64,000 bases of DNA from an uncultured Actinomycetes bacterium (GCA_963721435.1 CAVRJC010000012.1:215488-279487); one strand, 5' to 3'; counted from the stretch's first letter, positions 1 through 64,000 are shown. Notes: generated by a model from the sequence alone, not told the origin. Translations and numbers: made by a program.

Positions 1-696
1 GTCGTCGGTGGCGCCGACGGCGCGATCGCGATGGTGCGCGACATCACCGACCGCCTCGAGTCGGAGCGGCTGCTCCACGAAGCTGCCCAGGCGCTCCAAC
101 TCCTCGAAGACCGCGAGCGCATCGCGCGCGACCTTCACGATCTCGTGATCCAACGACTGTTCGCGGCCGGGATGGCCCTGCAAGCAACGATCTCGCGGCT
201 CGACGACCATGACACCGCGGAGCGCGTGAGCCGGGTCGTCGACGACCTCGACGACACGATCGGCCAGCTCCGCACGGTGATCTTCGGGCTCCAGGATCGA
301 CGCACGGAGCACTCGAGCGTCAGGAGCTCCGCGCTCGAGATCGTGGCCGAGGAGCGCGCCGCGCTGGGGTTCGAGCCGCGGATCCGGTTCGACGGCCCGG
401 TCGACTCCATCGGCGCTCCGATCGCCGAGCAGGTGCTCGCGGTGCTGCGCGAGGCCCTCTCGAACGTGGCCCGCCATGCACACGCGACCGAGGTCGACAT
501 CCACCTCGCCGCCGACGCGCACGCGATCACGCTCCGGGTCGCCGACAACGGCATCGGCGTTGCGGGCATCCCGGGAACCGGGAACGGGCTCCGCAACGCC
601 GTCGACCGTGCGGTTGCGCTGGGAGGGACCTGCGTCGTCAAACCTGCCCCGACCGGGGGGACCCACTTCGAGTGGAGCGTCGTGCCGACCAGCTGA
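1..696 (+). CDS. sensor histidine kinase, C-terminal part (5' end outside window); HisKA_3 + HATPase_c, NarL-partner (DevS/DosT-like) type
   Basis: Frame open from nt 1. H-box ERERIARDLHDLVIQRLFAAGMAL is typical of HisKA_3 kinases. ATPase boxes LSNVARHAHA, DNGIGV, GNGLRN. TGA at 694-696. Confidence 0.88.
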   Translation, partial: VVGGADGAIAMVRDITDRLESERLLHEAAQALQLLEDRERIARDLHDLVIQRLFAAGMALQATISRLDDHDTAERVSRVVDDLDDTIGQLRTVIFGLQDRRTEHSSVRSSALEIVAEERAALGFEPRIRFDGPVDSIGAPIAEQVLAVLREALSNVARHAHATEVDIHLAADAHAITLRVADNGIGVAGIPGTGNGLRNAVDRAVALGGTCVVKPAPTGGTHFEWSVVPTS

Positions 697-717
697 CGCA
701 CTCCCGTGCGAGACCTC

Positions 718-731
718 GGGACCTTGTGCCC
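718..731 (+). promoter_or_regulatory. DevR/DosR-like box 1 (GGGACCTTGTGCCC) with leaderless-type promoter of the PPOX-like gene
   Basis: Imperfect palindrome followed by 23 nt, TTGAAT (755-760), 6 nt, ATG 767. The same geometry occurs at three other sites in this window. Confidence 0.6.
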
Positions 732-766
732 TTCCCCGGTTCCGCACCACGGCGTTGAATGAACGA

Positions 767-1160
767 ATGAGCGCCGAGCGGCTTCGCGATTTGTCGGAGG
801 AGGAATGCCGCGCGCTTCTCGAGACGTCCGAGATCGGCCGGGTCGGCGTGAGCGTCCGGGCACTGCCCGCGATCATCCCGGTCCGTTACGCGATATTGGA
901 CGATCACGTCGTGTTCAGGACCTCCGGCGACACCCTCCTGGCCAAGGTCGTCGCGGACGCAATCGTCGCGTTCGAAGCCGACGCCGTCGACCGCGACGAT
1001 CTGCATGGCTGGAGTGTCCTCGTGGTGGGACGGGCCGAGTTGATCGAGCTCGAGCAGATTCGACGCGGCTCCGTTGCTGCCATGGGCCACGTCGACGGAC
1101 GACGCGTTCGTCCGCATCGCCACCGACACAATCTCCGGGCGCACATTCGCGTCGCCGTGA
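767..1160 (+). CDS. pyridoxamine 5'-phosphate oxidase (PPOX)-family flavin/deazaflavin-binding protein, apparent +1 frameshift near 1056-1066
   Basis: ATG 767. N-terminus LSEEECRALLETSEIGRVGV..PVRYAILDDHVVFRT is in one frame. The family-typical C-terminus PLLPWATSTDDAFVRIATDTISGRTFASP* is in the next frame, ending TGA 1158-1160. Track ORF 476..3292 is a read-through artefact. Confidence 0.72.
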
Positions 1161-3292
1161 CCGATGACGCGCGCGAGCACGCGGCGGTCGCTCGTTCGGT
1201 CGCGCGCCTCCTGGCGCCGTCTTCGATCGCCGTGGTCGGCGTGAGTCGAGGGGAGGGATCGATCGGACGAGGGGTCCTCACCAATCTCCTTGCCGGCCGC
1301 TTCACGGGCGCCCTGTACGCAGTGAACCCCCACGCATCCGAGATCGACGGCGTCGAGACCTTCCCCGGCGTGGTCGACATCCCGGGGCCGGTCGATCTGG
1401 CGGTGATCGCGGTCCCGGCGCACGGCGTGCTCGACGTCATCCGGCAGTGCGCGGAGAAGGGGGTGCACGGCATCGTCGTCATCTCGGGCGGCTTCGCCGA
1501 GCTCGCCGGCGGCAAGCTGCTCCAGGATCAGATCGTGGCCGTCGCCCGCGAGCACGGCATGCGGATCGTGGGCCCGAACTGTGTCGGCGTGGTCAATACG
1601 AGCCCGGCAGTGGCGATGAACGCGACATTCTCACCGGTCGCACCCGAACCAGGCCGTCTCGGTTTCGCGTCGCAGTCAGGGGGGATCGGGATCGAGCTGC
1701 TCGCGCGGGCTCACGCGTACGGGCTCGGTGTGTCGACGTTCGTCTCGCTCGGCAACAAGGCCGACGTCTCGGGCAACGACCTCTTGCAGTACTGGTCCGA
1801 AGATCCCGACACCGACGTCATCCTCCTGTACCTGGAATCGTTCGGAAACCCCGGCAAGTTCTCGCAGCTGGCCCGCGACATCTCGCTTCGCAAACCGATC
1901 ATCGCGATGAAGAGCGGGCGGACGATGGCGGGCGCACGCGGCGCGCGGTCACACACCGCGGCCCTTGCCGACGTCGACGTCGCCGTCGACGAGCTCCTCC
2001 ATCACACCGGCGTCATCCGAGTCGACACCCTCGAAGAGCTGTTCGACACCGCGTCCCTGCTGGCGCACCAACCAGTGCCCGGCGGGACGCGCGTCGCGAT
2101 CATGAGCAACGGCGGTGGGCCCGGGATCCTCGCGGCCGATGCCTGTGTCGCGGCAGGCCTCGATGTACCGGAGCTGTCGAGCGCGGTCCAGCGCCGCCTC
2201 GCCGCGATCGCGCCACCCGGCGCCGGGGTCCAGAACCCCGTCGACCTGATCGCATCGGCCGGAGCCGAGGTCTTCCGCGCCGGCGCCGAGATCCTCCTCC
2301 AGTGCGACGAGGTCGACGCACTGCTCGTGATCTACGTGTCTCCGCTCGTGACCCGGCCCGAGGACGTCGCGACCGCGCTGCTCGACGTGGCGCGCACGGA
2401 CCACGGCAAGCCGATCGCGGCCTGCTTCCTCGGGCTCGACCATCCCGCGGGCATGCTCGGCGACCGAGCTCCCAGCCCCACCGTGCCGACGTTCGCGTTC
2501 CCCGAATCGGCGGCGCGCGCGCTGGGCCGGGCGGCCCGCCTCGGCGTGTGGCGCCGCCGTCCCGCGGGGATCGTGCCCGCGCTCGAGGGCATCGATGTGG
2601 CTCACGCCCGCGCGATCGTCGCGTCGACCCTCGACTCCCATCCCGAGGGCACGTGGGCCCGGCAGGACGCGGCCACCGAGATCCTGACCGCCTTCGGCAT
2701 CCCCGTGATCAGCACCGAAGCGGCCGACACGCCCGACGCCGCGGTGGCTGCCGCCGAGCGCATCGGATACCCGGTCGCGCTCAAGGCCGCCTCCCCGGCA
2801 CTGGTGCACAAGACGGACGTCGGCGGCGTCCGTCTCGGGCTCCGGACCGGCGAAGAAGTGCGCGACGCGTTCGCGACGATGCTCGGCACGCTCGGAGACA
2901 CGATGGCTGGCGCGAACCTGCAGGCCATGGCCGACCCGGGGGTCGAGCTCATCATCGGCGTCACGCGCGACCCTCAGTTCGGCCCGCTCGTGGTGTTCGG
3001 GATGGGCGGGGTGGCCGCAGAGCTGCAACGCGACACGGCCTTGCGGCTCCCTCCACTCACCGATGTGGACGTCCACGAGATGCTCGGGTCGCTGCGGGGC
3101 TCCCCGCTGCTCTTCGGCTACCGCGGATCGCTGCCAGTCGACACCGAGGGCCTCGCCGACGTGCTCACTCGGGTGAGCCAGCTCGCCGAGGCGCTGCCCG
3201 AGCTCGTCGAACTCGACTGCAATCCCGTGATCGCCTCACCAAGTGGCGCGGTCGTCGTCGACGTCAAGCTGCGCCTGGAGCCCGCTTCATGA
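1157..3292 (+). CDS. ADP-forming acetyl/acyl-CoA synthetase family protein (CoA-binding, succinyl-CoA-synthetase-like and ATP-grasp domains)
   Basis: GTG 1157 overlaps the PPOX stop (GTGA). Motifs SIAVVGVSRGEGSIGRGVLTNL, IVGPNCVGVVNT, GNKADVSGNDLLQYW. C-terminal ATP-grasp GYPVALKAASPALVHKTDVGGVRLGL. Confidence 0.87.
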   Translation: MTDDAREHAAVARSVARLLAPSSIAVVGVSRGEGSIGRGVLTNLLAGRFTGALYAVNPHASEIDGVETFPGVVDIPGPVDLAVIAVPAHGVLDVIRQCAEKGVHGIVVISGGFAELAGGKLLQDQIVAVAREHGMRIVGPNCVGVVNTSPAVAMNATFSPVAPEPGRLGFASQSGGIGIELLARAHAYGLGVSTFVSLGNKADVSGNDLLQYWSEDPDTDVILLYLESFGNPGKFSQLARDISLRKPIIAMKSGRTMAGARGARSHTAALADVDVAVDELLHHTGVIRVDTLEELFDTASLLAHQPVPGGTRVAIMSNGGGPGILAADACVAAGLDVPELSSAVQRRLAAIAPPGAGVQNPVDLIASAGAEVFRAGAEILLQCDEVDALLVIYVSPLVTRPEDVATALLDVARTDHGKPIAACFLGLDHPAGMLGDRAPSPTVPTFAFPESAARALGRAARLGVWRRRPAGIVPALEGIDVAHARAIVASTLDSHPEGTWARQDAATEILTAFGIPVISTEAADTPDAAVAAAERIGYPVALKAASPALVHKTDVGGVRLGLRTGEEVRDAFATMLGTLGDTMAGANLQAMADPGVELIIGVTRDPQFGPLVVFGMGGVAAELQRDTALRLPPLTDVDVHEMLGSLRGSPLLFGYRGSLPVDTEGLADVLTRVSQLAEALPELVELDCNPVIASPSGAVVVDVKLRLEPAS

Positions 3293-4612
3293 GGGCCGGC
3301 TCCCATTCAGCACCGGGAGCCGCTGCCGCCCCATGTGGGTGAGGAACCAGTCACGGGCGAGATCGGCGACCTGCTCGAGCGCACCCGCTTCTTCGAACAG
3401 ATGGGTTGCGCCGCCAACCACGTCGAGCTGGTGCTCGCAGCGCAGCTGCGCGGCTGCGTCTTCGTTGAGCCGCAGCACCGTGCGGTCCTCGCCACCGACG
3501 ATCAGGAGAGTCGGCGCGACCACCGCCGCGAGCCTCGCCCCCGCGAGATCCGGTCGTCCGCCACGTGAGACGATCGCATCCACGAGTGGCTCCTCGGCCG
3601 CGGCCCACAACGCTGCGCCCGCACCGGTGCTGGCCCCGAAGTAGCCGATCGGGAGCTCGGCGGTGGCGGGCTGCGACCGCAGCCAACGAGTCGCCGCGAG
3701 GAGCCGGACCGCGAGCAGCTCGATGTCGAACACGTTCGCACGGTCGACGGCCTCCTCGGGCATGAGCAGATCGAAGAGCAACGTGCCGAGTCCCGCAGTC
3801 CGGAGATAGCGCGCGACCTGCACGTTGCGGGGGCTGTGCCGGCTGCTGCCACTGCCGTGGGCGAAGATCACGATCCCGCGTGCGGCGGTCGGGATCACGA
3901 GATGCCCGGGAAGGCGCAACGGCCCGGCCGAGACGACGACGTCGTGATCGTGCGGGAACGTCGCCGAGCCGATGCTGACGCGGCTCGCGTCGAGCAGCCG
4001 ACACACCTCTTCGTCGGTCGTCTGCGAGAAGTCGTCGTACCAGGGCCCGATGGCGAAGAACGGGCTCGGTGTGTCGAGCACCACGACCTCGTCCGCCTCG
4101 CGCGCCATCTCCTCGACGACCTCCGGAGGCGCGACGGGGGCCGCGAGCACCACTCGGCGCGCACCGTGGGCCCGCGCGATCTGCAGGGCTGCACGCGCGG
4201 TGCTCCCGGTCGCGATGCCATCGTCGACGATCAGGACGGTACGACCCTCGAGCGCGACCATCGGCGCGTCACCACGGTAGCGGCGCGCCCGACGGCTGAC
4301 CTCCAACCGTTCGCGTGCTTCCGCCTCCACGATCTCGCGTGGCTCGATCCTCGTGGCCTTGATCACGTCGTCGTTCAGCACGCGCGCGCCGCCCTCGCCG
4401 ATGGCACCCATCGCCAACTCGGGCTGGAACGGCACCCCGAGCTTGCGCACGATCATCACGTCGAGGGGCGCATGCAGCGCGCGCGCGATCGCGGCGGCCA
4501 CGGGCACTCCGCCGCGCGGGAGTGCCAAGACGACCGGTTGCTCGTCGCGCAGGGACTCGAGCTTCACCGCGAGCAGCTCCCCGGCCTCACTCCGGTTCCG
4601 GAATCGTGCCAT
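3287..4612 (-). CDS. phosphoribosyltransferase domain fused to dienelactone-hydrolase-like alpha/beta hydrolase (Rv0571c-like architecture)
   Basis: ATG 4612 preceded by GGAGG. PRTase loop VLIVDDGIATGSTA. C-terminal half VIFAHGSGSSRHSPRN..GASTGAGAAL..VGGEDR. Confidence 0.85.
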   Translation of the reverse strand: MARFRNRSEAGELLAVKLESLRDEQPVVLALPRGGVPVAAAIARALHAPLDVMIVRKLGVPFQPELAMGAIGEGGARVLNDDVIKATRIEPREIVEAEARERLEVSRRARRYRGDAPMVALEGRTVLIVDDGIATGSTARAALQIARAHGARRVVLAAPVAPPEVVEEMAREADEVVVLDTPSPFFAIGPWYDDFSQTTDEEVCRLLDASRVSIGSATFPHDHDVVVSAGPLRLPGHLVIPTAARGIVIFAHGSGSSRHSPRNVQVARYLRTAGLGTLLFDLLMPEEAVDRANVFDIELLAVRLLAATRWLRSQPATAELPIGYFGASTGAGAALWAAAEEPLVDAIVSRGGRPDLAGARLAAVVAPTLLIVGGEDRTVLRLNEDAAAQLRCEHQLDVVGGATHLFEEAGALEQVADLARDWFLTHMGRQRLPVLNGSRPS

Positions 4613-4680
4613 CGTCCGACCTCCTCGCACGCACATCGGCGGACTCCCACCATCCTCGACCCGTCCAAGTGGGCGCGACA

Positions 4681-4694
4681 GGGGCAGAGGTCCC
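4681..4694 (-). promoter_or_regulatory. DevR/DosR-like box 2 (reverse complement GGGACCTCTGCCCC) upstream of the PRTase-hydrolase gene
   Basis: On the minus strand the box is followed by 23 nt, GAGGAT (4652-4657), 6 nt, and a predicted TSS at 4645. A 33-nt leader with GGAGG then precedes ATG 4612. Confidence 0.5.
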
Positions 4695-4757
4695 ATTCTC
4701 CGCGCTTGCCCGCTCCCTGCGGCCGTCGGGCCAGCGACCCCGGTAGCATCTCGCCTC

Positions 4758-5432
4758 ATGGCCGACGGCCCGATCCGGGTGTTCCTCCTCGACGATCACG
4801 AGGTCGTGCGCCGGGGGGTGCGCGAGCTCCTCGAAGCCGAGGACGACATCGAAGTGGTCGGGGAGGCCGACACCGCGGAGCAGGCGATCAACCGGATCCC
4901 TCCGACCCGCCCCGATGTCGCCCTGCTCGACGTGCGGCTTCCCGACGGCGACGGCGTCGAGGTGTGCCGGGAGATCCGTTCGCACCATCCCGAGGTCGCC
5001 TGCCTCATGCTCACGTCGTTCTCCGACGACGAAGCGCTGCTCCAGGCGATCGTCGCCGGCGCGTCCGGCTACCTCCTCAAGCAGATCCGCGGCACCGACA
5101 TCGTCGACGCAGTACGACGCGCGTCCCGGGGCGAATCGCTGATCGACCCGGCGCTCGCCGACCGCGTGCGCGAGCGATTGCGCACGCCACCCGCCGAGGA
5201 CGAGCGGATCGCCCGCCTGACCGGGCAGGAGCGGCGCATCCTCGTGCTCATCGCCGACGGCCTGACGAACCGCCAGATCGCGGCGGAGATCCATCTCGCC
5301 GAGAAGACGGTGAAGAACTACGTGTCGAACCTGCTCGCCAAGCTCGGGATGGAACGCCGCACCCAGGCCGCGGTGTTCGCGGCGCGCCTCGCGTCCGACG
5401 CGGCGACGGCACCCGACGCTCCCGCCGACTGA
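4758..5432 (+). CDS. NarL/LuxR-family response regulator (DevR/DosR-like)
   Basis: Receiver domain IRVFLLDDHEVVRRGVRELL..DVALLDVRLPDGDG. HTH LTGQERRILVLIADGLTNRQIAAEIHLAEKTVKNYVSNLLAKLG. Confidence 0.93.
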   Translation: MADGPIRVFLLDDHEVVRRGVRELLEAEDDIEVVGEADTAEQAINRIPPTRPDVALLDVRLPDGDGVEVCREIRSHHPEVACLMLTSFSDDEALLQAIVAGASGYLLKQIRGTDIVDAVRRASRGESLIDPALADRVRERLRTPPAEDERIARLTGQERRILVLIADGLTNRQIAAEIHLAEKTVKNYVSNLLAKLGMERRTQAAVFAARLASDAATAPDAPAD

Positions 5433-5442
5433 CCCGTCGACC

Positions 5443-6258
5443 TCAGCCCTCCGCCGCGCACTCCGGCCCGACCACGAGTACCGGGCACGGGGCATGACGC
5501 ACCGTCCGCATCGACACACTCCCCAGCGCAGCACGGGAGACTCCGGAGCGCCCGTGGCTCCCGACCGCGATGATCGCCGCGCCGCCCTCGCGGACGGCCC
5601 GGATGAGCATGTCCGCGGCGTCATACCCGTCGACGATCTCGTAGTCCGTCGTGACGCCGTGGGCGGTCAGCTCGGCCGCCAACGACTCGAGACCGCCGAC
5701 GTGTGGCTCGTGCGCGCGGCCGGTGACGACGACGTCGCTCGGGCGCACGACCTCGAGGAGGTGAACGCGCCCTCCGGTGGATCGCGCGAGCTCACCGGCC
5801 GCGAGCGCGGCTCGTCGCGCGGGCTCCGACCCGTCGACGCCCACGAGCACCGTCGGTGCGGGGCTCAGTCCCCACGCCGGGTCGAGCTCGGGCCCGACCA
5901 CCATGACGGGCGTCGGGCTGTGACGCACGACGTGCTCAGCGACACTCCCGAGCACGGCACCGGCCAACGCCCCGCGGCCGTGCGTGGCCATGCACACCAG
6001 GGCATCCGGTGCCTCGGCCGCGAGGAGCACGGCTTCGGCGGGGTCTCCTTCGGGCACCAACCACGTGCGAGCGGGCCGCGCGAGGCACGCCACCTGCGCA
6101 TCGAGGTACCGGCGCGGTGCGTCCGGGCTGCCATCGCCCCAGGGCGCGCCGACCAGGACGAGGGCGGCACCCGTGCGGTCGGCGACGGCGACAGCCGGCC
6201 CGAGCGCGGTCTGCGCCCGCTCCGAGCCGTCGAGCGGCACGTACACCGTCTTGGTCAT
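5443..6258 (-). CDS. universal stress protein, tandem UspA domains
   Basis: Two Usp repeats with ATP-type motifs MATHGRGALAGAVLGSVAEHVVRHSPTPVMVV and VGSHGRSGVSRAALGSVSMRTVRHAPCPVLVV. ATG 6258 overlaps the upstream stop (ATGA). Confidence 0.9.
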   Translation of the reverse strand: MTKTVYVPLDGSERAQTALGPAVAVADRTGAALVLVGAPWGDGSPDAPRRYLDAQVACLARPARTWLVPEGDPAEAVLLAAEAPDALVCMATHGRGALAGAVLGSVAEHVVRHSPTPVMVVGPELDPAWGLSPAPTVLVGVDGSEPARRAALAAGELARSTGGRVHLLEVVRPSDVVVTGRAHEPHVGGLESLAAELTAHGVTTDYEIVDGYDAADMLIRAVREGGAAIIAVGSHGRSGVSRAALGSVSMRTVRHAPCPVLVVGPECAAEG

Positions 6259-7394
6259 CGCCGTCCTCGGCGGACTCGGGCCTTCTCTTCACGGGCCAGT
6301 CGCGTCATGAGCTGCTCGACCTCCTCGACGCGCAGGATCCCGACCACCTCGGGACCGTCCAGGACCGCGAGCGCGCGCGCCGGTGCAGCCGTCACGGACA
6401 GGAGGCATGCCTCGAGACCATCCGTGGCAGCAAGCACCGGCGCGTCGCGCTCGACGAGCTCGGCCGCCGTACCTGCCTGCGAGCCGAGCCCGACCACATC
6501 GACGTCGACGGAGTCGGCCTCGAGCAGGCCTTCGTACCCTCGGGGACCGACGACGGGGAACACCCGTTGGCTGCTCCGCCGAACCAGCTCACGGAGCTGG
6601 TCGAGATCGGCATCCACATCCACGACGCGCGGCTCGAGCAGCATCGCGTCCGCGACGCGGCGACCCTGCAGGCGAACGTGCACGATGGTCGCCGCTTCCT
6701 CCGCGGCCGCGCCGAAGTAGACGAAGACACCGATGATGACGAGCCAGACATCCCAGAACAGCCCCACCACGATGAAGGCCACGGAGACCCAGCGACCGAC
6801 GCGGGCCGCGACGTGCGTCGCCTGCTCGAGATCGAGGCGGCGCTCGAGGAGCGAGCGCAGCACCCGGCCCCCGTCGAGCGGGAACGCGGGCAGCAGGTTG
6901 AACGCGGCGACGAGCAGGTTGAACCAGAAGAGCCCGACCAGGATCGAGCCGCCGAGGAAGTCGATGGGGAGCAACGGCAGCGACAGCGCCCACGCCAGCA
7001 CCCCCGCCACGACTGCGATCCCGACACTCGCCGCGGGCCCGGCGATCGCCATCGCGAACTCGTCTCGGGGGTCCTCGGGCAGCTGCTCCAGCTTCGAGAC
7101 GCCGCCGATCGGGAGCAGCTCGATCTCGTGGACGACGGCACCACGTGGCCGTCCCACCAGGCAGTGCGCGAACTCGTGCACGAGCACGCACGCGAAGATC
7201 ACGACGAGCCACGCGACGCCGGCCAGCGCGCCCGACCCACCGGGCGCAGCGCCCGCGAGCGCGAACAGGGGGACGAGCAGGAAGAACGTGATGTGCACCC
7301 GGATCTCGATGCCCGCGATGCGCCCGATCCGGAACGAGTGTGGGATCACGTGTGGGTGACCCCGGCCCACCGAGGTCGCTCCGTTCGGCGTCAT
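6255..7394 (-). CDS. site-2-protease family (M50) zinc metalloprotease with C-terminal CBS pair (Rv2625c-like)
   Basis: HEFAHCL zinc motif, NLLPAFPLDGGR, CBS-like C-terminal half. ATG 7394 preferred over the 7493 ORF start because of the box/-10 geometry. Confidence 0.85.
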   Translation of the reverse strand: MTPNGATSVGRGHPHVIPHSFRIGRIAGIEIRVHITFFLLVPLFALAGAAPGGSGALAGVAWLVVIFACVLVHEFAHCLVGRPRGAVVHEIELLPIGGVSKLEQLPEDPRDEFAMAIAGPAASVGIAVVAGVLAWALSLPLLPIDFLGGSILVGLFWFNLLVAAFNLLPAFPLDGGRVLRSLLERRLDLEQATHVAARVGRWVSVAFIVVGLFWDVWLVIIGVFVYFGAAAEEAATIVHVRLQGRRVADAMLLEPRVVDVDADLDQLRELVRRSSQRVFPVVGPRGYEGLLEADSVDVDVVGLGSQAGTAAELVERDAPVLAATDGLEACLLSVTAAPARALAVLDGPEVVGILRVEEVEQLMTRLAREEKARVRRGRR

Positions 7395-7429
7395 GACCAG
7401 ATCCTGACCGTTCGTGGTCGCCACGCATA

Positions 7430-7443
7430 GGGGCCAAGGTCCC
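7430..7443. promoter_or_regulatory. DevR/DosR-like box 3 (GGGGCCAAGGTCCC) shared by divergent promoters
   Basis: Minus side: 23 nt, CAGGAT (rc of 7401-7406), 6 nt, ATG 7394. Plus side: 22 nt, CAGGAT (7466-7471), 6 nt, GTG 7478. Confidence 0.6.
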
Positions 7444-7477
7444 GTTCGCACAACGGATTCGGCGGCAGGATGACCCG

Positions 7478-8782
7478 GTGACCGATTCGCCAACCGGCCC
7501 GTACCACCCGAAGACGGCCAGCCGAGCCGGTCAGGCCCGTCTGCTCGGGTTGTGGGACGCCACCGCGATGGGCGTCGGCGGGATGATCGGCGGTGGGATC
7601 TTCAGCGTTCTCGGCGTCGCGATCACGCTCGCGGGCAACCTCGCGTTCGCGTGCTTCGTCCTCGGGGCACTGCTGGCCGCGGGTACCGCGTGGTCGTACG
7701 CGGGCGTGACCGCCCGGACCGGGCGCTCCGGCGGCCCGTTCGTGCAGCTCCGCGAGCAGGGGCACCCGGAGCTTGCGGGTTGGCTGCTGTGGCTGCTCGT
7801 CTTCGGCTACATGGTCGCGATGGCGGTGTACTCGTTCACGTTCGGGCGGTACGCGGCCGCCGCCTTCGGCGTCGACACCGCCGGAGCTCGGCTCCTGTCG
7901 ATCGGCATCGTCCTCGTGTTCCTGCTCGTGAACCTGCGCGGCATCCGGGTCTCGAGCCTCACCGAGGACGCGATCGTGCTCACCAAGCTCGTGATCCTCG
8001 CCGGCGTCGCCGCGATCGGCATCGGGCAGTTCGCGTCGAGCCGCTTGTCGCCGCTCGCCGACCGCGGTGTCGGCGGCCTGTTCCTCGGGGCGGCGACGGT
8101 GTTCTTCGCCTACGAAGGCTTCGAGCTCATCTCCTACGACCACGACGACATCCGCGACCCGGAGCGCACCGTCGGTCGGGCGCTCCTGCTCTCCGTCGGG
8201 ATCGTCGCCGTCATCTACATCTCCGTCACGCTCGGCGCACAGATGCTCGTGAGCAAGCACGACATCGTGGCCAGCAAGGAGATCGCATTCGCCGTAGTCG
8301 GCGAAGCGGCCCTGGGTTCGTTCGGCCGGTGGGCCGCGATCGCCGGTGCAGTGCTCGCGACCGGCTCGGCCATCAACGCGACGTTGTTCTCCACCGCCCG
8401 GCTCGTCCGCGACGCGAGCGCGTCCGGCGAGCTCCCGGCCGCGCTCGGCCGGGAGAAGCGCGGTCTGCCCATCGCGGCGCTCGCGGCGATCGCGCTGGCG
8501 GGCGCGAGCATGGCCATGCTGCCGGGCATCACCGAGGTGATCGCGTTCGGCTCGGGCGCGTTCCTGGCCGTCTACACGCTCGTCAACTTCCTGCAGGCCC
8601 GCACCGCGCCCCGCCGTGTCCAACGCGCCGTCGCCTGGGCCAGCGCGGGCGGTGCCGCGGCCGCGATCGGCGTCCTCGTCGTCGAGCTCGCGCGTGACGA
8701 CGAGCGCGGCCTCGTGATCCTCGTGGCCCTGACCGCGTCGTTGGCGGTCGCCCGCCTGCTGTTCGTCCGGCACCGGTCCTGA
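7478..8782 (+). CDS. APC-superfamily amino acid/polyamine permease
   Basis: GTG 7478. LLGLWDATAMGVGGMIGGGIFSVLG signature. About 12 hydrophobic segments. Confidence 0.87.
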   Translation: MTDSPTGPYHPKTASRAGQARLLGLWDATAMGVGGMIGGGIFSVLGVAITLAGNLAFACFVLGALLAAGTAWSYAGVTARTGRSGGPFVQLREQGHPELAGWLLWLLVFGYMVAMAVYSFTFGRYAAAAFGVDTAGARLLSIGIVLVFLLVNLRGIRVSSLTEDAIVLTKLVILAGVAAIGIGQFASSRLSPLADRGVGGLFLGAATVFFAYEGFELISYDHDDIRDPERTVGRALLLSVGIVAVIYISVTLGAQMLVSKHDIVASKEIAFAVVGEAALGSFGRWAAIAGAVLATGSAINATLFSTARLVRDASASGELPAALGREKRGLPIAALAAIALAGASMAMLPGITEVIAFGSGAFLAVYTLVNFLQARTAPRRVQRAVAWASAGGAAAAIGVLVVELARDDERGLVILVALTASLAVARLLFVRHRS

Positions 8783-8783
8783 C

Positions 8784-8797
8784 GGGACCTTCGCCCC
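8784..8797 (+). promoter_or_regulatory. DevR/DosR-like box 4 (GGGACCTTCGCCCC) with leaderless-type promoter of the second USP gene
   Basis: Followed by 23 nt, CAGAAT (8821-8826), 6 nt, ATG 8833. Starts 2 nt after the permease stop. Confidence 0.6.
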
Positions 8798-8832
8798 TAC
8801 ACGATGCTCGGCGCGTCGACCAGAATGACGTC

Positions 8833-9657
8833 ATGGTCGCCGACTCGATCCCGAAGACCGTGGTGGTGCCGCTCGACGGCTCCGAGTTCGCGTTGCGCGC
8901 GGTCTCGGTGGCGGCGGACCTCGCGGGAAGCTTCGATGCCGATCTCGTTCTGATGACCACCCCGCTCACTGACGACGAGGAGTTGCGCGACATCCCGCCG
9001 GCCTGGCTCGCTGAGGCCGCGAACGGGTGCGGTTACGCGCGCGTCCAGACGGTGTTGGCCCAGGACGACCACGCGGGTGCGGCCGTCGCCGACCTGGTCG
9101 CGTGGATGCCCAATGCCGCCGTGTGCATGTCGACGCACGGTCATGGTCGTGTCGTCTCCGCCGCGCTCGGCAGCGTGGCCAACGACGTCGTCCGTCGCGT
9201 CGCCACGCCCGTCGTGCTCCTCGGGCCGGACTACGTCGACGAGCCGAACGACAACGGCTGGATGGTCGTCGCCCACGACGGCTCCGAATCCGCCGACGCG
9301 ATCCTCGCTCCGGCGCGCGCCTGGGCGCGCGCGCTCGGGCTGCTCGTGACGGTGGTCCACGTGTTGCACCCACTCGACGTCCCGGGCGCGCAGGCACCGA
9401 CCAAGGACATCGACGACGTGATCGAGTACTTCGGCGAGGGCACCACGGCGCGCGTGGTCCGCAGCTCGTATCCCGCCGGCGCGATCCGCGACGTCGTGGA
9501 CGATGTTCGCCCGTTGCTGGTTGCGATGAGCACACACGGCCGCACCGGTTTGGCCCGGATCACCCTGGGCAGCGTCGCCACCGACGTCGTGCACTCGTGC
9601 CCGCGCCCGTTGCTGGTGAGCCGGCCTGCCGCGCTCGGCGATCCAGGCGGAACGTAG
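8833..9657 (+). CDS. universal stress protein, tandem UspA domains
   Basis: STHGHGRVVSAALGSVANDVVRRVATPVVLL and STHGRTGLARITLGSVATDVVHSCPRPLLV. Confidence 0.9.
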   Translation: MVADSIPKTVVVPLDGSEFALRAVSVAADLAGSFDADLVLMTTPLTDDEELRDIPPAWLAEAANGCGYARVQTVLAQDDHAGAAVADLVAWMPNAAVCMSTHGHGRVVSAALGSVANDVVRRVATPVVLLGPDYVDEPNDNGWMVVAHDGSESADAILAPARAWARALGLLVTVVHVLHPLDVPGAQAPTKDIDDVIEYFGEGTTARVVRSSYPAGAIRDVVDDVRPLLVAMSTHGRTGLARITLGSVATDVVHSCPRPLLVSRPAALGDPGGT

Positions 9658-9677
9658 CTCGCTGTAGGGTTCGGCCG

Positions 9678-10499
9678 ATGAGCCCCGAGCCGCGCACTGG
9701 TCCACCCGAGGGCGACTGGCTGGGCTCGCAGTTCCTGCGCTTCGAACGACGCGGGCCGCTCGCGCTCGTCACCGTCGACCGGCCGGAAGCGCGCAACGCG
9801 CTCACGGCGTACATGTACTTCGGGATCCGCTACGCGGTGCAGCACGTGAACCAATCGCCGGAGCTCGCGGGGCTGCTCATCACCGGTGTCGACGACGTGT
9901 TCATCCCGGGTGGCGACCTCGGTGGCGCGAGCCCCGACGCGTGGGGTGACGTCCCACGCTGGCTCGGCATGGACCTCACCCCGTTCGACACGATTCGTCG
10001 GTCGCGCAAACCCGTCGTGAGCGCGGTCAACGGCATCTGTCAGGGCGGCGGGATGATGATCGCGATGTTGAGTGACGTCGCGATCGCGAGTGATCGCGCG
10101 ACATTCCGCGCGCCCGAGTTGCTGCGGGGTTACGCCGACACGAACTACGGGCAGATCCTCCCCCGCCAGATCGGGCCCGCCCGTGCGCGTGACTTGCTCT
10201 ACACCGGGCGCAAGATCGACGCCGCGACCGCGGAGTCGTGGGGGCTGGTCGCGCGCATGGTTCCGCACGACGAGTTGATGCACGAGTCGTGGGCCGCACT
10301 CGTCGCGTGTTGCCGCACTGCACCCAACGCGCGCACCGCGATCAAGCAGAACGTCGACGCCTACTACGGGCAGTGGGACCGCATCGCGATGGAAGCGAGC
10401 ATCGGGAACCCCGAGACCATCGAGGGCTTCGCTGCGTTCAAGGAGCGCCGCTCCCCGTCATGGGTCCCCGAAGACCTCCGCGACGACGGCCGCCTCTAG
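9678..10499 (+). CDS. enoyl-CoA hydratase/isomerase (crotonase) family protein
   Basis: ATG 9678. VTVDRPEARNALT and PVVSAVNGICQGGGMMIAMLSDVAIAS. Confidence 0.88.
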   Translation: MSPEPRTGPPEGDWLGSQFLRFERRGPLALVTVDRPEARNALTAYMYFGIRYAVQHVNQSPELAGLLITGVDDVFIPGGDLGGASPDAWGDVPRWLGMDLTPFDTIRRSRKPVVSAVNGICQGGGMMIAMLSDVAIASDRATFRAPELLRGYADTNYGQILPRQIGPARARDLLYTGRKIDAATAESWGLVARMVPHDELMHESWAALVACCRTAPNARTAIKQNVDAYYGQWDRIAMEASIGNPETIEGFAAFKERRSPSWVPEDLRDDGRL

Positions 10500-10555
10500 C
10501 GAACGAAAGGTTCGCTGCCGGACTTGTCGGCAATGCCCGATTGAGTGGGCGAACC
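10499..10555. terminator. candidate bidirectional terminator between convergent genes
   Basis: GCGAAC (10499-10504)-GAAAG-GTTCGC (10510-10515) hairpin. GGTTCGC (10509-10515) can also pair with GCGAACC (10549-10555). Locally less GC-rich. No U-tract. Confidence 0.3.
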
Positions 10556-10572
10556 TTGAGCGAGCCAGAAAT

Positions 10573-11799
10573 TCAGGTCACGACGTTGTCGAGCTTGAGC
10601 TGGATGATCTCGTCGTCGGTCCGGCCGAGCTCCCGCAGGATCTCCTCGCCGTGCTCCGAGAACATCGGCGCCCGACGGAGCGCGGGCGCGGTCTCGTCGA
10701 ACTGCACCGGATTCGTCACCAGCTCGCGCTCGATGCCGTCGGCGTCGACGACCGACGCGACGAACCCGTTGGCCCGGAGCTGCGGGTCGTTCCCGAGCTC
10801 CAGGCTGTTCTGCACCGGCGCCCACTGGCCGTCGAGGGTCTGGAACCGTTCGATCCACTCCGCGAACGTGCGCGTCGCGATCTCCGCCTTCACGATCTCG
10901 GCTGCCTCACGTGCGTTCGCCATCAGCGCCTCGACGGTCGCGAAGCGGGCGTCGGTGATCAGGTCGTCCCGCTCGATGTGGCGGCAGAAGTCCGCCCAGT
11001 ACCGCCCCGGTTGCAGCATCGCCAGGTTCAGCCAGCGCCCGTCGGACGTCTGCACGTTGCCCACGACGGGGTTGTAGAGCGCGCTCACCGTCGACAACGG
11101 CTGCACCGGGTACGGCTCGCCCGACAGCAGCGCGATGTCGACGGCCAGCGCGCCGGCCCATGCCGCGAGCGCCAGCAGCGACACGTCGACCACTGCACCC
11201 TCGCCCGTACGCTCACGCGCGAAGAGCGCAGCCGCGATGCCGCCCGCGATCGTCATCCCACCGATCGAGTCGCCGTACGCGGGCGCGGGCATGCCGAGCA
11301 CTCCCTCCACCTCGGGCGGCGTGATGCCCGCACCGCCACCGCCGCGCGACCAGAACGCACTCGAGTCGAAGCCACCTTTGCGGGCGTCGGGCCCCTTGGC
11401 CCCGAACGCGCTCCCCCGCACGTAGATGATGCGCGGGTTGACCACGCGCACGTCGTCGACGTCGATCCTGAGTCGCTCGCGCGCGTCGGGGAGGAAGTTC
11501 GTCACGAACACGTCGCTCGTGCGCACGAGGTCGTAGAACACGTCGAGCCCCGCGGGCTCGTGCAACGCGAGGCCGATACTGCGCTTGCCGCGGTTCGGGT
11601 GCTCCATGATCGGCTTGAACGAGCCCACTGCAAAGCTCGCGGGCCCCGCTTGCATCCCGCGTTGAGCGTCGCCCATCACGTGGTGCTCGATCTTGATCAC
11701 GTCGGCACCCCAGTCGGCGAGCACGGCACCCGCAGCCGGTGTGTACGTGAACTGCGCCGCTTCGACGACGCGCACTCCCGCCATCGGGAGGTGCGTCAT
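10573..11799 (-). CDS. family III CoA-transferase (CaiB/BaiF type)
   Basis: MAGVRVVEAAQFTYTPAAGAVLADWGADVIKIEH. ATG 11799 overlaps the upstream stop. The rest of track ORF 10573..12561 is read-through. Confidence 0.9.
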   Translation of the reverse strand: MTHLPMAGVRVVEAAQFTYTPAAGAVLADWGADVIKIEHHVMGDAQRGMQAGPASFAVGSFKPIMEHPNRGKRSIGLALHEPAGLDVFYDLVRTSDVFVTNFLPDARERLRIDVDDVRVVNPRIIYVRGSAFGAKGPDARKGGFDSSAFWSRGGGGAGITPPEVEGVLGMPAPAYGDSIGGMTIAGGIAAALFARERTGEGAVVDVSLLALAAWAGALAVDIALLSGEPYPVQPLSTVSALYNPVVGNVQTSDGRWLNLAMLQPGRYWADFCRHIERDDLITDARFATVEALMANAREAAEIVKAEIATRTFAEWIERFQTLDGQWAPVQNSLELGNDPQLRANGFVASVVDADGIERELVTNPVQFDETAPALRRAPMFSEHGEEILRELGRTDDEIIQLKLDNVVT

Positions 11800-12710
11800 C
11801 CGACCGCCGCGATGATCTCCGCCCCGAACTCGCCGATGCGGTCGATGACACCCGCGCGCGTGTCGGCGGGCGCGTGCGCTGCGATGCCCACGATGCCGAG
11901 CTCGCGCAGCTCCGCGATGTGATCGATCAGCCGCGCCTTGTCGTAGCCGGGGAACGCCGGGCTCGACGGCAGGAACGGCATCGCGACCACGTCGAAGCGA
12001 CCGGTGGCGCCGGTTTCGGCGCGGTAGCCCTCGGCGTAGGCGAGCATGGCCTTCAGGTCGTCGACGGTCTCGAGGAACGCGGAGCGGCGGCGGTTGCCGA
12101 GCTCGCGCGGGTACGGCATCGGGACCCAACCGTCGCAGAGGTCGATGGCGCGGCGGATGGCGCGCTTCGAGTTCCCGCCCACCCAGATCGGCGGCGCCGC
12201 CTGCGGGTGCGGGAGCATGGTGTGACCGCGCGCGACGAAGTGACGGCCGGTCATCTCGACGCCGTCCTCCTCCCACGCGCGCTTCATCGCGACGAGACCC
12301 TCGTCGAAGAGCTCGTTGCGTTCGTCGAAGTCGACGCCGAGCGCGTCGAACTCGGGCTTCAGATAGCCCGCGCCCACTCCGAGGATGAGGCGCTCTCCCG
12401 ACAGCACGTGCACGCTCAGCGCGGCCTTGGCGGTGAGGAACGGGTTGCGGTACGGGACGACGCACAGGAACGTCATCACGTTGATCGTCGACGTCGCCGC
12501 CGCCGCGAACGACAGCGCGACGAACGGGTCGAGCGCGTGGTGCCCGCCGCTGCGCATCCACTCGTCCTCGGGGAACGGGTGCTCGGTGACGAACACGCTC
12601 GAGAACCCAGCCGCCTCCGCGGCCTGGGACATCTCGGCGATGGCGTCGGCGGTCACGAACTCCGACGCTTTGGCAACGTTGTCGGTCGGGAGACCCAGGT
12701 GAAACTGCAT
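11796..12710 (-). CDS. LLM-class (luciferase-like) F420-dependent oxidoreductase
   Basis: FVTEHPF..LSGERLILGVGAGYLKPEFDALGVDFDERNELFDEGL..PPIWVGGNS. Confidence 0.88.
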   Translation of the reverse strand: MQFHLGLPTDNVAKASEFVTADAIAEMSQAAEAAGFSSVFVTEHPFPEDEWMRSGGHHALDPFVALSFAAAATSTINVMTFLCVVPYRNPFLTAKAALSVHVLSGERLILGVGAGYLKPEFDALGVDFDERNELFDEGLVAMKRAWEEDGVEMTGRHFVARGHTMLPHPQAAPPIWVGGNSKRAIRRAIDLCDGWVPMPYPRELGNRRRSAFLETVDDLKAMLAYAEGYRAETGATGRFDVVAMPFLPSSPAFPGYDKARLIDHIAELRELGIVGIAAHAPADTRAGVIDRIGEFGAEIIAAVG

Positions 12711-12726
12711 CCCGGGAGAGTAACGG

Positions 12727-13926
12727 TCAGCGGGTGGCGGGTGGCTCGGCCGGCTCGAAGTGGAACAGCCGCTCCGCGGTGCCCCGGAGGATCTTGTACT
12801 GGACCTCGGGCGGCAGGTGACCGAGCCGCTTGTGAGCGAGATCGATGCACTCGGGCCAGGTGGAGTCGGTGTGCGGGTAGTCGGTCTCGATCATCACGTT
12901 GTCCTCACCGATGGTGGCGAGGTTGGCGATCCCGTGCACATCGTCGATGAAGCAGCCAAACACATGGTCACGGAAGCGGGCGCGCACGTCGAAGGTGTCG
13001 AGCGACGACTTCTGTCCCGCCATCTGGCCGTCGTAGGCGGCGAAGCCGACGCCGCGGGAGACCCAGTGCCGTTGCTTGTCGACGACCTGCTCGGCGCGTT
13101 CGAGGAAGTACGGGATCCACCCGATGTTGCCCTCCGACAGCGCGATCTTGAGGTTCGGCATGCGGTCGAAGTAGTCGCAGAAGAGCCAGTCGAGCATCGA
13201 GCCGGCCGTGCGGACCGCGCCCCACGCGAGGTTGGCGAGCGTCGGCGTGTCGTGCGCGATGCGCGGCAGCGTGGACGACGAGCCCACGTGCATGCACACC
13301 ACCATTTCCAGGTCGTTGGCCGCCTGCATCACGGGGTCCCAGTAGCCGTCCTTGTCGTGGATGGTGGGAAGGCCGAGCGGTTCGCAGTTCTCCGAGAACG
13401 CGAACGCGTGCACGCCCATCGCGGCGCACCGCGCCATCTCGACCGCCGCGGCGGCGGGGTCGCGCAGCGGGATGATCACGAGCGGGATGTAGCGACCGGG
13501 CGCGGAGCCGCACCACTCCTCGATCATCCAGTCGTTGTACGCGCGGATGCACGCCATGCCGAGTTCGGCGTCGTCGATCTCGGAGAACGCCTGACCGCAG
13601 AATCGGGGGAACGACGGGAAGCACAGCGACGCGAGCACGCCGGCGCGGTTCATGTCCTCGAGCCGGGCGAGGGAGTCGTAGCAGCCATCGCGCATGTCGC
13701 GGTACGACATCGGCAGCGGGCTGAACTCCTCCTTCTTGCGGCCGGCGGCGACCGACAGCCCCGAGGTGGGCGCACGCCGGCCATTGAACTCCCAGTAGTC
13801 CATGTCGTCGTCGGAGACGAGCTTGGGCGCCACGTCCTTGAACTTGGCCGACACGCGGTCCTGCCACACGTTCGCCGGCTCGATGACGTGGTCGTCGACC
13901 GAGATGAGCCAGTCGAGGTCCAGCAT
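12727..13926 (-). CDS. amidohydrolase_2 (metal-dependent hydrolase/decarboxylase) family protein
   Basis: ATG 13926. LISVDDHVIEP, DMNRAGVLASLCFPSFPRFCGQ, MHVGSSS, ETDYPHTDSTWP. Confidence 0.87.
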   Translation of the reverse strand: MLDLDWLISVDDHVIEPANVWQDRVSAKFKDVAPKLVSDDDMDYWEFNGRRAPTSGLSVAAGRKKEEFSPLPMSYRDMRDGCYDSLARLEDMNRAGVLASLCFPSFPRFCGQAFSEIDDAELGMACIRAYNDWMIEEWCGSAPGRYIPLVIIPLRDPAAAAVEMARCAAMGVHAFAFSENCEPLGLPTIHDKDGYWDPVMQAANDLEMVVCMHVGSSSTLPRIAHDTPTLANLAWGAVRTAGSMLDWLFCDYFDRMPNLKIALSEGNIGWIPYFLERAEQVVDKQRHWVSRGVGFAAYDGQMAGQKSSLDTFDVRARFRDHVFGCFIDDVHGIANLATIGEDNVMIETDYPHTDSTWPECIDLAHKRLGHLPPEVQYKILRGTAERLFHFEPAEPPATR

Positions 13927-13976
13927 GAGGCCCCCTTTGCGACGGTGATTGAAGGTTCGGCCGGCTGACAACATGC

Positions 13977-13990
13977 CAGCACCGGTGCTG
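13977..13990. promoter_or_regulatory. perfect 14-bp palindrome CAGCACCGGTGCTG in a divergent promoter region (candidate operator)
   Basis: Lies between divergent starts 13926 (-) and 14012 (+). An IclR regulator is encoded in the plus-strand operon. Confidence 0.4.
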
Positions 13991-14011
13991 AATCAGTGTT
14001 ACCTTACACCC

Positions 14012-15205
14012 ATGTTCGAAGGCATCAAGATCGTCGAGCTCGCCCAGTGGGTGTTCGTCCCGGCGGCGGGCGCGGTCTTCTCGAACCTCGGGGCCGAGGT
14101 GGTCAAGATCGAGCGGCTCGGGGGTGGTGACCCGCTGCGCGGGCTGTTCACCGCATCGCTCGGGCAGCAGACCGGCACCTACAACCCACGAGTCGAGCAG
14201 AACAACAGCGGCAAGAAGAGCCTCGCCATCGACATCGCCTCGGCGGAGGGCCTCGAGATCCTGTTCCGGCTCATCGAGCAGGCCGACGTGTTCCTCACCA
14301 ACTTCCGGTCGAGCACGCTCACGCGCTACGGCCTCGACGTCGACGGCGTGCGCGCGCGCAACCCGCGCGTCATCTATGCGCGCGGCCACGGCTTCGGCGC
14401 GCGCGGCCGGCACGCCGACCGCCCTGGTTACGACGCGTCGGCGTTCTGGGCGCGCGGCGGCGTCGGCGCGACCCTCACCACCGCCGACGCGACCCAGCCT
14501 GTCGCCATGCGCCCCGCGTTCGGCGATCACACCGCGGCGATGAACCTCGCGTTCGGGGTGGCCGCGGCGTTGTACAAGCGCGAGCGCACCGGCGAGCCGT
14601 CGGTCGTCGACACGTCGCTGCTCGCCACCGCGATGTGGACGCTCTCCTCCGACGTGCTCTCGGCGTTCAACCCCGGCTACGTGGGCGGCGCGACGACGCG
14701 CGCGCCGCAGCAGAGCCCGCTGGCGGGAACGTTCAAGACCGCGGACGGTCGGTGGATCGCGCTCGTGTTCATGGAGCCCGACCGCTACTGGGACCCGTTC
14801 TGCCGACACATCGGCCGTGGCGACCTCGCGGTCGACGAGCGCTTCCGCGAAGGAGGCGCGCGCACGCAGAACGCGCGCGAATGCCTCGCGATCCTTGCCG
14901 AGGTGTTCGCGTCACGGGACTACGACGACTGGCGCCGCATCGTGGCCGAGCTCGACGCGCCCTGGGAGCCCATGCAGTCGGTGCAGGACCTCTACGACGA
15001 CGAACAGGTGCTGGCCAACGGCTACCTGCCGAAGATCAACGACCGCGACGACCACGTCGTCGCGGTCCCGACGCAGTTCGACGGCGAGCTCGAAGCGCCC
15101 GAGCGCGCACCTGAGTTCGGCGAGCACACCGAGCAGGTGCTGCTCGACCTCGGCCTCGACTGGGACGAGCTCGTGAAGCTCAAGGACGCGAAGGTGATCC
15201 TCTAG
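14012..15205 (+). CDS. family III CoA-transferase (CaiB/BaiF type)
   Basis: FEGIKIVELAQWVFVPAAGAVFSNLGAEVVKIE. TACCTT-N6-ATG leaderless-type start. Confidence 0.9.
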   Translation: MFEGIKIVELAQWVFVPAAGAVFSNLGAEVVKIERLGGGDPLRGLFTASLGQQTGTYNPRVEQNNSGKKSLAIDIASAEGLEILFRLIEQADVFLTNFRSSTLTRYGLDVDGVRARNPRVIYARGHGFGARGRHADRPGYDASAFWARGGVGATLTTADATQPVAMRPAFGDHTAAMNLAFGVAAALYKRERTGEPSVVDTSLLATAMWTLSSDVLSAFNPGYVGGATTRAPQQSPLAGTFKTADGRWIALVFMEPDRYWDPFCRHIGRGDLAVDERFREGGARTQNARECLAILAEVFASRDYDDWRRIVAELDAPWEPMQSVQDLYDDEQVLANGYLPKINDRDDHVVAVPTQFDGELEAPERAPEFGEHTEQVLLDLGLDWDELVKLKDAKVIL

Positions 15206-16123
15206 ATGCCGGCGGCATCCGACGACCGCACCGCGGGGATTCGGCCGTCGCCGTCGGCGCGCCGCGCCACGCAGCTCCTCAACTACCTCGCGGGCAACCG
15301 TGACGCGTCGTACAGCGTGTCGGAGCTCGCGCGCGCGCTCGCCATGAACCGCGCCACGTGCCAGTCGGTGCTCATGGGCCTCGAGGAAGGTGGGTTCGTA
15401 CGGCGCGACCCGCGGACCAAGACCTATTCGCTCGGCGCCGCGCTCATCCCGCTGGGCGAAGCCGCGCTCGCGAGCTTGAAGGTCGTCGACGAGGCGCTCC
15501 CCGAGATCGAGCGCGTCGCGGCCGATGCCGGCCTCGAGTGCATCGCCGCGGTCGCGGCCGGGGCCGAGATGATCATCGTCGCCCGCGCCGGCCCGGCGAG
15601 CCGATTCGGTGGCTCGATCCGGGTCGGCCAGACCGTGCCGATCTGCCCCCCGTTCGGGATCGCGTTCGTGGCGTGGTCCGACACCGACGCCATCGACGCC
15701 TGGCTGGCGCGCGCCGGGAAGCTGCCCGAGCCCGAGCGCAAGCGCTACCTCGCGTCGATCGACGCGGTACGCCAGCGGGGCTACTCGGTCACGCTCGAGA
15801 TCCGGAGCCGGGAGCGGCTGGCGCACGTGCTCGCGCAGCTGCGCGCCGACCAACAGCGTGGCGGCAGCGGCCTGGCCGAGCACGAGCAGATCAACCAGCT
15901 GCTCCACGAGGAGTACCTGCTCCCGGAGGGCGAAGAGCCGGGCTCCCACCGGCTTGCTCAGCTGTCGGTGCCGGTGTTCGGGCCCGACCGATCCGTCGCG
16001 CTCGTCATCGGCCTCACCGGCTTCCCGCACGACCTCACCTCTGACGAGATCGACGGCTACGTCGCGCCCCTCCTCGGCGCCGCGTCACGCATCACCGAGC
16101 GCATCCACGGCGCCCGCCCCTGA
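15206..16123 (+). CDS. IclR-family transcriptional regulator
   Basis: Winged HTH YSVSELARALAMNRATCQSVLMGLEEGGFVRRDPRTKTYSLG plus a C-terminal effector domain. ATG directly follows the upstream TAG. Confidence 0.87.
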   Translation: MPAASDDRTAGIRPSPSARRATQLLNYLAGNRDASYSVSELARALAMNRATCQSVLMGLEEGGFVRRDPRTKTYSLGAALIPLGEAALASLKVVDEALPEIERVAADAGLECIAAVAAGAEMIIVARAGPASRFGGSIRVGQTVPICPPFGIAFVAWSDTDAIDAWLARAGKLPEPERKRYLASIDAVRQRGYSVTLEIRSRERLAHVLAQLRADQQRGGSGLAEHEQINQLLHEEYLLPEGEEPGSHRLAQLSVPVFGPDRSVALVIGLTGFPHDLTSDEIDGYVAPLLGAASRITERIHGARP

Positions 16124-16134
16124 CGTCACCGGCG

Positions 16135-17305
16135 ATGAGCGCTCGAATCCCGACCGCGGATGACGTCATCGAGCAGGCGTGCACCGAGACCGCGCTCACC
16201 GACTTCGGAGGCGACAGCTACCGCGAAGGGCTCGACGTCTTCCTCGTGGCGATGGCACGCGACGCGAAGCTCACGCCTGGCGCAGTCGAGCAGTACCGCG
16301 TGATGCTCGTGCGTCGGCTCTCCAACCGGCTCCGCATCGAGGACTGGTACCACCGCTACCCCGACGTCGCCCACACCCCGGTGCAGGGCCCGATCGCAGT
16401 GATGGGCGTGCCGCGCACGGGCACGTCCGCGCTGGTGAACATGCTCGCCCTCGACACCACCTTCCGAGCGCTGCGCTCGTTCGAGGCAGCCGAGCCCGTG
16501 CCGCCGATCGACGGCGCGCACGAGCAGGACGACCCGCGCTACGCACACGCCGCGCGCCTGAAGGAGCAACTGCGCGGCGTGCACTCACCGCTCATGGTCA
16601 TGCACCTGTTCGATCCGCTCGGCCCCGAGGAGGACTTCGACCTGCTGGGCCTCGACGTCAAGGCGATGCAGGCGGCCGACCCTCTGTTCTCGTACATCTC
16701 CTGGTGGCGCACATGCGACATGACCCCGTGCTTCGAGTACCACGCCCGCGCGTTGATGCTGCTGCACTCGCGGCGTCCACCGACGCACTGGCTGCTCAAG
16801 GCGCCGCACTACAACTTCCACGTCGACGCCTTCGTGCACGCCTACCCCGACGCGTGGTTCGTCGTCACCCATCGCGATCCGGTGCAGGCGATCCCATCGG
16901 CGTGCAGCATCATCACGAGCCAGTACCCCGACAAGACGCGGGAGCCGATCGACCTCACGACCGTCGGCCCGTTCTTCCTCGAGCACTTCGCAATCGGCAA
17001 GCGGCGCGAGATGGAAGCACGCGATCGGGTCGGGAGCGAACGGTTCTTCGACGTCCACCACCAGTCGTTGAACGACGACCCGATCGGCACGCTCGTCGAG
17101 ATCTACGAGTTCCTCGATCGTCCCTTCCCCGACGATCTCCCTGCCCGCGTCGAGTCGTGGCTCGCCGAGAACCGCCAGGGCAGTCACGGGGCGCATGAGT
17201 ACACGCTCGAGCAGTTCGGCCTGACCGCAGCGCGCGGTACGGGATGAGTTCGCGGAGTACATCGATGCCTTCGACGTGCGCGTCGACGGCACACGCGGAA
17301 CGTGA
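16135..17305 (+). CDS. sulfotransferase family protein, apparent +1 frameshift near 17231-17237
   Basis: PAPS-binding loop GVPRTGTSALVNML. The track ORF stops at 17247, but the next frame continues AVRDEFAEYIDAFDVRVDGTRGT* to TGA 17303-17305. Confidence 0.75.
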
Positions 17306-17315
17306 TCGGAGCGCC

Positions 17316-18350
17316 ATGGAACTTGATCTGACCGGTGGCCTCGACCCGATGAGCGACTACGTGACTCCCGCGGCACCGGCCGACCCGACTCGGCGCGAAG
17401 GCGCGTCGATGTGGATCTGGGACGACGCCGGCCGCTTCGGCCTTCCTCGGGTGGCGGTCGAAGCCGTCGGCGCGACGTGGGCCACCGAACGCACCATCAT
17501 GTTCAATGTCGCGTTCCCCGACGGCCGGGTGCTGGTGTCGTGGGGCAACGAGACACCCCATCCACCCGAAGGCGCCGACGGTCGCGCGCGGGTGCTCGGA
17601 GCCGGTCCCCTCCAGCTGGAGTGCATCGAACCGTTCGCGCGGTGGCGCGTGACCTTCGACGGCCGCGCGGTCGAGACCACGGTCGCAGATCAGCTCGCGG
17701 GCACGGCGCCGCGGGGTCCCGCCGCCGCGGACACCGCCACGACCGACCTCTTCATCCAGGTGGACGCGCGCATGGCCGTCCCGCCGTGGATCCAGGGATC
17801 ACTCGAACCGCAGGGCCAGTTCGTCGCCGGCGAGCAGCGGTTCGAGCAGCTGTTCGCCGCCGTTGGGATCCTGCGGGTCGACGGCGTCGAGACCCCGTTC
17901 TCGGGCAGTGGGCTGCGGATCCACCGCAAGGGCGGGAACCGCAGCGACTACTCGGACTGGTTCGGCCACTGCTGGCAGTCGGCCCGGTTCCCGAGCGGTC
18001 GTGCCTTCGGGTACATCCACTACGCGCCCCGTCCCGACGGCTCGGTGAAGTACTGCGAGGGATACGTGTTCGACGGCGACGTCCTGGAACCCGCGCGCGT
18101 CATCGGCACCCCCTGGATGACGACGATGGTGCCCGCGGGTCAGGACGCGTCGTTCGCACTCGAATCCGCGCTCGGCCGCGCGGAGATCGAGGTCGAGACG
18201 TGCATGTCGACGTTCGTCCCCGAGCTGAAGTTGCGCGAAGACCTGAGCTTCCCGCCGCTGCAACAGGGCATCGCGCGCTATCGCTGGGACGGTGAAGAGG
18301 CCTACGGCATGATCGAGCGGTCGTACCCCCTCGCGATGATGGATCCGTGA
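17316..18350 (+). CDS. conserved hypothetical protein (no family assigned)
   Basis: ATG 17316, 10 nt after the restored sulfotransferase stop. G/C-rich third positions throughout. 344 aa. Confidence 0.6.
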   Translation: MELDLTGGLDPMSDYVTPAAPADPTRREGASMWIWDDAGRFGLPRVAVEAVGATWATERTIMFNVAFPDGRVLVSWGNETPHPPEGADGRARVLGAGPLQLECIEPFARWRVTFDGRAVETTVADQLAGTAPRGPAAADTATTDLFIQVDARMAVPPWIQGSLEPQGQFVAGEQRFEQLFAAVGILRVDGVETPFSGSGLRIHRKGGNRSDYSDWFGHCWQSARFPSGRAFGYIHYAPRPDGSVKYCEGYVFDGDVLEPARVIGTPWMTTMVPAGQDASFALESALGRAEIEVETCMSTFVPELKLREDLSFPPLQQGIARYRWDGEEAYGMIERSYPLAMMDP

Positions 18351-18357
18351 CGCAGTT

Positions 18358-18747
18358 TCACTCGTCGGCGCTCGCGAAGCCGAGCTCGCGCATCTTGGCG
18401 TAGACCGCCTTCATCAGGATCTCGAGCTCGGCGGGAGGATTGAACTCGAGTGCCTTTGTCGCCTCGAGGTACTCGAGCACGTGACCCGGCGGGAAGTAGT
18501 ACACGTCGCCCGCGCGCGCGGTGTCGTCTTCGTGCTCACCGTTCGGGTAGTGCGCGGTCAGCGCACCTTCGAAGATGTAGCCCCAGTGCGGGCAGTTGCA
18601 GACGCCGCCGGGCATGTCGGCGTAGAGCGGTGCGCAGTCCACTGCCATCGGCACGGTGGTGAAGCCGACGGCCATGCCGCCCCACTCCGTCGACAGGAAC
18701 GTGCTCGCAGGGCTGTGGAGCGGAAGCTCGGTCAACTGGCTGTGCAT
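18358..18747 (-). CDS. cupin-domain protein
   Basis: 129 aa. CPHWGYIFEG and GDVYYFPPGHVLEY beta-barrel motifs. Confidence 0.7.
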   Translation of the reverse strand: MHSQLTELPLHSPASTFLSTEWGGMAVGFTTVPMAVDCAPLYADMPGGVCNCPHWGYIFEGALTAHYPNGEHEDDTARAGDVYYFPPGHVLEYLEATKALEFNPPAELEILMKAVYAKMRELGFASADE

Positions 18748-18790
18748 GGCTCTCCGATCGGATTGGCTGACACGGACGTTTGCAGAGGGT

Positions 18791-20502
18791 TCACCCCGCG
18801 GCCGGCCGCAGGGTGCTGCCGGTGCTCGGGCAGTTCACGCACGGCACCGGTGCGGTCAGGGGCACCGGCGGCGTGTCGAACTGGTTGATCGACGCTGACA
18901 CGACGAAGAACGCGAGCGGCTTCGTGGGCCACTGGCCCGCGTGGTAGCGCTTCGCGCCGTCGAGGTACCAGGTGGTGCCGGTGCCCTTCGTGCCGAGGAT
19001 CTGCGAGAAGCTCTCGGTGGTCGCATCGAACCACACCGGCGCGAAGTCGGTGCCGAGTGCCATGTACTCGTCGTACGGCAGTCCCACGGTCTTGCCGTAC
19101 CCGGTCTGGAACGACGCCGGGTTCGCCGACGCGGCGCCGCCGGACGGCGGGCAGTGCGAACAGCCCTTGCTGGAAGGTCTTCGGCGTGAGGTTCGGGCCC
19201 GCGGCGTGGATGCCCGCCATGACCCATCCGATCCACGATGCGCCCTGCACGCTGTAGGTGCCGTTGTTCGGGCCCCAGAACCACGCGAACGGGTCGGTGC
19301 TGCTGTTCTGACCACCCGCGCTGGCGACGTACGGGTACAGGTTCGAGATGCCGAACGCGTGCGCCCACTGGTCGCGGTCGTAGTTGCGGCTCAGGATGCT
19401 CAGGTCCTGGTACTGGTACGCGGTGATCACCCACTCAGGCCGGAACTCCTGCTGTGTGGCCTGTTGCAGCACCGCGGTCGTCATCGCGACGTCGGTGAAC
19501 AGGAACACCGTCGTGACACCGGAGCTCTTCAGCTTCGTGACGATGGTCGGCGCGGCTTGCTGGGCCGAGACGGAGTCACCGAGGGTCGACCCGTTCGACG
19601 TGTACGGCAACGACTCGACGACCTTGCCCTTGTACTTCGCGAGCTGCGCCGAGAAGCCGTCGACGTCGATGGTCGCGTCGGCGTAGATCGTGCCGAACAC
19701 GCGCTTGCTGCTTCTGCAGCGCGGGGTCACCGGCCCACTGCAGCGGTACCGCCGACCAACTGCTTGCCCGCGAACTCCGCGGTGTTGATCGCGCTCGCCT
19801 GCGCGTCGCTCTGGCCCCACCGGTACGGTGCCTGCTGCAGCGACTTCGCCACCGTGCCCGCGTACCCGTTCACCGGCACGTGCGCAGACGCGATCGCGGC
19901 TTCGAACGCGTCGAGACCCACGGGTGTCGCGTCGATCACTGCGAACGGCTTCTTCGCGAGCACCGCGACGGCGTCGGCGCGTTGCGCGGCCTCGTCGGTG
20001 CCCGTCGACTCGACGAACTGCAGATCGACGGTGCGGCCGTACGTCTCGTAGGTGTGCGCCGCCGCGGCGAGGAGGTCGCGCAGCGCGTTCTGCATGGTGC
20101 CGGTCTTCCCCGTCGTGCGGTCGACCGGCGGCGAGCCGCCCGCGCTGGTCTGCGCCGCGAGTTGCTGCGCCGACGGCACGATCGCGACCACCGTGATCGC
20201 GTCCTTGGTCACGCCCTGTGCGGTCGCGCCGCCGTTGTCCTTGCCCGCCGGCCACGGGACGACGCACACCGGCCCCGTGCCGACGCGGTCGTTGTCCCAG
20301 CGACCGTACGGCCCGATCGTGGCGTTGCACTTCGGGTCGCTCATGGCGGCCGCGGTGCCCATACCGGTTCCCGCCGGCGGCTTCGCAGCCCCCGGCGCGT
20401 GGGCGGCCCCGGCGGCCGCGCCCCCTCAGCCGGCGCGATCGCGGCAACGCCGGCGATCGCGAGCACGCACACCGCGATCGACCCGACCCATCGTCGCACC
20501 AT
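18791..20502 (-). pseudogene. solute-binding protein (Leu/Ile/Val-type ABC receptor family) disrupted by at least three frame changes
   Basis: Signal peptide MVRRWVGSIAVCVLAIAGVAAIAPAEG from ATG 20502. The frame changes in the C5 run 20421-20425, within 19700-19735 and near 19150. The body is spread over track ORFs 19727..20362, 18732..20447 and 18791..19315. No ABC permease or ATPase genes are adjacent. Confidence 0.7.
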
Positions 20503-20578
20503 GCTCCCCCCAGAGATCGTGCCGCGTGCGCAAGTATGGCACGGAACCTGATATCCCGTCAGCCCTGCTGATATTTCA

Positions 20579-21364
20579 TCACAACGCGGCTTCGGTGATC
20601 GTCTCGACGGTCTGACCGACACCGGCCGCGTTCATGTGGATCGTCATGCCCGAGAGCCGAGCCGCGTCACCAACGAGCCCGACGAGGGGGCGCCCGATGT
20701 CGAGCTCGGGGTCACCCAGGCGGCCTCCCGGCATCGACGCGACGGCCGCCGCGTACTTCTCCGGCTCGCGCGCCTTCCAGTTCATCGTCATCGCCGACTC
20801 GGCGCTCGGGTTGATCATGAACACGGAGATGCCGTCCGCCGCCCACTCGTCGGCGGCTGCGCGGGTCAGCGCCTCGATCGCGCGCTTGGCCGCGTTGTAG
20901 GGACCGTAACGACTGGTGTTCGGCAGGTGGGTCGCGCTCGACCCGACGTTCACCACCACGCCTCCGCGTTGCGCGAGATGCGGGTGCGCGAGCCGCATGA
21001 ACCGGAACGTCGCGAGCGGTCCCGACTCCCACGCGTCCGTCATGTCGTCGTCGGTCGAGTCGAGGATGAAGGCGTACCGGATGTTCTGCGCGTTGTTGAC
21101 GACGATGTCGACGCCCCCGAACGTGGCCACGGCCCGATCCATGCATGCCGCGATGGCGGCCGCGTCTTGAACGTCACACGCCACCGGTACGGCGGCCCCG
21201 CCGCGCGCCTCGATCTCGGCACAGGTCTCGGTCAACTTGTCGATCGACCGGGCTGCCGCCACGACCGAAGCACCGGCATCGGCGAACGCCAAGGCAATGC
21301 CTCGACCGATCCCCTGACTGGCGCCGGTCACGATTGCGACCCGACCCGCGAGGTCATCAGTCAC
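20579..21364 (-). CDS. SDR-family oxidoreductase
   Basis: GTG 21364. VAIVTGASQGIGRGIA, NNAQ, YNAAKRA. Confidence 0.92.
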   Translation of the reverse strand: MTDDLAGRVAIVTGASQGIGRGIALAFADAGASVVAAARSIDKLTETCAEIEARGGAAVPVACDVQDAAAIAACMDRAVATFGGVDIVVNNAQNIRYAFILDSTDDDMTDAWESGPLATFRFMRLAHPHLAQRGGVVVNVGSSATHLPNTSRYGPYNAAKRAIEALTRAAADEWAADGISVFMINPSAESAMTMNWKAREPEKYAAAVASMPGGRLGDPELDIGRPLVGLVGDAARLSGMTIHMNAAGVGQTVETITEAAL

Positions 21365-21381
21365 GTTGCTTCCCCCTCGAT

Positions 21382-22194
21382 TCAGCGCCAGATGTTGCCG
21401 GTGATCGCGCTCATACGCTCGACGACCTGGCGACGGAACGCGGCCGTACCGCCCACGCTCCCTTCCTCGCCGTCGGCCACGTTCGCGAACTCGGTCGGCC
21501 CCTTCCCGAGCATGTGCAGGATTCGTCGCCCGACCACGTCGGGATCCGCAGGGTTCCGGAGCTGCTCGGCATCGGCATCGTCGACGCCTCCCGTCTCAGG
21601 CCGCTGGCCCTTGTAGTTCTCGGTTGCCGTCGCGCCGACTGCGTAACAGAACGCGTCGACGCCGGATTCGCCGAGCTCGGCCCAGAGCCCTTCCGCGAGG
21701 ATCCACTCGTAGGCCTTCGCCGCGAAGTACGACGAGAACACCTTCCCGCCCTGGAACTGCCCCAACGACCCGACCAGGACGATGCCGCCATGACCCCGGC
21801 CGATCATCGGCCGCGCGAGCTGGTACACCAGCACGGTGGGCACCGTCACGTTCACGGCAATGTTCACCAGATGCTCGTCCAGCGGCAGTTCGAGGAAGTA
21901 GCCACGAGGCTCGGCTGCGGCGTTGTAGACCATGAGCCCGATCGAGAGATCGGCAACCGCCGCGAGCACGCGCTCGGCCGCATCCGTCGCGGCGAGGTCG
22001 ACGGGCAGCGCGCGCGTTTGGACGCCGTACTCGGCGCGCAGCGCTCGACAACGCTCGTCGAGCAGCTCGGCACGACGCGCCACCAAGACCACGTTGATCC
22101 CGCGTGACGCGGCCTCCCGTGCCGCACCCAGTCCGATCCCGGCCGACCCTCCGAGCACCAGCGCCCACGGCCCGTACCGAGCTGCGAAGTCCAT
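21382..22194 (-). CDS. SDR-family oxidoreductase
   Basis: ATG 22194. ALVLGGSAGIGLGAA, YFAAKAY. The upstream part of the track ORF (to 22593) is read-through. Confidence 0.85.
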   Translation of the reverse strand: MDFAARYGPWALVLGGSAGIGLGAAREAASRGINVVLVARRAELLDERCRALRAEYGVQTRALPVDLAATDAAERVLAAVADLSIGLMVYNAAAEPRGYFLELPLDEHLVNIAVNVTVPTVLVYQLARPMIGRGHGGIVLVGSLGQFQGGKVFSSYFAAKAYEWILAEGLWAELGESGVDAFCYAVGATATENYKGQRPETGGVDDADAEQLRNPADPDVVGRRILHMLGKGPTEFANVADGEEGSVGGTAAFRRQVVERMSAITGNIWR

Positions 22195-22297
22195 GCCGTC
22201 GTCTCCTTGTCGGCTCAGCCTGCGGTCGGCAAGTATGCCATCCTGCACCTGGCATTCCGTCGCTGCTGCCGACATGTCAGCACTGAGGAGGATCTCG

Positions 22298-23077
22298 ATG
22301 TTGCTCGCCGACAAGTCGGTCGTGATCACTGGTGCCGGTTCGGGAGTCGGGCGGGCGTCGTCACTGCGCTTCGCGGCCGAGGGCGCCCGGGTGGTGTGCG
22401 CCGACGTGCGCGACGACTGGGCCGCCGAGACGGCGCGCCTCGTCACCGAGGCCGGTGGCACCGCGATCCCGCAGCGGTGCGACGTCACCGTCGAAGACGA
22501 TGTCGTCGCCGCGATCGCCGCCGCAGTCGCGGCGTTCGGTCGTCTCGACGTGATGTTCAACAACGCGGGTGTCACCGGCTCGGTGCCGGGCATGGCGTTC
22601 GAGGATCACACCGCCGACGACTTCGAACGGCTCACCGCGATCAACTTCCGTGGGGTGTTCCACGGCTGCAAGCACGCGGTCAAGCAGTTCAAGGCAGAGG
22701 GCGGCGGCGGCGTCATCGTCAACACGGGTTCGATCGCGGGGATGGTCGGCTTCGGCAGCGTGGTCTACGGCGCGACGAAGGGGGCGGTGAACCAGATCAC
22801 GCGCGGCGTCGCGATCGAATGCGCGCCCTTCGGCATCCGGTGCAACGCGATCTGCCCCGGAGCGATGCCACTCACGAACTTCACGTTCAACCGCCCGGAG
22901 CAGGCGTTCCAACCGCGCCCCGACGAGTTTCTCGACATGGTCGCGTCGCTCCAGCCTCTCGGTCGCTACATCACGGCCGAAGACTGCGCGGCCGCGGCAG
23001 TGTTCCTGGCATCCGACGAAGCCGCCAACCTCACCGGCGTGCTGTTGCCGATCGACGGCGGGTACGTCGCGCGGTAG
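22298..23077 (+). CDS. SDR-family oxidoreductase
   Basis: GAGGAG upstream of ATG 22298. VVITGAGSGVGRA, NNAG, YGATKGA. Confidence 0.92.
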   Translation: MLLADKSVVITGAGSGVGRASSLRFAAEGARVVCADVRDDWAAETARLVTEAGGTAIPQRCDVTVEDDVVAAIAAAVAAFGRLDVMFNNAGVTGSVPGMAFEDHTADDFERLTAINFRGVFHGCKHAVKQFKAEGGGGVIVNTGSIAGMVGFGSVVYGATKGAVNQITRGVAIECAPFGIRCNAICPGAMPLTNFTFNRPEQAFQPRPDEFLDMVASLQPLGRYITAEDCAAAAVFLASDEAANLTGVLLPIDGGYVAR

Positions 23078-23098
23078 CTGTTGTCGCTTGCGCGCGGG

Positions 23099-24395
23099 CT
23101 ACCCGCCGTCGACGTCCCACACCGCGGGCACCGCGGTGGGCATGCGGAACGTGAGGCCGGTGACGTGCGGAGCCGGCGCATCGGGGTCGAACCGCAGGTT
23201 CGGGAGCAGGTCGAGGGTGCGGTTGAGCAGCACGCTGAGCTCCGCGCGCGCGAGGTGGATGCCGAGGCACCGGTGGATGCCGAACCCGAAGCTGAGATGG
23301 CGGTCGGGCCGGTCGCGGAAGATGTCGAACGTCTCCGGCTCGCTCCCCCACTGCGCAGGGTCGTGATTCGCCGCGCCGATGTTCACCGCGACCGGGCAGC
23401 CCGCGGCGACGTCGACGCCGCCGACGGTGGTGTCGGCGTTCGCGACGCGCTGCACCGCGGCGAGCGGCTGTTCGATGCGGAGCGACTCCTCGATCGCGAG
23501 CGGCACGAGCGAACGGTCGTCACGCACCGCCGCGAGCTGCTCGGGATTGCTCAGCAGGAGGAACAGCAGGTTGCCGTACGCCTTGTAGGTGGTTCCCGCG
23601 CCCGCGATGATCAGCAGCCGTACGAAGATGTTGACCTCTTCGTCGGTGAGCGGCCGGCTGTCGTCCATCACGTCGGCTTCGGTGGCTTCGATGCGCGCCT
23701 CGACGAGCAGCGACAGCAGATCGTTCTTCGGGCTGCCGCGACGCTCGGCGATGAGCGGGGCGACGTACTCCGCGACCGCGTTGGAGTTGCCGAAGATGTC
23801 GCCCCCCGACGTCATGCCGATCGCCCAGTCGAAGAACTTCCGCTGGTCTTCGCCGGGGAGGCCGAGCGCGACCGCGATCGTCTGCACCGGCACGTTGGGC
23901 GCCACTTCTTCGTAGAGGTCGGCCTTGCCGAGCGGCTTGATGCGCAACAGGTGCTCGTCGACGACCGGCTGGATGATGTCGCCCTTCCAGCGCTCCATCT
24001 TCGGCTTGCTGAACGCGGTCTGCAGCAACAGCCGCATGCGGCGGTGCTCGGGCTCGTCCATCCCGATCACGCTCTTGCCGATCGCGAGGTTCAGCGCCGG
24101 CCCGTAGAAGCCCTCCGACGACAGCACGTCGGCCTGGCGCAGCGCATCTAGCGCGGGCTCGTACGCGTGCACGGTGACGGTGCGGTCCTCGACGACGCCG
24201 TCGAACTGGCGGCTCGAGCGGGTTCGGGAAGTGCTTGCTCAGACTGCCGTGCTCGACCGGGCACCGCTGGAGCAGCTCGTGGAACACCGGATACGGGTCG
24301 TCGACGATGCCCGCGCCCATCGCGCGATTCCGCGCCGCGTCGGCCTCGGTCGCGCCGACCATGATCTCGGGCTCGCTCACGGTGGGCTCGCTCAC
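23099..24395 (-). CDS. cytochrome P450, apparent +1 frameshift near 24208-24213
   Basis: I-helix AGAGTTY, EESLRIEQP, heme loop FGFGIHRCLGIHLA. The N-terminal ~60 aa (VSEPTV..HFPNPLEP) are in another frame. GTG 24395 overlaps the upstream stop (GTGA). Confidence 0.8.
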
Positions 24396-25666
24396 GCGAC
24401 GGTTCCGGGGATGGCTTCCTTGCCGGAGAGCCAGTGGCGCCCGGCATCCCGCAGGTCGTCCCACTTGCTCATGTCGACGCCCACCTGGCCGAACTCCTCG
24501 GGCGTCGGCCCGATGCGCTCGACGAGCGGCGCGAGCTTGTCGACGTCGAAGCCGTAGAACTCCGCCGCGTTGAGCCCGAGGAGGCGACGGGTGTCGTCGA
24601 CCGGGCAGTCCCAGAACGTCTCCCGGCACCACTCCTTCGTGTGCGGCCACGTTCCTTCGGGATGCGGGAAGTCGTTCCCCCACATGATGTTGTCGACGCC
24701 GATCTCGTAGCGCCGCGCGATCTCGCGCCGACGCGTGTTCGACGAGCCGATCTTCACGTTGCGGTCGATGTACTCGCTCGGGAGCATCGAGAGCTTGGGC
24801 GCGATGTTGCCCATCTTCTTGGTCGCGTGCTCCTGCGTGTACGCGGAGTCCCACTTCCAGAGGAAGTCGGCCAGCCACCAGCACCCGCCTTCGGTCACCG
24901 CGAACTTGAGGCCCGGGTAGCGCTCGAACACACCCGACCAGAGCAGGAACCACATCGGTCGCGCGGTCCACCAGATCGTCTCGGTCGCGTAGATGCCGAT
25001 GTCGTCGGCGATGTCTTCACGCGGCGCGGGGCCGGTGTGCGTGTGCACCGGCATCTGGAGCTCCTCGCACACCGCCCAGATCGGGTTGTACCGCGCGTCG
25101 TTGTACGCGGGGAACGGGCGCCACAGTGCAGGGATCAGCAGGCCGCGCAGACCGGACGCGTGCGCCCGCCGGATCTCCGCGACCGCGTCGTCGATGTCGT
25201 GGAGGATCGGCGCGATCGCGAGGCCGCACCGGCGGTCGGGGCTGTCGGAGCACAGCTCGGCCAGCCACCGGTTGTGCGCGCGGGCGCCGGCCATCAGCAG
25301 CTCGGCGTCGAACTCGCCGCCGAAGCCGAGCCCGGCGCCGAACGGCGCCGACGCTCCGCCTCGCACCGCGTCGGCGTCGGGGAAGATCACCTCACCGGCG
25401 ACGCCGTCGGCGTCGAGCTCCTTGTCGCGGTGGGCGGCGTCCCACCCACCTTCGAGGCCCTCTTCGTTCTCCTCGTACCACTTGTCGACGAACTGCTTCG
25501 CGTCGCTCTGCTCGCGCGCCGCATTCATCGTCGCGCGCATCGCGTGTCGCTGCGCGATGTCGTCGTCGAACCGCTCGCGGTACTGCGGATCGAGGTACTC
25601 GCGGTAGCGCTCGTCGGGCAGGCCTGCGTGCGTGTCGGACGAGATGACGAGATAGCGGTCACTCAC
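24392..25666 (-). CDS. amidohydrolase_2 family protein
   Basis: GTG 25666 overlaps the upstream stop (GTGA). DRYLVISSDTHAG, MPVHTHTG, WGNDFPHPEGTWP. Confidence 0.88.
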   Translation of the reverse strand: MSDRYLVISSDTHAGLPDERYREYLDPQYRERFDDDIAQRHAMRATMNAAREQSDAKQFVDKWYEENEEGLEGGWDAAHRDKELDADGVAGEVIFPDADAVRGGASAPFGAGLGFGGEFDAELLMAGARAHNRWLAELCSDSPDRRCGLAIAPILHDIDDAVAEIRRAHASGLRGLLIPALWRPFPAYNDARYNPIWAVCEELQMPVHTHTGPAPREDIADDIGIYATETIWWTARPMWFLLWSGVFERYPGLKFAVTEGGCWWLADFLWKWDSAYTQEHATKKMGNIAPKLSMLPSEYIDRNVKIGSSNTRRREIARRYEIGVDNIMWGNDFPHPEGTWPHTKEWCRETFWDCPVDDTRRLLGLNAAEFYGFDVDKLAPLVERIGPTPEEFGQVGVDMSKWDDLRDAGRHWLSGKEAIPGTVA

Positions 25667-26888
25667 CAAGGCTTCAGCTCCTGATCCGCGAACGCCATCG
25701 ACAACGTGTCGGCCGGGATCGCGTCGAGCGGCTGGAACGTCTGCTCGATCGTCGGGCCGACGCGCTCGGCGACCGGCGCGAGCGCGTCGAGGTCGAAGCC
25801 GTACACCTCGGCCGCGTTGCCGCCGACCATCAGCGCGACCTCGTCGGTCGGCACACCGGCGAAGGTGTTCTGCAGCGCCTCACGCGGTGTACGGGTACGT
25901 GCCCTCGCCGTGCGGGTAGTCCTGGCCCCACATGATGCGGTCGACGCCGATCTTGTAGCGCACCTTGCACTCCGACGGCCGGAAGAAGCTCGCGCCCGCG
26001 TAGCAGTTGCTGGTTCCAGCACTCGCTCGGCGACATCTTCATCTCCGCCGCGATCGCGCCACCGAAGTGCGCCTCGGCCGCGCCGGGCGTGAGGAACCGC
26101 TCGTAGTGGTGGTCGAGCAACGCGAGCGCGCCCGGCACCCAGCCCGCCGACTGCTCGGTGAGCACGAGCTTCAGGCCCGGGTGACGACCGAACGCACCGC
26201 CGAACACCATGTGCCAGAACACGCGGTGCGAGAACCACCCGAGCTCGATCATCCAGATCGCCATCGACGCCGGGTAGTTCCCGAAGTCGGGGCCCGACTG
26301 GCCGCTGTGGTTGTTGATCGGCATGTCGAGCTCTTCGCACACCTGCCAGATCGGCTCGTAGTCGGGCGCGATCAGCGGCGGCAGCCCCGAGTCGGGCGGC
26401 ACGCCCGGCAGCAGGATCCCGCCGAAGAGGTTCTGCTCGCGCGCCCAGCGGATCTCCTCGACCGCGGCGGGGATGTCGTTCAGGAAGATCTGCGCCATGC
26501 CCGCGCGGCGACCGGGCACGTCGTTGCAGAAGTCGACCATCCAGCGGTTGTGCGCGCGCAGCCCGGCCCACCGCAGCTCGAAGTCCTCGGCGTCGGGCTG
26601 GCGCGCGACGAGGTTGCTGCTCGGGAAGAACGGCGGCACCGTGTTCGGGAACAGCACCTCCGCGACCACGCCGTCGTCCTCGAGCTCCTGCCGGCGCCGC
26701 TGCGAGTCCCAGTTGCGGTACGCGAACTGCCCGCGCAGGTCGGTGAACGGGTTCACGTACGACTTCGCCCACTCGTCGAACTCGTCGAGGTACTTCTGCT
26801 CGAGGTACTCGCGGTACTCCGTCATCTGGCCACCCGCGTGCCCGTCCGACGAGATCACGATGTAGCGGTCACCCGCGAGCTGTGCCAT
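25663..26888 (-). pseudogene. amidohydrolase_2 family protein, tandem paralogue of 24392..25666, two +1 frame changes (~26009 and ~25885)
   Basis: ATG 26888. DRYIVISSDGHAG..MPINNHSG runs in one frame up to MSPSECWNQ. The second frame then gives NCYAGASFFRPSECKVRYKIGVDRIMWGQDYPHGEGTYPYT. The third frame gives REALQNTFAGVPTDEVALMVGGNAAEVYGFD..ELKPW*. Confidence 0.78.
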
Positions 26889-26911
26889 GCGACTCCCCCG
26901 ACTCGATGCCT

Positions 26912-26945
26912 GTCAGCTGAGATTTCAGCGCTCGTGATAGCTGAC
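26912..26945 (-). promoter_or_regulatory. inverted repeat GTCAGCT-N20-AGCTGAC upstream of the amidohydrolase gene (candidate operator)
   Basis: 7-bp perfect arms in an unusually AT-richer 5' region. Contains the TCAGCTGA palindrome and is followed by a CTGACTG direct repeat (26941-26956). Confidence 0.25.
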
Positions 26946-27017
26946 TGCACTGACTGTAACCCCGTGCGCCAAAGGGCCGCAAGGGTTCGGCACGGGTGCC
27001 GCCCGGGGAGAACGGGG

Positions 27018-28502
27018 TCAGCGGCTGCCCACGACGATGTGCTTCAGCTCCTGGAACTCCCGCACGCCGGCGATGCCACGCTCGCGTCCGATGCCGCTCT
27101 GCTTGTAGCCACCCATCGGGGTGAACGACGTCGCCGCCGACGTGTTCACCTGCACCGTCCCGGAGCGGATCCGCTCCGCGATCGACAGCCCGAGCGCGAG
27201 ATCGTCGGTGTACACCCCGCCCGACAGGCCGTACTCGCTGTCGTTGGCGATCGCGACCGCTTCGTCGACGTCGGTGTAGCCCTGCACGGTGATCACCGGC
27301 CCGAACACCTCGCGCTGCGCGAGCGGGTTGGCGTTGTCGTCGATGTCGACGACGGTCGGCGAGTAGTACCAGCCCCGTTCGAGGTTCTCGGGCCGGTGGC
27401 CGCCGGCGACGAGGCGGCCGCCGGCCGCGAGGCCCTCCGCGACCAGGCCTTCGACACGCGCGCGGTGCGCCTCGGTGATGAGCGGCCCGACCATCGTCGA
27501 CGCCTCGTGCGGGTCGGCCGGCGGCATGCGCTCGGCGGCGGCGCCGACTGCGTCGAGCACCTCGGCCTTCTTGTCGTGCGGCACGAGCATCCGGGTCTGC
27601 AACGCGCAGCCCTGGCCCGCGTGCGCGGTGAACACCATCGCCGCCTGTCCGGCCGCGCCGGCAGGACCGTCGGCGAGCGCGTCGGGCAGGTGCAGCTGCA
27701 CGCTCTTGCCCCCGAGCTCCAGGATCACGCGCTTCAACGTTGCTGCAGCCTGCGTCGCGATGCTGCGACCGACCGCGACCGATCCCGTGAAGCTCACGAG
27801 GTCGACGGCCGGATGACTCGACAGGCGCTGACCGCCCTCCGCACCACCCTCGGCGACGACGTTCAGCACACCGGCCGGCAGGCCCGCCTCCTCGGCCGCC
27901 TCGCCGAACACGAGCGCGGACAGTGGCGTGAGCGGGCTCGGCCGCAGCACGACGGTGCAGCCGGTCGCGAGCGCGGGCATGACCTTCCACACGTTCGTGA
28001 TGAAGGGGAAGTTGTACGGCGTGATTGCGGCCACCACACCCACCGGCTCGTAGCGGCGGATCGAGAGTCGGAGCTTCGAACCCTGGAGCTGCTCGCGCAA
28101 CGGGAGCTCGTTGTGCTCCCACTCGGGGAGTGCGGCCACCATCGGCGGCATCTCGTGTGCGCTCTGGAGCGCGAGGCCGACCTGCGCGATCTGCGTGATC
28201 AGGCGCGGGCAACCGGCCTCCGCGATGATCGTCTCGACGAGCAGGTCGCGCCGCGCCTCGAGCGCGTCGGCCATGCGGCCGAGCACATCGGCCCGCTCGG
28301 CGGGTGTCATGCGGGGCCACGGGCCGTCGTCGAACGCGCGGCGCGCGGCGGCGATCGCATCGTCGACCTGTTCGAGCGATGCCGATTCCACGTCGGTGAA
28401 CGCCGATTCCGTCGACGGATCCTCGACCGCGAACGTGCCCCCGCCCCCCGGCACGAACGCGCCGTCGATGTACGGGCTCCGGGATGTGACGATGTCAGCC
28501 AT
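27018..28502 (-). CDS. NAD(P)-dependent aldehyde dehydrogenase
   Basis: ITPYNFPF, VILELGGKS, catalytic Cys region HAGQGCALQTR. 494 aa, intact. Confidence 0.93.
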   Translation of the reverse strand: MADIVTSRSPYIDGAFVPGGGGTFAVEDPSTESAFTDVESASLEQVDDAIAAARRAFDDGPWPRMTPAERADVLGRMADALEARRDLLVETIIAEAGCPRLITQIAQVGLALQSAHEMPPMVAALPEWEHNELPLREQLQGSKLRLSIRRYEPVGVVAAITPYNFPFITNVWKVMPALATGCTVVLRPSPLTPLSALVFGEAAEEAGLPAGVLNVVAEGGAEGGQRLSSHPAVDLVSFTGSVAVGRSIATQAAATLKRVILELGGKSVQLHLPDALADGPAGAAGQAAMVFTAHAGQGCALQTRMLVPHDKKAEVLDAVGAAAERMPPADPHEASTMVGPLITEAHRARVEGLVAEGLAAGGRLVAGGHRPENLERGWYYSPTVVDIDDNANPLAQREVFGPVITVQGYTDVDEAVAIANDSEYGLSGGVYTDDLALGLSIAERIRSGTVQVNTSAATSFTPMGGYKQSGIGRERGIAGVREFQELKHIVVGSR

Positions 28503-28510
28503 GCCGAGGC

Positions 28511-28540
28511 AAGATATTTGATATTCGACGCGCCGTCGAA
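28511..28540. promoter_or_regulatory. AT-rich divergent promoter segment with inverted repeat TTCGAC-N5-GTCGAA
   Basis: AAGATATTTGATATT (28511-28525) stands out in a GC-rich background. IR at 28524-28540. Lies between starts 28502 (-) and 28596 (+). Confidence 0.25.
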
Positions 28541-28595
28541 CGCCGGATAGACATGCGGGAGCGCGAGCGCACCGCCAGCCGCGAGAGGAACGCCC

Positions 28596-29037
28596 ATGAC
28601 CGCGACCCCGAATCCGCGACCCCGACCTCGACCTGTCGCTGTTCGGCGACGAGCACGTGCGGCGCTACGAGGAGACCGACGGTGCCGAGGGATACATGTG
28701 GAACGGCGCGCCCTGCGCCATCCTCACGACTCTCGGGCGCAAGAGCGGCACCCCGCGGAAGAGCGCGCTGATCTACGGCCAGGACGGCGACAACTACCTG
28801 CTCATCGCTTCGCAGGGCGGCGCGCCCACGCACCCGCAATGGTTCCTCAACCTGCGGGACAACCCCGAGGTCGAGCTCCAGGTGAAGGGCGACAAGTTCC
28901 GGGCGCGGGCGCGCATCGCCACCCCTGACGAGAAGCCGCGACTCTGGAAGATCATGACGAAGGACTGGCCGAGCTACGACGACTACCAGGCCCGCACCGA
29001 GCGTGAGATCCCGCTCGTCGTGATCGAACGCGTGTGA
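28596..29037 (+). CDS. deazaflavin (F420)-dependent nitroreductase / DDN-family protein; 5' end frameshifted or start uncertain
   Basis: Body LSLFGDEHVRRYEETDG..LTTLGRKSGTPRKSALIYG..APTHPQWFLNL. The frame is open back to 28600, but the only good start (ATG 28596 with GAGAGGA upstream) is in the neighbouring frame. The track starts at internal GTG 28657. Confidence 0.72.
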
Positions 29038-29816
29038 TGGGCCGGCTCGACAGCAAGGTCGCGATCGTCACCGGCGCCGGTCGCGGGATCGGGTATGCGT
29101 ACGCCGAGCGCTTCCTGCGGGAGGGCGCGTCGGTCATGGTCGCGGAGATCGACGCCGACACCGGCAAGCACGCGGCCGAGGCACTCGCCGACCTCGGCCC
29201 CACGGAGTTCGTGGCGACCGACGTCACGTCGGTGGACTCCGTCGACGCCTGCGTGCAGGCAACCGTCGACCGCTTCGGCCGCCTCGACGTCCTCATGAAC
29301 AACGCCGCGCTCTACGGCGACTGGGACATGAGCGACCAGAGTTTCGACTACCTGAAGAAGATGATCGACGTGAACCAGCACAGCGTGTGGCTGATGAGCC
29401 ACGCGGCCGCGCCGAAGATGGTGGAGGGTGGTGGTGGTCGCATCATCAACCAGGCATCGGGAGCCGCGTACAACTACGTGAGCCCGTTCCGCCCGGAGAC
29501 ATTCGCCGGCATGGGCACCTTCAACTACCAGATGTCGAAGTGGGGTGTGGTCGGGCTCACCAAGTTCATGGCCGGCTCGCTCGGCACGTGGGGCATCACG
29601 GTCAACTGCATCGCGCCGGGCGTGATCGACACCGAAGCGACGCGCAAGACCGTGCCCGGTGCGATCATCGAGCAGCTCGCGAAGCAGCAAGCGGTACCCG
29701 GTGTGCTGAACGCCGACGACCTCACCGGTGCTGCCGTCTTCTTCGCGAGCGACGAAGCCCGCTTCGTGACCGGCCAGGTGCTCGTGATCGACGGCGGCAA
29801 GCACATGCCCGCGTGA
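29034..29816 (+). CDS. SDR-family oxidoreductase
   Basis: VAIVTGAGRGIGYA, NNAA, YQMSKWG. The GTGATG start overlaps the upstream stop. Confidence 0.92.
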   Translation: MMGRLDSKVAIVTGAGRGIGYAYAERFLREGASVMVAEIDADTGKHAAEALADLGPTEFVATDVTSVDSVDACVQATVDRFGRLDVLMNNAALYGDWDMSDQSFDYLKKMIDVNQHSVWLMSHAAAPKMVEGGGGRIINQASGAAYNYVSPFRPETFAGMGTFNYQMSKWGVVGLTKFMAGSLGTWGITVNCIAPGVIDTEATRKTVPGAIIEQLAKQQAVPGVLNADDLTGAAVFFASDEARFVTGQVLVIDGGKHMPA

Positions 29817-29828
29817 TGCGTTCCTGAC

Positions 29829-30690
29829 CTAGAGCGCGCGCGCCGGCTCGACGATCTCGGTCGCGTGCCGATCGAGGGTCGCGCCCATGTGCTCGGCGTC
29901 GAACGCGCCGAGCAGGATCACCTGATCGGCACCCGCGTCGCGGTACCGCTGCACACCGTCGATGTCGACCGCACGCACGAACGGGCACACGCTCACGGTG
30001 AGCTCCGCGAAGTCGCGGCCGTGATCGCGCATGACAACCTCGAGCGCACGGGCGCGTTCGCGCGAACTCCTCCGCGTCCAGGTTGAATGCGTACCACCCC
30101 TGCCCGTATCGCGCGACCCTCCGGAGCGCGGCGTCGCTGTGGCCGCCGACGTGGATCGGCGGGTGCGGTTGCTGCACCGGCTTCGGGAACGCGCGCGACG
30201 GTGCGAGGTCGTATCCACGGTCGTGGTACTCGGACACGTCGTCGACCCACAGCGTCCGCATGATCTCGAGGTTGCGGTCGGCGAGCCGGCCGCGATCCTC
30301 CCGGCGGAGCTGGAGCGCCTCGAACTCTTCGCGGATCCACCCGACGCCGACGCCGAGGTCGAGCCGACCCCCCGACAGGTAGTCGACCGTCGCCGCCTCC
30401 TTCGCCGCGAACAGAGGCTGGCGCTGGGAGATGAGCGTCACCCCGGTGCCGAGCCGGAGCGTCGTCGTGCTCGCGGCCAGGAAGCCGAGGGTGACGAACG
30501 GGTCGAGCACGCCGGAACGCCCACCGAGCACCGGCGGGCGCCCGCTCGACGCCTCACGGTCGAAGGCGATGACGTGCTCCGGCACCCACACCGAGTGGAA
30601 GCCCCGCTCCTCGGCCGCCGCGCCGAGCGCGCGCAGCGACTCGGGCGTGGTGCCCGGTGTCGACGACGGCGCGAAGAGCCCCACCTGCAC
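29829..30690 (-). CDS. LLM-class F420-dependent oxidoreductase, apparent +1 frameshift near 30058-30064
   Basis: GTG 30690 (VQVGLFAP..). LSGGRLDLGVGVGWIREEFEAL..PPIHVGGHS..WYAFNLDAEEFA is in one frame. ERARALEVVMRDHGRDFAELTVSV..IVEPARAL* is in the next. Confidence 0.75.
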
Positions 30691-30735
30691 GGCCGGACTG
30701 TATCCGCAGCCCGAATCGGCGTAGCTTCCGAGGCC

Positions 30736-31587
30736 GTGAGCGACACCCGCGTCGTCGGTCTGCTGCACCCGGGGGCCATGGGCGCGTCGGTCGGTGCCGC
30801 GTTGCGACGGGCCGGGATCGACGTGCGCTACGCGAGCGAGGGCCGGAGCGACGCGTCGCGGTTGCGCGCGACCGAGGCCGATCTCCAAGATGCCCAGGAC
30901 GTCGCCACGCTGGCGCGCGACGCCGATGTCATCGTGTCGCTCTGCCCGCCGGGTGCCGCGCGCGACGTGGCGCGGGTCGTTGCCGACGCGCAGTTCGCCG
31001 GCGTGTACGTCGACGCGAACGCGATCGCGCCATCAACCGCACGCGACGTCGCGGCGATCGTCGAGCAGCGGGGCGCGACCTATGTCGACGGCAGTGTGAT
31101 CGGCGCGCCGGTGCAAACAGGCGGGTGGACTCGCCTCTACCTGTCGGGCGACGCCGCCGATTCGATCGCCGCGCTCTTCGCGCCCGAAGACCCGACGGTC
31201 GTGGCCCTGGGCAACGACCCGACCGCGGCGTCGACGTTGAAGATGTGCAACGCAGCATGGACGAAGGCCACGAGCGCCGCGCTGCTCACCATCTGGGGCA
31301 CCGCGCACGCGGCCGGGGTGTGGGATGCGCTCCAGGACGAATGGGGCCGCGGGCATGCCGACCTCCTCACCCGCATCGAGCAGATCACGCAGAGCACGCC
31401 GGCGCGTGCGTGGCGCTTCGCCGGCGAGATGGAGGAGATCGCGCGCACGTTCGAGGACGCGCAGCTCCCCGGCGGCTTCGGCACCGCCGCGGCCGCGGTC
31501 TACGAACGGCTCGCCGGATTCAAGGGCGACCGCGACCCTGACCCGGCCGCGGTGCTGAGAGCACTCCTCGAACCACCGGCGCGCTGA
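30736..31587 (+). CDS. NAD(P)-binding 6-phosphogluconate-dehydrogenase-like oxidoreductase
   Basis: GTG 30736. Rossmann start VVGLLHPGAMGASVGAAL. LKMCNAAWTK. Confidence 0.68.
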   Translation: MSDTRVVGLLHPGAMGASVGAALRRAGIDVRYASEGRSDASRLRATEADLQDAQDVATLARDADVIVSLCPPGAARDVARVVADAQFAGVYVDANAIAPSTARDVAAIVEQRGATYVDGSVIGAPVQTGGWTRLYLSGDAADSIAALFAPEDPTVVALGNDPTAASTLKMCNAAWTKATSAALLTIWGTAHAAGVWDALQDEWGRGHADLLTRIEQITQSTPARAWRFAGEMEEIARTFEDAQLPGGFGTAAAAVYERLAGFKGDRDPDPAAVLRALLEPPAR

Positions 31588-31602
31588 CCGCCAGGATCAG
31601 GG

Positions 31603-32001
31603 TCACTCCGGTCGCGGGAAGTTGCGCATCTCCCAAGTCTGCGCGCGCCAGCCGTCGGGCGTGCGCACGTGCTCCACCGTGTAGAGACCGGTACCGCTCG
31701 CCATGTAGCTGCGCGAGCGGGCGCGGTCGCCGTCGATCTCGACGAGATGGTTGGTCATCGCGTGACGGGGTGCCGGCTCACCGAGGTTCCCGAGCACGGA
31801 GTCGAGCCACCCGATGATCTCGTCGACACCCGACAGGTGCACGTCGTCGAGGCCGAGCGGTGACAACACGTAGACGGCCTGCGCGTCGGGAGTGAACACG
31901 TCGCGCAGCTGCTCGGTGTTGCGGAAGTCGACGGCGTAGCAGTACCGCGACATCACGTCGACGATCTCCGCCTTGTCGGCCATGGTGTCGAGACGGTCCA
32001 T
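31603..32001 (-). CDS. SnoaL-like / NTF2-fold protein
   Basis: 132 aa. DKAEIVDVMSRYCYAVDFRNTEQLRDVFTPDA is a typical N-terminus of this fold. Confidence 0.72.
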   Translation of the reverse strand: MDRLDTMADKAEIVDVMSRYCYAVDFRNTEQLRDVFTPDAQAVYVLSPLGLDDVHLSGVDEIIGWLDSVLGNLGEPAPRHAMTNHLVEIDGDRARSRSYMASGTGLYTVEHVRTPDGWRAQTWEMRNFPRPE

Positions 32002-32021
32002 TGTGCTCCTCCTTGTGCGAC

Positions 32022-32961
32022 TCAGAGCTGCCCGTGCAGCGATCCGAGGAACTCGAGCGTCCGGCGGCGCGCGGCCGACGGATGATCACCGAGCCCGATC
32101 GGCGCCGCGGCGATGTCGGTCGCGCCCGCGTCCGCGTACCCACGCAGCCGCGACAGCACGTCAGTCTCGGTCCCGACGATCGCTATCTCGCGCGGCGTGA
32201 CGCCTTCACCGCCGCGCGCCATGATCCGTTGGTACGTGGAGATCGAGTTGTACGCGTCGAACAACGTTGCCGCTTCCGCCCGTCCCGCGTCGACGTCGTC
32301 GACCACGGCAATCGGAATCCCGACGATCACGCGAGGCGCGGCACGGCCCGCCTGCTCGGCGGCGCGCGTGATGCGGGGCACGATGTGCTTCGCGACGGCT
32401 CGCTCGTTCGCCCAGTACGTGATGGTGCCGTCGGCGACCTCACCGGCGACCCGCAGCATCAGTGGTGCGAGCGCCGCGATCAGGATCGGCGCAGCCGACG
32501 CGCCGGGAACGTCGAGCATCGCGTTCACACGGAAGTGCTCGCCCTCGTACGCGACATGTCCGGTGCACGCGAACGCGGCGCGCAGCACCTCGACGTACTC
32601 GCGCGTGTGCTGCGCGGGCGCTGCGTACTCCATGCCGAACATCGTCTCGATCACCACGGGATGCGAGGGACCGATGCCGAGCGCCAGGCGACCCCCGCTG
32701 GCGGCCTGCGCCGACAAGCGCCTGCTGCGCCATCGCGAGCGGGTGGCGCGTGTACGTGGGCATCACCGCAGTGCCCAGTTCGAGCGTGCCGGTGACCGTG
32801 GCGGCGAGGGTGAGCGCGGCCAGGCCGTCGAGGCTCCAGGGAATGTGCGGCACCCAACCGGTCGCGAACCCGAGCTCCTCGGCCTGCCGTGCATTCGCGA
32901 GGAGATCGCCGACACTCGTGCGGTCGGCGGTCACCTCGCTGATGAAGACGCCCAGCTGCAC
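32022..32961 (-). CDS. LLM-class F420-dependent oxidoreductase, apparent +1 frameshift near 32713-32718
   Basis: GTG 32961 (VQLGVFIS..HPLAMAQQAL). It continues in the next frame as SAQAASGGRLALGIGPSHPVVIE..LGSLHGQL* (track ORFs 32440..32961 and 32022..32717). Confidence 0.78.
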
Positions 32962-32984
32962 GGCGGCAGCTTCGCACGTCCTGG

Positions 32985-33677
32985 TCAGTCGTCGCTGGAG
33001 TGGCCGCTCGAGCCGTGACCCGAGCTGCTACTGCCGTGCCCGGAGTTGCCATCGTCGACGTTGCCGGGTCCGGAGTTGTCGTCCGTGCTGCGGTCGTCGC
33101 TCACGTTCCCGGGACCGGAGTTGTGGTCACGGCTGTCGTCCGACGCGACCTGATCTGCCGTGCTCGCACGCACCCGAACGCGGACGCCACCGCCCTCGAG
33201 CTCGGCGTTGAAGTCGATACGCGTCGTGCCGTTGACGAACTTCACCTCGACCTCGACGCCGGTTCCCTGCTGGACCTCGGACGCCCATCCCGCGTTCGCG
33301 TTCACCGACACGACCGAGAGCGTGCCACTCGTGCGACCGATGGTCACCGAGCCCGCGTCTCCGGCTGCAAACATCGACGTCCCGCCGTCGGGGACGGTCA
33401 CGGTGCTCTGGTCCTGGCTCGGGGCTTGCGCCGGAAGCGCCGCGTCGACGCTCTTGTCGTCATTGACGTCGTTGGTGTCCGGAAGCGTCGTGGTCGTCGT
33501 GCTCGCGTCGACAGCACCGCGCTCCGCGACATCACGTGTGGTGTCGAAGCCGGAGTCGTTCGATTCGAAGGCGCCGCTGGCAAACGCCGTCGACGCGCCG
33601 GCGAGGATCAGGACCAGCACGGCGAGCGGGACGAAGATGCGCAGTCGGCTGACGAAACGGGGGGATCGGTCGTTCAT
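32985..33677 (-). CDS. secreted protein of unknown function with Gly/Ser/Asp/His-rich repetitive tail
   Basis: Signal peptide RLRIFVPLAVLVLILAGASTAFA. The central domain is similar to the C-terminal domain of the adjacent anti-sigma candidate. Tail repeats NSGPGNV x2 and SGHGSS x2. Confidence 0.65.
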   Translation of the reverse strand: MNDRSPRFVSRLRIFVPLAVLVLILAGASTAFASGAFESNDSGFDTTRDVAERGAVDASTTTTTLPDTNDVNDDKSVDAALPAQAPSQDQSTVTVPDGGTSMFAAGDAGSVTIGRTSGTLSVVSVNANAGWASEVQQGTGVEVEVKFVNGTTRIDFNAELEGGGVRVRVRASTADQVASDDSRDHNSGPGNVSDDRSTDDNSGPGNVDDGNSGHGSSSSGHGSSGHSSDD

Positions 33678-33737
33678 CGGAGGTCTCCTTGGTTGCGTGC
33701 ACAGGACACGCAGGAGCGCCCGGGAAGGTTTGGCCGA

Positions 33738-34379
33738 TCAGTGCTGCGTGGTCTCCTCCACGGGCTGGCCGTTCACGAGATCGACGCGGATCCGCCACTC
33801 GCCCTTGTCGTTCGTGAAGCGCACCTCGACGCGATCGGGCCCGGTGTCGTGCCGCTCCTCCGAGTACCCGGCCGCAGCCTGGGTCGAGACGATCGACAGC
33901 GCGCCGTTCTCGAGCTTGACCGTCACGGTGCCACCGGTCGACGAGTACGTGTGCGTCGTGGGCGCGACGGGAGCCGTCGACGTCGCGGTGACCGATCCCG
34001 ACGTCCCGGTACCAGCCCTGTCGCTCTCGCCGGTCCCGGGTGCGGTCGTGGTTTGCGGGGGTGTCGTGGGCACCACGCCCGGCGCCGACGTCGTGCTCGT
34101 AGCAGCGTTCGGCGCCGACGAGTCGGCCGCAGGCAGCCGGACGTGCTGAGGATCCGATCCTCCGGTCGCGAGCACGGCGGTCCCGAGCCCGATGATCGCG
34201 ACCACGGCGACGGCCGTTCCTCCCGCCAGCACGAATTGGCGGCGGCGCTTGGCGCGCTGGTAGCGCGGGCGCAGCGCGCCGAGCGTCGCGTCGGGATCGC
34301 CCGGACGCGGTCCCGCGGCCCCAAGGCGACGACGCAGCTCGTCGTCGATGGGCTCGAACCCGAGCGAGTCGTCGCTCAT
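33738..34379 (-). CDS. putative anti-sigma factor (single-pass membrane protein)
   Basis: ATG 34379 overlaps the sigma-factor stop (ATGA). One TM (FVLAGGTAVAVVAIIGLGTAVLA), a Thr/Pro/Ala-rich linker, and an extracytoplasmic domain. Confidence 0.6.
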   Translation of the reverse strand: MSDDSLGFEPIDDELRRRLGAAGPRPGDPDATLGALRPRYQRAKRRRQFVLAGGTAVAVVAIIGLGTAVLATGGSDPQHVRLPAADSSAPNAATSTTSAPGVVPTTPPQTTTAPGTGESDRAGTGTSGSVTATSTAPVAPTTHTYSSTGGTVTVKLENGALSIVSTQAAAGYSEERHDTGPDRVEVRFTNDKGEWRIRVDLVNGQPVEETTQH

Positions 34380-34885
34380 GGTGTTCCCACCCGTTGCGCG
34401 AGCGCGGCGCGCGCCGCGTGGAGGTGATACTTGACCGCGCCCTCCGAGAGCTTCATCGACGTCGCAACTTCACGCACGCTCAGGCCTTCCACGTAGAACA
34501 ATGCCGCCGCGATCCGTTGTTGCTGCGGAAGCTGCGCCAGGAGCGCGTCGACATCACCCCGGATCTCGGGAGGCGGCACCACGGTGTCGGCGACAGTCGC
34601 GAGACGGGCGATGGCCTTGCGTTTGCGGGTGTCGCGGCGGTGATGGTCGCGGATGCGGTTCAGCGCGACATGCCGGATCCACCCGGCGGGATCGTCGTAA
34701 CGCGCGATCCGCCGCCAGCGCACGAACGCGCGCTCGAACGCGTCCTGCACTGCGTCTTCGGCGACCGTTCGGTCACCGCACGCCACTGCGAGGGATCGGA
34801 CCATGGGCCAGTAGCTCTCGCGAAAGGTCTCGTCGAAGTCGGCCGAGTCGGTCGCTCCGGGGTCATCGGGCTGCATGCTCTCCAC
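34376..34885 (-). CDS. ECF-type RNA polymerase sigma-70 factor
   Basis: Region 2 DAVQDAFERAFVRW..GWIRHVALNRIRDHHRR. Region 4 LSVREVATSMKLSEGAVKYHLHAARAAL. Start is GTG 34885 or ATG 34876. Confidence 0.9.
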   Translation of the reverse strand: MESMQPDDPGATDSADFDETFRESYWPMVRSLAVACGDRTVAEDAVQDAFERAFVRWRRIARYDDPAGWIRHVALNRIRDHHRRDTRKRKAIARLATVADTVVPPPEIRGDVDALLAQLPQQQRIAAALFYVEGLSVREVATSMKLSEGAVKYHLHAARAALAQRVGTP

Positions 34886-34940
34886 TCACACGACATACGA
34901 GCCGTCGAGGTTTGGTGGATGGCGGGACTCGGCGGAACTT

Positions 34941-34974
34941 CCGGAACCCCACGCGCCGGTTCGCGCCCTTCCGG
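34941..34974 (-). terminator. hairpin CCGGAA..TTCCGG immediately after the DUF202 gene stop
   Basis: 6-bp outer arms plus an inner CGCG/CGCG pairing. No U-tract. Confidence 0.22.
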
Positions 34975-34975
34975 G

Positions 34976-35347
34976 TCAGTTGCCGATCGCGAGTTCGATC
35001 GCGACGACGGTGAAGCCGGCGACCGCGAACAGCCCGATCCCGAGCGGCAGCAACGTCGCGAGGAGGGGCGCCGGCATGGGCTCGCCGAGCCGCATCGCCC
35101 GCTGGGTCCGCAGGAATCGGTGCCGCCCGCCGATCGCGACCGCCGCGCCGAGGGCGATGGCAGGGAAGCCGAGCACCGCGACCCAAACGGGCAGATTCGC
35201 GACCGAGTGGCTTCCGGCAATCGCGAGCCCGGCGACGATGAGGCCGAGCGCCGTACGGCTGTAGGCGAGCAGCGTGCGCTCGTTCGCGAGCGACCATCGC
35301 GGATCCGGCTCTTCGCCATCGACCGGCCACCACCCCGACAGGCGCAT
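34976..35347 (-). CDS. DUF202 (YidH-like) small membrane protein
   Basis: ATG 35347. ANERTLLAYSRTALGL motif followed by three hydrophobic segments. Confidence 0.72.
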   Translation of the reverse strand: MRLSGWWPVDGEEPDPRWSLANERTLLAYSRTALGLIVAGLAIAGSHSVANLPVWVAVLGFPAIALGAAVAIGGRHRFLRTQRAMRLGEPMPAPLLATLLPLGIGLFAVAGFTVVAIELAIGN

Positions 35348-35455
35348 GGCAGCATCTTGCCCCATGGGCACGCAGCGCCGAATAGCGACGGTTCGCCACG
35401 CGTGGCATGCTCCATGACCGCGAATCACATCTGTCTTGAGCAAAGGACGCGCATC

Positions 35456-35887
35456 GTGGCAGAACTCGGACCGGTCGAAATCCTCCTCGTGGAGTTCCCC
35501 GGCAATCAATTCACGGGCGAGATCATTCCGGCCCTCCAGGCGGTCGTCGATTCGGGCACGATCCGCATCATCGACCTCGTGTTCGTCGCCAAGGACGCCG
35601 ACGGCAACGCGGTCGGGATCGAGATCGAGGAGCTCGAGGACCAGTCACGTGAGAACTACAACGCGCTGGTTGCCGAGCTCGAGGGGCTGATCTCCGAAGA
35701 TGACATCGACGACCTTGCCTCGGCGCTGGAGCCGAACTCCTCGGCCGCCATCCTCTTGTTCGAGCACACATGGGCAATCCCGTTCCGGGACGCGCTCGTC
35801 AACTCCGGCGGCGAGCTCCTTGCCCGCTTCCCCATCCCGCCCGAAGCGATGGACGAGGTCATCGAGTCCAACCGCGCGGCCAGCTGA
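35456..35887 (+). CDS. conserved acidic hypothetical protein (family often found next to SHOCT proteins)
   Basis: GTG 35456 with AAGGA upstream (alternative ATG 35414). LGPVEILLVEFPGNQFTGEIIPALQAVVDSGTIRIIDLVFVAKDADG. Confidence 0.6.
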   Translation: MAELGPVEILLVEFPGNQFTGEIIPALQAVVDSGTIRIIDLVFVAKDADGNAVGIEIEELEDQSRENYNALVAELEGLISEDDIDDLASALEPNSSAAILLFEHTWAIPFRDALVNSGGELLARFPIPPEAMDEVIESNRAAS

Positions 35888-35914
35888 CACCCCAACACAT
35901 CGAGGAGCACTGAC

Positions 35915-36208
35915 ATGGGTTTGATGCGACGAGGACGACCGATCATGAGGACCGCGGCGGTCGTGGGCACCGCGTCTGCCGTGAGTGGCAGGGTCCAGCA
36001 CCACCAGCAGGAGAAGTACGCGGCCCAGGACCAGGCGCAGTACGACGAGCAGGTGGCCGCGCAGCAGGCTGCCGCGCCGCCTCCCGCGGCCGCACCGGCC
36101 GAGCCCGACATGAACGCCGAGCTCACGCAGCTTGCGCAGCTCCATGCGCAGGGCATCCTGACCGACGAGGAGTTCTCCGCGAAGAAGGCGCAGATCCTCG
36201 GGATCTAG
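35915..36208 (+). CDS. SHOCT-domain protein
   Basis: GAGGAG before ATG 35915. C-terminal LAQLHAQGILTDEEFSAKKAQILG. Confidence 0.75.
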   Translation: MGLMRRGRPIMRTAAVVGTASAVSGRVQHHQQEKYAAQDQAQYDEQVAAQQAAAPPPAAAPAEPDMNAELTQLAQLHAQGILTDEEFSAKKAQILGI

Positions 36209-36229
36209 GCCCGTCGGCATCATCCGCTC

Positions 36230-37870
36230 ATGACAGCGACCACGGGAGCGACCGAGAGCGGCGCGGGCGCGGCAGCCAAGGCTGTCCTCATCACGCTGGC
36301 GGCAGCCCAGTTCGTGATGATCCTCGACGCGTCGGTGATGAACGTGTCGATCGCGACCGTGGCGAGCGACCTCGGCACCACCGTCACCGGGATCCAGACC
36401 GCGATCACGATGTACACGTTGGTGATGGCCGCGCTCATGATCACCGGCGGGAAGATGGGCGCGATCCTCGGCCGGAAGCGCGCCTTCTCGATCGGGTGTG
36501 TGATCTACGCGTGCGGCTCGTTGACCACCGCGTTGTCACCGAACCTCGCGGTGTTGATGTTCGGATGGTCGTTCCTCGAAGGAGTCGGCGCGGCGCTGGT
36601 GATGCCGGCGATCGTCGCGTTGGTGGCGTCGAACTTCGGCAAGCCCGACCGGCCGCGGGCCTACGGCATCGTGATGGCGGGCGGCGCGATCGCGGTGGCC
36701 ATCGGCCCGCTGATCGGAGGCGTGTTCACCACCTACTGGTCGTGGCGGTACGTGTTCGTCGGCGAGGTGCTCATCATCGGCGTGGTCCTCCTGCTCAACC
36801 GGCGGACGGCGGACACGCCGAAGGAGGAGGGTGCCCGTCTGGATCTCGTGGGCACCGCGCTGTCGGGGCTCGGGTTGGGCCTGATCGTCTACGGGATCTT
36901 GCGCTCGGGCACGTGGGGGCTCATCAAGCCGAAGCCGGACGCGCCCACGTGGCTGGGCCTGTCGCCGGTGATATGGCTGATCCTCGGCGGCGGTGTGGTG
37001 CTGCTCGGATTCCTGCTGTGGGAGAAGCACCGCCGCGACACCGGCCAAGCGGCGTTGCTCGACCCTGCGATCCTCAGGGTCCGGCTGCTGCGCAGCGGGC
37101 TCACCGCGTTCTTCTTCCAGTACCTGCTCCAGGCCGGGCTGTTCTTCGCGGTCCCGTTGTTCCTCTCGATCGCGCTCGGGCTCTCGGCGATCGAGACCGG
37201 CGTGCGCATCCTCCCGCTGTCGATCACACTGATCATCGCCGCGGTCGGGATCCCCAAGGTGCTCCCGCAGGCGTCGCCGCGGCGGGTCTGCCAGTTCGGG
37301 TTCCTCGCGCTCTTCCTCGGTCTCGTCGTGTTCGTCGCCGCGCTCGACGCAGGAGCGGGTGCCGAGATCGTCACCTGGCCGATGCTCCTCGCCGGTGCCG
37401 GTATCGGCGCGCTCGCATCGCAGCTCGGTGCCGTGACTGTCTCTGCGCTCCCCGACGAGCAGAGCGGCGAAGTCGGCGGGCTCCAGAACACCTTCTCCAA
37501 CCTCGGTCTCTCCCTCGGCACCGCGCTCGCGGGCGCGGTGCTGATCTCCGCGCTCACGGCGTCGTTCTTTGCCGGCATCCAGAGCAACCCCGATGTACCC
37601 GACGACCTCTCGTCCAAAGCGCAGACCGAGCTCACGAGCGGGGTGCCGTTCATCTCCGATGCCGATCTCGAACAGGCGCTCGACGACGCGGGCGTCTCCC
37701 AGAAGACCACCGACGCGGTGGTCGCCGAGAATGCCGACGCCCGCCTCGACGGCCTCCGCGCCTCGCTGTCGGTCCTCGCCGTGCTCGCCCTTGTCGCATT
37801 GTTCCTGAGCGGCAGCATCCCCACGACTCCGGTCGGCGCCGAACCGGCCGAAGAGTCAGCCGTCACCTAG
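36230..37870 (+). CDS. MFS transporter, DHA2 (14-TMS, EmrB/QacA-like) type
   Basis: FVMILDASVMNVSIATVASDLG and GGKMGAILGRKRAF motifs. About 14 hydrophobic segments. CATCAT-N6-ATG start. Confidence 0.9.
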   Translation: MTATTGATESGAGAAAKAVLITLAAAQFVMILDASVMNVSIATVASDLGTTVTGIQTAITMYTLVMAALMITGGKMGAILGRKRAFSIGCVIYACGSLTTALSPNLAVLMFGWSFLEGVGAALVMPAIVALVASNFGKPDRPRAYGIVMAGGAIAVAIGPLIGGVFTTYWSWRYVFVGEVLIIGVVLLLNRRTADTPKEEGARLDLVGTALSGLGLGLIVYGILRSGTWGLIKPKPDAPTWLGLSPVIWLILGGGVVLLGFLLWEKHRRDTGQAALLDPAILRVRLLRSGLTAFFFQYLLQAGLFFAVPLFLSIALGLSAIETGVRILPLSITLIIAAVGIPKVLPQASPRRVCQFGFLALFLGLVVFVAALDAGAGAEIVTWPMLLAGAGIGALASQLGAVTVSALPDEQSGEVGGLQNTFSNLGLSLGTALAGAVLISALTASFFAGIQSNPDVPDDLSSKAQTELTSGVPFISDADLEQALDDAGVSQKTTDAVVAENADARLDGLRASLSVLAVLALVALFLSGSIPTTPVGAEPAEESAVT

Positions 37871-38826
37871 TCGCGGCGGGCGCGGGCGCGCCGCTTACCC
37901 TCGTGCATGGCCTGCACCCGCGCGACGGGAATGGCGCGGCCCTCCTCGATGAGCGCGTCGCTCAATCGCTGCGGCGCCGCCATCTTTGCGGCCCATTCGT
38001 CGACGCCGTCGAGCTGACGCAACGCGGTGTGCACGGTGAAGTCGCCTGGCGCGACCTGGTCGAGATCGCCCCAAGCCACCGGGAACGACACCGGCACTCC
38101 TGGTCGCACGCGCGGGCTGTAAGCCGCGATCACGGTCGCTCCGCCGACGCGCGTCGAGTCGACGAACACCTTGCCGCCGCGGTCCTCCTTGATGAATGCG
38201 GTCGTCGCGAGGTCGGGATCGAGCCGTTCGACGCGCGCCGCGACCGCGCGCGTTGCGGCGGCCGCGTCGTCGAGTGGTGCCTGAGCGTCGATCGGGACGA
38301 ACACGTGTAGCCCCTTCGCCCCGCTGGTCTTGACCACGCCCTCCAGACCGACATCGGCCAGCGCCTGGCGCACGAGGTGCGCGACCCGCACCGCCATCGC
38401 GAACGCGTCGGCATCGGGCGGGTCGAGGTCGAGCACGAGATGCGTCATGCGGTCGGGACGATCGACGCGCACGAGCGCGGGGTGATACTCGACCGCGCGC
38501 TGGTTCGCGAACCACAACAGCGTCCGGCGGTCGTTGCAGAGCGCGTACGACACTTCCCGTTTCGATGTCTCCGCCCAGAAGCGAACCGTGTGCACCCACG
38601 ACGGCGTGTGCTTCGGCACGTTCTTCTGCATGAAGGCTTCCTGCCCACGATGGACCCGGATCACCGAGAGCGGCCGATCCTCCAGCTCGGGGATGATCCG
38701 ATCGCGCACCCCGTCCAGGTAGTCGACCAGGTCGCGCTTGGTCGCGCCGGCGCCGTCGAACAGCGGTTGGTCGAGATTGGTCAGCTTGACGCCATCCCGC
38801 GATTCACCGCGGCGCTCCTCGCTCAT
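37867..38826 (-). CDS. stand-alone LigD polymerase/primase (PolDom) domain protein (NHEJ)
   Basis: ATG 38826. LTNLDQPLF, KRDLVDYL, HLVLDLDP, VKTSGAKGLHVFVPI, GKVFVDSTR. No ligase or nuclease domain in the ORF. Confidence 0.88.
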   Translation of the reverse strand: MSEERRGESRDGVKLTNLDQPLFDGAGATKRDLVDYLDGVRDRIIPELEDRPLSVIRVHRGQEAFMQKNVPKHTPSWVHTVRFWAETSKREVSYALCNDRRTLLWFANQRAVEYHPALVRVDRPDRMTHLVLDLDPPDADAFAMAVRVAHLVRQALADVGLEGVVKTSGAKGLHVFVPIDAQAPLDDAAAATRAVAARVERLDPDLATTAFIKEDRGGKVFVDSTRVGGATVIAAYSPRVRPGVPVSFPVAWGDLDQVAPGDFTVHTALRQLDGVDEWAAKMAAPQRLSDALIEEGRAIPVARVQAMHEGKRRARARRD

Positions 38827-38837
38827 CGCGAACGACG

Positions 38838-39158
38838 CTAGCGATCGGGCCCGTCCGCCCCGGCGACGCGTGCGCGGACCCACGCGAGGCTGTTGGGCTT
38901 CTGCATCTCGTCGCGCCATCCGGTGAGCAAGGAATCGATGGCAGCTCGATCGCGGACCACGGCCAAGATCTCGACCGTCACCGATTCGGCAGAGATCTCG
39001 TGCCGGCTGTACGGCTCGGCCATCGCGTAGACCTCACCGGTGTCGGCGATCCACGAGATCTCGAATTGCAGGTCGTTCTCGGACCACTCCCGACCGAACT
39101 CGATCTCCTCCGAAGCTCGCCGGCTCGGGTTCTGGTCGTAGAACTCGTCGATGTCCAC
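38838..39158 (-). CDS. hypothetical protein (106 aa), co-oriented 11 nt upstream of the PolDom gene
   Basis: Intact ORF with strong third-position G/C bias. MDIDEFYDQNPSRRASEEIEFGREW.. Confidence 0.6.
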   Translation of the reverse strand: MDIDEFYDQNPSRRASEEIEFGREWSENDLQFEISWIADTGEVYAMAEPYSRHEISAESVTVEILAVVRDRAAIDSLLTGWRDEMQKPNSLAWVRARVAGADGPDR

Positions 39159-39219
39159 GGCACGTCTCTACCAGTTCGGCACTCCGCGCACCAGCCCACC
39201 CGTGACGTGCGCGCGACGT

Positions 39220-39967
39220 TCAGCTCGACGGTGGGGTGATGGAGGTGTCCGGCACCGTCGCCTCGTCGTCGCGGAGGTCGACGGGAGGGCCGTCGACGGG
39301 CACGAAGTACATGACGTGCGTCGGCTTCGGCATCGGCGTCATCTCGTGTTCCCAGCTCGAGGTGCACATGACACAACGGTCGCGCCGAGCGTCCGGTTCC
39401 GGAATGACCGCGTCGGTTGATTCGCCGCGCTGCGAGGCAACGTCCATGTGACCGCGCGGCCACGCGTCGTGTCGGGCGACCGCATGATCTCCACGAGCAA
39501 CACCCACGCGGTCGCCGCGGCGACGACGAACGTGGCGACCATTCCGGCGGACCAGTGGAGGCCGCCGCCGGCTTCGGCGACGATCGTCGCACCACCCACG
39601 ACGAAAGGCAGGATCGCGATCTGCGTCAACACGAATCGGCTCCCGCGGTGTTCGTTGGCCTCGACGGGGTGGTGCGCATTCCGGTACTGCACGGACATCA
39701 CCAGCACCCACGTCGCGCTCGCCGCCACCAGCACCTCGAGCCCGAGGGCAACGTTCGACTGGCCGGGCATCAGGCGACGGACGAGATCACGAGCGCGTTC
39801 ACGAGGATCGCGATGGTCTCGCCTGCCCGTCCCGGTAGTGACGGGAACTCCAGGATCCTCCGGAGGTTGATCGACATCGCGACGAACAGGAGCCCGGCGA
39901 GCGCCGCTGATGCCCCGGTTTCCGCGACGAAGAACGACCCCCACGACGAGGCGTGATACGCGTACAT
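39220..39967 (-). pseudogene. multi-pass membrane protein of unknown function with two apparent -1 frame changes (~39771 and ~39450); alternatively a membrane gene plus a separate 75-aa ORF 39220..39447
   Basis: ATG 39967 MYAYHASSWGSFFVAETG..NALVISSVA. It continues in a second frame as LMPGQSNVALGLEVLV..AWVLLVEIMRS. The third-position G/C signal then moves to the frame of MDVASQRGESTDAV..TPPSS* (stop 39220). Confidence 0.45.
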
Positions 39968-39972
39968 GGCGG

Positions 39973-41793
39973 CTACAGCAGTGGCGTGACGATGGCGAAG
40001 TCCGCCGCCTGCGCGTCGACCAGCCCCATGAGGCGCCCGAGCGTGGCGGGATCCCCGGAGTGCTCGATGCCGTCGAAGCCACCACCGCCGAGGAGCCCGA
40101 GGAGCTGCGCGGTCGTGAGCGTCAGCGAGAGGTCGACGTGCACCGACGCATCTTCAATCGGGTCGACGTCCTGGATCAGCACGCCGTTGCTCAGATGGGT
40201 GCGATACGTGCGGCCGAGATCCGTGAAGTGCCAGTCGACGGCCAACTCCTCGTTCCACGCGCGCGGCCCGTTGACGCGGATCGCGATCGAGTCGAAGAGC
40301 TGGTCGATGCTGAGCGCCGACACCATGTCGGGCGCCGCCGCGGCTTTCAACGCCGAAGCCTGGATGCCGTGGCGCAGCTCGTACGCGCCCATCAGGTAGA
40401 AGTTGCGCCACGTGCCGTTCTCGGCGCCCCATCCCAGGCGGTCGTAGGTGTCGGCGAGCAGCGCGCGTGCCGCGGCGTGGTCAGGCGCGGCGAACACGAC
40501 GTGATTCAGGAGCTCGACTGCGAACCGCAGATCGCCGTCGTCGAAGTAGCCCTTGGCCTGCTCGACGACCGCGTCGGCGCCGCCCATGCACTCGACGTAG
40601 CGCTTCCCGCTCTCCACCGGCGGATGCTGCCAGAGGTTCGCCGGATTGCCGTCGAACCAGCCGAGATACCGCTGGTAGATGGCCTTCACGTTGTGACTCA
40701 CCGAGCCGTAGTACCCGTGCGTGTGCCACGAGGCCTCGAGCTTCGGCGGCAGCTCCATCGTCTCCGCGATCTCGATACCCGTGCTCCCCGCGTTGAGCAT
40801 CCGCAGCGTCTGATCGTGCAGGTACGCGTAGAGATCGCGCTGCTGCGACAGGAACTCCACGATGCGATCGGAGCCCCACATCGGCCAGTGGTGCGACGCG
40901 AATGCGACCTCGGCGTCGCGCGCGAACAGTGCGATCGCCTCGTTGAGGTACCGGGCCCACATCCGTGGGTCGCGCACGACCGCGCCGCGCAGCGTCAGGA
41001 GATTGTGGAGGTTGTGGGTGGCGTTCTCGGCCATGCACAACGCGCGGTGGTCGGGGAAGTAGAAGTTCATCTCCACCGGGCACTCGGTGCCCGGCGTCAT
41101 CTGGAATTGCATCCGCACGCCGTCGATCGTCTCTTCCTGGCCGGTGTGGGTGACCCAGAGCGTGGGCCGGATGAGCCCGATGGTCCCGAGTGACGTCGTC
41201 ATGCCGAGCCCGGCCCCGATCTGGCCCTTGGGACCTCTCGGAAGCTGCGCGCCGTACATGAACTCGGCACGACGCGTCATCGCCTTGCCCGCATAGACGT
41301 TCTCGGAAACTGCCGCCTCCATGAATCCCTCGGCGGCGATGATCGGCACGTCACCGCCCGGGTACACACCGTGCACGCCGCCGAAGTGATCGCCGTGCGC
41401 GTGCGTGTAGATGACCGCGGTCACCGCACGGTCGCCGCGGTGCTTCCGGTAGAGCGCGAGCGACGCGGCCGCGCACTCCTTCGAAATCAGTGGGTCGATC
41501 GCGATGACGCCGTTCTCGCTCTCGACCAACGTCATGTTGGAGAGGTCGAGCCCGCGGACCTGGTAGATCCCGTCGGTCACCTCGTACAAACCCTGCTTCG
41601 CGCACAGCTGGCCCTGGCGCCACAGACTCGGGTGGGCCGTGTCGGGGCAGTCGCCGGCGAGGAACGCGTAGGCATCGTTGTCCCACACGACACGTCCGTC
41701 GTCGGCGTGCACCACGCACGGCTCGAGCGAGCCGATCAGTCCCCGATCCGCGTCGTCGAAGTCCTGGCGGTCGGCGTAGTCCATCTCGGGCAT
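39973..41793 (-). CDS. alkyl/aryl-sulfatase, metallo-beta-lactamase fold (SdsA1/YjcS type)
   Basis: 606 aa, intact. YTHAHGDHFGG metal motif, followed by dimerisation and SCP2-like C-terminal regions. Confidence 0.9.
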   Translation of the reverse strand: MPEMDYADRQDFDDADRGLIGSLEPCVVHADDGRVVWDNDAYAFLAGDCPDTAHPSLWRQGQLCAKQGLYEVTDGIYQVRGLDLSNMTLVESENGVIAIDPLISKECAAASLALYRKHRGDRAVTAVIYTHAHGDHFGGVHGVYPGGDVPIIAAEGFMEAAVSENVYAGKAMTRRAEFMYGAQLPRGPKGQIGAGLGMTTSLGTIGLIRPTLWVTHTGQEETIDGVRMQFQMTPGTECPVEMNFYFPDHRALCMAENATHNLHNLLTLRGAVVRDPRMWARYLNEAIALFARDAEVAFASHHWPMWGSDRIVEFLSQQRDLYAYLHDQTLRMLNAGSTGIEIAETMELPPKLEASWHTHGYYGSVSHNVKAIYQRYLGWFDGNPANLWQHPPVESGKRYVECMGGADAVVEQAKGYFDDGDLRFAVELLNHVVFAAPDHAAARALLADTYDRLGWGAENGTWRNFYLMGAYELRHGIQASALKAAAAPDMVSALSIDQLFDSIAIRVNGPRAWNEELAVDWHFTDLGRTYRTHLSNGVLIQDVDPIEDASVHVDLSLTLTTAQLLGLLGGGGFDGIEHSGDPATLGRLMGLVDAQAADFAIVTPLL

Positions 41794-41835
41794 CGTTCGC
41801 TCCTCCTGCCGCGGGAGCCGAACGATAGCGACGGG

Positions 41836-43146
41836 CTACGCGAAGGCGCCGAACTGTCGGAACGCCCACATGCCGTGTGCGGCGGGCACCTCGTCGATCG
41901 GAGTGATCGCGTCACGCAGCGTCGGCGCGTTGATGGTCTGCGCCAACTTGTGCAGGTACTCGCCGTCGAGGCCGTACGCGGCGACGCCGTTGAGCCCGAG
42001 CATGGCCTTGACCTTCTCGGGGTCGAGGTCGTGGTACGCGTAGCGCAGCGACAGCTGGCTCTGCGGCACCTCACCCTCGCCGGGGCGGATCCACGTGCCC
42101 TCGACATGCGGGTAGTCGGTGCCCCAGATCACGTTCTGCCACCAGTCGTTCTCGATCGCGTCGATCGCCTCGAAGCGCGACATGAAGCTGGCGCCGAGGA
42201 ACACGTTGGTGCGGGCGACGTCGCTCGGCTTGCGCGTGTTCGTGTCGCCGAACACCATCGAGTAGCCCATGGTGGAGTCCATGTCGTCGAGGCGGATCTT
42301 GTACCACTGACCCGGGTACTCGGTGAGCACGAGCTTGAGGTCCGGGAAGCGCTCGAACACACCACCGAAGATCATGCGGTGCATCGGCCACTTGCCCTTG
42401 TCCTGCGCTTCGATCATCCAGCAGGGCGCACCACCGGGCAGCTCCATCTGCGGGTCACCGGCACCACCGTGGGTGCACAGCGTCATGCCGAGGTCCTGGC
42501 ACGCGGCCCACAGCGGGTCCCACACCGGGTCGTTGTAGAAGTGCTGACCCGCCCAGCGGGAGCGGTTGTTCTCACCGGGGCCGCTCTCGCACGGGAAGTT
42601 GACCGCGCGCAGGCCGTGCTCACGCGCCCACGTGGCTTCCTTCACCGCGGCGTCGATGTCCCACATCGGAAGGTGCGCGAGGCCGACGTGGCGCTCGGGC
42701 TGCACCGAGCAGAAGTCGGCGAGCCACTCGTTGTAGATGTGACGGCCGACACCCGCGAGCTCGAAGTCGACGTCGTAGCGGCGCTCCATCGTCGCCATCC
42801 CGACCGACGGGTCGGAGATGATGAACGGGATCGGCTCGCCGTTCTGGCTGCCGTGGAAGAGCACTTCCGCGGACGTGCCGTCCTGGTCGAGGTCAGCGAG
42901 ACGCGCCGAGGGGCTCCAGTGACCGTCGGTCGCGTTCAGCGCCTCACGGCTGCCACCGACCATGCCCTCGAGGTCGTCCATGTACTTGAGGAAACGGTCG
43001 TACTCGTCGAGGTAGCTCTGCGGGCAGTACGGCCGCAGGTCTTCGCGCAGACGCGGCCCGATGTGGGTGTCACACGAGACGATGACGACCTTTTCGTCGA
43101 GATCGACTGCCGTAGCGCTGCCGTTGCCCGAACCGTTCTCCGACAT
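41836..43146 (-). CDS. amidohydrolase_2 family protein
   Basis: ATG 43146. VIVSCDTHIGP, LCTHGGAG, WGTDYPHVEGTW. Confidence 0.87.
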   Translation of the reverse strand: MSENGSGNGSATAVDLDEKVVIVSCDTHIGPRLREDLRPYCPQSYLDEYDRFLKYMDDLEGMVGGSREALNATDGHWSPSARLADLDQDGTSAEVLFHGSQNGEPIPFIISDPSVGMATMERRYDVDFELAGVGRHIYNEWLADFCSVQPERHVGLAHLPMWDIDAAVKEATWAREHGLRAVNFPCESGPGENNRSRWAGQHFYNDPVWDPLWAACQDLGMTLCTHGGAGDPQMELPGGAPCWMIEAQDKGKWPMHRMIFGGVFERFPDLKLVLTEYPGQWYKIRLDDMDSTMGYSMVFGDTNTRKPSDVARTNVFLGASFMSRFEAIDAIENDWWQNVIWGTDYPHVEGTWIRPGEGEVPQSQLSLRYAYHDLDPEKVKAMLGLNGVAAYGLDGEYLHKLAQTINAPTLRDAITPIDEVPAAHGMWAFRQFGAFA

Positions 43147-43186
43147 GCAGATTCCCCCGTAGAGCTCGTGGTGGCAGGATCTTCCC

Positions 43187-44032
43187 ATGCTATTCGGCCT
43201 GTTCCCGATCAATACCTCGGCGCTCGCGGCCCCCGAGTTGATGGCCCGAGTGGCGATCGCCGCCGACGAGGCCGGCATCGAGTCGGTCTTCACCGGCGAG
43301 CACGTCGTCGTGCCCGACCCGCTGGCGCCGCCGTCCCACGTGCCCCCCGAGACGGTGCTGGTGCACCCGAGCACCGCGCTGGCCTACTGCGCCGCCGTCA
43401 CCACCCGCCTCAAGCTCGGCACCGGGATCACCCTGCTCCCGTCCCACAACCCGTTGGTGGTGGCGAAGGAGTACGGCAGCCTCGACCACCTGTCGGGCGG
43501 GCGCCTCATCCTCGGGATCGGCGTGGGCTACGTCCCCCTCGAGTACGAGGTGCTCGGTCTGGAGTACGAGAACCGGGGGCGGCGCACCGACGAGTACATC
43601 GACGCGATCCGCGCGATGTGGACGCAGCCATCGCCCGAGTTCGACGGCGAGTTCGTCGCGTTCAGCGGGATCAACGCGTTCCCGCGGCCGGTGCAGCAGC
43701 CGCCTCCGATCCTCGTCGGCGGCACGAGCGCGGCAGCGTTCCGGCGCGTCGTCGAACGTGGCAACGGGTGGATCGGCGGTGGTGGCACGCCCGAGGGCGT
43801 GCGCGACGCGCAGGCCGCGATCGCAACGGCAACCGCGCGCTACGACCGTCCCGCAGCGCTCGGCGAGATCGAGCTCACCGTCACGCCCAGCGCCGCGCTC
43901 GACCGCGACCTCGTTGCGCAGTTCGAAGACCTCGGCGTGACGCGTTGCATCGTCGGCTTCCGCGCCTACGGATTCGAGCCGACCGCCGACGGCTACCTGC
44001 GCTGGGTCGACACTGTCGCCGCGCTCGTGTGA
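43187..44032 (+). CDS. LLM-class F420-dependent oxidoreductase
   Basis: CAGGAT-N6-ATG 43187. FTGEHVVVP, LSGGRLILGIGVGYVPLEYEVLG, PPILVGGTS. Confidence 0.9.
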   Translation: MLFGLFPINTSALAAPELMARVAIAADEAGIESVFTGEHVVVPDPLAPPSHVPPETVLVHPSTALAYCAAVTTRLKLGTGITLLPSHNPLVVAKEYGSLDHLSGGRLILGIGVGYVPLEYEVLGLEYENRGRRTDEYIDAIRAMWTQPSPEFDGEFVAFSGINAFPRPVQQPPPILVGGTSAAAFRRVVERGNGWIGGGGTPEGVRDAQAAIATATARYDRPAALGEIELTVTPSAALDRDLVAQFEDLGVTRCIVGFRAYGFEPTADGYLRWVDTVAALV

Positions 44033-44053
44033 GCGCCACCGCGACTGCCGGCG

Positions 44054-45262
44054 TTACTTCGTGATGCCGAAGCGCTCGAGGCCGAACGCGCGGATCGCGT
44101 TGCCGCGCAGCAGCTTGTAGGTCTCGTCCTCGTCGAGCCCCGCTTGATCGCAGATCTCCCGCGCCACCTTCTCGGAGTGCGGGAACGTGCTGTCGGCGTG
44201 CGGGTAGTCGGTCTCGAAGCAGATCGTGTCCATCCCGATCCGATTGCGCGCTTCGAGCCCGCTCTCGTCGTCGAAGATGCAGCCGATCACTCGGTCCTTG
44301 ATGTACGTGGTCGGCGGCTCGCGGAGGCTGCTGCCGAACGCGTTGTCGGAACGCTCGAGCCACAGCTTGTCCATCCGCTCGAGCACGTAGGGCATCCACC
44401 CGACCTGGCCCTCGGAGTACGCGATCGTCAGGTTCGGGAAGCGCTCGAGCGTTCCGGAGAAGACGAAGTCGAGCAGCGAGCCCATCGCGTTCGCGAACGT
44501 GAGCACCGAGCTCACGATGAACGGCGCATCGGGAGTGGTGCCGGGCATGCGCGACGACGATCCGATGTGCATGCAGACCACCGTCTCGGTCTCCTCACAC
44601 GCGGCGAAAAGCGGGTCCCACTCCCCCGAGTGCACCGACGGGAGCCCGAGCGCGTACGGGTTCTCGCTGAAGGTCAACGCGTGGCTGCCCTTGTCGGCGC
44701 ACCGCCGCACCTCGGAGGCGGCGAGCTGCGCGTCCCAGAGCGGCACCATCGTGACGGGGATCAGACGACCGCGCCCGTCGCCCGCGCACCACTCGTCGAC
44801 CATCCAGTCGTTGTACGCCTTCACACACTCGAGCGCGAGCTCCTTGTCCTTGCGCTCCGCGAAGGTCTGGCCACAGAAGCGAGGGAGCGAGTTCGGGAAG
44901 CACAGCGACGCGTCGACGTGGTTGTCGTCCATGTCGGCGAGCCGCTCGGTCTGCTTCCACCCACCGGGGCGTATGTCGTCGTAGGTGGTCACGCCGAAGT
45001 CACGCTGGCTGTCGTCGAATCCGACGGCCGCCATGAGCACCATCATCGGGGAACGGACGTCGTCGTAGTACCAGACGTCGGCCCAACCGCCGTACGCGGT
45101 GGCGAGGTTGCTCCCTCCGCCGTCGAACTTCTCACGGACGACGCGCGGGCCGTTCTCGATGAACTGCCGCGGGAGACGGCTGGTCCAGAGGTCGGGCGGC
45201 TCGACGACATGGTCGTCGACGGAGATGATGCGCGGGATCGAGCCAGTGGTGGAGGTGGTCAT
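44054..45262 (-). CDS. amidohydrolase_2 family protein
   Basis: ATG 45262 overlaps the upstream stop (ATGA). IISVDDHVVEP, ASLCFPNSLPRFCGQ, MHIGSSS, ETDYPHADSTFP. Paralogue of 12727..13926. Confidence 0.88.
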   Translation of the reverse strand: MTTSTTGSIPRIISVDDHVVEPPDLWTSRLPRQFIENGPRVVREKFDGGGSNLATAYGGWADVWYYDDVRSPMMVLMAAVGFDDSQRDFGVTTYDDIRPGGWKQTERLADMDDNHVDASLCFPNSLPRFCGQTFAERKDKELALECVKAYNDWMVDEWCAGDGRGRLIPVTMVPLWDAQLAASEVRRCADKGSHALTFSENPYALGLPSVHSGEWDPLFAACEETETVVCMHIGSSSRMPGTTPDAPFIVSSVLTFANAMGSLLDFVFSGTLERFPNLTIAYSEGQVGWMPYVLERMDKLWLERSDNAFGSSLREPPTTYIKDRVIGCIFDDESGLEARNRIGMDTICFETDYPHADSTFPHSEKVAREICDQAGLDEDETYKLLRGNAIRAFGLERFGITK

Positions 45263-46991
45263 CGGGTGCTCACTGTGTCGGTGTTGCGACCGGAGCGCAG
45301 GACAGTGCCCGCGGTCGCGCCAGTAGGACTGCCGTCGGTGATCGTCTCGACGCCGTTGACGAACACGCGGTGCACACCGATCGGGTCGGCGAGCATGCGC
45401 ACGCTGCCACCGGGGAGGTCGTGCACCAACGTCGGCGGGCCGGCGTCGACAGTTGCCGGGTCGAGTACCACGACGTCGGCGAAGGAGCCTTCGGCCAGGC
45501 GCCCACGGTCGCGCAGCCCGTAGAGCCGCGCCGGCGCGTCGCTGATGAGCTGCACCGCGCGCTCGAGCCCGAGCACCTGACGTCCGCGGATGCAGTCGCC
45601 GAGAAAGCGCGTGACGTACGGCGCACCGCACATGCGATCGAGGTGCGCGCCGCCGTCGGACCCACCGAGGAGCACGTCTTCGCGCTGCCACACGTCGGCG
45701 TACGCGGGGAAGTCCTCGCCCAGGTTGCCGGTGAGGTTGTCGCGCGGGTCACGCGGCCACAGCACCGTGCGGAAGTCGTCGGCGAGCACGATGGCGACGA
45801 GCGCTTCGAAGTCGTCGTCGATGCCCCGCTCGGCCGCGATCTCGCGCACCTTGCGGCCGGTCATGCCCTCGTTGGAGGTCGAGTAGGTGTCGCCGATGAT
45901 GTAGCCGCCGAAGCGCGTCATGCCGCCGAGTGCCGACTGCCCCGCCTGCGCCATCAGGTCGGCGCGCACCGCCGGGTCCTGCAGCATGCGGGCCTTCTCG
46001 GGCTTGGGCAGGCGTAGCACCGCGTCCCAACCTGGGATCAGCCACAGCGCGCAGAAGGTGTTGAGGCTCATGCACATCGGCGCCGGCACCGGCATGCTCA
46101 GCGCGACGACGCGCCCGCCGATCTCCCGCGCCCGAGCCGACGGCAGGAGCTGCCGGGCGAGCTTCTCGGTGTCGCTCGCCGCGACCGCGAGCACGTTCCA
46201 GTTGAGCGGTCGCCCGGCGCGCGCGCTCATCTGCGCGAAGAGCTCCACCTCGCCGTCGTCGAAGCCCGCGATGCAGCCCGACGTGATCGCCTCGATCGAC
46301 GTACCGGGATGCTCGCCGACGACGTCGCACAGCGCGAGCAGCTCCTGTTCGGACGCGTAGCGGCTCGGCACCGGCTGGCCGTCGCCGTCGAGGTGCGTGT
46401 TGGATCGACTCGTCGAGAGCCCGAGGCCGCCCTCGTCGAGCGACCGGTGCATCAGCTGGAGCATCTCCGCGAGCTCGTCGGAGGTTGCCTCGCGGCGCGT
46501 GTCGTCGCCTTCCATCACATAGCGACGCAGCGCACAATGACCGACCATGAACCCCGCGTTCACCGCGATGTTGCCTTCGAACGCGTCGAGGAACTCGCCG
46601 AAGCTGTCCCACGTCCACCGCACGCCCTGCTCGAGCGCGGCGAGCGGCATGCCTTCGACCCGCTCCATCAGCCGCCGCGTGTAGTCGGCGTCGCGCTCCT
46701 TGAGCGGCGCGATCGTGAACCCGCAGTTGCCGCCGATCACGCTGGTGACGCCGTGCCAGCTCGACGGCGTGGCGAGCGGGTCCCAGAAGAGCTGTGCGTC
46801 GTAGTGCGTGTGCGGGTCGACGAATCCTGGCGTCACGACGAGATCGGTCGCATCCACGGTGCGCGTCGCGGATTCGTCGAGATCCCCGACGGCGACGACC
46901 CGCCCGTCTCGGATTCCGACGTCGGCGCGTCGCGTGCCGCACCCCCGGTGCCGTCGATGACCGTGCCGCCGATGATCGCAGTGTCGAGCAT
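45259..46991 (-). CDS. N-acyl-D-amino-acid deacylase (D-aminoacylase) family amidohydrolase, apparent -1 frameshift in C5 run 46941-46945
   Basis: ATG 46991 MLDTAIIGGTVIDGTGG (track ORF 46833..47018). It continues in the 45259..47034 frame as RRADVGIRDGRVVAVGD..PGFVDPHTHYD. Confidence 0.8.
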
Positions 46992-47057
46992 TCGGGGAGC
47001 TTGCCACGGCGCCGCCATCGCAATGCAATCGCATCAGAACCCTGCGAGACTGCCGCG

Positions 47058-47906
47058 ATGCTCGAGAACTACGAATCGCCCGTTCCGCTCGACCGGATGC
47101 TCTTCACGATGGTCGACCCGAACCGCGGGTACGAGGTCGCGCACAACCGCTGGTACGAGCGTGACCATTTCTACGCGGGCTGCATGATCGGCCGAGGTTG
47201 GTTCGCGGGCCAACGCTGGATCGCACCCCGACGGCTCAAGGACCTGCGCTTCCCGGCCGACGGCCCCGTCGCGGAGCCGGTCGACGCGGGCTCGTACCTC
47301 GCCGTCTACTGGATGACGAGCGAGGATCCGGACCTCACCTGGGCGACCGAGCAGGTCCGCTGGCTCTACGCGAACGGCCGCGGTTTCCCCGAGCGAACGC
47401 TCGTGCACTCGGGCATCTACCGCTATCTCGGCGCCGCGCACCGGGAGCCCGACGGCGTTCCCGTCGAGCTCGCCTTCGACCACGGCTACCCCGGGCTCGG
47501 CGTCGTCGTCGTCGAGCCCGCGCCGGGCACGACACGCGACGAGCTGCAGGCCACGCTCGACGCGACCGCGACCGCGTCGTTCAAGAAGGACGCGCGTGTC
47601 GACATGGTTGCGAGCTTCGGTGTGCTCGACGCCGAAGCGCCCCGCGCTCGCAATGCCGCACCTCCGGCAGACGACGCGCCCACCGCGCCGGGGCAACCGG
47701 GCGGTCCGAGCCTGGGCTCGGCGGGCGGCACCGACGATCGCATCGTGCAGCTCGCCTTCGTCGAAGGCGCGCCCGACGACACGTGGGACTGGTTCCGCAG
47801 CTACGCCGGCGTGATCGCCCGGACCGGGAAGGCCACCGTCACCTTCGCCGCTCCGTTCTTCGCCGCCGTGGTCGGCACCGACACCTATCTCGACGAACTC
47901 TGGTAG
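47058..47906 (+). CDS. conserved hypothetical protein
   Basis: GAGACT-N6-ATG 47058. MLENYESPVPLDRMLFTMVDPNRGYEVAHNRWYERDHFYAG. 282 aa. Confidence 0.6.
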   Translation: MLENYESPVPLDRMLFTMVDPNRGYEVAHNRWYERDHFYAGCMIGRGWFAGQRWIAPRRLKDLRFPADGPVAEPVDAGSYLAVYWMTSEDPDLTWATEQVRWLYANGRGFPERTLVHSGIYRYLGAAHREPDGVPVELAFDHGYPGLGVVVVEPAPGTTRDELQATLDATATASFKKDARVDMVASFGVLDAEAPRARNAAPPADDAPTAPGQPGGPSLGSAGGTDDRIVQLAFVEGAPDDTWDWFRSYAGVIARTGKATVTFAAPFFAAVVGTDTYLDELW

Positions 47907-47940
47907 GCCGCCCGCAGATCTCGGTCAACTCGTGACGTCG

Positions 47941-48732
47941 TCAGCTCCGCTCGCCGCGTTCTTCGACCTCCAGCCAGAGCGGCATCCCGATCGGGTCCAG
48001 GGCTTCTTCCGTGAGGTGCGCGACGAGACCGGCGGTGCGCGCGATGAGCACGACGCCGCGCACGCTGGTCGGCGGGATACCGATGTCGACCAGCGCCGCG
48101 CCTGCCGCGCCGGCGCCGTTGATCGGCAGGTGCCGTCCCGTGATCTCGTCGTGCACCGCGCCGACGAACGCCAGCAGGCGGAGGTGCTGCCCGAGCAACC
48201 CTTCCCCGGCCGCGAGCTCGTAGAGACGCGGCGTGCGCGGATCGATGTCCTTGTGCACCGGGTGCCCGAGCCCCGGGACGCGCGCGCCCGCAAGGCGGAG
48301 CGCGACCACCGCCTCCTCGGCGATCGACGCGAGCGTCGCGTCGTCGACGTTCGCGGTGACGTCGCGCTGGCGCAACGTGTCCGACAGGAACTGCGCGGTG
48401 TCGCCGGCCGGGCCCAGGAACACGCTGCCGGCGCCGAGCAGTCCGGCGGCGATCGCCGCCTGCGGGGCCTCCGGTGCGCCGGTGTACGTGAGGCGCGTCG
48501 CGAGCGCGCCCGGTGTGAGCCCGTGATCGGCGAGCGACACGAACACCGTGTCGAGGATGCGGCGTTGCCCGTCGGTCGGCTCGCGCCGCGTGATCAGGAG
48601 GTACGCGAGCTCGGTGAGCGTCAGCCGCCCCATGATCTCGGCGGGGAGATCACGCCCGGCGACCGTGATGCGATCGCGGTCGGAGGACCCGATCCAACTG
48701 TGCAGCCACTCCGCGCCGTCAGGGTTCGTCAT
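47941..48732 (-). CDS. citrate-synthase-like / citryl-CoA lyase family protein
   Basis: 263 aa. GLGHPVHKDIDPRTPRL (citrate-synthase signature region). Confidence 0.72.
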   Translation of the reverse strand: MTNPDGAEWLHSWIGSSDRDRITVAGRDLPAEIMGRLTLTELAYLLITRREPTDGQRRILDTVFVSLADHGLTPGALATRLTYTGAPEAPQAAIAAGLLGAGSVFLGPAGDTAQFLSDTLRQRDVTANVDDATLASIAEEAVVALRLAGARVPGLGHPVHKDIDPRTPRLYELAAGEGLLGQHLRLLAFVGAVHDEITGRHLPINGAGAAGAALVDIGIPPTSVRGVVLIARTAGLVAHLTEEALDPIGMPLWLEVEERGERS

Positions 48733-48744
48733 CCCGGGAGCTTG

Positions 48745-50226
48745 TCAAGCAGTGGCTTCGAAGTCCATCTCGCCGACGGTGCGGTCGGCCGGGAGACGGT
48801 GCTTGGCGAGGCGCCCGGTCGGCGTGTGCGGCAGCTCGTCGACGATCTCGATGAAGCGCGGCACCTTGAACGCGGCAACCCGCTCCCGCACGAACGCATG
48901 CACCGAGACGAGATCGACGGCGGCGCCGGGGACGACGGTGATGAACGCCTTCACGTCTTCTTCCGAGAGCTCCGATTGCACGCCGATGACCGCCGCTTCG
49001 GCGATGTCGGGATGGTGCTCGAGCGCGGCTTCGACCTCGGCCGGCGACAGGTTCTCGCCGCGGCGGCGGATCACCTCCTTCTCGCGCCCGAGGAACGTGA
49101 AGGTGTCGTCGTCGTTCGCGAGCACGAGATCACCGGTGCGCAGCCAGCCGTCGTGCATGACCGCCGCGGTCTCGTCCGGCATCTCGAAGTACCCGCGCAT
49201 GATCACCGGGTTGCGCAGCTCGAGCTCCCCCACCGCGCCCGCGCCGAGCACCGTGCCGTCATCACCAACGACGCGCGCGTCGTTCACGTGACCGAGGGTC
49301 GGATGCTGCCGCGCCGATCCCAGCGTTGCGAACGGGCGCGTGCCGTGCCGCCAGATCAACCCGTACGGGCTCTCCGACAGCGCGTACCCGCAGACCAGCT
49401 CGAGCCCGAAGCGAGCTTCGATCTCCTCGTGCCGCTCACGTTCGGGTGAAGGGCCCGTGTAACAGAGGCGCAGCGGTGTGTCGGCGTCGTCGGGTCGCGG
49501 CGGTTGGCGCATCAGGATCTCGAGCATGGCCCCGATCGCGTTGAACTCCGTCGCCCCGAACCGGCGCGCCGCGTCGAGGAACCCGCTCGCAGAGAACGAC
49601 GGGAGCAACGCGAGGCTGGCGCGCGCGGCAACCGATCCGAGCACGGAGTATGCGGGCGCGTTGATGTGGAACAACGGCAGCGACGTCATCAGCCGGTCGT
49701 CGCGCGTGAGCTGCATCCAGTACGGGAACCCCTCCCCTGCCATCACGTAGGCGAGGTGGGTCTGCATCACGAGCTTCGAACGCCCGGTCGTGCCCGAGGT
49801 CGGGATCATGACCGCGACATCGGACGGGTCGACGGCCGCGGGCCCGAGACCGTCCGGTGTGCCGCCGAACAGCCCGGCGACGTTCGCATCGGACACCACG
49901 AAGCGCGGCGCGACCTGGGCGACGAAGCCCTCGAGCTCGGCTTCGGTGCCCTGCGGGTTGACCGGCACCTGGATCGCACCGACCTCCATGAGCGCGAACC
50001 ACGTGAGGAGGTACTCGGGCGTGCTCCGCGCGGTCACGAGGACACGATCACCGCCGCCGATGCCTTCCGCGCGCAACGCGCTCGCCGCACGCTCGATCCG
50101 GTCCTGCGCCTGCGCGTAGCTCAGCACCCCGTCGTCGGAGTGCAGCCATGCTTGGTCGGGGACCTCGTCGACCGCGGCCCGGAACATCGCGGGGATCGTC
50201 CGAGTGTCGCCCGAGATCTCGATCAC
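48745..50226 (-). CDS. AMP-dependent acyl-CoA synthetase/ligase
   Basis: AMP motif MIPTSGTTGRSKLV, LRTGDL, GENLSPAEVE. 493 aa, intact. Confidence 0.9.
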   Translation of the reverse strand: MIEISGDTRTIPAMFRAAVDEVPDQAWLHSDDGVLSYAQAQDRIERAASALRAEGIGGGDRVLVTARSTPEYLLTWFALMEVGAIQVPVNPQGTEAELEGFVAQVAPRFVVSDANVAGLFGGTPDGLGPAAVDPSDVAVMIPTSGTTGRSKLVMQTHLAYVMAGEGFPYWMQLTRDDRLMTSLPLFHINAPAYSVLGSVAARASLALLPSFSASGFLDAARRFGATEFNAIGAMLEILMRQPPRPDDADTPLRLCYTGPSPERERHEEIEARFGLELVCGYALSESPYGLIWRHGTRPFATLGSARQHPTLGHVNDARVVGDDGTVLGAGAVGELELRNPVIMRGYFEMPDETAAVMHDGWLRTGDLVLANDDDTFTFLGREKEVIRRRGENLSPAEVEAALEHHPDIAEAAVIGVQSELSEEDVKAFITVVPGAAVDLVSVHAFVRERVAAFKVPRFIEIVDELPHTPTGRLAKHRLPADRTVGEMDFEATA

Positions 50227-50269
50227 GGCCGAGTGATGAGGTCCTTGGCAGTCACGCGGGGATCTGGGG

Positions 50270-51988
50270 TCACGCGTGACCGGGGACGGTCACCGAGTCG
50301 GTGTCGACGCCCGACTTCAGCAAGGTTCCCGCGAGGTCACCGGTGAGCTTGCCGCCGTCGACCACTTCCCGTCCGCCGACGAGCACGCGGTCGATCCCGC
50401 GCGCCTCGGCGAAGAGGCGCTCGCCGCCGGCAGGAAGGTCGAACCGGGCCACGAGCGGCTCGGTCGCGATCTCGTCGGGATCGAAGATCATGAGGTCGGC
50501 GTGCGCACCCGCGGCGACGCGGCCGCGGTCTCGGAGGCCGTAGAGCCGCGCGGGGGCGTCGGTCATCATGCGCACACCGGTCTCGAGCGAGAACAGCTGA
50601 CGCTCGCGCACGCAGTCGCCGAGCACGACGGTCGGGTAGTTCGCGTGGCACAGGAGATCGAGGTGCGCCCCGGCGTCGGAGCCGCCGAGCACGACGCGCT
50701 CGTCCTGCCAGATCTCGGCTCGGGCACGCCACGCGTCGTCGGTGCGCCCGAGCGACGGCACGAGCGACGGGAGCACCATCGTGAGCGGCAGCTGCTCGGG
50801 CAAGACGACGTCGAGCAGCACGTCGACCGGCTCCGCGCCGCGCTCGCGCGCCACGGCTTCGATGGTCATGCCGACGTACGGCTCCGACTCCGGTGACCGC
50901 GCCTCGGCGATCTCGATCATGTGCCACTGCCCGATGGTCTCGATACCGCGGGCGGCGGCGGTGTCGATCGCCTCCTTGAGGCGCCGACGCACCGCCGGGT
51001 CCTGGAGCGCGGCCCGACGCTCGGCGGGGGGCATCGCGTTGACCTCCGCGAACTCCGGCTGCATGTCGAGCAGGTTGTTGGCACGGACGCGGAGCATGTC
51101 GGGGATCGCGAGCGCGACAACCTGCGCACCACGACTCGCGGCGAGATCCGACGCCGTGAGCTGCTCCTCGTAGATCTCGACCGGCGACATGCCGCCGAGC
51201 AGGTTCCAGTTGAGGGGGCGGTTCGCAGCAAGCGAGAGCTCGGTCATGAGGTCCATGCGGTCGCGGGAGATCTCGCCGATCGCAGGGATGAACTCGAGGA
51301 TCGTGCCCTCGTGCTCGCTGAGCACCCGCGCCATCGCGACGAGCTCGTCGAGCGACGCCGTGCGCGCGGGAACGGTGTGGCCGTTGCCGTCCATGTGCGC
51401 GTCGTCGCGAGAGCCGGACCATCCGAGCGCGCCGGCCTCGATGGCGGCGTGGAGCATCCGGGCCATCGTCGCGAGCTGCTCGTCGGTTGCCTCCTGCTCG
51501 ACTGCGGCGGCGCCCATCGCGGCGCGTCGCAGCGTGGAGTGCCCGACAAGGAAGCCGGCGTTGACACCGAGCTTGCCTTCGAAGCGGCTCAGGAAATCGC
51601 CGAAGGAGAGCCAGTCCCAGGGGAGGGAGCGCAGCGTGTCGCGCGGGATGCCTTCGACGACCGCCATCATCTCGATGATGTAGTCGGCGTCGTTCTCACC
51701 GAGCGGGGCGATCGAGAACCCGCAGTTGCCGGCCACGACCGACGTGACCCCGTGCAGCGGAGACGGGCTCGCGGCGGGATCCCACATGAGCTGGGCGTCG
51801 TAGTGCGTGTGGATGTCGATGACGCCGGGCGCGACGATCAACCCGTCGCAGTCGAGGGTCCGGCTCGCCGGCTCGTCGGTGTCACCGATACTGACGATGC
51901 GGCCATCGCGGATGCCGACGTCGGCGCGGTAACGGGACCGCCCGGTGCCGTCGACGATCTCACCGTTGCGAAGCAGAAGATCGAGCAT
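50270..51988 (-). CDS. N-acyl-D-amino-acid deacylase (D-aminoacylase) family amidohydrolase
   Basis: MLDLLLRNGEIVDGTGRSRYRADVGIRDGRIVSIGD, PGVIDIHTHYD. 572 aa, intact. Confidence 0.9.
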   Translation of the reverse strand: MLDLLLRNGEIVDGTGRSRYRADVGIRDGRIVSIGDTDEPASRTLDCDGLIVAPGVIDIHTHYDAQLMWDPAASPSPLHGVTSVVAGNCGFSIAPLGENDADYIIEMMAVVEGIPRDTLRSLPWDWLSFGDFLSRFEGKLGVNAGFLVGHSTLRRAAMGAAAVEQEATDEQLATMARMLHAAIEAGALGWSGSRDDAHMDGNGHTVPARTASLDELVAMARVLSEHEGTILEFIPAIGEISRDRMDLMTELSLAANRPLNWNLLGGMSPVEIYEEQLTASDLAASRGAQVVALAIPDMLRVRANNLLDMQPEFAEVNAMPPAERRAALQDPAVRRRLKEAIDTAAARGIETIGQWHMIEIAEARSPESEPYVGMTIEAVARERGAEPVDVLLDVVLPEQLPLTMVLPSLVPSLGRTDDAWRARAEIWQDERVVLGGSDAGAHLDLLCHANYPTVVLGDCVRERQLFSLETGVRMMTDAPARLYGLRDRGRVAAGAHADLMIFDPDEIATEPLVARFDLPAGGERLFAEARGIDRVLVGGREVVDGGKLTGDLAGTLLKSGVDTDSVTVPGHA

Positions 51989-52050
51989 GGACGTGCGCTC
52001 CCCCGAGAATTCGTGACCGGATCAGGCAGACCGCAGAGATAGTAGGACGG

Positions 52051-54152
52051 TCACGCCCCGAGGGGCGCGGGCTCCGGTGCGACCGAACCGGGCACCGACG
52101 TCGCGCGGTCGTCGAGCGGTGCGGGCCGCAGGTCGAGCCGTCGCAGGAGCTGGGCGTTGAACGCGACGACAATGGTCGACATGCTCATGAGGACGGCACC
52201 GGCCGCGGGCGACAAGTTGATCCCAGCCCACGCGAGCGCGCCGGCGGCAAGTGGGATCGCGACGACGTTGTATCCCGCGCCCCACGCCAGGTTCTGCACC
52301 ATCTTGCGGTAGCTCGCCCGCGACAGGTCGATGACACCGATCACGCTCCGCGGATCGGACGACGCGAGCACGACACCCGCCGATTCGATCGCGACGTCGG
52401 TCCCCGCGCCGATGGCGATCCCGACGTCGGCACGCGCCAGCGCCGGCGCGTCGTTCACCCCGTCGCCGACCATCGCCACCTTCAACCCGCGTGCCTGGAG
52501 CTCGGCAACCGCGTGGTCCTTGTCTTCGGGGAGCACTTCGGCGAACACCTCGTCGACCGCCAGCTGCTGCCCGACGCGGTCGGCGACCTGCTGCGCGTCG
52601 CCCGTGATCATCACGACCTTGATGCCGACGCGCATGCAGATCGCGCACCGCCGCGTACGACTCTGGGCGGACTTCGTCCTCGAGTGCGAACGCGCCGACC
52701 ACGGTGTCGGCGTGCACGACGTGGAGCACCGACGCCCCGCGGCCCTTCCAGGCAGCGATCTTCTCGACCAGTCCGTCGGGCTCCATGAGCCCGCGCTCGC
52801 GGAGGAGTGCGGGCCCGCCCACCGCGACGGCCACGCCGTCGACGGTGGCTTCGACCCCGCGGCCGGCGAGCGACCGGAACGCGGTCGCAACCGGAGGCGT
52901 GCCATGGGCCTGCGCGGCCGCGACGACTGCACGCGCAAGCGGATGCTCACTGTCGGCTTCGACGGCAGCAGCGATGGCGAGGAGCGCGTTCGCGTCGGCA
53001 ACTCCCGAGCCTGGGACCACCGCGGTGTCGGTGACCGCGTGATGGCCCGTGGTGAGGGTGCCGGTCTTGTCGAAGAGAACCGCGTCGACGATGCGCATGC
53101 GCTCGAGCGCGAGGCGGTCCTTGATCAGGATCCCTGCACGTGCCGACACCGCGGTCGCGAGCGCGATCACGAGTGGGATGGCCAACCCGAGCGCGTGCGG
53201 GCACGCGATCACCAGCACGGTGACCGTGCGCTCGACCGCGTCGTCCGCGGTGCCGATGGCGAGCCACGTGAAGAAGGTGATCACCGCGGCGGCCGTTGCC
53301 ACGTAGAACAAGAAGGCCGCGGCGCGATCAGCGAGTGCCTGCGCGCGCGAGCGCGACGACTGCGCTTCCGCGACGAGCCGCTGGATGCCCGCGAGTGCGG
53401 TGCCGTCACCCACTGCGGTGACCTGCATGCGAATGGCGGAATCGGTGGCAACCGTGCCCGCGACGACGCGGTCCCGGGCGCGCTTCGCCACCGGACGCGA
53501 CTCACCCGTGACCATCGACTCGTCGACTTCGGCCTCGCCTTCGGTGATCTGACCATCAGCAGGGATGCGCGCCCCCGGTCGGACCAGCACGATGTCGTCG
53601 ACCGCGAGCGACCCGAGCGGCACCGTCTCGACCTGACCGTCGGGCAACACCCGATCCGCTTCGTCGGGCAAGAGCTCGGCCAGCGCCGCGAGCGCGCCTT
53701 CGGCCTGGCCGATGGCCTTCATCTCCAACCAGTGACCGAGCAGCATGATCACGATCAGGAGCGCGAGCTCCCACCAGAAGTCGAGATCGAGGTTGCCGAC
53801 GTGGAAGCTCGTCGCGACGCTCGCCACGAACGAGACCGTGATGGCGAGGCCGATGAGCAGCATCATCCCCGGCTGGCGAGCTCGGATCTCGGAGACCGCG
53901 CCGGTCAGGAACGGCCAGCCGCCGTAGAAGAAGAGGATGGTGCCGAAGACGGGCGCGACCCACGCCGTCCCGGACGGGAGGTCGTAGCCGAGCAGATCGC
54001 CGAACATGTGGCTGAACCCGACGACCGGGACCGCGAGCAGCAGGCTCCACCAGAAACGAGTCCGGAACATCGCGACGTGGTCGCCGTGACCGCCGTGGCC
54101 CGTGACCACCGTGCCCCGTATGCTCGTCGTGGGCCGCGTCGCCGTGGTTCAT
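52051..54152 (-). pseudogene. copB: P1B-type heavy-metal ATPase, CopB-like (CPH motif, His-rich N-terminus), two apparent +1 frame changes (~54098-54101 and ~52627-52635)
   Basis: ATG 54152 overlaps the ArsR stop (ATGA): [18 protein letters not shown], then the next frame [24 protein letters not shown] (VIACPHALG) and DKTGTLT are in the 52022..54109 frame. [21 protein letters not shown] is in the 52051..53001 frame. Confidence 0.8.
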
Positions 54153-54532
54153 CGGGACCCCGCCAGTTGTGAGAGGCGGATGAGCTCGCGCAGGCAGTGC
54201 TCGAGCAGGGGCTCTGGGAAGCTCCGCGCGAGCCGGTAGTAGACGGTGCGGCCTGCCTTGCGCGCCTCGACGAGCCCGGCCGTGCGGAGGATCCGCAGCC
54301 CGTACCCCACCGAGTCCTCACTGGCCCCGATGGCCAAGGCGACATCGCCCACGCACAGCTCTTCGACCAGGTTCAGCGCAGAGAGAATGCGCAACCGCAC
54401 GGGATCGGCGAGCAGCGACAGGAGGCTCCCGAGGCGCGCCGCGTCCTCGGCCGTCACCCCCTGCGCACGGGCCTGCTCGACCCGGGAGGGATCGACGGCG
54501 TTCTCGGGCTGGACCTCGGGCACAGCCTGCAT
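54149..54532 (-). CDS. ArsR/SmtB-family metalloregulator
   Basis: ATG 54532. LADPVRLRILSAL..ELCVGDVALAIGASEDSVGYGLRILRTAGLV. Confidence 0.88.
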   Translation of the reverse strand: MQAVPEVQPENAVDPSRVEQARAQGVTAEDAARLGSLLSLLADPVRLRILSALNLVEELCVGDVALAIGASEDSVGYGLRILRTAGLVEARKAGRTVYYRLARSFPEPLLEHCLRELIRLSQLAGSR

Positions 54533-54554
54533 ATCCGTATGATCGCACGGATAT
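54531..54554. promoter_or_regulatory. candidate ArsR operator: ATATCCGT-N8-ACGGATAT
   Basis: Perfect 8-bp arms overlapping the arsR start codon and a GATCAT -10-like hexamer. Followed by the palindrome ATCCGGAT (54553-54560). Confidence 0.45.
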
Positions 54555-54610
54555 CCGGATGTCGCAAGGCCCACTCCCGGGGGTGGGGGGGACCGCCGGA
54601 AGGGGCCAGA

Positions 54611-55768
54611 ATGGCCGCCATGGCCGCGCCGGTTCGCACGCTCTACGACCCGGAAGCCGCCGCGAGCAGGGACGACCTGTACGCGACCTATCACACCCTG
54701 CGCGACCAGCACCCCGTGTACCTCGATCCCGACGGCCGCTTCGCCGCGCTCACCCGGTTCGCGGACGTCGCCGAGGCCGCGACCGATGCCGCGACCTACT
54801 CGTCGGAGATCACGGCGAACACGACGCTCGTCCACCCGATCCTCGCCCAGCTCGACCCACCCCGGCACACCGCGATGCGCCGCTTGATCCTGCGCGCGTT
54901 CACGCCATCGCGGGTCGCCGAACGAGAGGCCGAGATCCGCGCGATCGCCGTCGAGCTGCTGGAACGCGCGATCGAGCGCGACACCTTCGATCTCATCGGC
55001 GACTTCGCCGCCCTCCTGCCGAGCATCGTGATGGGCCGGCTCGTCGGTATCCCCGACGAGCTCATCCCGACGTGTCGCGAGATCTCCGACCTGCACATGC
55101 GGCGCATCTCGCAGCGCGACGCGCTCGTACCCATGGGCATGAGCGACGAGCTCTTCCGGCCGCTCCTCGCGGCGCGGCGCGCGGCGCCGGCCGACGATCT
55201 CCTGAGCGCGCTCGTCACTGCGGAAGTCGACGGCCGTGGTCTCACCGACGAAGAGCTCCTCGGGTTCTGCTACCTGTTGCTCATCGGCGGCAACGACACC
55301 ACGACGAACTGGATCGGCAACACCGCGGTGCTCCTCGCGCAGCGCCCCGACCTGCGTGCCGACCTGGCCGACGAGCCCTCAGTGCTTCCGGTCGCGCTCG
55401 AGGAGTCCTTACGGTTCGAGAGCCCGACCCAGCTCCTGCCCCGCCGCACGACCCGAGACGTCGAGCTCCACGACACGGTGATCGCCGCGGGCACACGCGT
55501 GCTGCTCGTGTGGGGCGCCGCGAATCGCGACGAGCGTGAGTTCCCGTACGCCGAGCGATTCGCCGTCGACCGATCGGAGTCACGCCACCTCGCGTTCGGC
55601 CAGGGCATCCACTTCTGCCTGGGTGCCGCGCTGGCGCGACTCGAGGCGCGCGTCGCGTTCGAAGAGCTCCTCGGGCGCATTCCGTTGTATCAGGTGGTGG
55701 GCATGCCCGAGCCGGTGCGTTCGAGCTGGGCACTCGGCTGGGCGCGCGTGCTCGCACGCGTGGGCTGA
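54611..55768 (+). CDS. cytochrome P450
   Basis: ATG 54611. I-helix LLIGGNDTT, EESLRFESP, heme loop FGQGIHFCLGAALAR. Confidence 0.88.
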   Translation: MAAMAAPVRTLYDPEAAASRDDLYATYHTLRDQHPVYLDPDGRFAALTRFADVAEAATDAATYSSEITANTTLVHPILAQLDPPRHTAMRRLILRAFTPSRVAEREAEIRAIAVELLERAIERDTFDLIGDFAALLPSIVMGRLVGIPDELIPTCREISDLHMRRISQRDALVPMGMSDELFRPLLAARRAAPADDLLSALVTAEVDGRGLTDEELLGFCYLLLIGGNDTTTNWIGNTAVLLAQRPDLRADLADEPSVLPVALEESLRFESPTQLLPRRTTRDVELHDTVIAAGTRVLLVWGAANRDEREFPYAERFAVDRSESRHLAFGQGIHFCLGAALARLEARVAFEELLGRIPLYQVVGMPEPVRSSWALGWARVLARVG

Positions 55769-56601
55769 TGGGCGCGCCACGCCCCGATCTGGCGCTCACA
55801 CCGCTCGACGCGTCGTTCGGTGCCCGCGTCGAGGGCCTCGACCTCACGTCGTCGATCACGCCCGACGTCGAGGCCGCGCTGCAGGCCGCGCTCGACCAGT
55901 ACCACCTGCTCGTCATCCACGTTTCCGATCTGCCCTCCGGGGGCCAACAACGGCTCGCGGCAGTATTCGGGCCTCTGCTCGACGAGAGTCGCGACGGCAG
56001 CGGCTACACGCTGGTGTCCGACCGACCCGGCGGCTCGATACGCGAGGGCCCGTTGCTGTTCCACTCCGATCTCGCGTTCACGGCCACACCACTCGTCGCG
56101 ATCTCCCTCTACGCGCTCGAGGTGCCGGCGGCGGGAACTTCGACCCACTTCGCCGACGCCGTGGGCGCAGCACGGAAGCTGCGGCCGTCGACCGCCGAAG
56201 CCGTCCAGGGGCGGCACGCAGTCCACGTGTACCCACTCACGGACGCGCGCGGCGACCGCCGATTCCGTGTCGCCACCGTCGACCGGGACGCACCACGCGC
56301 CACGCACCCAGTCCTCATGCCGCACCCGCGCACCCACGAGCCGGTGCTGTTCGTCGGCCAGATGCAGACCGATGCAATCGTCGGGCTCGACGAGCCCGCC
56401 AGCGAAGCACTCCTCGCGGACCTGTGGTCGGAGCTGTACGCCCGCACGAACGTGTACACGCACCACTGGCGCGTCGGCGATCTCGTGGTGTGGGACAACC
56501 TGGCGGTGCAGCACGCGCGCGACGACGTCGTGCCCGGATCGGGACGCACGCTGCGACGGGTGCCCGTCGGCACGTACGCCGTGCAACTGCGCGAGGCCTG
56601 A
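55768..56601 (+). CDS. TauD/TfdA-family Fe(II)/2-oxoglutarate-dependent dioxygenase
   Basis: The ATG overlaps the P450 stop (TGATG). HSD iron motif (LLFHSDLAF). WDNLAVQHAR. Confidence 0.87.
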   Translation: MGAPRPDLALTPLDASFGARVEGLDLTSSITPDVEAALQAALDQYHLLVIHVSDLPSGGQQRLAAVFGPLLDESRDGSGYTLVSDRPGGSIREGPLLFHSDLAFTATPLVAISLYALEVPAAGTSTHFADAVGAARKLRPSTAEAVQGRHAVHVYPLTDARGDRRFRVATVDRDAPRATHPVLMPHPRTHEPVLFVGQMQTDAIVGLDEPASEALLADLWSELYARTNVYTHHWRVGDLVVWDNLAVQHARDDVVPGSGRTLRRVPVGTYAVQLREA

Positions 56602-56619
56602 CCCGGTAACCTGGCGCCC

Positions 56620-56724
56620 GTGTACTTCATCGGGGCCGGGATCTTCTTCTTCATCGCCATACTCTGCGTGATCGCGTGGGCGTCCATGAGGAAGCGCCGA
56701 CGCGAATACGAGCGGGGCGAATAG
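56620..56724 (+). CDS. possible 34-aa single-TM small protein (below the ORF-track length cutoff)
   Basis: TAACCT-N7-GTG 56620. VYFIGAGIFFFIAILCVIAWASMRKRRREYERGE*. Hydrophobic helix plus basic tail. G/C-rich third positions. Confidence 0.35.
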   Translation: MYFIGAGIFFFIAILCVIAWASMRKRRREYERGE

Positions 56725-56792
56725 CACCGCCTTCACCGAACCCTCACATTCGTCGGAAGGTCACCTGACACGTCAGGGATTGACTGATCGGT

Positions 56793-57692
56793 ATGAGCAC
56801 CGTGCAGAGCGTCGCCCCATCGGCTGCGTCACCCCACACCCCGGCCGACACCGCGGCGACGGCACACGACCGCACCACTCGCGCCGGGCTCGTCACCGGC
56901 CTCGTATTCGTCGGCGCGCTGGTGCTGGCGCTCCTCGTGCGGGGGAACGCCGCGTTCGGGATCGCGCTGCTGTTCCTGCTGTTCGTGCCGATCGAGAAGC
57001 TGTTCGCGCTCCGTCGTGACCAGAAGGTGTTCCGCAAGGGGCTCGTCACCGACCTGACCCACCTGCTCGTGAACAACCTGCTCATCACCGCGGGCGTCGT
57101 CGTGTTCGTGGCCGTGTCGGCACTCCCGTTCATCTGGATCCGGCAGTTCGGCATCGCGGGGCTGCTCCCCGCAGCGGTGTCGATCCCGCTCGCGGTCGCG
57201 CTGGTGTTCGTCGGCAACTACTGGGGTCACCGTCTCACCCACACCGTCCCGCAGCTCTGGCGCTTCCACTCGGTGCACCACAGCATCGAGCAGATGGACT
57301 GGGTCGCGTCCGGCCGCCTCCACCCGATCGACTCGGCGTTCACGCAGGCGTTCACGATCATGCCGCTGTTCATCCTCGGGTACGGCGGCGGCGTGTTCGC
57401 CGGAGTCGCCGTCTTCATCACGCTGCTTGCGCTGTTCCAGCACGCCAACGTGCGCCTCCGCTTCCCGTTCCTGCGGTGGGTGATCAACACGCCGGAGTGG
57501 CACCACTGGCACCACGCGCTCGACGACGAAGCCCGGGACAAGAACTTCGGCCTGCCGGTCGTCGACAAGATCTTCGGTACCGCCTACATGCCCAAGGGCA
57601 AGCGCCCGGCTGCCTTCGGCACCCACTCCCCGGTACCGCAGACCGGCTACCTCCAGCACCTCGCCTACCCCTTCACCGCCGCAGCTGCGTAG
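56793..57692 (+). CDS. fatty acid hydroxylase / sterol desaturase family membrane protein
   Basis: His boxes HRLTH, HSVHH, HHWHH. Several TM segments. Confidence 0.88.
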   Translation: MSTVQSVAPSAASPHTPADTAATAHDRTTRAGLVTGLVFVGALVLALLVRGNAAFGIALLFLLFVPIEKLFALRRDQKVFRKGLVTDLTHLLVNNLLITAGVVVFVAVSALPFIWIRQFGIAGLLPAAVSIPLAVALVFVGNYWGHRLTHTVPQLWRFHSVHHSIEQMDWVASGRLHPIDSAFTQAFTIMPLFILGYGGGVFAGVAVFITLLALFQHANVRLRFPFLRWVINTPEWHHWHHALDDEARDKNFGLPVVDKIFGTAYMPKGKRPAAFGTHSPVPQTGYLQHLAYPFTAAAA

Positions 57693-57702
57693 TCTCCGGC
57701 GC

Positions 57703-58494
57703 ATGCTGGAGCAGTTCCTCCTCACCGACCAGGTCGCGATCGTCACCGGCGCCGGGCGCGGCATCGGTGCCGCCATCGCGACGACGTTCGCGGAAGCCGG
57801 CGCCGACGTCGTGATCGTGTCGCGCACCGCGGAGCAGCTCGACGAAGTCGCCGGCGCGGTACGCGCCCACGGGCGCCGCGTGCTCGCGATCCCGGGTGAC
57901 GTCAACGACCTCGACTTCCTCGCGAGCGTCGTGGCGCGCGCCGTCGACGAGCTCGGGCGACTCGACATTCTCGTGAACAACGCGGGTGGCTCGCCGACGA
58001 AGGGCACCCTCGACACCGAAGTTACCGAGGTCGAGTCGTCGTTCCACTTCAACGTGTCGGTCCCGCTCGAGCTCAGTCGGCTCGTCGCGCCGCACATGCT
58101 CGCCGGAGCCGGCGGGGCGATCGTGAACATCGGGTCCGTCGCGGGCAAGCACGCCAACCGCGCGACACTCACCCACAGTCTCACCAAGGCCGCGATCGCG
58201 CAGCTCACCCGCTTGACCGCCGCCGACTTCTCCCCTCGCATCCGCGTCAACGCGGTGCTCCCCGGTGCGATCGAGACCGCCGCGCTCGTGCGGTGGCTCG
58301 ACTCGAAGGGTGCCGACGCGCGCGCGGCGATGGTCGCCAACACCCCGATGCGCCGGAACGGCACGCCCGACGACATCGCGGCCGCGGTGCTGTTCCTCGC
58401 CTCGCCGGCGGCGTCGTGGATCACCGGGAAGCTGCTCGAGGTCGACGGCGGCGCGGTCGCGTCGGTCCTCCCCAGCCAGATCCCCGACCTGTAG
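57703..58494 (+). CDS. SDR-family oxidoreductase
   Basis: VAIVTGAGRGIGAA, NNAG. The usual YxxxK position reads THSLTKAA (His in place of Tyr). Confidence 0.88.
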   Translation: MLEQFLLTDQVAIVTGAGRGIGAAIATTFAEAGADVVIVSRTAEQLDEVAGAVRAHGRRVLAIPGDVNDLDFLASVVARAVDELGRLDILVNNAGGSPTKGTLDTEVTEVESSFHFNVSVPLELSRLVAPHMLAGAGGAIVNIGSVAGKHANRATLTHSLTKAAIAQLTRLTAADFSPRIRVNAVLPGAIETAALVRWLDSKGADARAAMVANTPMRRNGTPDDIAAAVLFLASPAASWITGKLLEVDGGAVASVLPSQIPDL

Positions 58495-58515
58495 CCGACA
58501 GCTAGCGTTCCCGCG

Positions 58516-59289
58516 ATGGGTCGACTCGACGGCAAGGTCGCGATCATCTCCGGGGCCGCACGCGGGCAGGGCGCGGCCGAGGCGCGCCTCTTCGTCGCCG
58601 AGGGCGCGCGCGTCGTCATCGGCGACGTGCTCGACGAACAGGGGCAGGCGCTGGCGGCCGAGCTCGGTGCGTCCGCCCGCTGTTGCCATCTCGACGTCAC
58701 CGACGAAGGCGACTGGGCCGCCGGTGTGCAGCTCGCGGTGTCGGAATTCGGCGGGCTCCACGTCCTGGTGTCCAACGCGGGCATCTCGCCCCCGCCGAAG
58801 GCGATCATCGATCTCACCCTCGACGAGTACCGCCGCGTCATCGACGTGAACCAGATCGGCACGTTCCTCGGCCTCCGCGCCGCGATTCCCGCGATCCTCG
58901 AGTCGGGCGGCGGGTCGATCGTCACCATCTCGTCGGTCGGAGGCATGCAGGGTGTCCCCGGCATGGCGCCGTACACGTCGAGCAAGTTCGCGGTGCGCGG
59001 GCTCACCCGCGTCGCCGCGCTCGAGTACGCCGACCGCGGGATACGGGTCAACACCGTCGCGCCCGGCCCGATCGACACCGCGATGATGCAGCCGGGCTTC
59101 TGGGGCGACACCGACCTCAGGCCACTGATGGCCGCCACGTCACCGATGCGGCGGGTCGGTCAGCCCGACGAGGTCGCGGAGCTCGTGCTGTTCCTCGCGA
59201 GCGACGCGTCGTCGTACTGCAACGGCGCGGAGTTCCTCATCGACGGCGGCTACCTTGCGGGCCCGGCGGCGGTGCCGTCCGACGACTGA
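58516..59289 (+). CDS. SDR-family oxidoreductase (3-alpha/20-beta-HSD-like)
   Basis: VAIISGAARGQGAA, SNAG, YTSSKFA. Confidence 0.92.
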   Translation: MGRLDGKVAIISGAARGQGAAEARLFVAEGARVVIGDVLDEQGQALAAELGASARCCHLDVTDEGDWAAGVQLAVSEFGGLHVLVSNAGISPPPKAIIDLTLDEYRRVIDVNQIGTFLGLRAAIPAILESGGGSIVTISSVGGMQGVPGMAPYTSSKFAVRGLTRVAALEYADRGIRVNTVAPGPIDTAMMQPGFWGDTDLRPLMAATSPMRRVGQPDEVAELVLFLASDASSYCNGAEFLIDGGYLAGPAAVPSDD

Positions 59290-59301
59290 CTGCGGGGTGT
59301 G

Positions 59302-61644
59302 ATGGCAGGCCGGTTCACGGGTCAGAGCATCGAACGACGGGAAGACGAGCGCCTCTTGCGCGGCGCGGGCACCTTCGCGGCCGCCAACAGCAAAGCGGGC
59401 ATGGCCCACGCGGTGTTCGTGCGGAGCACCCACGCGCACGCGCGCATCACGCGTGTCGACGCGGTCGAGGCCTGCGCGCTGCCCGGCGTCGTCGCGGTGA
59501 TCACGGGCGCCGACGTGATCGCGGCCATGACCGGCCCGATGGTGTTGGTGGGCCCTCCGAGCCTCAAGGTCGCGCCGTTCTGGCCACTGGCGACGGACAA
59601 GGTGCGCTACGTCGGTGACCCGATCGCGGTCGTCGTCGCCGAGACACCGGCGATCGCCGCCGACGCGGCCGAGCTCGTCGACGTGCACTACGAGCCGCTC
59701 GCGCCCGTCGTGGCGATGGAGCACGCGGCCGACGCCGCCAGCGCGCCGCTGTGGGACGAGCTCGACACGAACGTCGCCACCGAGAACGTCATGACCTGGG
59801 GCGATGTCGACGCGGTGTTCAACGCCGCCGACCGCGTGATCACCCGACGATACGTGCAGCACCGCATCTCGCACGCACCGATGGAGCCCCGCAGCGCGAT
59901 CGCGGCCTACGACGCCGGCAGTGGCCGGTTCGAGTACGAGGTGAGCCACAAGCGCCCGCACCCGCTCAAGATGACGTTCTCCCAGCTGCTCGGGATCCCG
60001 TTCCCGGACGTGCACGTGAGCACCGGCGACATCGGCGGCGGCTTCGGGTCGAAGGGCCAGATCACGCGCGACGACGTCGCCCTCGCCGCCACCGCGAAGA
60101 TCCTCGGTCGCCCGGTCAAGTGGGTCGAGACGCGCGGCGAGAACCTGATGGTCGCGGGTCACGCACGTGAAGAGACGCTCGAAGTCGATGCGGCGGTCGA
60201 CGTCGACGGGCGGGTGCGCGGGTTGCGCGTGCGCATGCTGCTCGACGCCGGCGCGTACCCCATGCTCCCGTTCCCCGCGTCGTTCTTCTCCACGCTCGTC
60301 GCGATGCTGCTGCCGAACGCCTACCGGATCGAGGCGTACTCGTTCGCCTCGACCGTCGTCTACACCAACAAGGCGAGCTACATCTCGTACCGAGGCCCGT
60401 GGGCGGTCGAGACGTGGGTCCGCGAAGCGATCCTCGACGCGGTGGGCCGCGAGCTCGACATCACGCCGGAGGAGATCCGGCGCCGCAACCTCTTCTCCCC
60501 CGAGCATCTCCCGGCACACACGACCACCGGCATCTCGCTCTCGAACATCACCGCACGCGAGACCCTCGAGCGCGCCGTCGACCTCATGGACCTCGACGGC
60601 TTCCGCGCCGCGCAGGCGACCGCACGCGCCGAGGGCAAGTGGGTCGGGCTCGGGTTCGCCACGTTCATCGAGATCGCGCCAGGGCCGCCCGACTTCGCCA
60701 AGCTGGTCGGGTTCGACCTCCCGGGCGAGACCGCGTGGGCGCGCATCGAGCCGACCGGCCACGTCACGGTGTCGACGTGGCAGGTGTCGCAGGGGCAGAG
60801 CCACGAGACCACGATCGCCCAAGTCGTGGCCGACGAGATGGGGGTGCCCATCGAGATGGTGCGGATCGTCGCGGGTGACTCCGCGACCACGCCGTGGAAC
60901 ACGATGTCGACGGGTGGCTCGCGCGCATCCACCATGGCGTCGGGCGCCGCGGTCGGCGCCACCCGCATGGTCAAGGACATGGTCCTCGCCATCGCCGCCG
61001 ACATGCTCGAGGCCAGCGAGGCCGACCTCGAGATCGAAGACTCGACGATCAGTGTCCGTGGCACGCCCACGAAGTCGGTCGAGCTCGTCGACGTCGCGCG
61101 TGCCGCGTGGTTCGCGCCATCGTCGCTTCCCGACGGGCTCCGCCAGGGCCTCGAGGCAACGTGTGACTTCAAGGTGCCGCCCAGCGGCGGATGGACCGCG
61201 GCCACCCACTGCTGCTGGGTCGAGATCGACCCCGAGACGGGCAGCATCGCGATCCCGCGCTACCTCGTCGTCGAAGACTGCGGCACTCTCATCAACCCCG
61301 CGGTCGTCGACGGGCAGATCATCGGCGGTGTCATGCAGGGCATCGCGCAGACGCTGTACGAGCGGCACGTCTACGACGACGACGGCAACCTCCTCACGTC
61401 GTCGTTCGCCGACTACCTCGTCCCGTCGGCCGCCGACCTGCCGTCGATCGAGATCGAGCACCTCGAGTTCGAGCCACTGCACGAGATCAACTCACGCGGC
61501 GTCGGCGAAGGCGGCATGATCGGCGCCCCCGCCGCGCTCTGCAACGCGGTCAGCGACGCGCTTGCGCCCCTCGGCATCGAAGTCGAGCAGCAACACCTCT
61601 CCCCCGAGTACGTCCGCTCCCTCATCACCAGTTCGAACGCGTAG
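59302..61644 (+). CDS. xanthine dehydrogenase / CoxL-family molybdopterin-binding subunit
   Basis: SIERREDERLLRG, DIGGGFGSKG, 781 aa, intact. Start is ATG 59302 (or GTG 59299). Confidence 0.9.
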   Translation: MAGRFTGQSIERREDERLLRGAGTFAAANSKAGMAHAVFVRSTHAHARITRVDAVEACALPGVVAVITGADVIAAMTGPMVLVGPPSLKVAPFWPLATDKVRYVGDPIAVVVAETPAIAADAAELVDVHYEPLAPVVAMEHAADAASAPLWDELDTNVATENVMTWGDVDAVFNAADRVITRRYVQHRISHAPMEPRSAIAAYDAGSGRFEYEVSHKRPHPLKMTFSQLLGIPFPDVHVSTGDIGGGFGSKGQITRDDVALAATAKILGRPVKWVETRGENLMVAGHAREETLEVDAAVDVDGRVRGLRVRMLLDAGAYPMLPFPASFFSTLVAMLLPNAYRIEAYSFASTVVYTNKASYISYRGPWAVETWVREAILDAVGRELDITPEEIRRRNLFSPEHLPAHTTTGISLSNITARETLERAVDLMDLDGFRAAQATARAEGKWVGLGFATFIEIAPGPPDFAKLVGFDLPGETAWARIEPTGHVTVSTWQVSQGQSHETTIAQVVADEMGVPIEMVRIVAGDSATTPWNTMSTGGSRASTMASGAAVGATRMVKDMVLAIAADMLEASEADLEIEDSTISVRGTPTKSVELVDVARAAWFAPSSLPDGLRQGLEATCDFKVPPSGGWTAATHCCWVEIDPETGSIAIPRYLVVEDCGTLINPAVVDGQIIGGVMQGIAQTLYERHVYDDDGNLLTSSFADYLVPSAADLPSIEIEHLEFEPLHEINSRGVGEGGMIGAPAALCNAVSDALAPLGIEVEQQHLSPEYVRSLITSSNA

Positions 61645-61657
61645 GCCCACTCGCCGT

Positions 61658-62998
61658 TCAGGCGGCGAGGTCGAGGGGTGAGCCGCGTGGGGGTGGTCGT
61701 TCCCAGGGCGCGAGGGGTGGGGACGTCGCCGATCGCGCCGTCGGGCTCGCGGTGGAGGGTCCAGTTGCCTTCGTGGCACTTGACGTGGTGGTAGCGGCAC
61801 AGCAGGACGAGGTTGTCGAGGTCGGTGGTGCCGCCGTGGAGCCAGTGGACGAGGTGGTGGGCGTCGGTCCATTCCGGTGGACGGTCACAGCCCGGGAACT
61901 GGCAGTGCTTGTCACGCAGCATCAATGCCCGGAACTGCGCGGCGGTGGGGAACCGGCGGCGGCGGCCGAGGTCGAGGACTTCGCTGTCGCCGTCCATGAC
62001 GACGCGGGCGATGCTGGCATCGCAGCAGAGACGTTCGAGGAGTTGCCGGGCCGTGGGCCGGCCGTTGATGGTGTGGCGGCGCCCGAAGATCTCCCGCCGT
62101 CGCTGCGCCCGGTCGCGGTAGGGGCCGACAGGCACGTCGCTCGCAGCCGCGGCCGCGTCGCCCTCGCGTTCCTGGTCAGCAGGGTCGTGGGCGAGCGCGT
62201 CGTTGACGTGCAGGACCGCGGCGACGTGGGCGGGGACATGCCCACCTGGTGTCGCGTCGCGCGAGTGACTCGCGGGCCATGTCGACGAGGGCGTCAGCGC
62301 GTCGTTGCCGCGCGGTACGCGGCGGCAGCAGCCCGTTGCGCGGGTCCGGTGGCCCCATGATCTTCGCGAGCGCGTTGTTGAGGATCGCGGCAGCTTCCTG
62401 GTCGAGGAACCCATCGAGGTTCGTATGCCCGTCGAACGTGCGCTGCAGGTCGAGGAACCGCTGATCGAACTTCGCGTTCGGGTCACGCTTGCGACGCTCG
62501 TCGTCGACCACGTGACACCAGTGCTGCATCGCGGTCACGAATTCCGTCGGCCGCAACTCCGACGCCAACTCGAGCAGCATGTCCTCATCGTCGGCGAAGC
62601 TGGCACGACGACCGCTGCGCAGCACGGCTCATGGTCTCCACGTGACTCGCGGTGATCGCGCCTTCGGCCAAGGCCGCGCCCGTGCGCTCGCAGCGGCGTG
62701 CCAGCCGCGCGTCGCGCACCAGCCCCACCGCGTCGGGCCGCGTCCGCGGGATCCGCGCCGCGAGCCAACTCGCCGGCGTGGCCGCACCCTCGAGCTGCCA
62801 CGCCCCGGCCGTATCCCACTCACCCACCACCCGCAGCAACTCGGCCTCGGCCCGCTCCACCACCCCAGCGAGCTCGACCACCAGCTCCGACAACGCCCGC
62901 GGCGCCCACCCCGACCGGTCCTCCCGCGCGAGCACGTCGAGTTGCGCACGCAGCTGCCGGACCGGATCGACGTTGGCGGTGCCATCGGATACGAACAT
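61658..62998 (-). pseudogene. DUF222 + HNH endonuclease protein (REP13E12-type), at least two +1 frame changes (~62618-62625, ~62243-62250); 3' end uncertain
   Basis: ATG 62998 MFVSDGTANV..HVETMSR, then LRSGRRASFADDEDMLLE..ARRDT, then GGHVPAHV..CQFPGCDRPPEWTDAHHLVHWLHGGTTDLDNLVLLCRYHHVKCHEG. The last frame runs on to 61413 inside the CoxL-like gene. A neighbouring frame stops at 61658. Confidence 0.72.
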
Positions 62999-63006
62999 GT
63001 GTTCGA
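62991..63006. promoter_or_regulatory. LexA SOS box (ACGAAC-ATGT-GTTCGA) overlapping the HNH gene start codon
   Basis: 11/12 match to the actinobacterial consensus TCGAAC-N4-GTTCGA. TAGTAT -10 hexamer (rc of 63006-63011) lies 7 nt upstream of ATG 62998. Confidence 0.55.
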
Positions 63007-63083
63007 TACTAATACCCTGAACCGCCCACTGCAACCCTTTCCGAAGATTTCTGCTGTTGTCGTGCGGAAATGCCGGAACGACC

Positions 63084-64000
63084 TCAGCCCAGAGGGCCGG
63101 CGGGGCGGGCGCCGGTGGCGACGCCGTGCTCCTGGGTGACGACGCCGTTCACGACGGTCGAGCGGAAGCCACCCGGCGGGCGGGTCAGGCGGGGGCCGCC
63201 GCCGGGGAGGTCGTGCACGAACGAGTCGGGCTGGTAGCCGAGCTCGTCGAGGGCGAACACCACGAGGTCTCCCGCGTTGTCCCGGCGCCACCACGCCTCG
63301 GCCGCGAACGCCGAACACGTCGGCGATGCGGCCCGTGATCTCGTGCACTGCGGCTTCGAGCGTGAGGTCACCGCGGTCACGCACGTGCTCGGTGAGCAAG
63401 AGGGTGGAATCGCCGGCACCGCACATCATCTGCAGGTGCGCGCCCGCGTCGCTCGCGCCGACGACGGTGGTCGGGTCGATGATGAGGTCCGACACCTTCT
63501 GCGCGTCGTTGTTGGCGAGCGACTCCGCCATCATCCCCGGCGCGAGATCGTGCTCGAACACCCAGTCGGCGAGCACGTCTGACGGGTGGCCGCCGCGCGC
63601 GTCGACGACGTCGGCGAACGTCTTGTTGAAGAACCGCTCCTCTTCGGGACGGACGGCGATGAGGCGCACCCGGTCGAGGCGGTTCACCGGGAAGATGGTG
63701 AAGCCGTCGCCCACCTTGTCCCAGTCGGCGCGCGCTTCGGCGCGCCACTGCAGGGTCGCGGAGCAGCCGTCGCTTCTCCGTCCGGTGACTGCGTGATGAG
63801 CGAGCCCCATGCCGGGATCGCGATGAACACGGGCGTCTGGTCGAAGCTCACGTTGATGTTGAACGGGCGCGGTGACACCTGCGCGTACACGCGGCATCCG
63901 TCGGCGTGGAGCTCGGTGCGCCTGCTCGATCGACGCGCTCGGCCCGGCTCGGGTCGCGACTGTTCTCCGCGAGTTGGTTCCACGTGCACGACACGCCCGC
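63084..64000 (-). pseudogene. D-aminoacylase-family amidohydrolase, 3' part (5' end outside window), at least four frame changes
   Basis: Pieces align to the in-window paralogues: RVYAQVSPRPFNINVSFDQTPVFIAIPAWGSLITQSPD / EKRRLLRDPAV / RAEARADWDKV..GASDAGAHLQMMCG..ADVFGVRGRGVVAPGQ / AGDLVVFALDELGYQP..PAGPLG*. Frame changes at ~63779, ~63745 and ~63276, plus 63910-63940. Confidence 0.7.

Follow-up and report, generated by a model that had tools for sequence, protein, structure and literature searches.

A DevR/DosR-type box at fixed promoter spacing upstream of four transcription units in an uncultured Actinomycetes bacterium

We analysed a window of 64,000 nucleotides from an uncultured Actinomycetes bacterium (GCA_963721435.1, CAVRJC010000012.1:215488-279487). 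The window opens within a sensor histidine kinase gene (1-696, + strand), of which we see the 3' part, encoding HisKA_3 and HATPase_c domains (Pfam), the N-terminus lying beyond the window. It is followed on the same strand by a PPOX-like gene (767-1160; Pfam Pyridox_ox_2) and by the second gene of that operon, encoding an ADP-forming acyl-CoA synthetase (1157-3292; CoA_binding, Succ_CoA_lig and ATP-grasp_5 domains). A frameshift, placed between 1044 and 1058 by frame analysis, GC3 and tblastn with homologues, interrupts the PPOX-like frame, so that in the uncorrected sequence the two genes appear as a single 841-aa PPOX-ACS ORF; the PPOX-like stop codon (TGA, 1158-1160) shares bases with the start of the synthetase gene (GTGA), and alignments to relatives of the synthetase begin at about residue 135 of the apparent fused ORF. 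A gene for a phosphoribosyltransferase (PRTase) fused to an alpha/beta-hydrolase (DLH; Pfam) lies at 3287-4612 on the - strand, with a 33-nt GGAGG-containing leader ahead of its ATG at 4612 and homologues that align from residue 4. Beyond it are a response regulator gene (4758-5432, +), a tandem universal stress protein (USP) gene, USP1 (5443-6258, -), in a 4-nt operon-type overlap with the stop codon of a peptidase M50 membrane protease gene (6255-7394, -; Pfam), an APC-family amino-acid permease gene with a GTG start (7478-8782, +), and a second tandem USP gene, USP2 (8833-9657, +; Pfam). In the nearest genomes no permease gene separates M50 from USP2.

An initial annotation had likened this gene content to that of the DevR and OsdR regulons, and at the level of domain architecture we found the same dormancy-type targets: two tandem USPs, an M50 protease with a USP, a PRTase-hydrolase and a PPOX-like protein. 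Two individual assignments held in part. The M50 domain of the proposed M50/CBS protease was borne out, with a C-terminal CBS-pair signal that is weakly detectable, and the PPOX-like domain was found in a frame that the frameshift breaks. No nitroreductase, hspX-type gene or nitrate genes were present in the island.

Four copies of an inverted-repeat box occur among these genes, of the class in which GGGAC(T/C)-like halves retain their third G and their C: box 1 (GGGACCTTGTGCCC, 718-731, +), box 2 (GGGACCTCTGCCCC, 4681-4694, -), box 3 (GGGACCTTGGCCCC, 7430-7443, -) and box 4 (GGGACCTTCGCCCC, 8784-8797, +), the last beginning 1 nt past the permease stop codon. All four lie where the annotation had placed them, in intergenic sequence and oriented toward the downstream gene, and their proposed likeness to the DevR box was upheld, as they fit the DevR/OsdR/DosR consensus family. 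Their orientation is fixed, with the GGGAC half distal (GGGACC) and the proximal half (GGGGC followed by C, G or A) succeeded by a T. The post hoc pattern GGGACCTNNNNCCC matched four times in the 64 kb against 0.18 expected, and at least four matches were obtained in 0 of 100 shuffles. The published DosR consensus GGGACTTNNGNCCCT, which is independent of our boxes, matched exactly boxes 2, 3 and 4 in gene-ward orientation when up to one mismatch was allowed (three matches vs 0.21 expected; at least three in 0 of 100 shuffles). Box 1, the weakest copy, has two mismatches to this consensus and matches 7 of the 8 core positions (8/8 in boxes 2-4); by sequence alone it is not significant, as five matches were found at up to two mismatches against 4.2 expected. 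Further full-core matches at 2524, 11389 and 62342 fall within long ORFs and are without promoter geometry.

The spacing that had been claimed proved exact at 4/4 boxes: downstream of each come 23 nt, then a hexamer resembling a -10 element, then 6 nt, after which the start codon is reached in three cases and a predicted transcription start site, that of the 33-nt leader, in the fourth. The putative hexamers are TTGAAT after box 1 (755-760, +; before ATG 767), GAGGAT after box 2 (4652-4657, -; predicted start site 4645), CAGGAT after box 3 for the M50-USP1 operon (7401-7406, -; before ATG 7394 on the - strand) and CAGAAT after box 4 (8821-8826, +; before ATG 8833). The layout behind the reading of box 3 as a two-way site was also confirmed: on the other side of this box lie 22 nt, a second CAGGAT (7466-7471, +), 6 nt and the GTG of the permease at 7478. 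Box 3 is thus predicted to be common to the divergent M50 and permease promoters, an arrangement kept in L086, the nearest relative. The PPOX-like, M50, permease and USP2 genes are all predicted to be leaderless. The box 1 hexamer TTGAAT is without the A at position 2 (the -11 A) that defines actinobacterial -10 elements, and ANNNT is absent from -13 to -6 of ATG 767. A weak Shine-Dalgarno sequence (AGGA plus 7 nt) is another possible reading of CAGGAT. No sigma-70 consensus promoter was found in 600-9000, which is expected because these promoters would be activator-dependent.

Counted from the end of the box core, the predicted start sites lie 35 nt away (33 nt when counted for the 18-bp Dev box), and the box centre falls at -42.5, as had been annotated. 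This value equals that measured for M. tuberculosis DevR, so that the geometry has a precedent; the annotation had regarded both the geometry and the divergent promoters as newly inferred, and both were already published for M. tuberculosis DevR. A second, tandem box was not detected: a scan for core similarity gave no sequence scoring at least 5/8 at a distance of 21-22 bp upstream of the four boxes. Cryptic sites of low similarity, of the kind that in M. tuberculosis is known from footprinting only, may nevertheless be present.

The same spacing recurs across the family. In 80 related loci (1.4 Mb), chosen by their regulator only, a gap of exactly 23 nt separates NANNNT from the core at 53 oriented sites, vs approximately 7.5 for other gaps. 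Start codons (ORF of at least 100 codons) occupy offset 49 at 21 sites vs 4.5 (P 1e-8), and the two coincide at 15 sites vs 0.15 (P 4e-25). The hexamers at this gap (GACACT, CACGCT, GATGAT, CAGAAT, TAGCGT, etc.) have in common the A at position 2 and the T at position 6 only, mostly with G or C rather than T at position 1. About 11 of the 53 promoters of relatives have a sequence scoring at least 5/8 at -22. Box, spacing and leaderless ATG are kept at two USP2 promoters, in which the spacer has diverged (L001, L002), and likewise at PPOX-like genes in five loci (L006, L016, L020, L021, L028), while a PRTase-hydrolase orthologue (L036) has the box, 23 nt, CAAGGT and a leader of 28-31 nt.

The presumed box-binding protein is the NarL-family response regulator (REC and GerE domains; Pfam) encoded at 4758-5432. 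Its best PDB match is DevR (3c3w, 238 bits), with VraR and NarL at 165 bits or less, and it shares 55% identity with M. tuberculosis DevR over 206 ungapped residues and 74% in the DNA-binding domain. It conserves the phospho-acceptor D54 as well as T82, K104, Q153, N167, K179, T180, K182, N183, Y184, R196 and R197; in the cryo-EM complex of DosR with polymerase, K179, K182 and N183 read GGGACT/TGTCCC. In a comparison with NCBIfam models no DevR equivalog was matched, the best model being MadR, below its cut-off. The regulator gene is monocistronic, lies 4 kb from the kinase gene and has no box at class II distance, the centre of box 2 being approximately 70 bp from its start. A Dev-like sequence, GGGCCAGCGACCCC (4728-4741), coincides in part with the putative TAGCAT promoter of the regulator gene itself; such a site is at chance level, with sites scoring 7/8 occurring about once per kb. 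A kinase had been counted in the DevR-like gene set, and one is present, the only one of its type in the window. Its last 231 residues, the part inside the window, are closest to PAS-PAS-HisKA_3 kinases (51-52%, with alignment extending ahead of HisKA_3) and reach 46% with a GAF-GAF kinase, in the catalytic core only. Since the visible part does not resemble the GAF type of DevS/DosT, the signal may differ.

With the M. tuberculosis DevR (DosR, Rv3133c) regulon the island shares kinship of the regulator, the DNA-reading residues, the GGGAC-type inverted repeat and, by domain type, several targets (USPs, the M50 protease-USP pair Rv2625c-Rv2624c and the PRTase Rv0571c). Dev-box promoters there include tgs1-Rv3131, hspX, fdxA, Rv3134c and narK2-Rv1738, and in 7/7 mapped promoters 33-34 nt separate the proximal box from the start site (centre -42.5 or -43.5; tgs1 primary (P) box -42.5, hspX box -43.5). 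As in the window, the proximal box adjoins a poor -35 region, divergent promoters exist, and some targets are probably leaderless too, with box-to-ATG distances of 33 (Rv0571c), 34 (Rv2627c) and 35 (fdxA). The systems differ in several respects. In M. tuberculosis, boxes come in tandem groups of 2-4 at every promoter, in helical phase, a hallmark of that system, and no promoter functions with a single site, although the secondary sites are cryptic, whereas the window has one recognisable box per promoter. The M. tuberculosis boxes are near-symmetric (GGGACT/AGTCCC), unlike the unequal halves found here, and DevS/DosT are GAF-GAF haem sensors. Unlike its M. tuberculosis counterpart, the window regulator stands apart from the kinase without a class II-distance box, and the island is without the nitroreductase, hspX and nitrate genes.

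Further likenesses come from other actinomycetes. The OsdR/OsdK system of S. coelicolor (SCO0204/SCO0203) has a DevR orthologue outside the mycobacteria, OsdR, amid a local island of USP, PPOX and redox genes, with the consensus AGGGCCGATCGGCCCT. Its predicted sites include AGGGACCTTCGGCCCC, which is almost identical to box 4, and several are positioned between -47 and -53 relative to the start codon, with -50 for the PPOX gene SCO0214, the offset seen in the window. OsdR differs in having the half-site GGGCCG on both sides, compared with GGGACC and GGGGC(C/G/A) here, in an osdR-osdK operon with an autoregulatory site and in a regulon that reaches developmental genes. The M. smegmatis DosR consensus GGGACTTNNGNCCCT is a 15-mer from which boxes 2-4 plus the T depart at one place (C instead of T at position 6), and its left and right sides are unequal in the same way as those of the window boxes; M. 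smegmatis belongs to a different class of Actinomycetota from the window's Acidimicrobiia-like host. For DevR, the documented divergent promoter is the two-box tgs1-Rv3131 only.

E. coli CRP is a familiar case of a class II activator that serves divergent promoters from a single site. As predicted for box 3, one dimer site is then centred approximately 41.5 to 42.5 bp away from each of two opposing start sites, though CRP is of another protein family.

Taken together, we consider it likely that a dimer of the DevR/DosR-family regulator binds the four boxes and acts as a class II activator. A sensor kinase, probably the one with its 3' end at 1-696, would phosphorylate the regulator in response to what, by analogy, may be hypoxia or a redox signal. 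The regulator would then bind each box, centred 42.5 bp upstream of the start site and immediately upstream of a poor -35 region, and recruit RNA polymerase as has been shown for M. tuberculosis DosR. Transcription would begin 6 nt after a weak [G/C]ANNNT -10 element, yielding leaderless mRNA in three units (four with the permease), in which transcript and start codon would begin at the same base. The units switched on would be the PPOX-like gene with the acyl-CoA synthetase, the PRTase-hydrolase, the M50 protease with its USP, the permease and the second USP. Points against this mechanism are the lack of a visible tandem box, the weakness of box 1, the PAS-like kinase fragment and the regulator gene without a class II box.

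Binding next to the -35 region is compatible with repression too, and the regulator might instead block RNA polymerase there until released, a reading to which the Dev-like site over the TAGCAT promoter would lend itself. We regard repression as unlikely: the characterised relatives (DevR, OsdR) are all activators that work from precisely this position, the poor -35 regions and mostly poor -10 hexamers fit activator dependence, and the site at 4728 is of a kind expected by chance. It is somewhat less probable still that GAGGAT and CAGGAT are Shine-Dalgarno-like, with leaders and start sites farther upstream and the boxes not at -42.5. AGGA does stand 7 nt ahead of both ATG 7394 and GTG 7478, where a ribosome-binding site could function, but the box 2 hexamer, at an equal 23-nt gap, is 39 nt from an ATG that has its own GGAGG, CAGAAT and TTGAAT do not resemble Shine-Dalgarno sequences, relatives' hexamers at this gap share A2 and T6 only, and the box-to-hexamer distance reproduces the box-to-start-site distance measured in M. 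tuberculosis.

Some ECF sigma factors have GGGAC-like -35 elements, and the boxes could in principle belong to such a sigma factor or to an unlinked regulator, the DevR-like neighbour being coincidental. We give this very little weight. The two elements of a -35/-10 pair would stand closer together than box and hexamer do, which are 23 nt apart measured from the end of the box and 31 nt apart measured from its GGGACC half. The inverted-repeat structure of the box agrees with the DevR/OsdR consensus, and across the 80 loci the same boxes, equally spaced, are clustered near the genes for DevR-like regulators. Chance similarity in a G+C-rich genome, to which box 1 alone would conform, is a negligible prospect given the shuffles, the identically spaced intergenic placement of 4/4 boxes toward genes and their conservation in other genomes, and for boxes 2-4 it is already refuted.

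We thus return to activation by the DevR/DosR-family regulator, and view the island as a well-supported but expected further example of the known DevR/DosR system.

We infer binding, activation and start sites from the sequence, and consider it highly likely that a phosphorylated DevR-like dimer activates the promoters of this island from boxes centred at -42.5, giving mostly leaderless mRNAs. The genes of the island encode the end of a HisKA_3/HATPase kinase (1-696), a PPOX-like (Pyridox_ox_2) protein (767-1160), an ADP-forming acyl-CoA synthetase (1157-3292), a fusion of a phosphoribosyltransferase with a dienelactone-hydrolase-like domain (PRTase-hydrolase; 3287-4612, minus strand), a REC+GerE response regulator (4758-5432), a tandem USP (USP1; 5443-6258, minus strand), an M50 protease overlapping USP1 by 4 nt (6255-7394, minus strand), an APC permease (7478-8782) and a second tandem USP (USP2; 8833-9657). 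The initial annotation had called the protease M50/CBS; the M50 assignment holds, and the CBS signal is only weak.

Direct reading of the sequence, with the four promoters aligned on a common anchor, bore out every box, hexamer and start coordinate previously proposed. Box 1 (GGGACCTTGTGCCC) lies at 718-731 on the plus strand, box 2 (GGGACCTCTGCCCC) at 4681-4694 and box 3 (GGGACCTTGGCCCC) at 7430-7443, both on the minus strand, and box 4 (GGGACCTTCGCCCC) at 8784-8797 on the plus strand; all four are intergenic and face the gene downstream. Beyond each box come exactly 23 nt, a hexamer (TTGAAT, GAGGAT, CAGGAT and CAGAAT, in box order) and 6 nt. This spacing ends at a start codon for box 1 (ATG 767), box 3 (ATG 7394, minus strand) and box 4 (ATG 8833); for box 2 it ends at 4645 (minus strand), 33 nt short of ATG 4612, a start codon with a GGAGG of its own. 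An alternative in-frame ATG at 4634-4636 (minus strand), 24 nt upstream of ATG 4612, would lengthen the PRTase-hydrolase by 8 residues and leave a 9-nt leader with no Shine-Dalgarno sequence; we prefer ATG 4612, with GGAGG and 7 nt.

The pattern first used to describe the boxes matched four times in the 64-kb window against 0.18 expected. Since that pattern is post hoc, we also tested a literature consensus, GGGACTTNNGNCCCT, which is used for M. smegmatis DosR (PMC6448022). Allowing at most one mismatch, it recovered exactly boxes 2, 3 and 4, all directed gene-ward (3 against 0.21 expected), and no shuffled sequence yielded three. Box 1 has two mismatches to this consensus and is not significant by sequence alone, and its hexamer, TTGAAT, has no A at position 2, the defining base of actinobacterial -10 elements; it is therefore backed mainly by its position. 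Full-core matches at 2524, 11389 and 62342 were rejected, as they fall within long ORFs and lack the downstream geometry. An inverted repeat at the position expected of a secondary box (CGCAC-TCCC-GTGCG, 697-710) was likewise set aside: its RNA folding equals that of shuffles (z = 0), and it can be read neither as a convincing terminator nor as a Dev box. An extra inverted half-site immediately precedes box 4, within the 3' end of the permease gene (GGTCC-TGAC-GGGACC, 8775-8789). No sigma-70 consensus promoter was found in a scan of 600-9000, and no Rfam family at gathering score and no tRNA gene in window positions 1-64000.

The raw sequence from 767 to 3292 reads as a single ORF of 841 aa, an apparent PPOX-synthetase fusion. 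The G+C content of third codon positions (GC3) changes frame near 1040, the peptide RRVRPHRHRHNLRAH, in-frame past this switch, has an out-of-frame appearance, and PPOX homologues align first in the 767 frame (N-terminal 90 residues) and then in the next frame (C-terminal 30 residues, RFDAAPLLPWATSTDDAFVRIATDTISGR), so we place a frameshift between 1044 and 1058. The next frame ends at TGA 1158-1160, overlapping the GTG of the synthetase at 1157 (GTGA), and in relatives the two are separate genes. We thus rejected the fusion protein and read the region as two genes, a frameshifted PPOX and, after it, the synthetase; the earlier PPOX-like identification stands, with its reading frame broken. 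The frameshift is either a sequencing indel or a real pseudogene.

The DevR/DosR-type reading of the island, proposed from the sequence at the outset, is well supported by the kinship of its regulator to DevR (DosR) of M. tuberculosis. DevR is the best solved relative of the regulator (238 bits, E 7e-70), ahead of VraR and NarL at no more than 165 bits; no DevR-specific NCBIfam model was reached. The two proteins are 55% identical over 206 ungapped residues and 74% identical in the DNA-binding domain. Conserved residues of DevR are D54 (the phospho-acceptor), T82 and K104, then K179, K182 and N183, which read bases, and Q153, N167, T180, Y184, R196 and R197, which contact the backbone; K168 is replaced by R. 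In a cryo-EM structure of the DosR-RNA polymerase complex (2026), K179, K182 and N183 read GGGACT/TGTCCC motifs (PMC13486717). Given the conserved base-reading residues and backbone contacts, DNA specificity like that of DevR is expected. The regulator gene itself has a canonical TAGCAT (4744-4749) 8 nt before its ATG, likely its -10 element. It lacks a box at class II distance, the centre of box 2 being ~70 bp away, and autoregulation is not evident. A Dev-like sequence, GGGCCAGCGACCCC (4728-4741, 7/8 core positions), lies 2 nt upstream of TAGCAT and may serve as an autoregulatory operator; matches this good turn up at ~1 per kb.

The initial annotation had taken the rigid promoter geometry to be new. 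In M. tuberculosis, a gap of 33 or 34 nt separates the end of the proximal 18-bp Dev box from the start site in 7/7 mapped promoters (PMC3177182, Table 1), the primary box of tgs1 is centred at -42.5 with its partner at -63.5, and in the cryo-EM complex the hspX box has its centre at ~-43.5 and adjoins a suboptimal -35. In the window, 35 nt separate the end of the core from the predicted start site, or 33 nt for an 18-bp box, with the centre at -42.5. Because the distance to the start site is the same, the geometry is already known, being the published class II arrangement of DevR. Leaderless use is also implied in M. tuberculosis by box-to-ATG distances (Rv0571c 33, Rv2627c 34, fdxA 35) and in S. 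coelicolor by the OsdR sites of five genes, at -47 to -53, that of the PPOX gene SCO0214 being at -50. The S. coelicolor OsdR consensus is AGGGCCGATCGGCCCT, with predicted sites including AGGGACCTTCGGCCCC (PMC5069765); in M. tuberculosis the half-site reads GGGACT. With a distal GGGACC and a proximal GGGGC(C/G/A), the boxes of the window are intermediate between the two types.

We took relatives of the regulator from one genome per species, giving 80 loci chosen by regulator kinship (1.4 Mb), and scanned them with only a generic symmetric core, GGGNCNNNNGNCCC. At this sampling the nearest relatives are from Acidimicrobiia MAGs and at most 86% identical, so the window derives from an Acidimicrobiia-like organism whose species is absent from the set. 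The USP, M50, synthetase, PPOX and PRTase-hydrolase types recur near the regulator in shuffled order. In 53 oriented sites the gap from core to NANNNT was exactly 23 nt, whereas neighbouring gap lengths gave ~7.5. ORFs of at least 100 codons began at offset 49 in 21 sites (background 4.5, P 1e-8), and 15 sites combined such a start with NANNNT at -12..-7 (against 0.15, P 4e-25); among the genes behind such sites are those for PPOX-like proteins and HTH-PPOX fusions, for a CMD-family protein and an ABC ATPase, and for the regulator. Box, -10 and leaderless start are kept, with diverged spacers, at USP2 in two loci (L001, L002) and at PPOX in five (L006, L016, L020, L021, L028). In L036, the orthologous PRTase-hydrolase gene resembles that of the window: its box is followed by 23 nt, CAAGGT and a leader of 28-31 nt. 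Seven Acidimicrobiaceae loci carry a conserved 226-aa fusion of HTH_3 and Pyridox_ox_2 (L025:3924-4604, L027:1844-2524, L041:3907-4587, L045:3868-4548, L052:3923-4603, L055:3896-4576 and L058:3875-4555), each gene preceded by a Dev box, 23 nt, CAGAAT or CAGGAT, 6 nt and the start codon; the protein is a possible second-tier regulator of the regulon.

Mechanistically, a phosphorylated regulator dimer would bind each box and recruit RNA polymerase to promoters with a poor -35 and a weak -10, the output being mostly leaderless mRNAs for a small stress set. The -10 hexamers of the related loci mostly begin with G or C rather than T, and a G follows in 38/52 distinct oriented sites; a weak [G/C]ANNNT-G element of this kind fits activator dependence. 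Repression by the regulator from the same boxes appears improbable. That the hexamers are Shine-Dalgarno sequences, with start sites elsewhere, is a little less probable still, in view of the box 2 layout and of relatives' hexamers that do not resemble such sequences. Ownership of the boxes by another factor or sigma would have to accommodate both the 23/31-nt distances and the clustering around DevR-like genes, and seems slightly more remote again. Chance origin of the boxes can practically be dismissed.

The boxes are asymmetric. Position 4 is A in 40/52 sites and its mirror position T in 4/52; GGGAC is distal-only in 36 and proximal-only in 0 (p 3e-11; n = 52, the effective number being smaller, as many sites are orthologous to one another). 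A T directly follows the box in 49/52 sites, then G or A; upstream, the base at the mirror position shows no conservation. The four boxes of the window all conform to this orientation rule, and the related sites offer no counter-example. Scoring offsets -30 to -14 upstream of each window box for a second tandem box (-63.5) gave none of at least 5/8 at -21/-22, and a second box at -22 is present in ~11/53 related promoters, most lacking one. M. tuberculosis has at least two sites at every DevR promoter, many detected by footprinting alone. It is conceivable, if somewhat doubtful on balance, that the Acidimicrobiia DevR promoter is a minimal orientation-locked single-box element, in which one dimer suffices and one box can fire two opposed leaderless promoters. 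Such an element may comprise an asymmetric box (GGGAC always distal; proximal GGG[C/T/G]C), a nearly invariant T and a G/A merging with the -35, then, at a distance of exactly 23 nt, a weak [G/C]ANNNT -10, and finally a leaderless start codon. Single-dimer activation, if true, would be unlike the two-or-more-box rule of M. tuberculosis.

Bidirectional use of box 3 had been suggested from its far side, where 22 nt, CAGGAT and 6 nt lead to GTG 7478, the only in-frame start before the first conserved segment of the permease; this layout was verified. The GTG lies 34 nt after box 3, and the permease stop codon ends 1 nt before box 4. In the two nearest genomes (L001, 11770-11860; L002, 3445-3535), M50 and USP2 are divergent neighbours. 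Their promoters have two boxes facing opposite ways, 22 bp apart (GTGACCTTGTCCCC on one strand, GGGACCTTGT[C/G]CCC on the other), and 23 nt separate either box from a -10 of its own, with a leaderless start. The permease gene sits between the equivalent M50 and USP2 boxes in the window, and also in L086, the locus of its nearest orthologue (89%), which suggests insertion exactly between two boxes. L086 keeps M50, one box and permease with diverged spacers, having 24 nt, CAGGGT, 6 nt and ATG on the M50 side and 23 nt, CAGGAT, 6 nt and GTG on the permease side; more distant permease orthologues occupy other contexts and lack a box. As a recurrent design, one box with a -10 on both sides was rejected (2/196 sites in the 80 loci, chance level). 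Being kept in L086 and at chance level elsewhere, bidirectional use is plausible and lineage-specific, not proven.

The kinase fragment (1-696) is most similar, at 51-52% identity, to PAS-PAS-HisKA_3 kinases of four loci (L001:13681-16224, L002:5248-6852, L012:12833-14989, L006:12102-13559), including the segment before HisKA_3; some of these weakly match a 'diguanylate cyclase-like sensor' PAS model. In other Acidimicrobiia loci, such as L016 (compared kinase, 7987-9999), a GAF-GAF DevS-like kinase is in an operon with the regulator, and its match to the fragment is confined to the catalytic core. The resemblance to PAS-PAS-HisKA_3 kinases means that the input signal may differ from that of DevS/DosT, and with both kinase types linked, two sensor types seem to feed DevR-like regulators in Acidimicrobiia. 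By analogy the signal may be hypoxia or redox, a suggestion weakened by the kinase type.

The island is a DevR/DosR-type module of known kind, and the main result is one a specialist would expect: many mycobacteria and other actinomycetes have known homologues of DosR/DosS (PMC11876180), and the OsdR system is already worked out in Streptomyces. Possible modest extensions of it are the shared box and the leaderless design with a single, orientation-locked box. Our literature search found no paper linking DosR with Acidimicrobiia, and the module, a complete one, places the regulator, its boxes and the M. tuberculosis box-to-start-site geometry in this deep, mostly uncultured class of Actinomycetota, supporting the view of the dormancy regulon as an old environmental adaptation rather than a pathogen trait. 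Very compact natural promoters of one box, one -10 and no leader would be useful for questions of one-dimer activation and box orientation. The predicted targets are USPs, a permease, an intramembrane protease and an ADP-forming acyl-CoA synthetase, an enzyme able to generate ATP from acyl-CoA; they suggest routes by which these aerobes may survive low oxygen.
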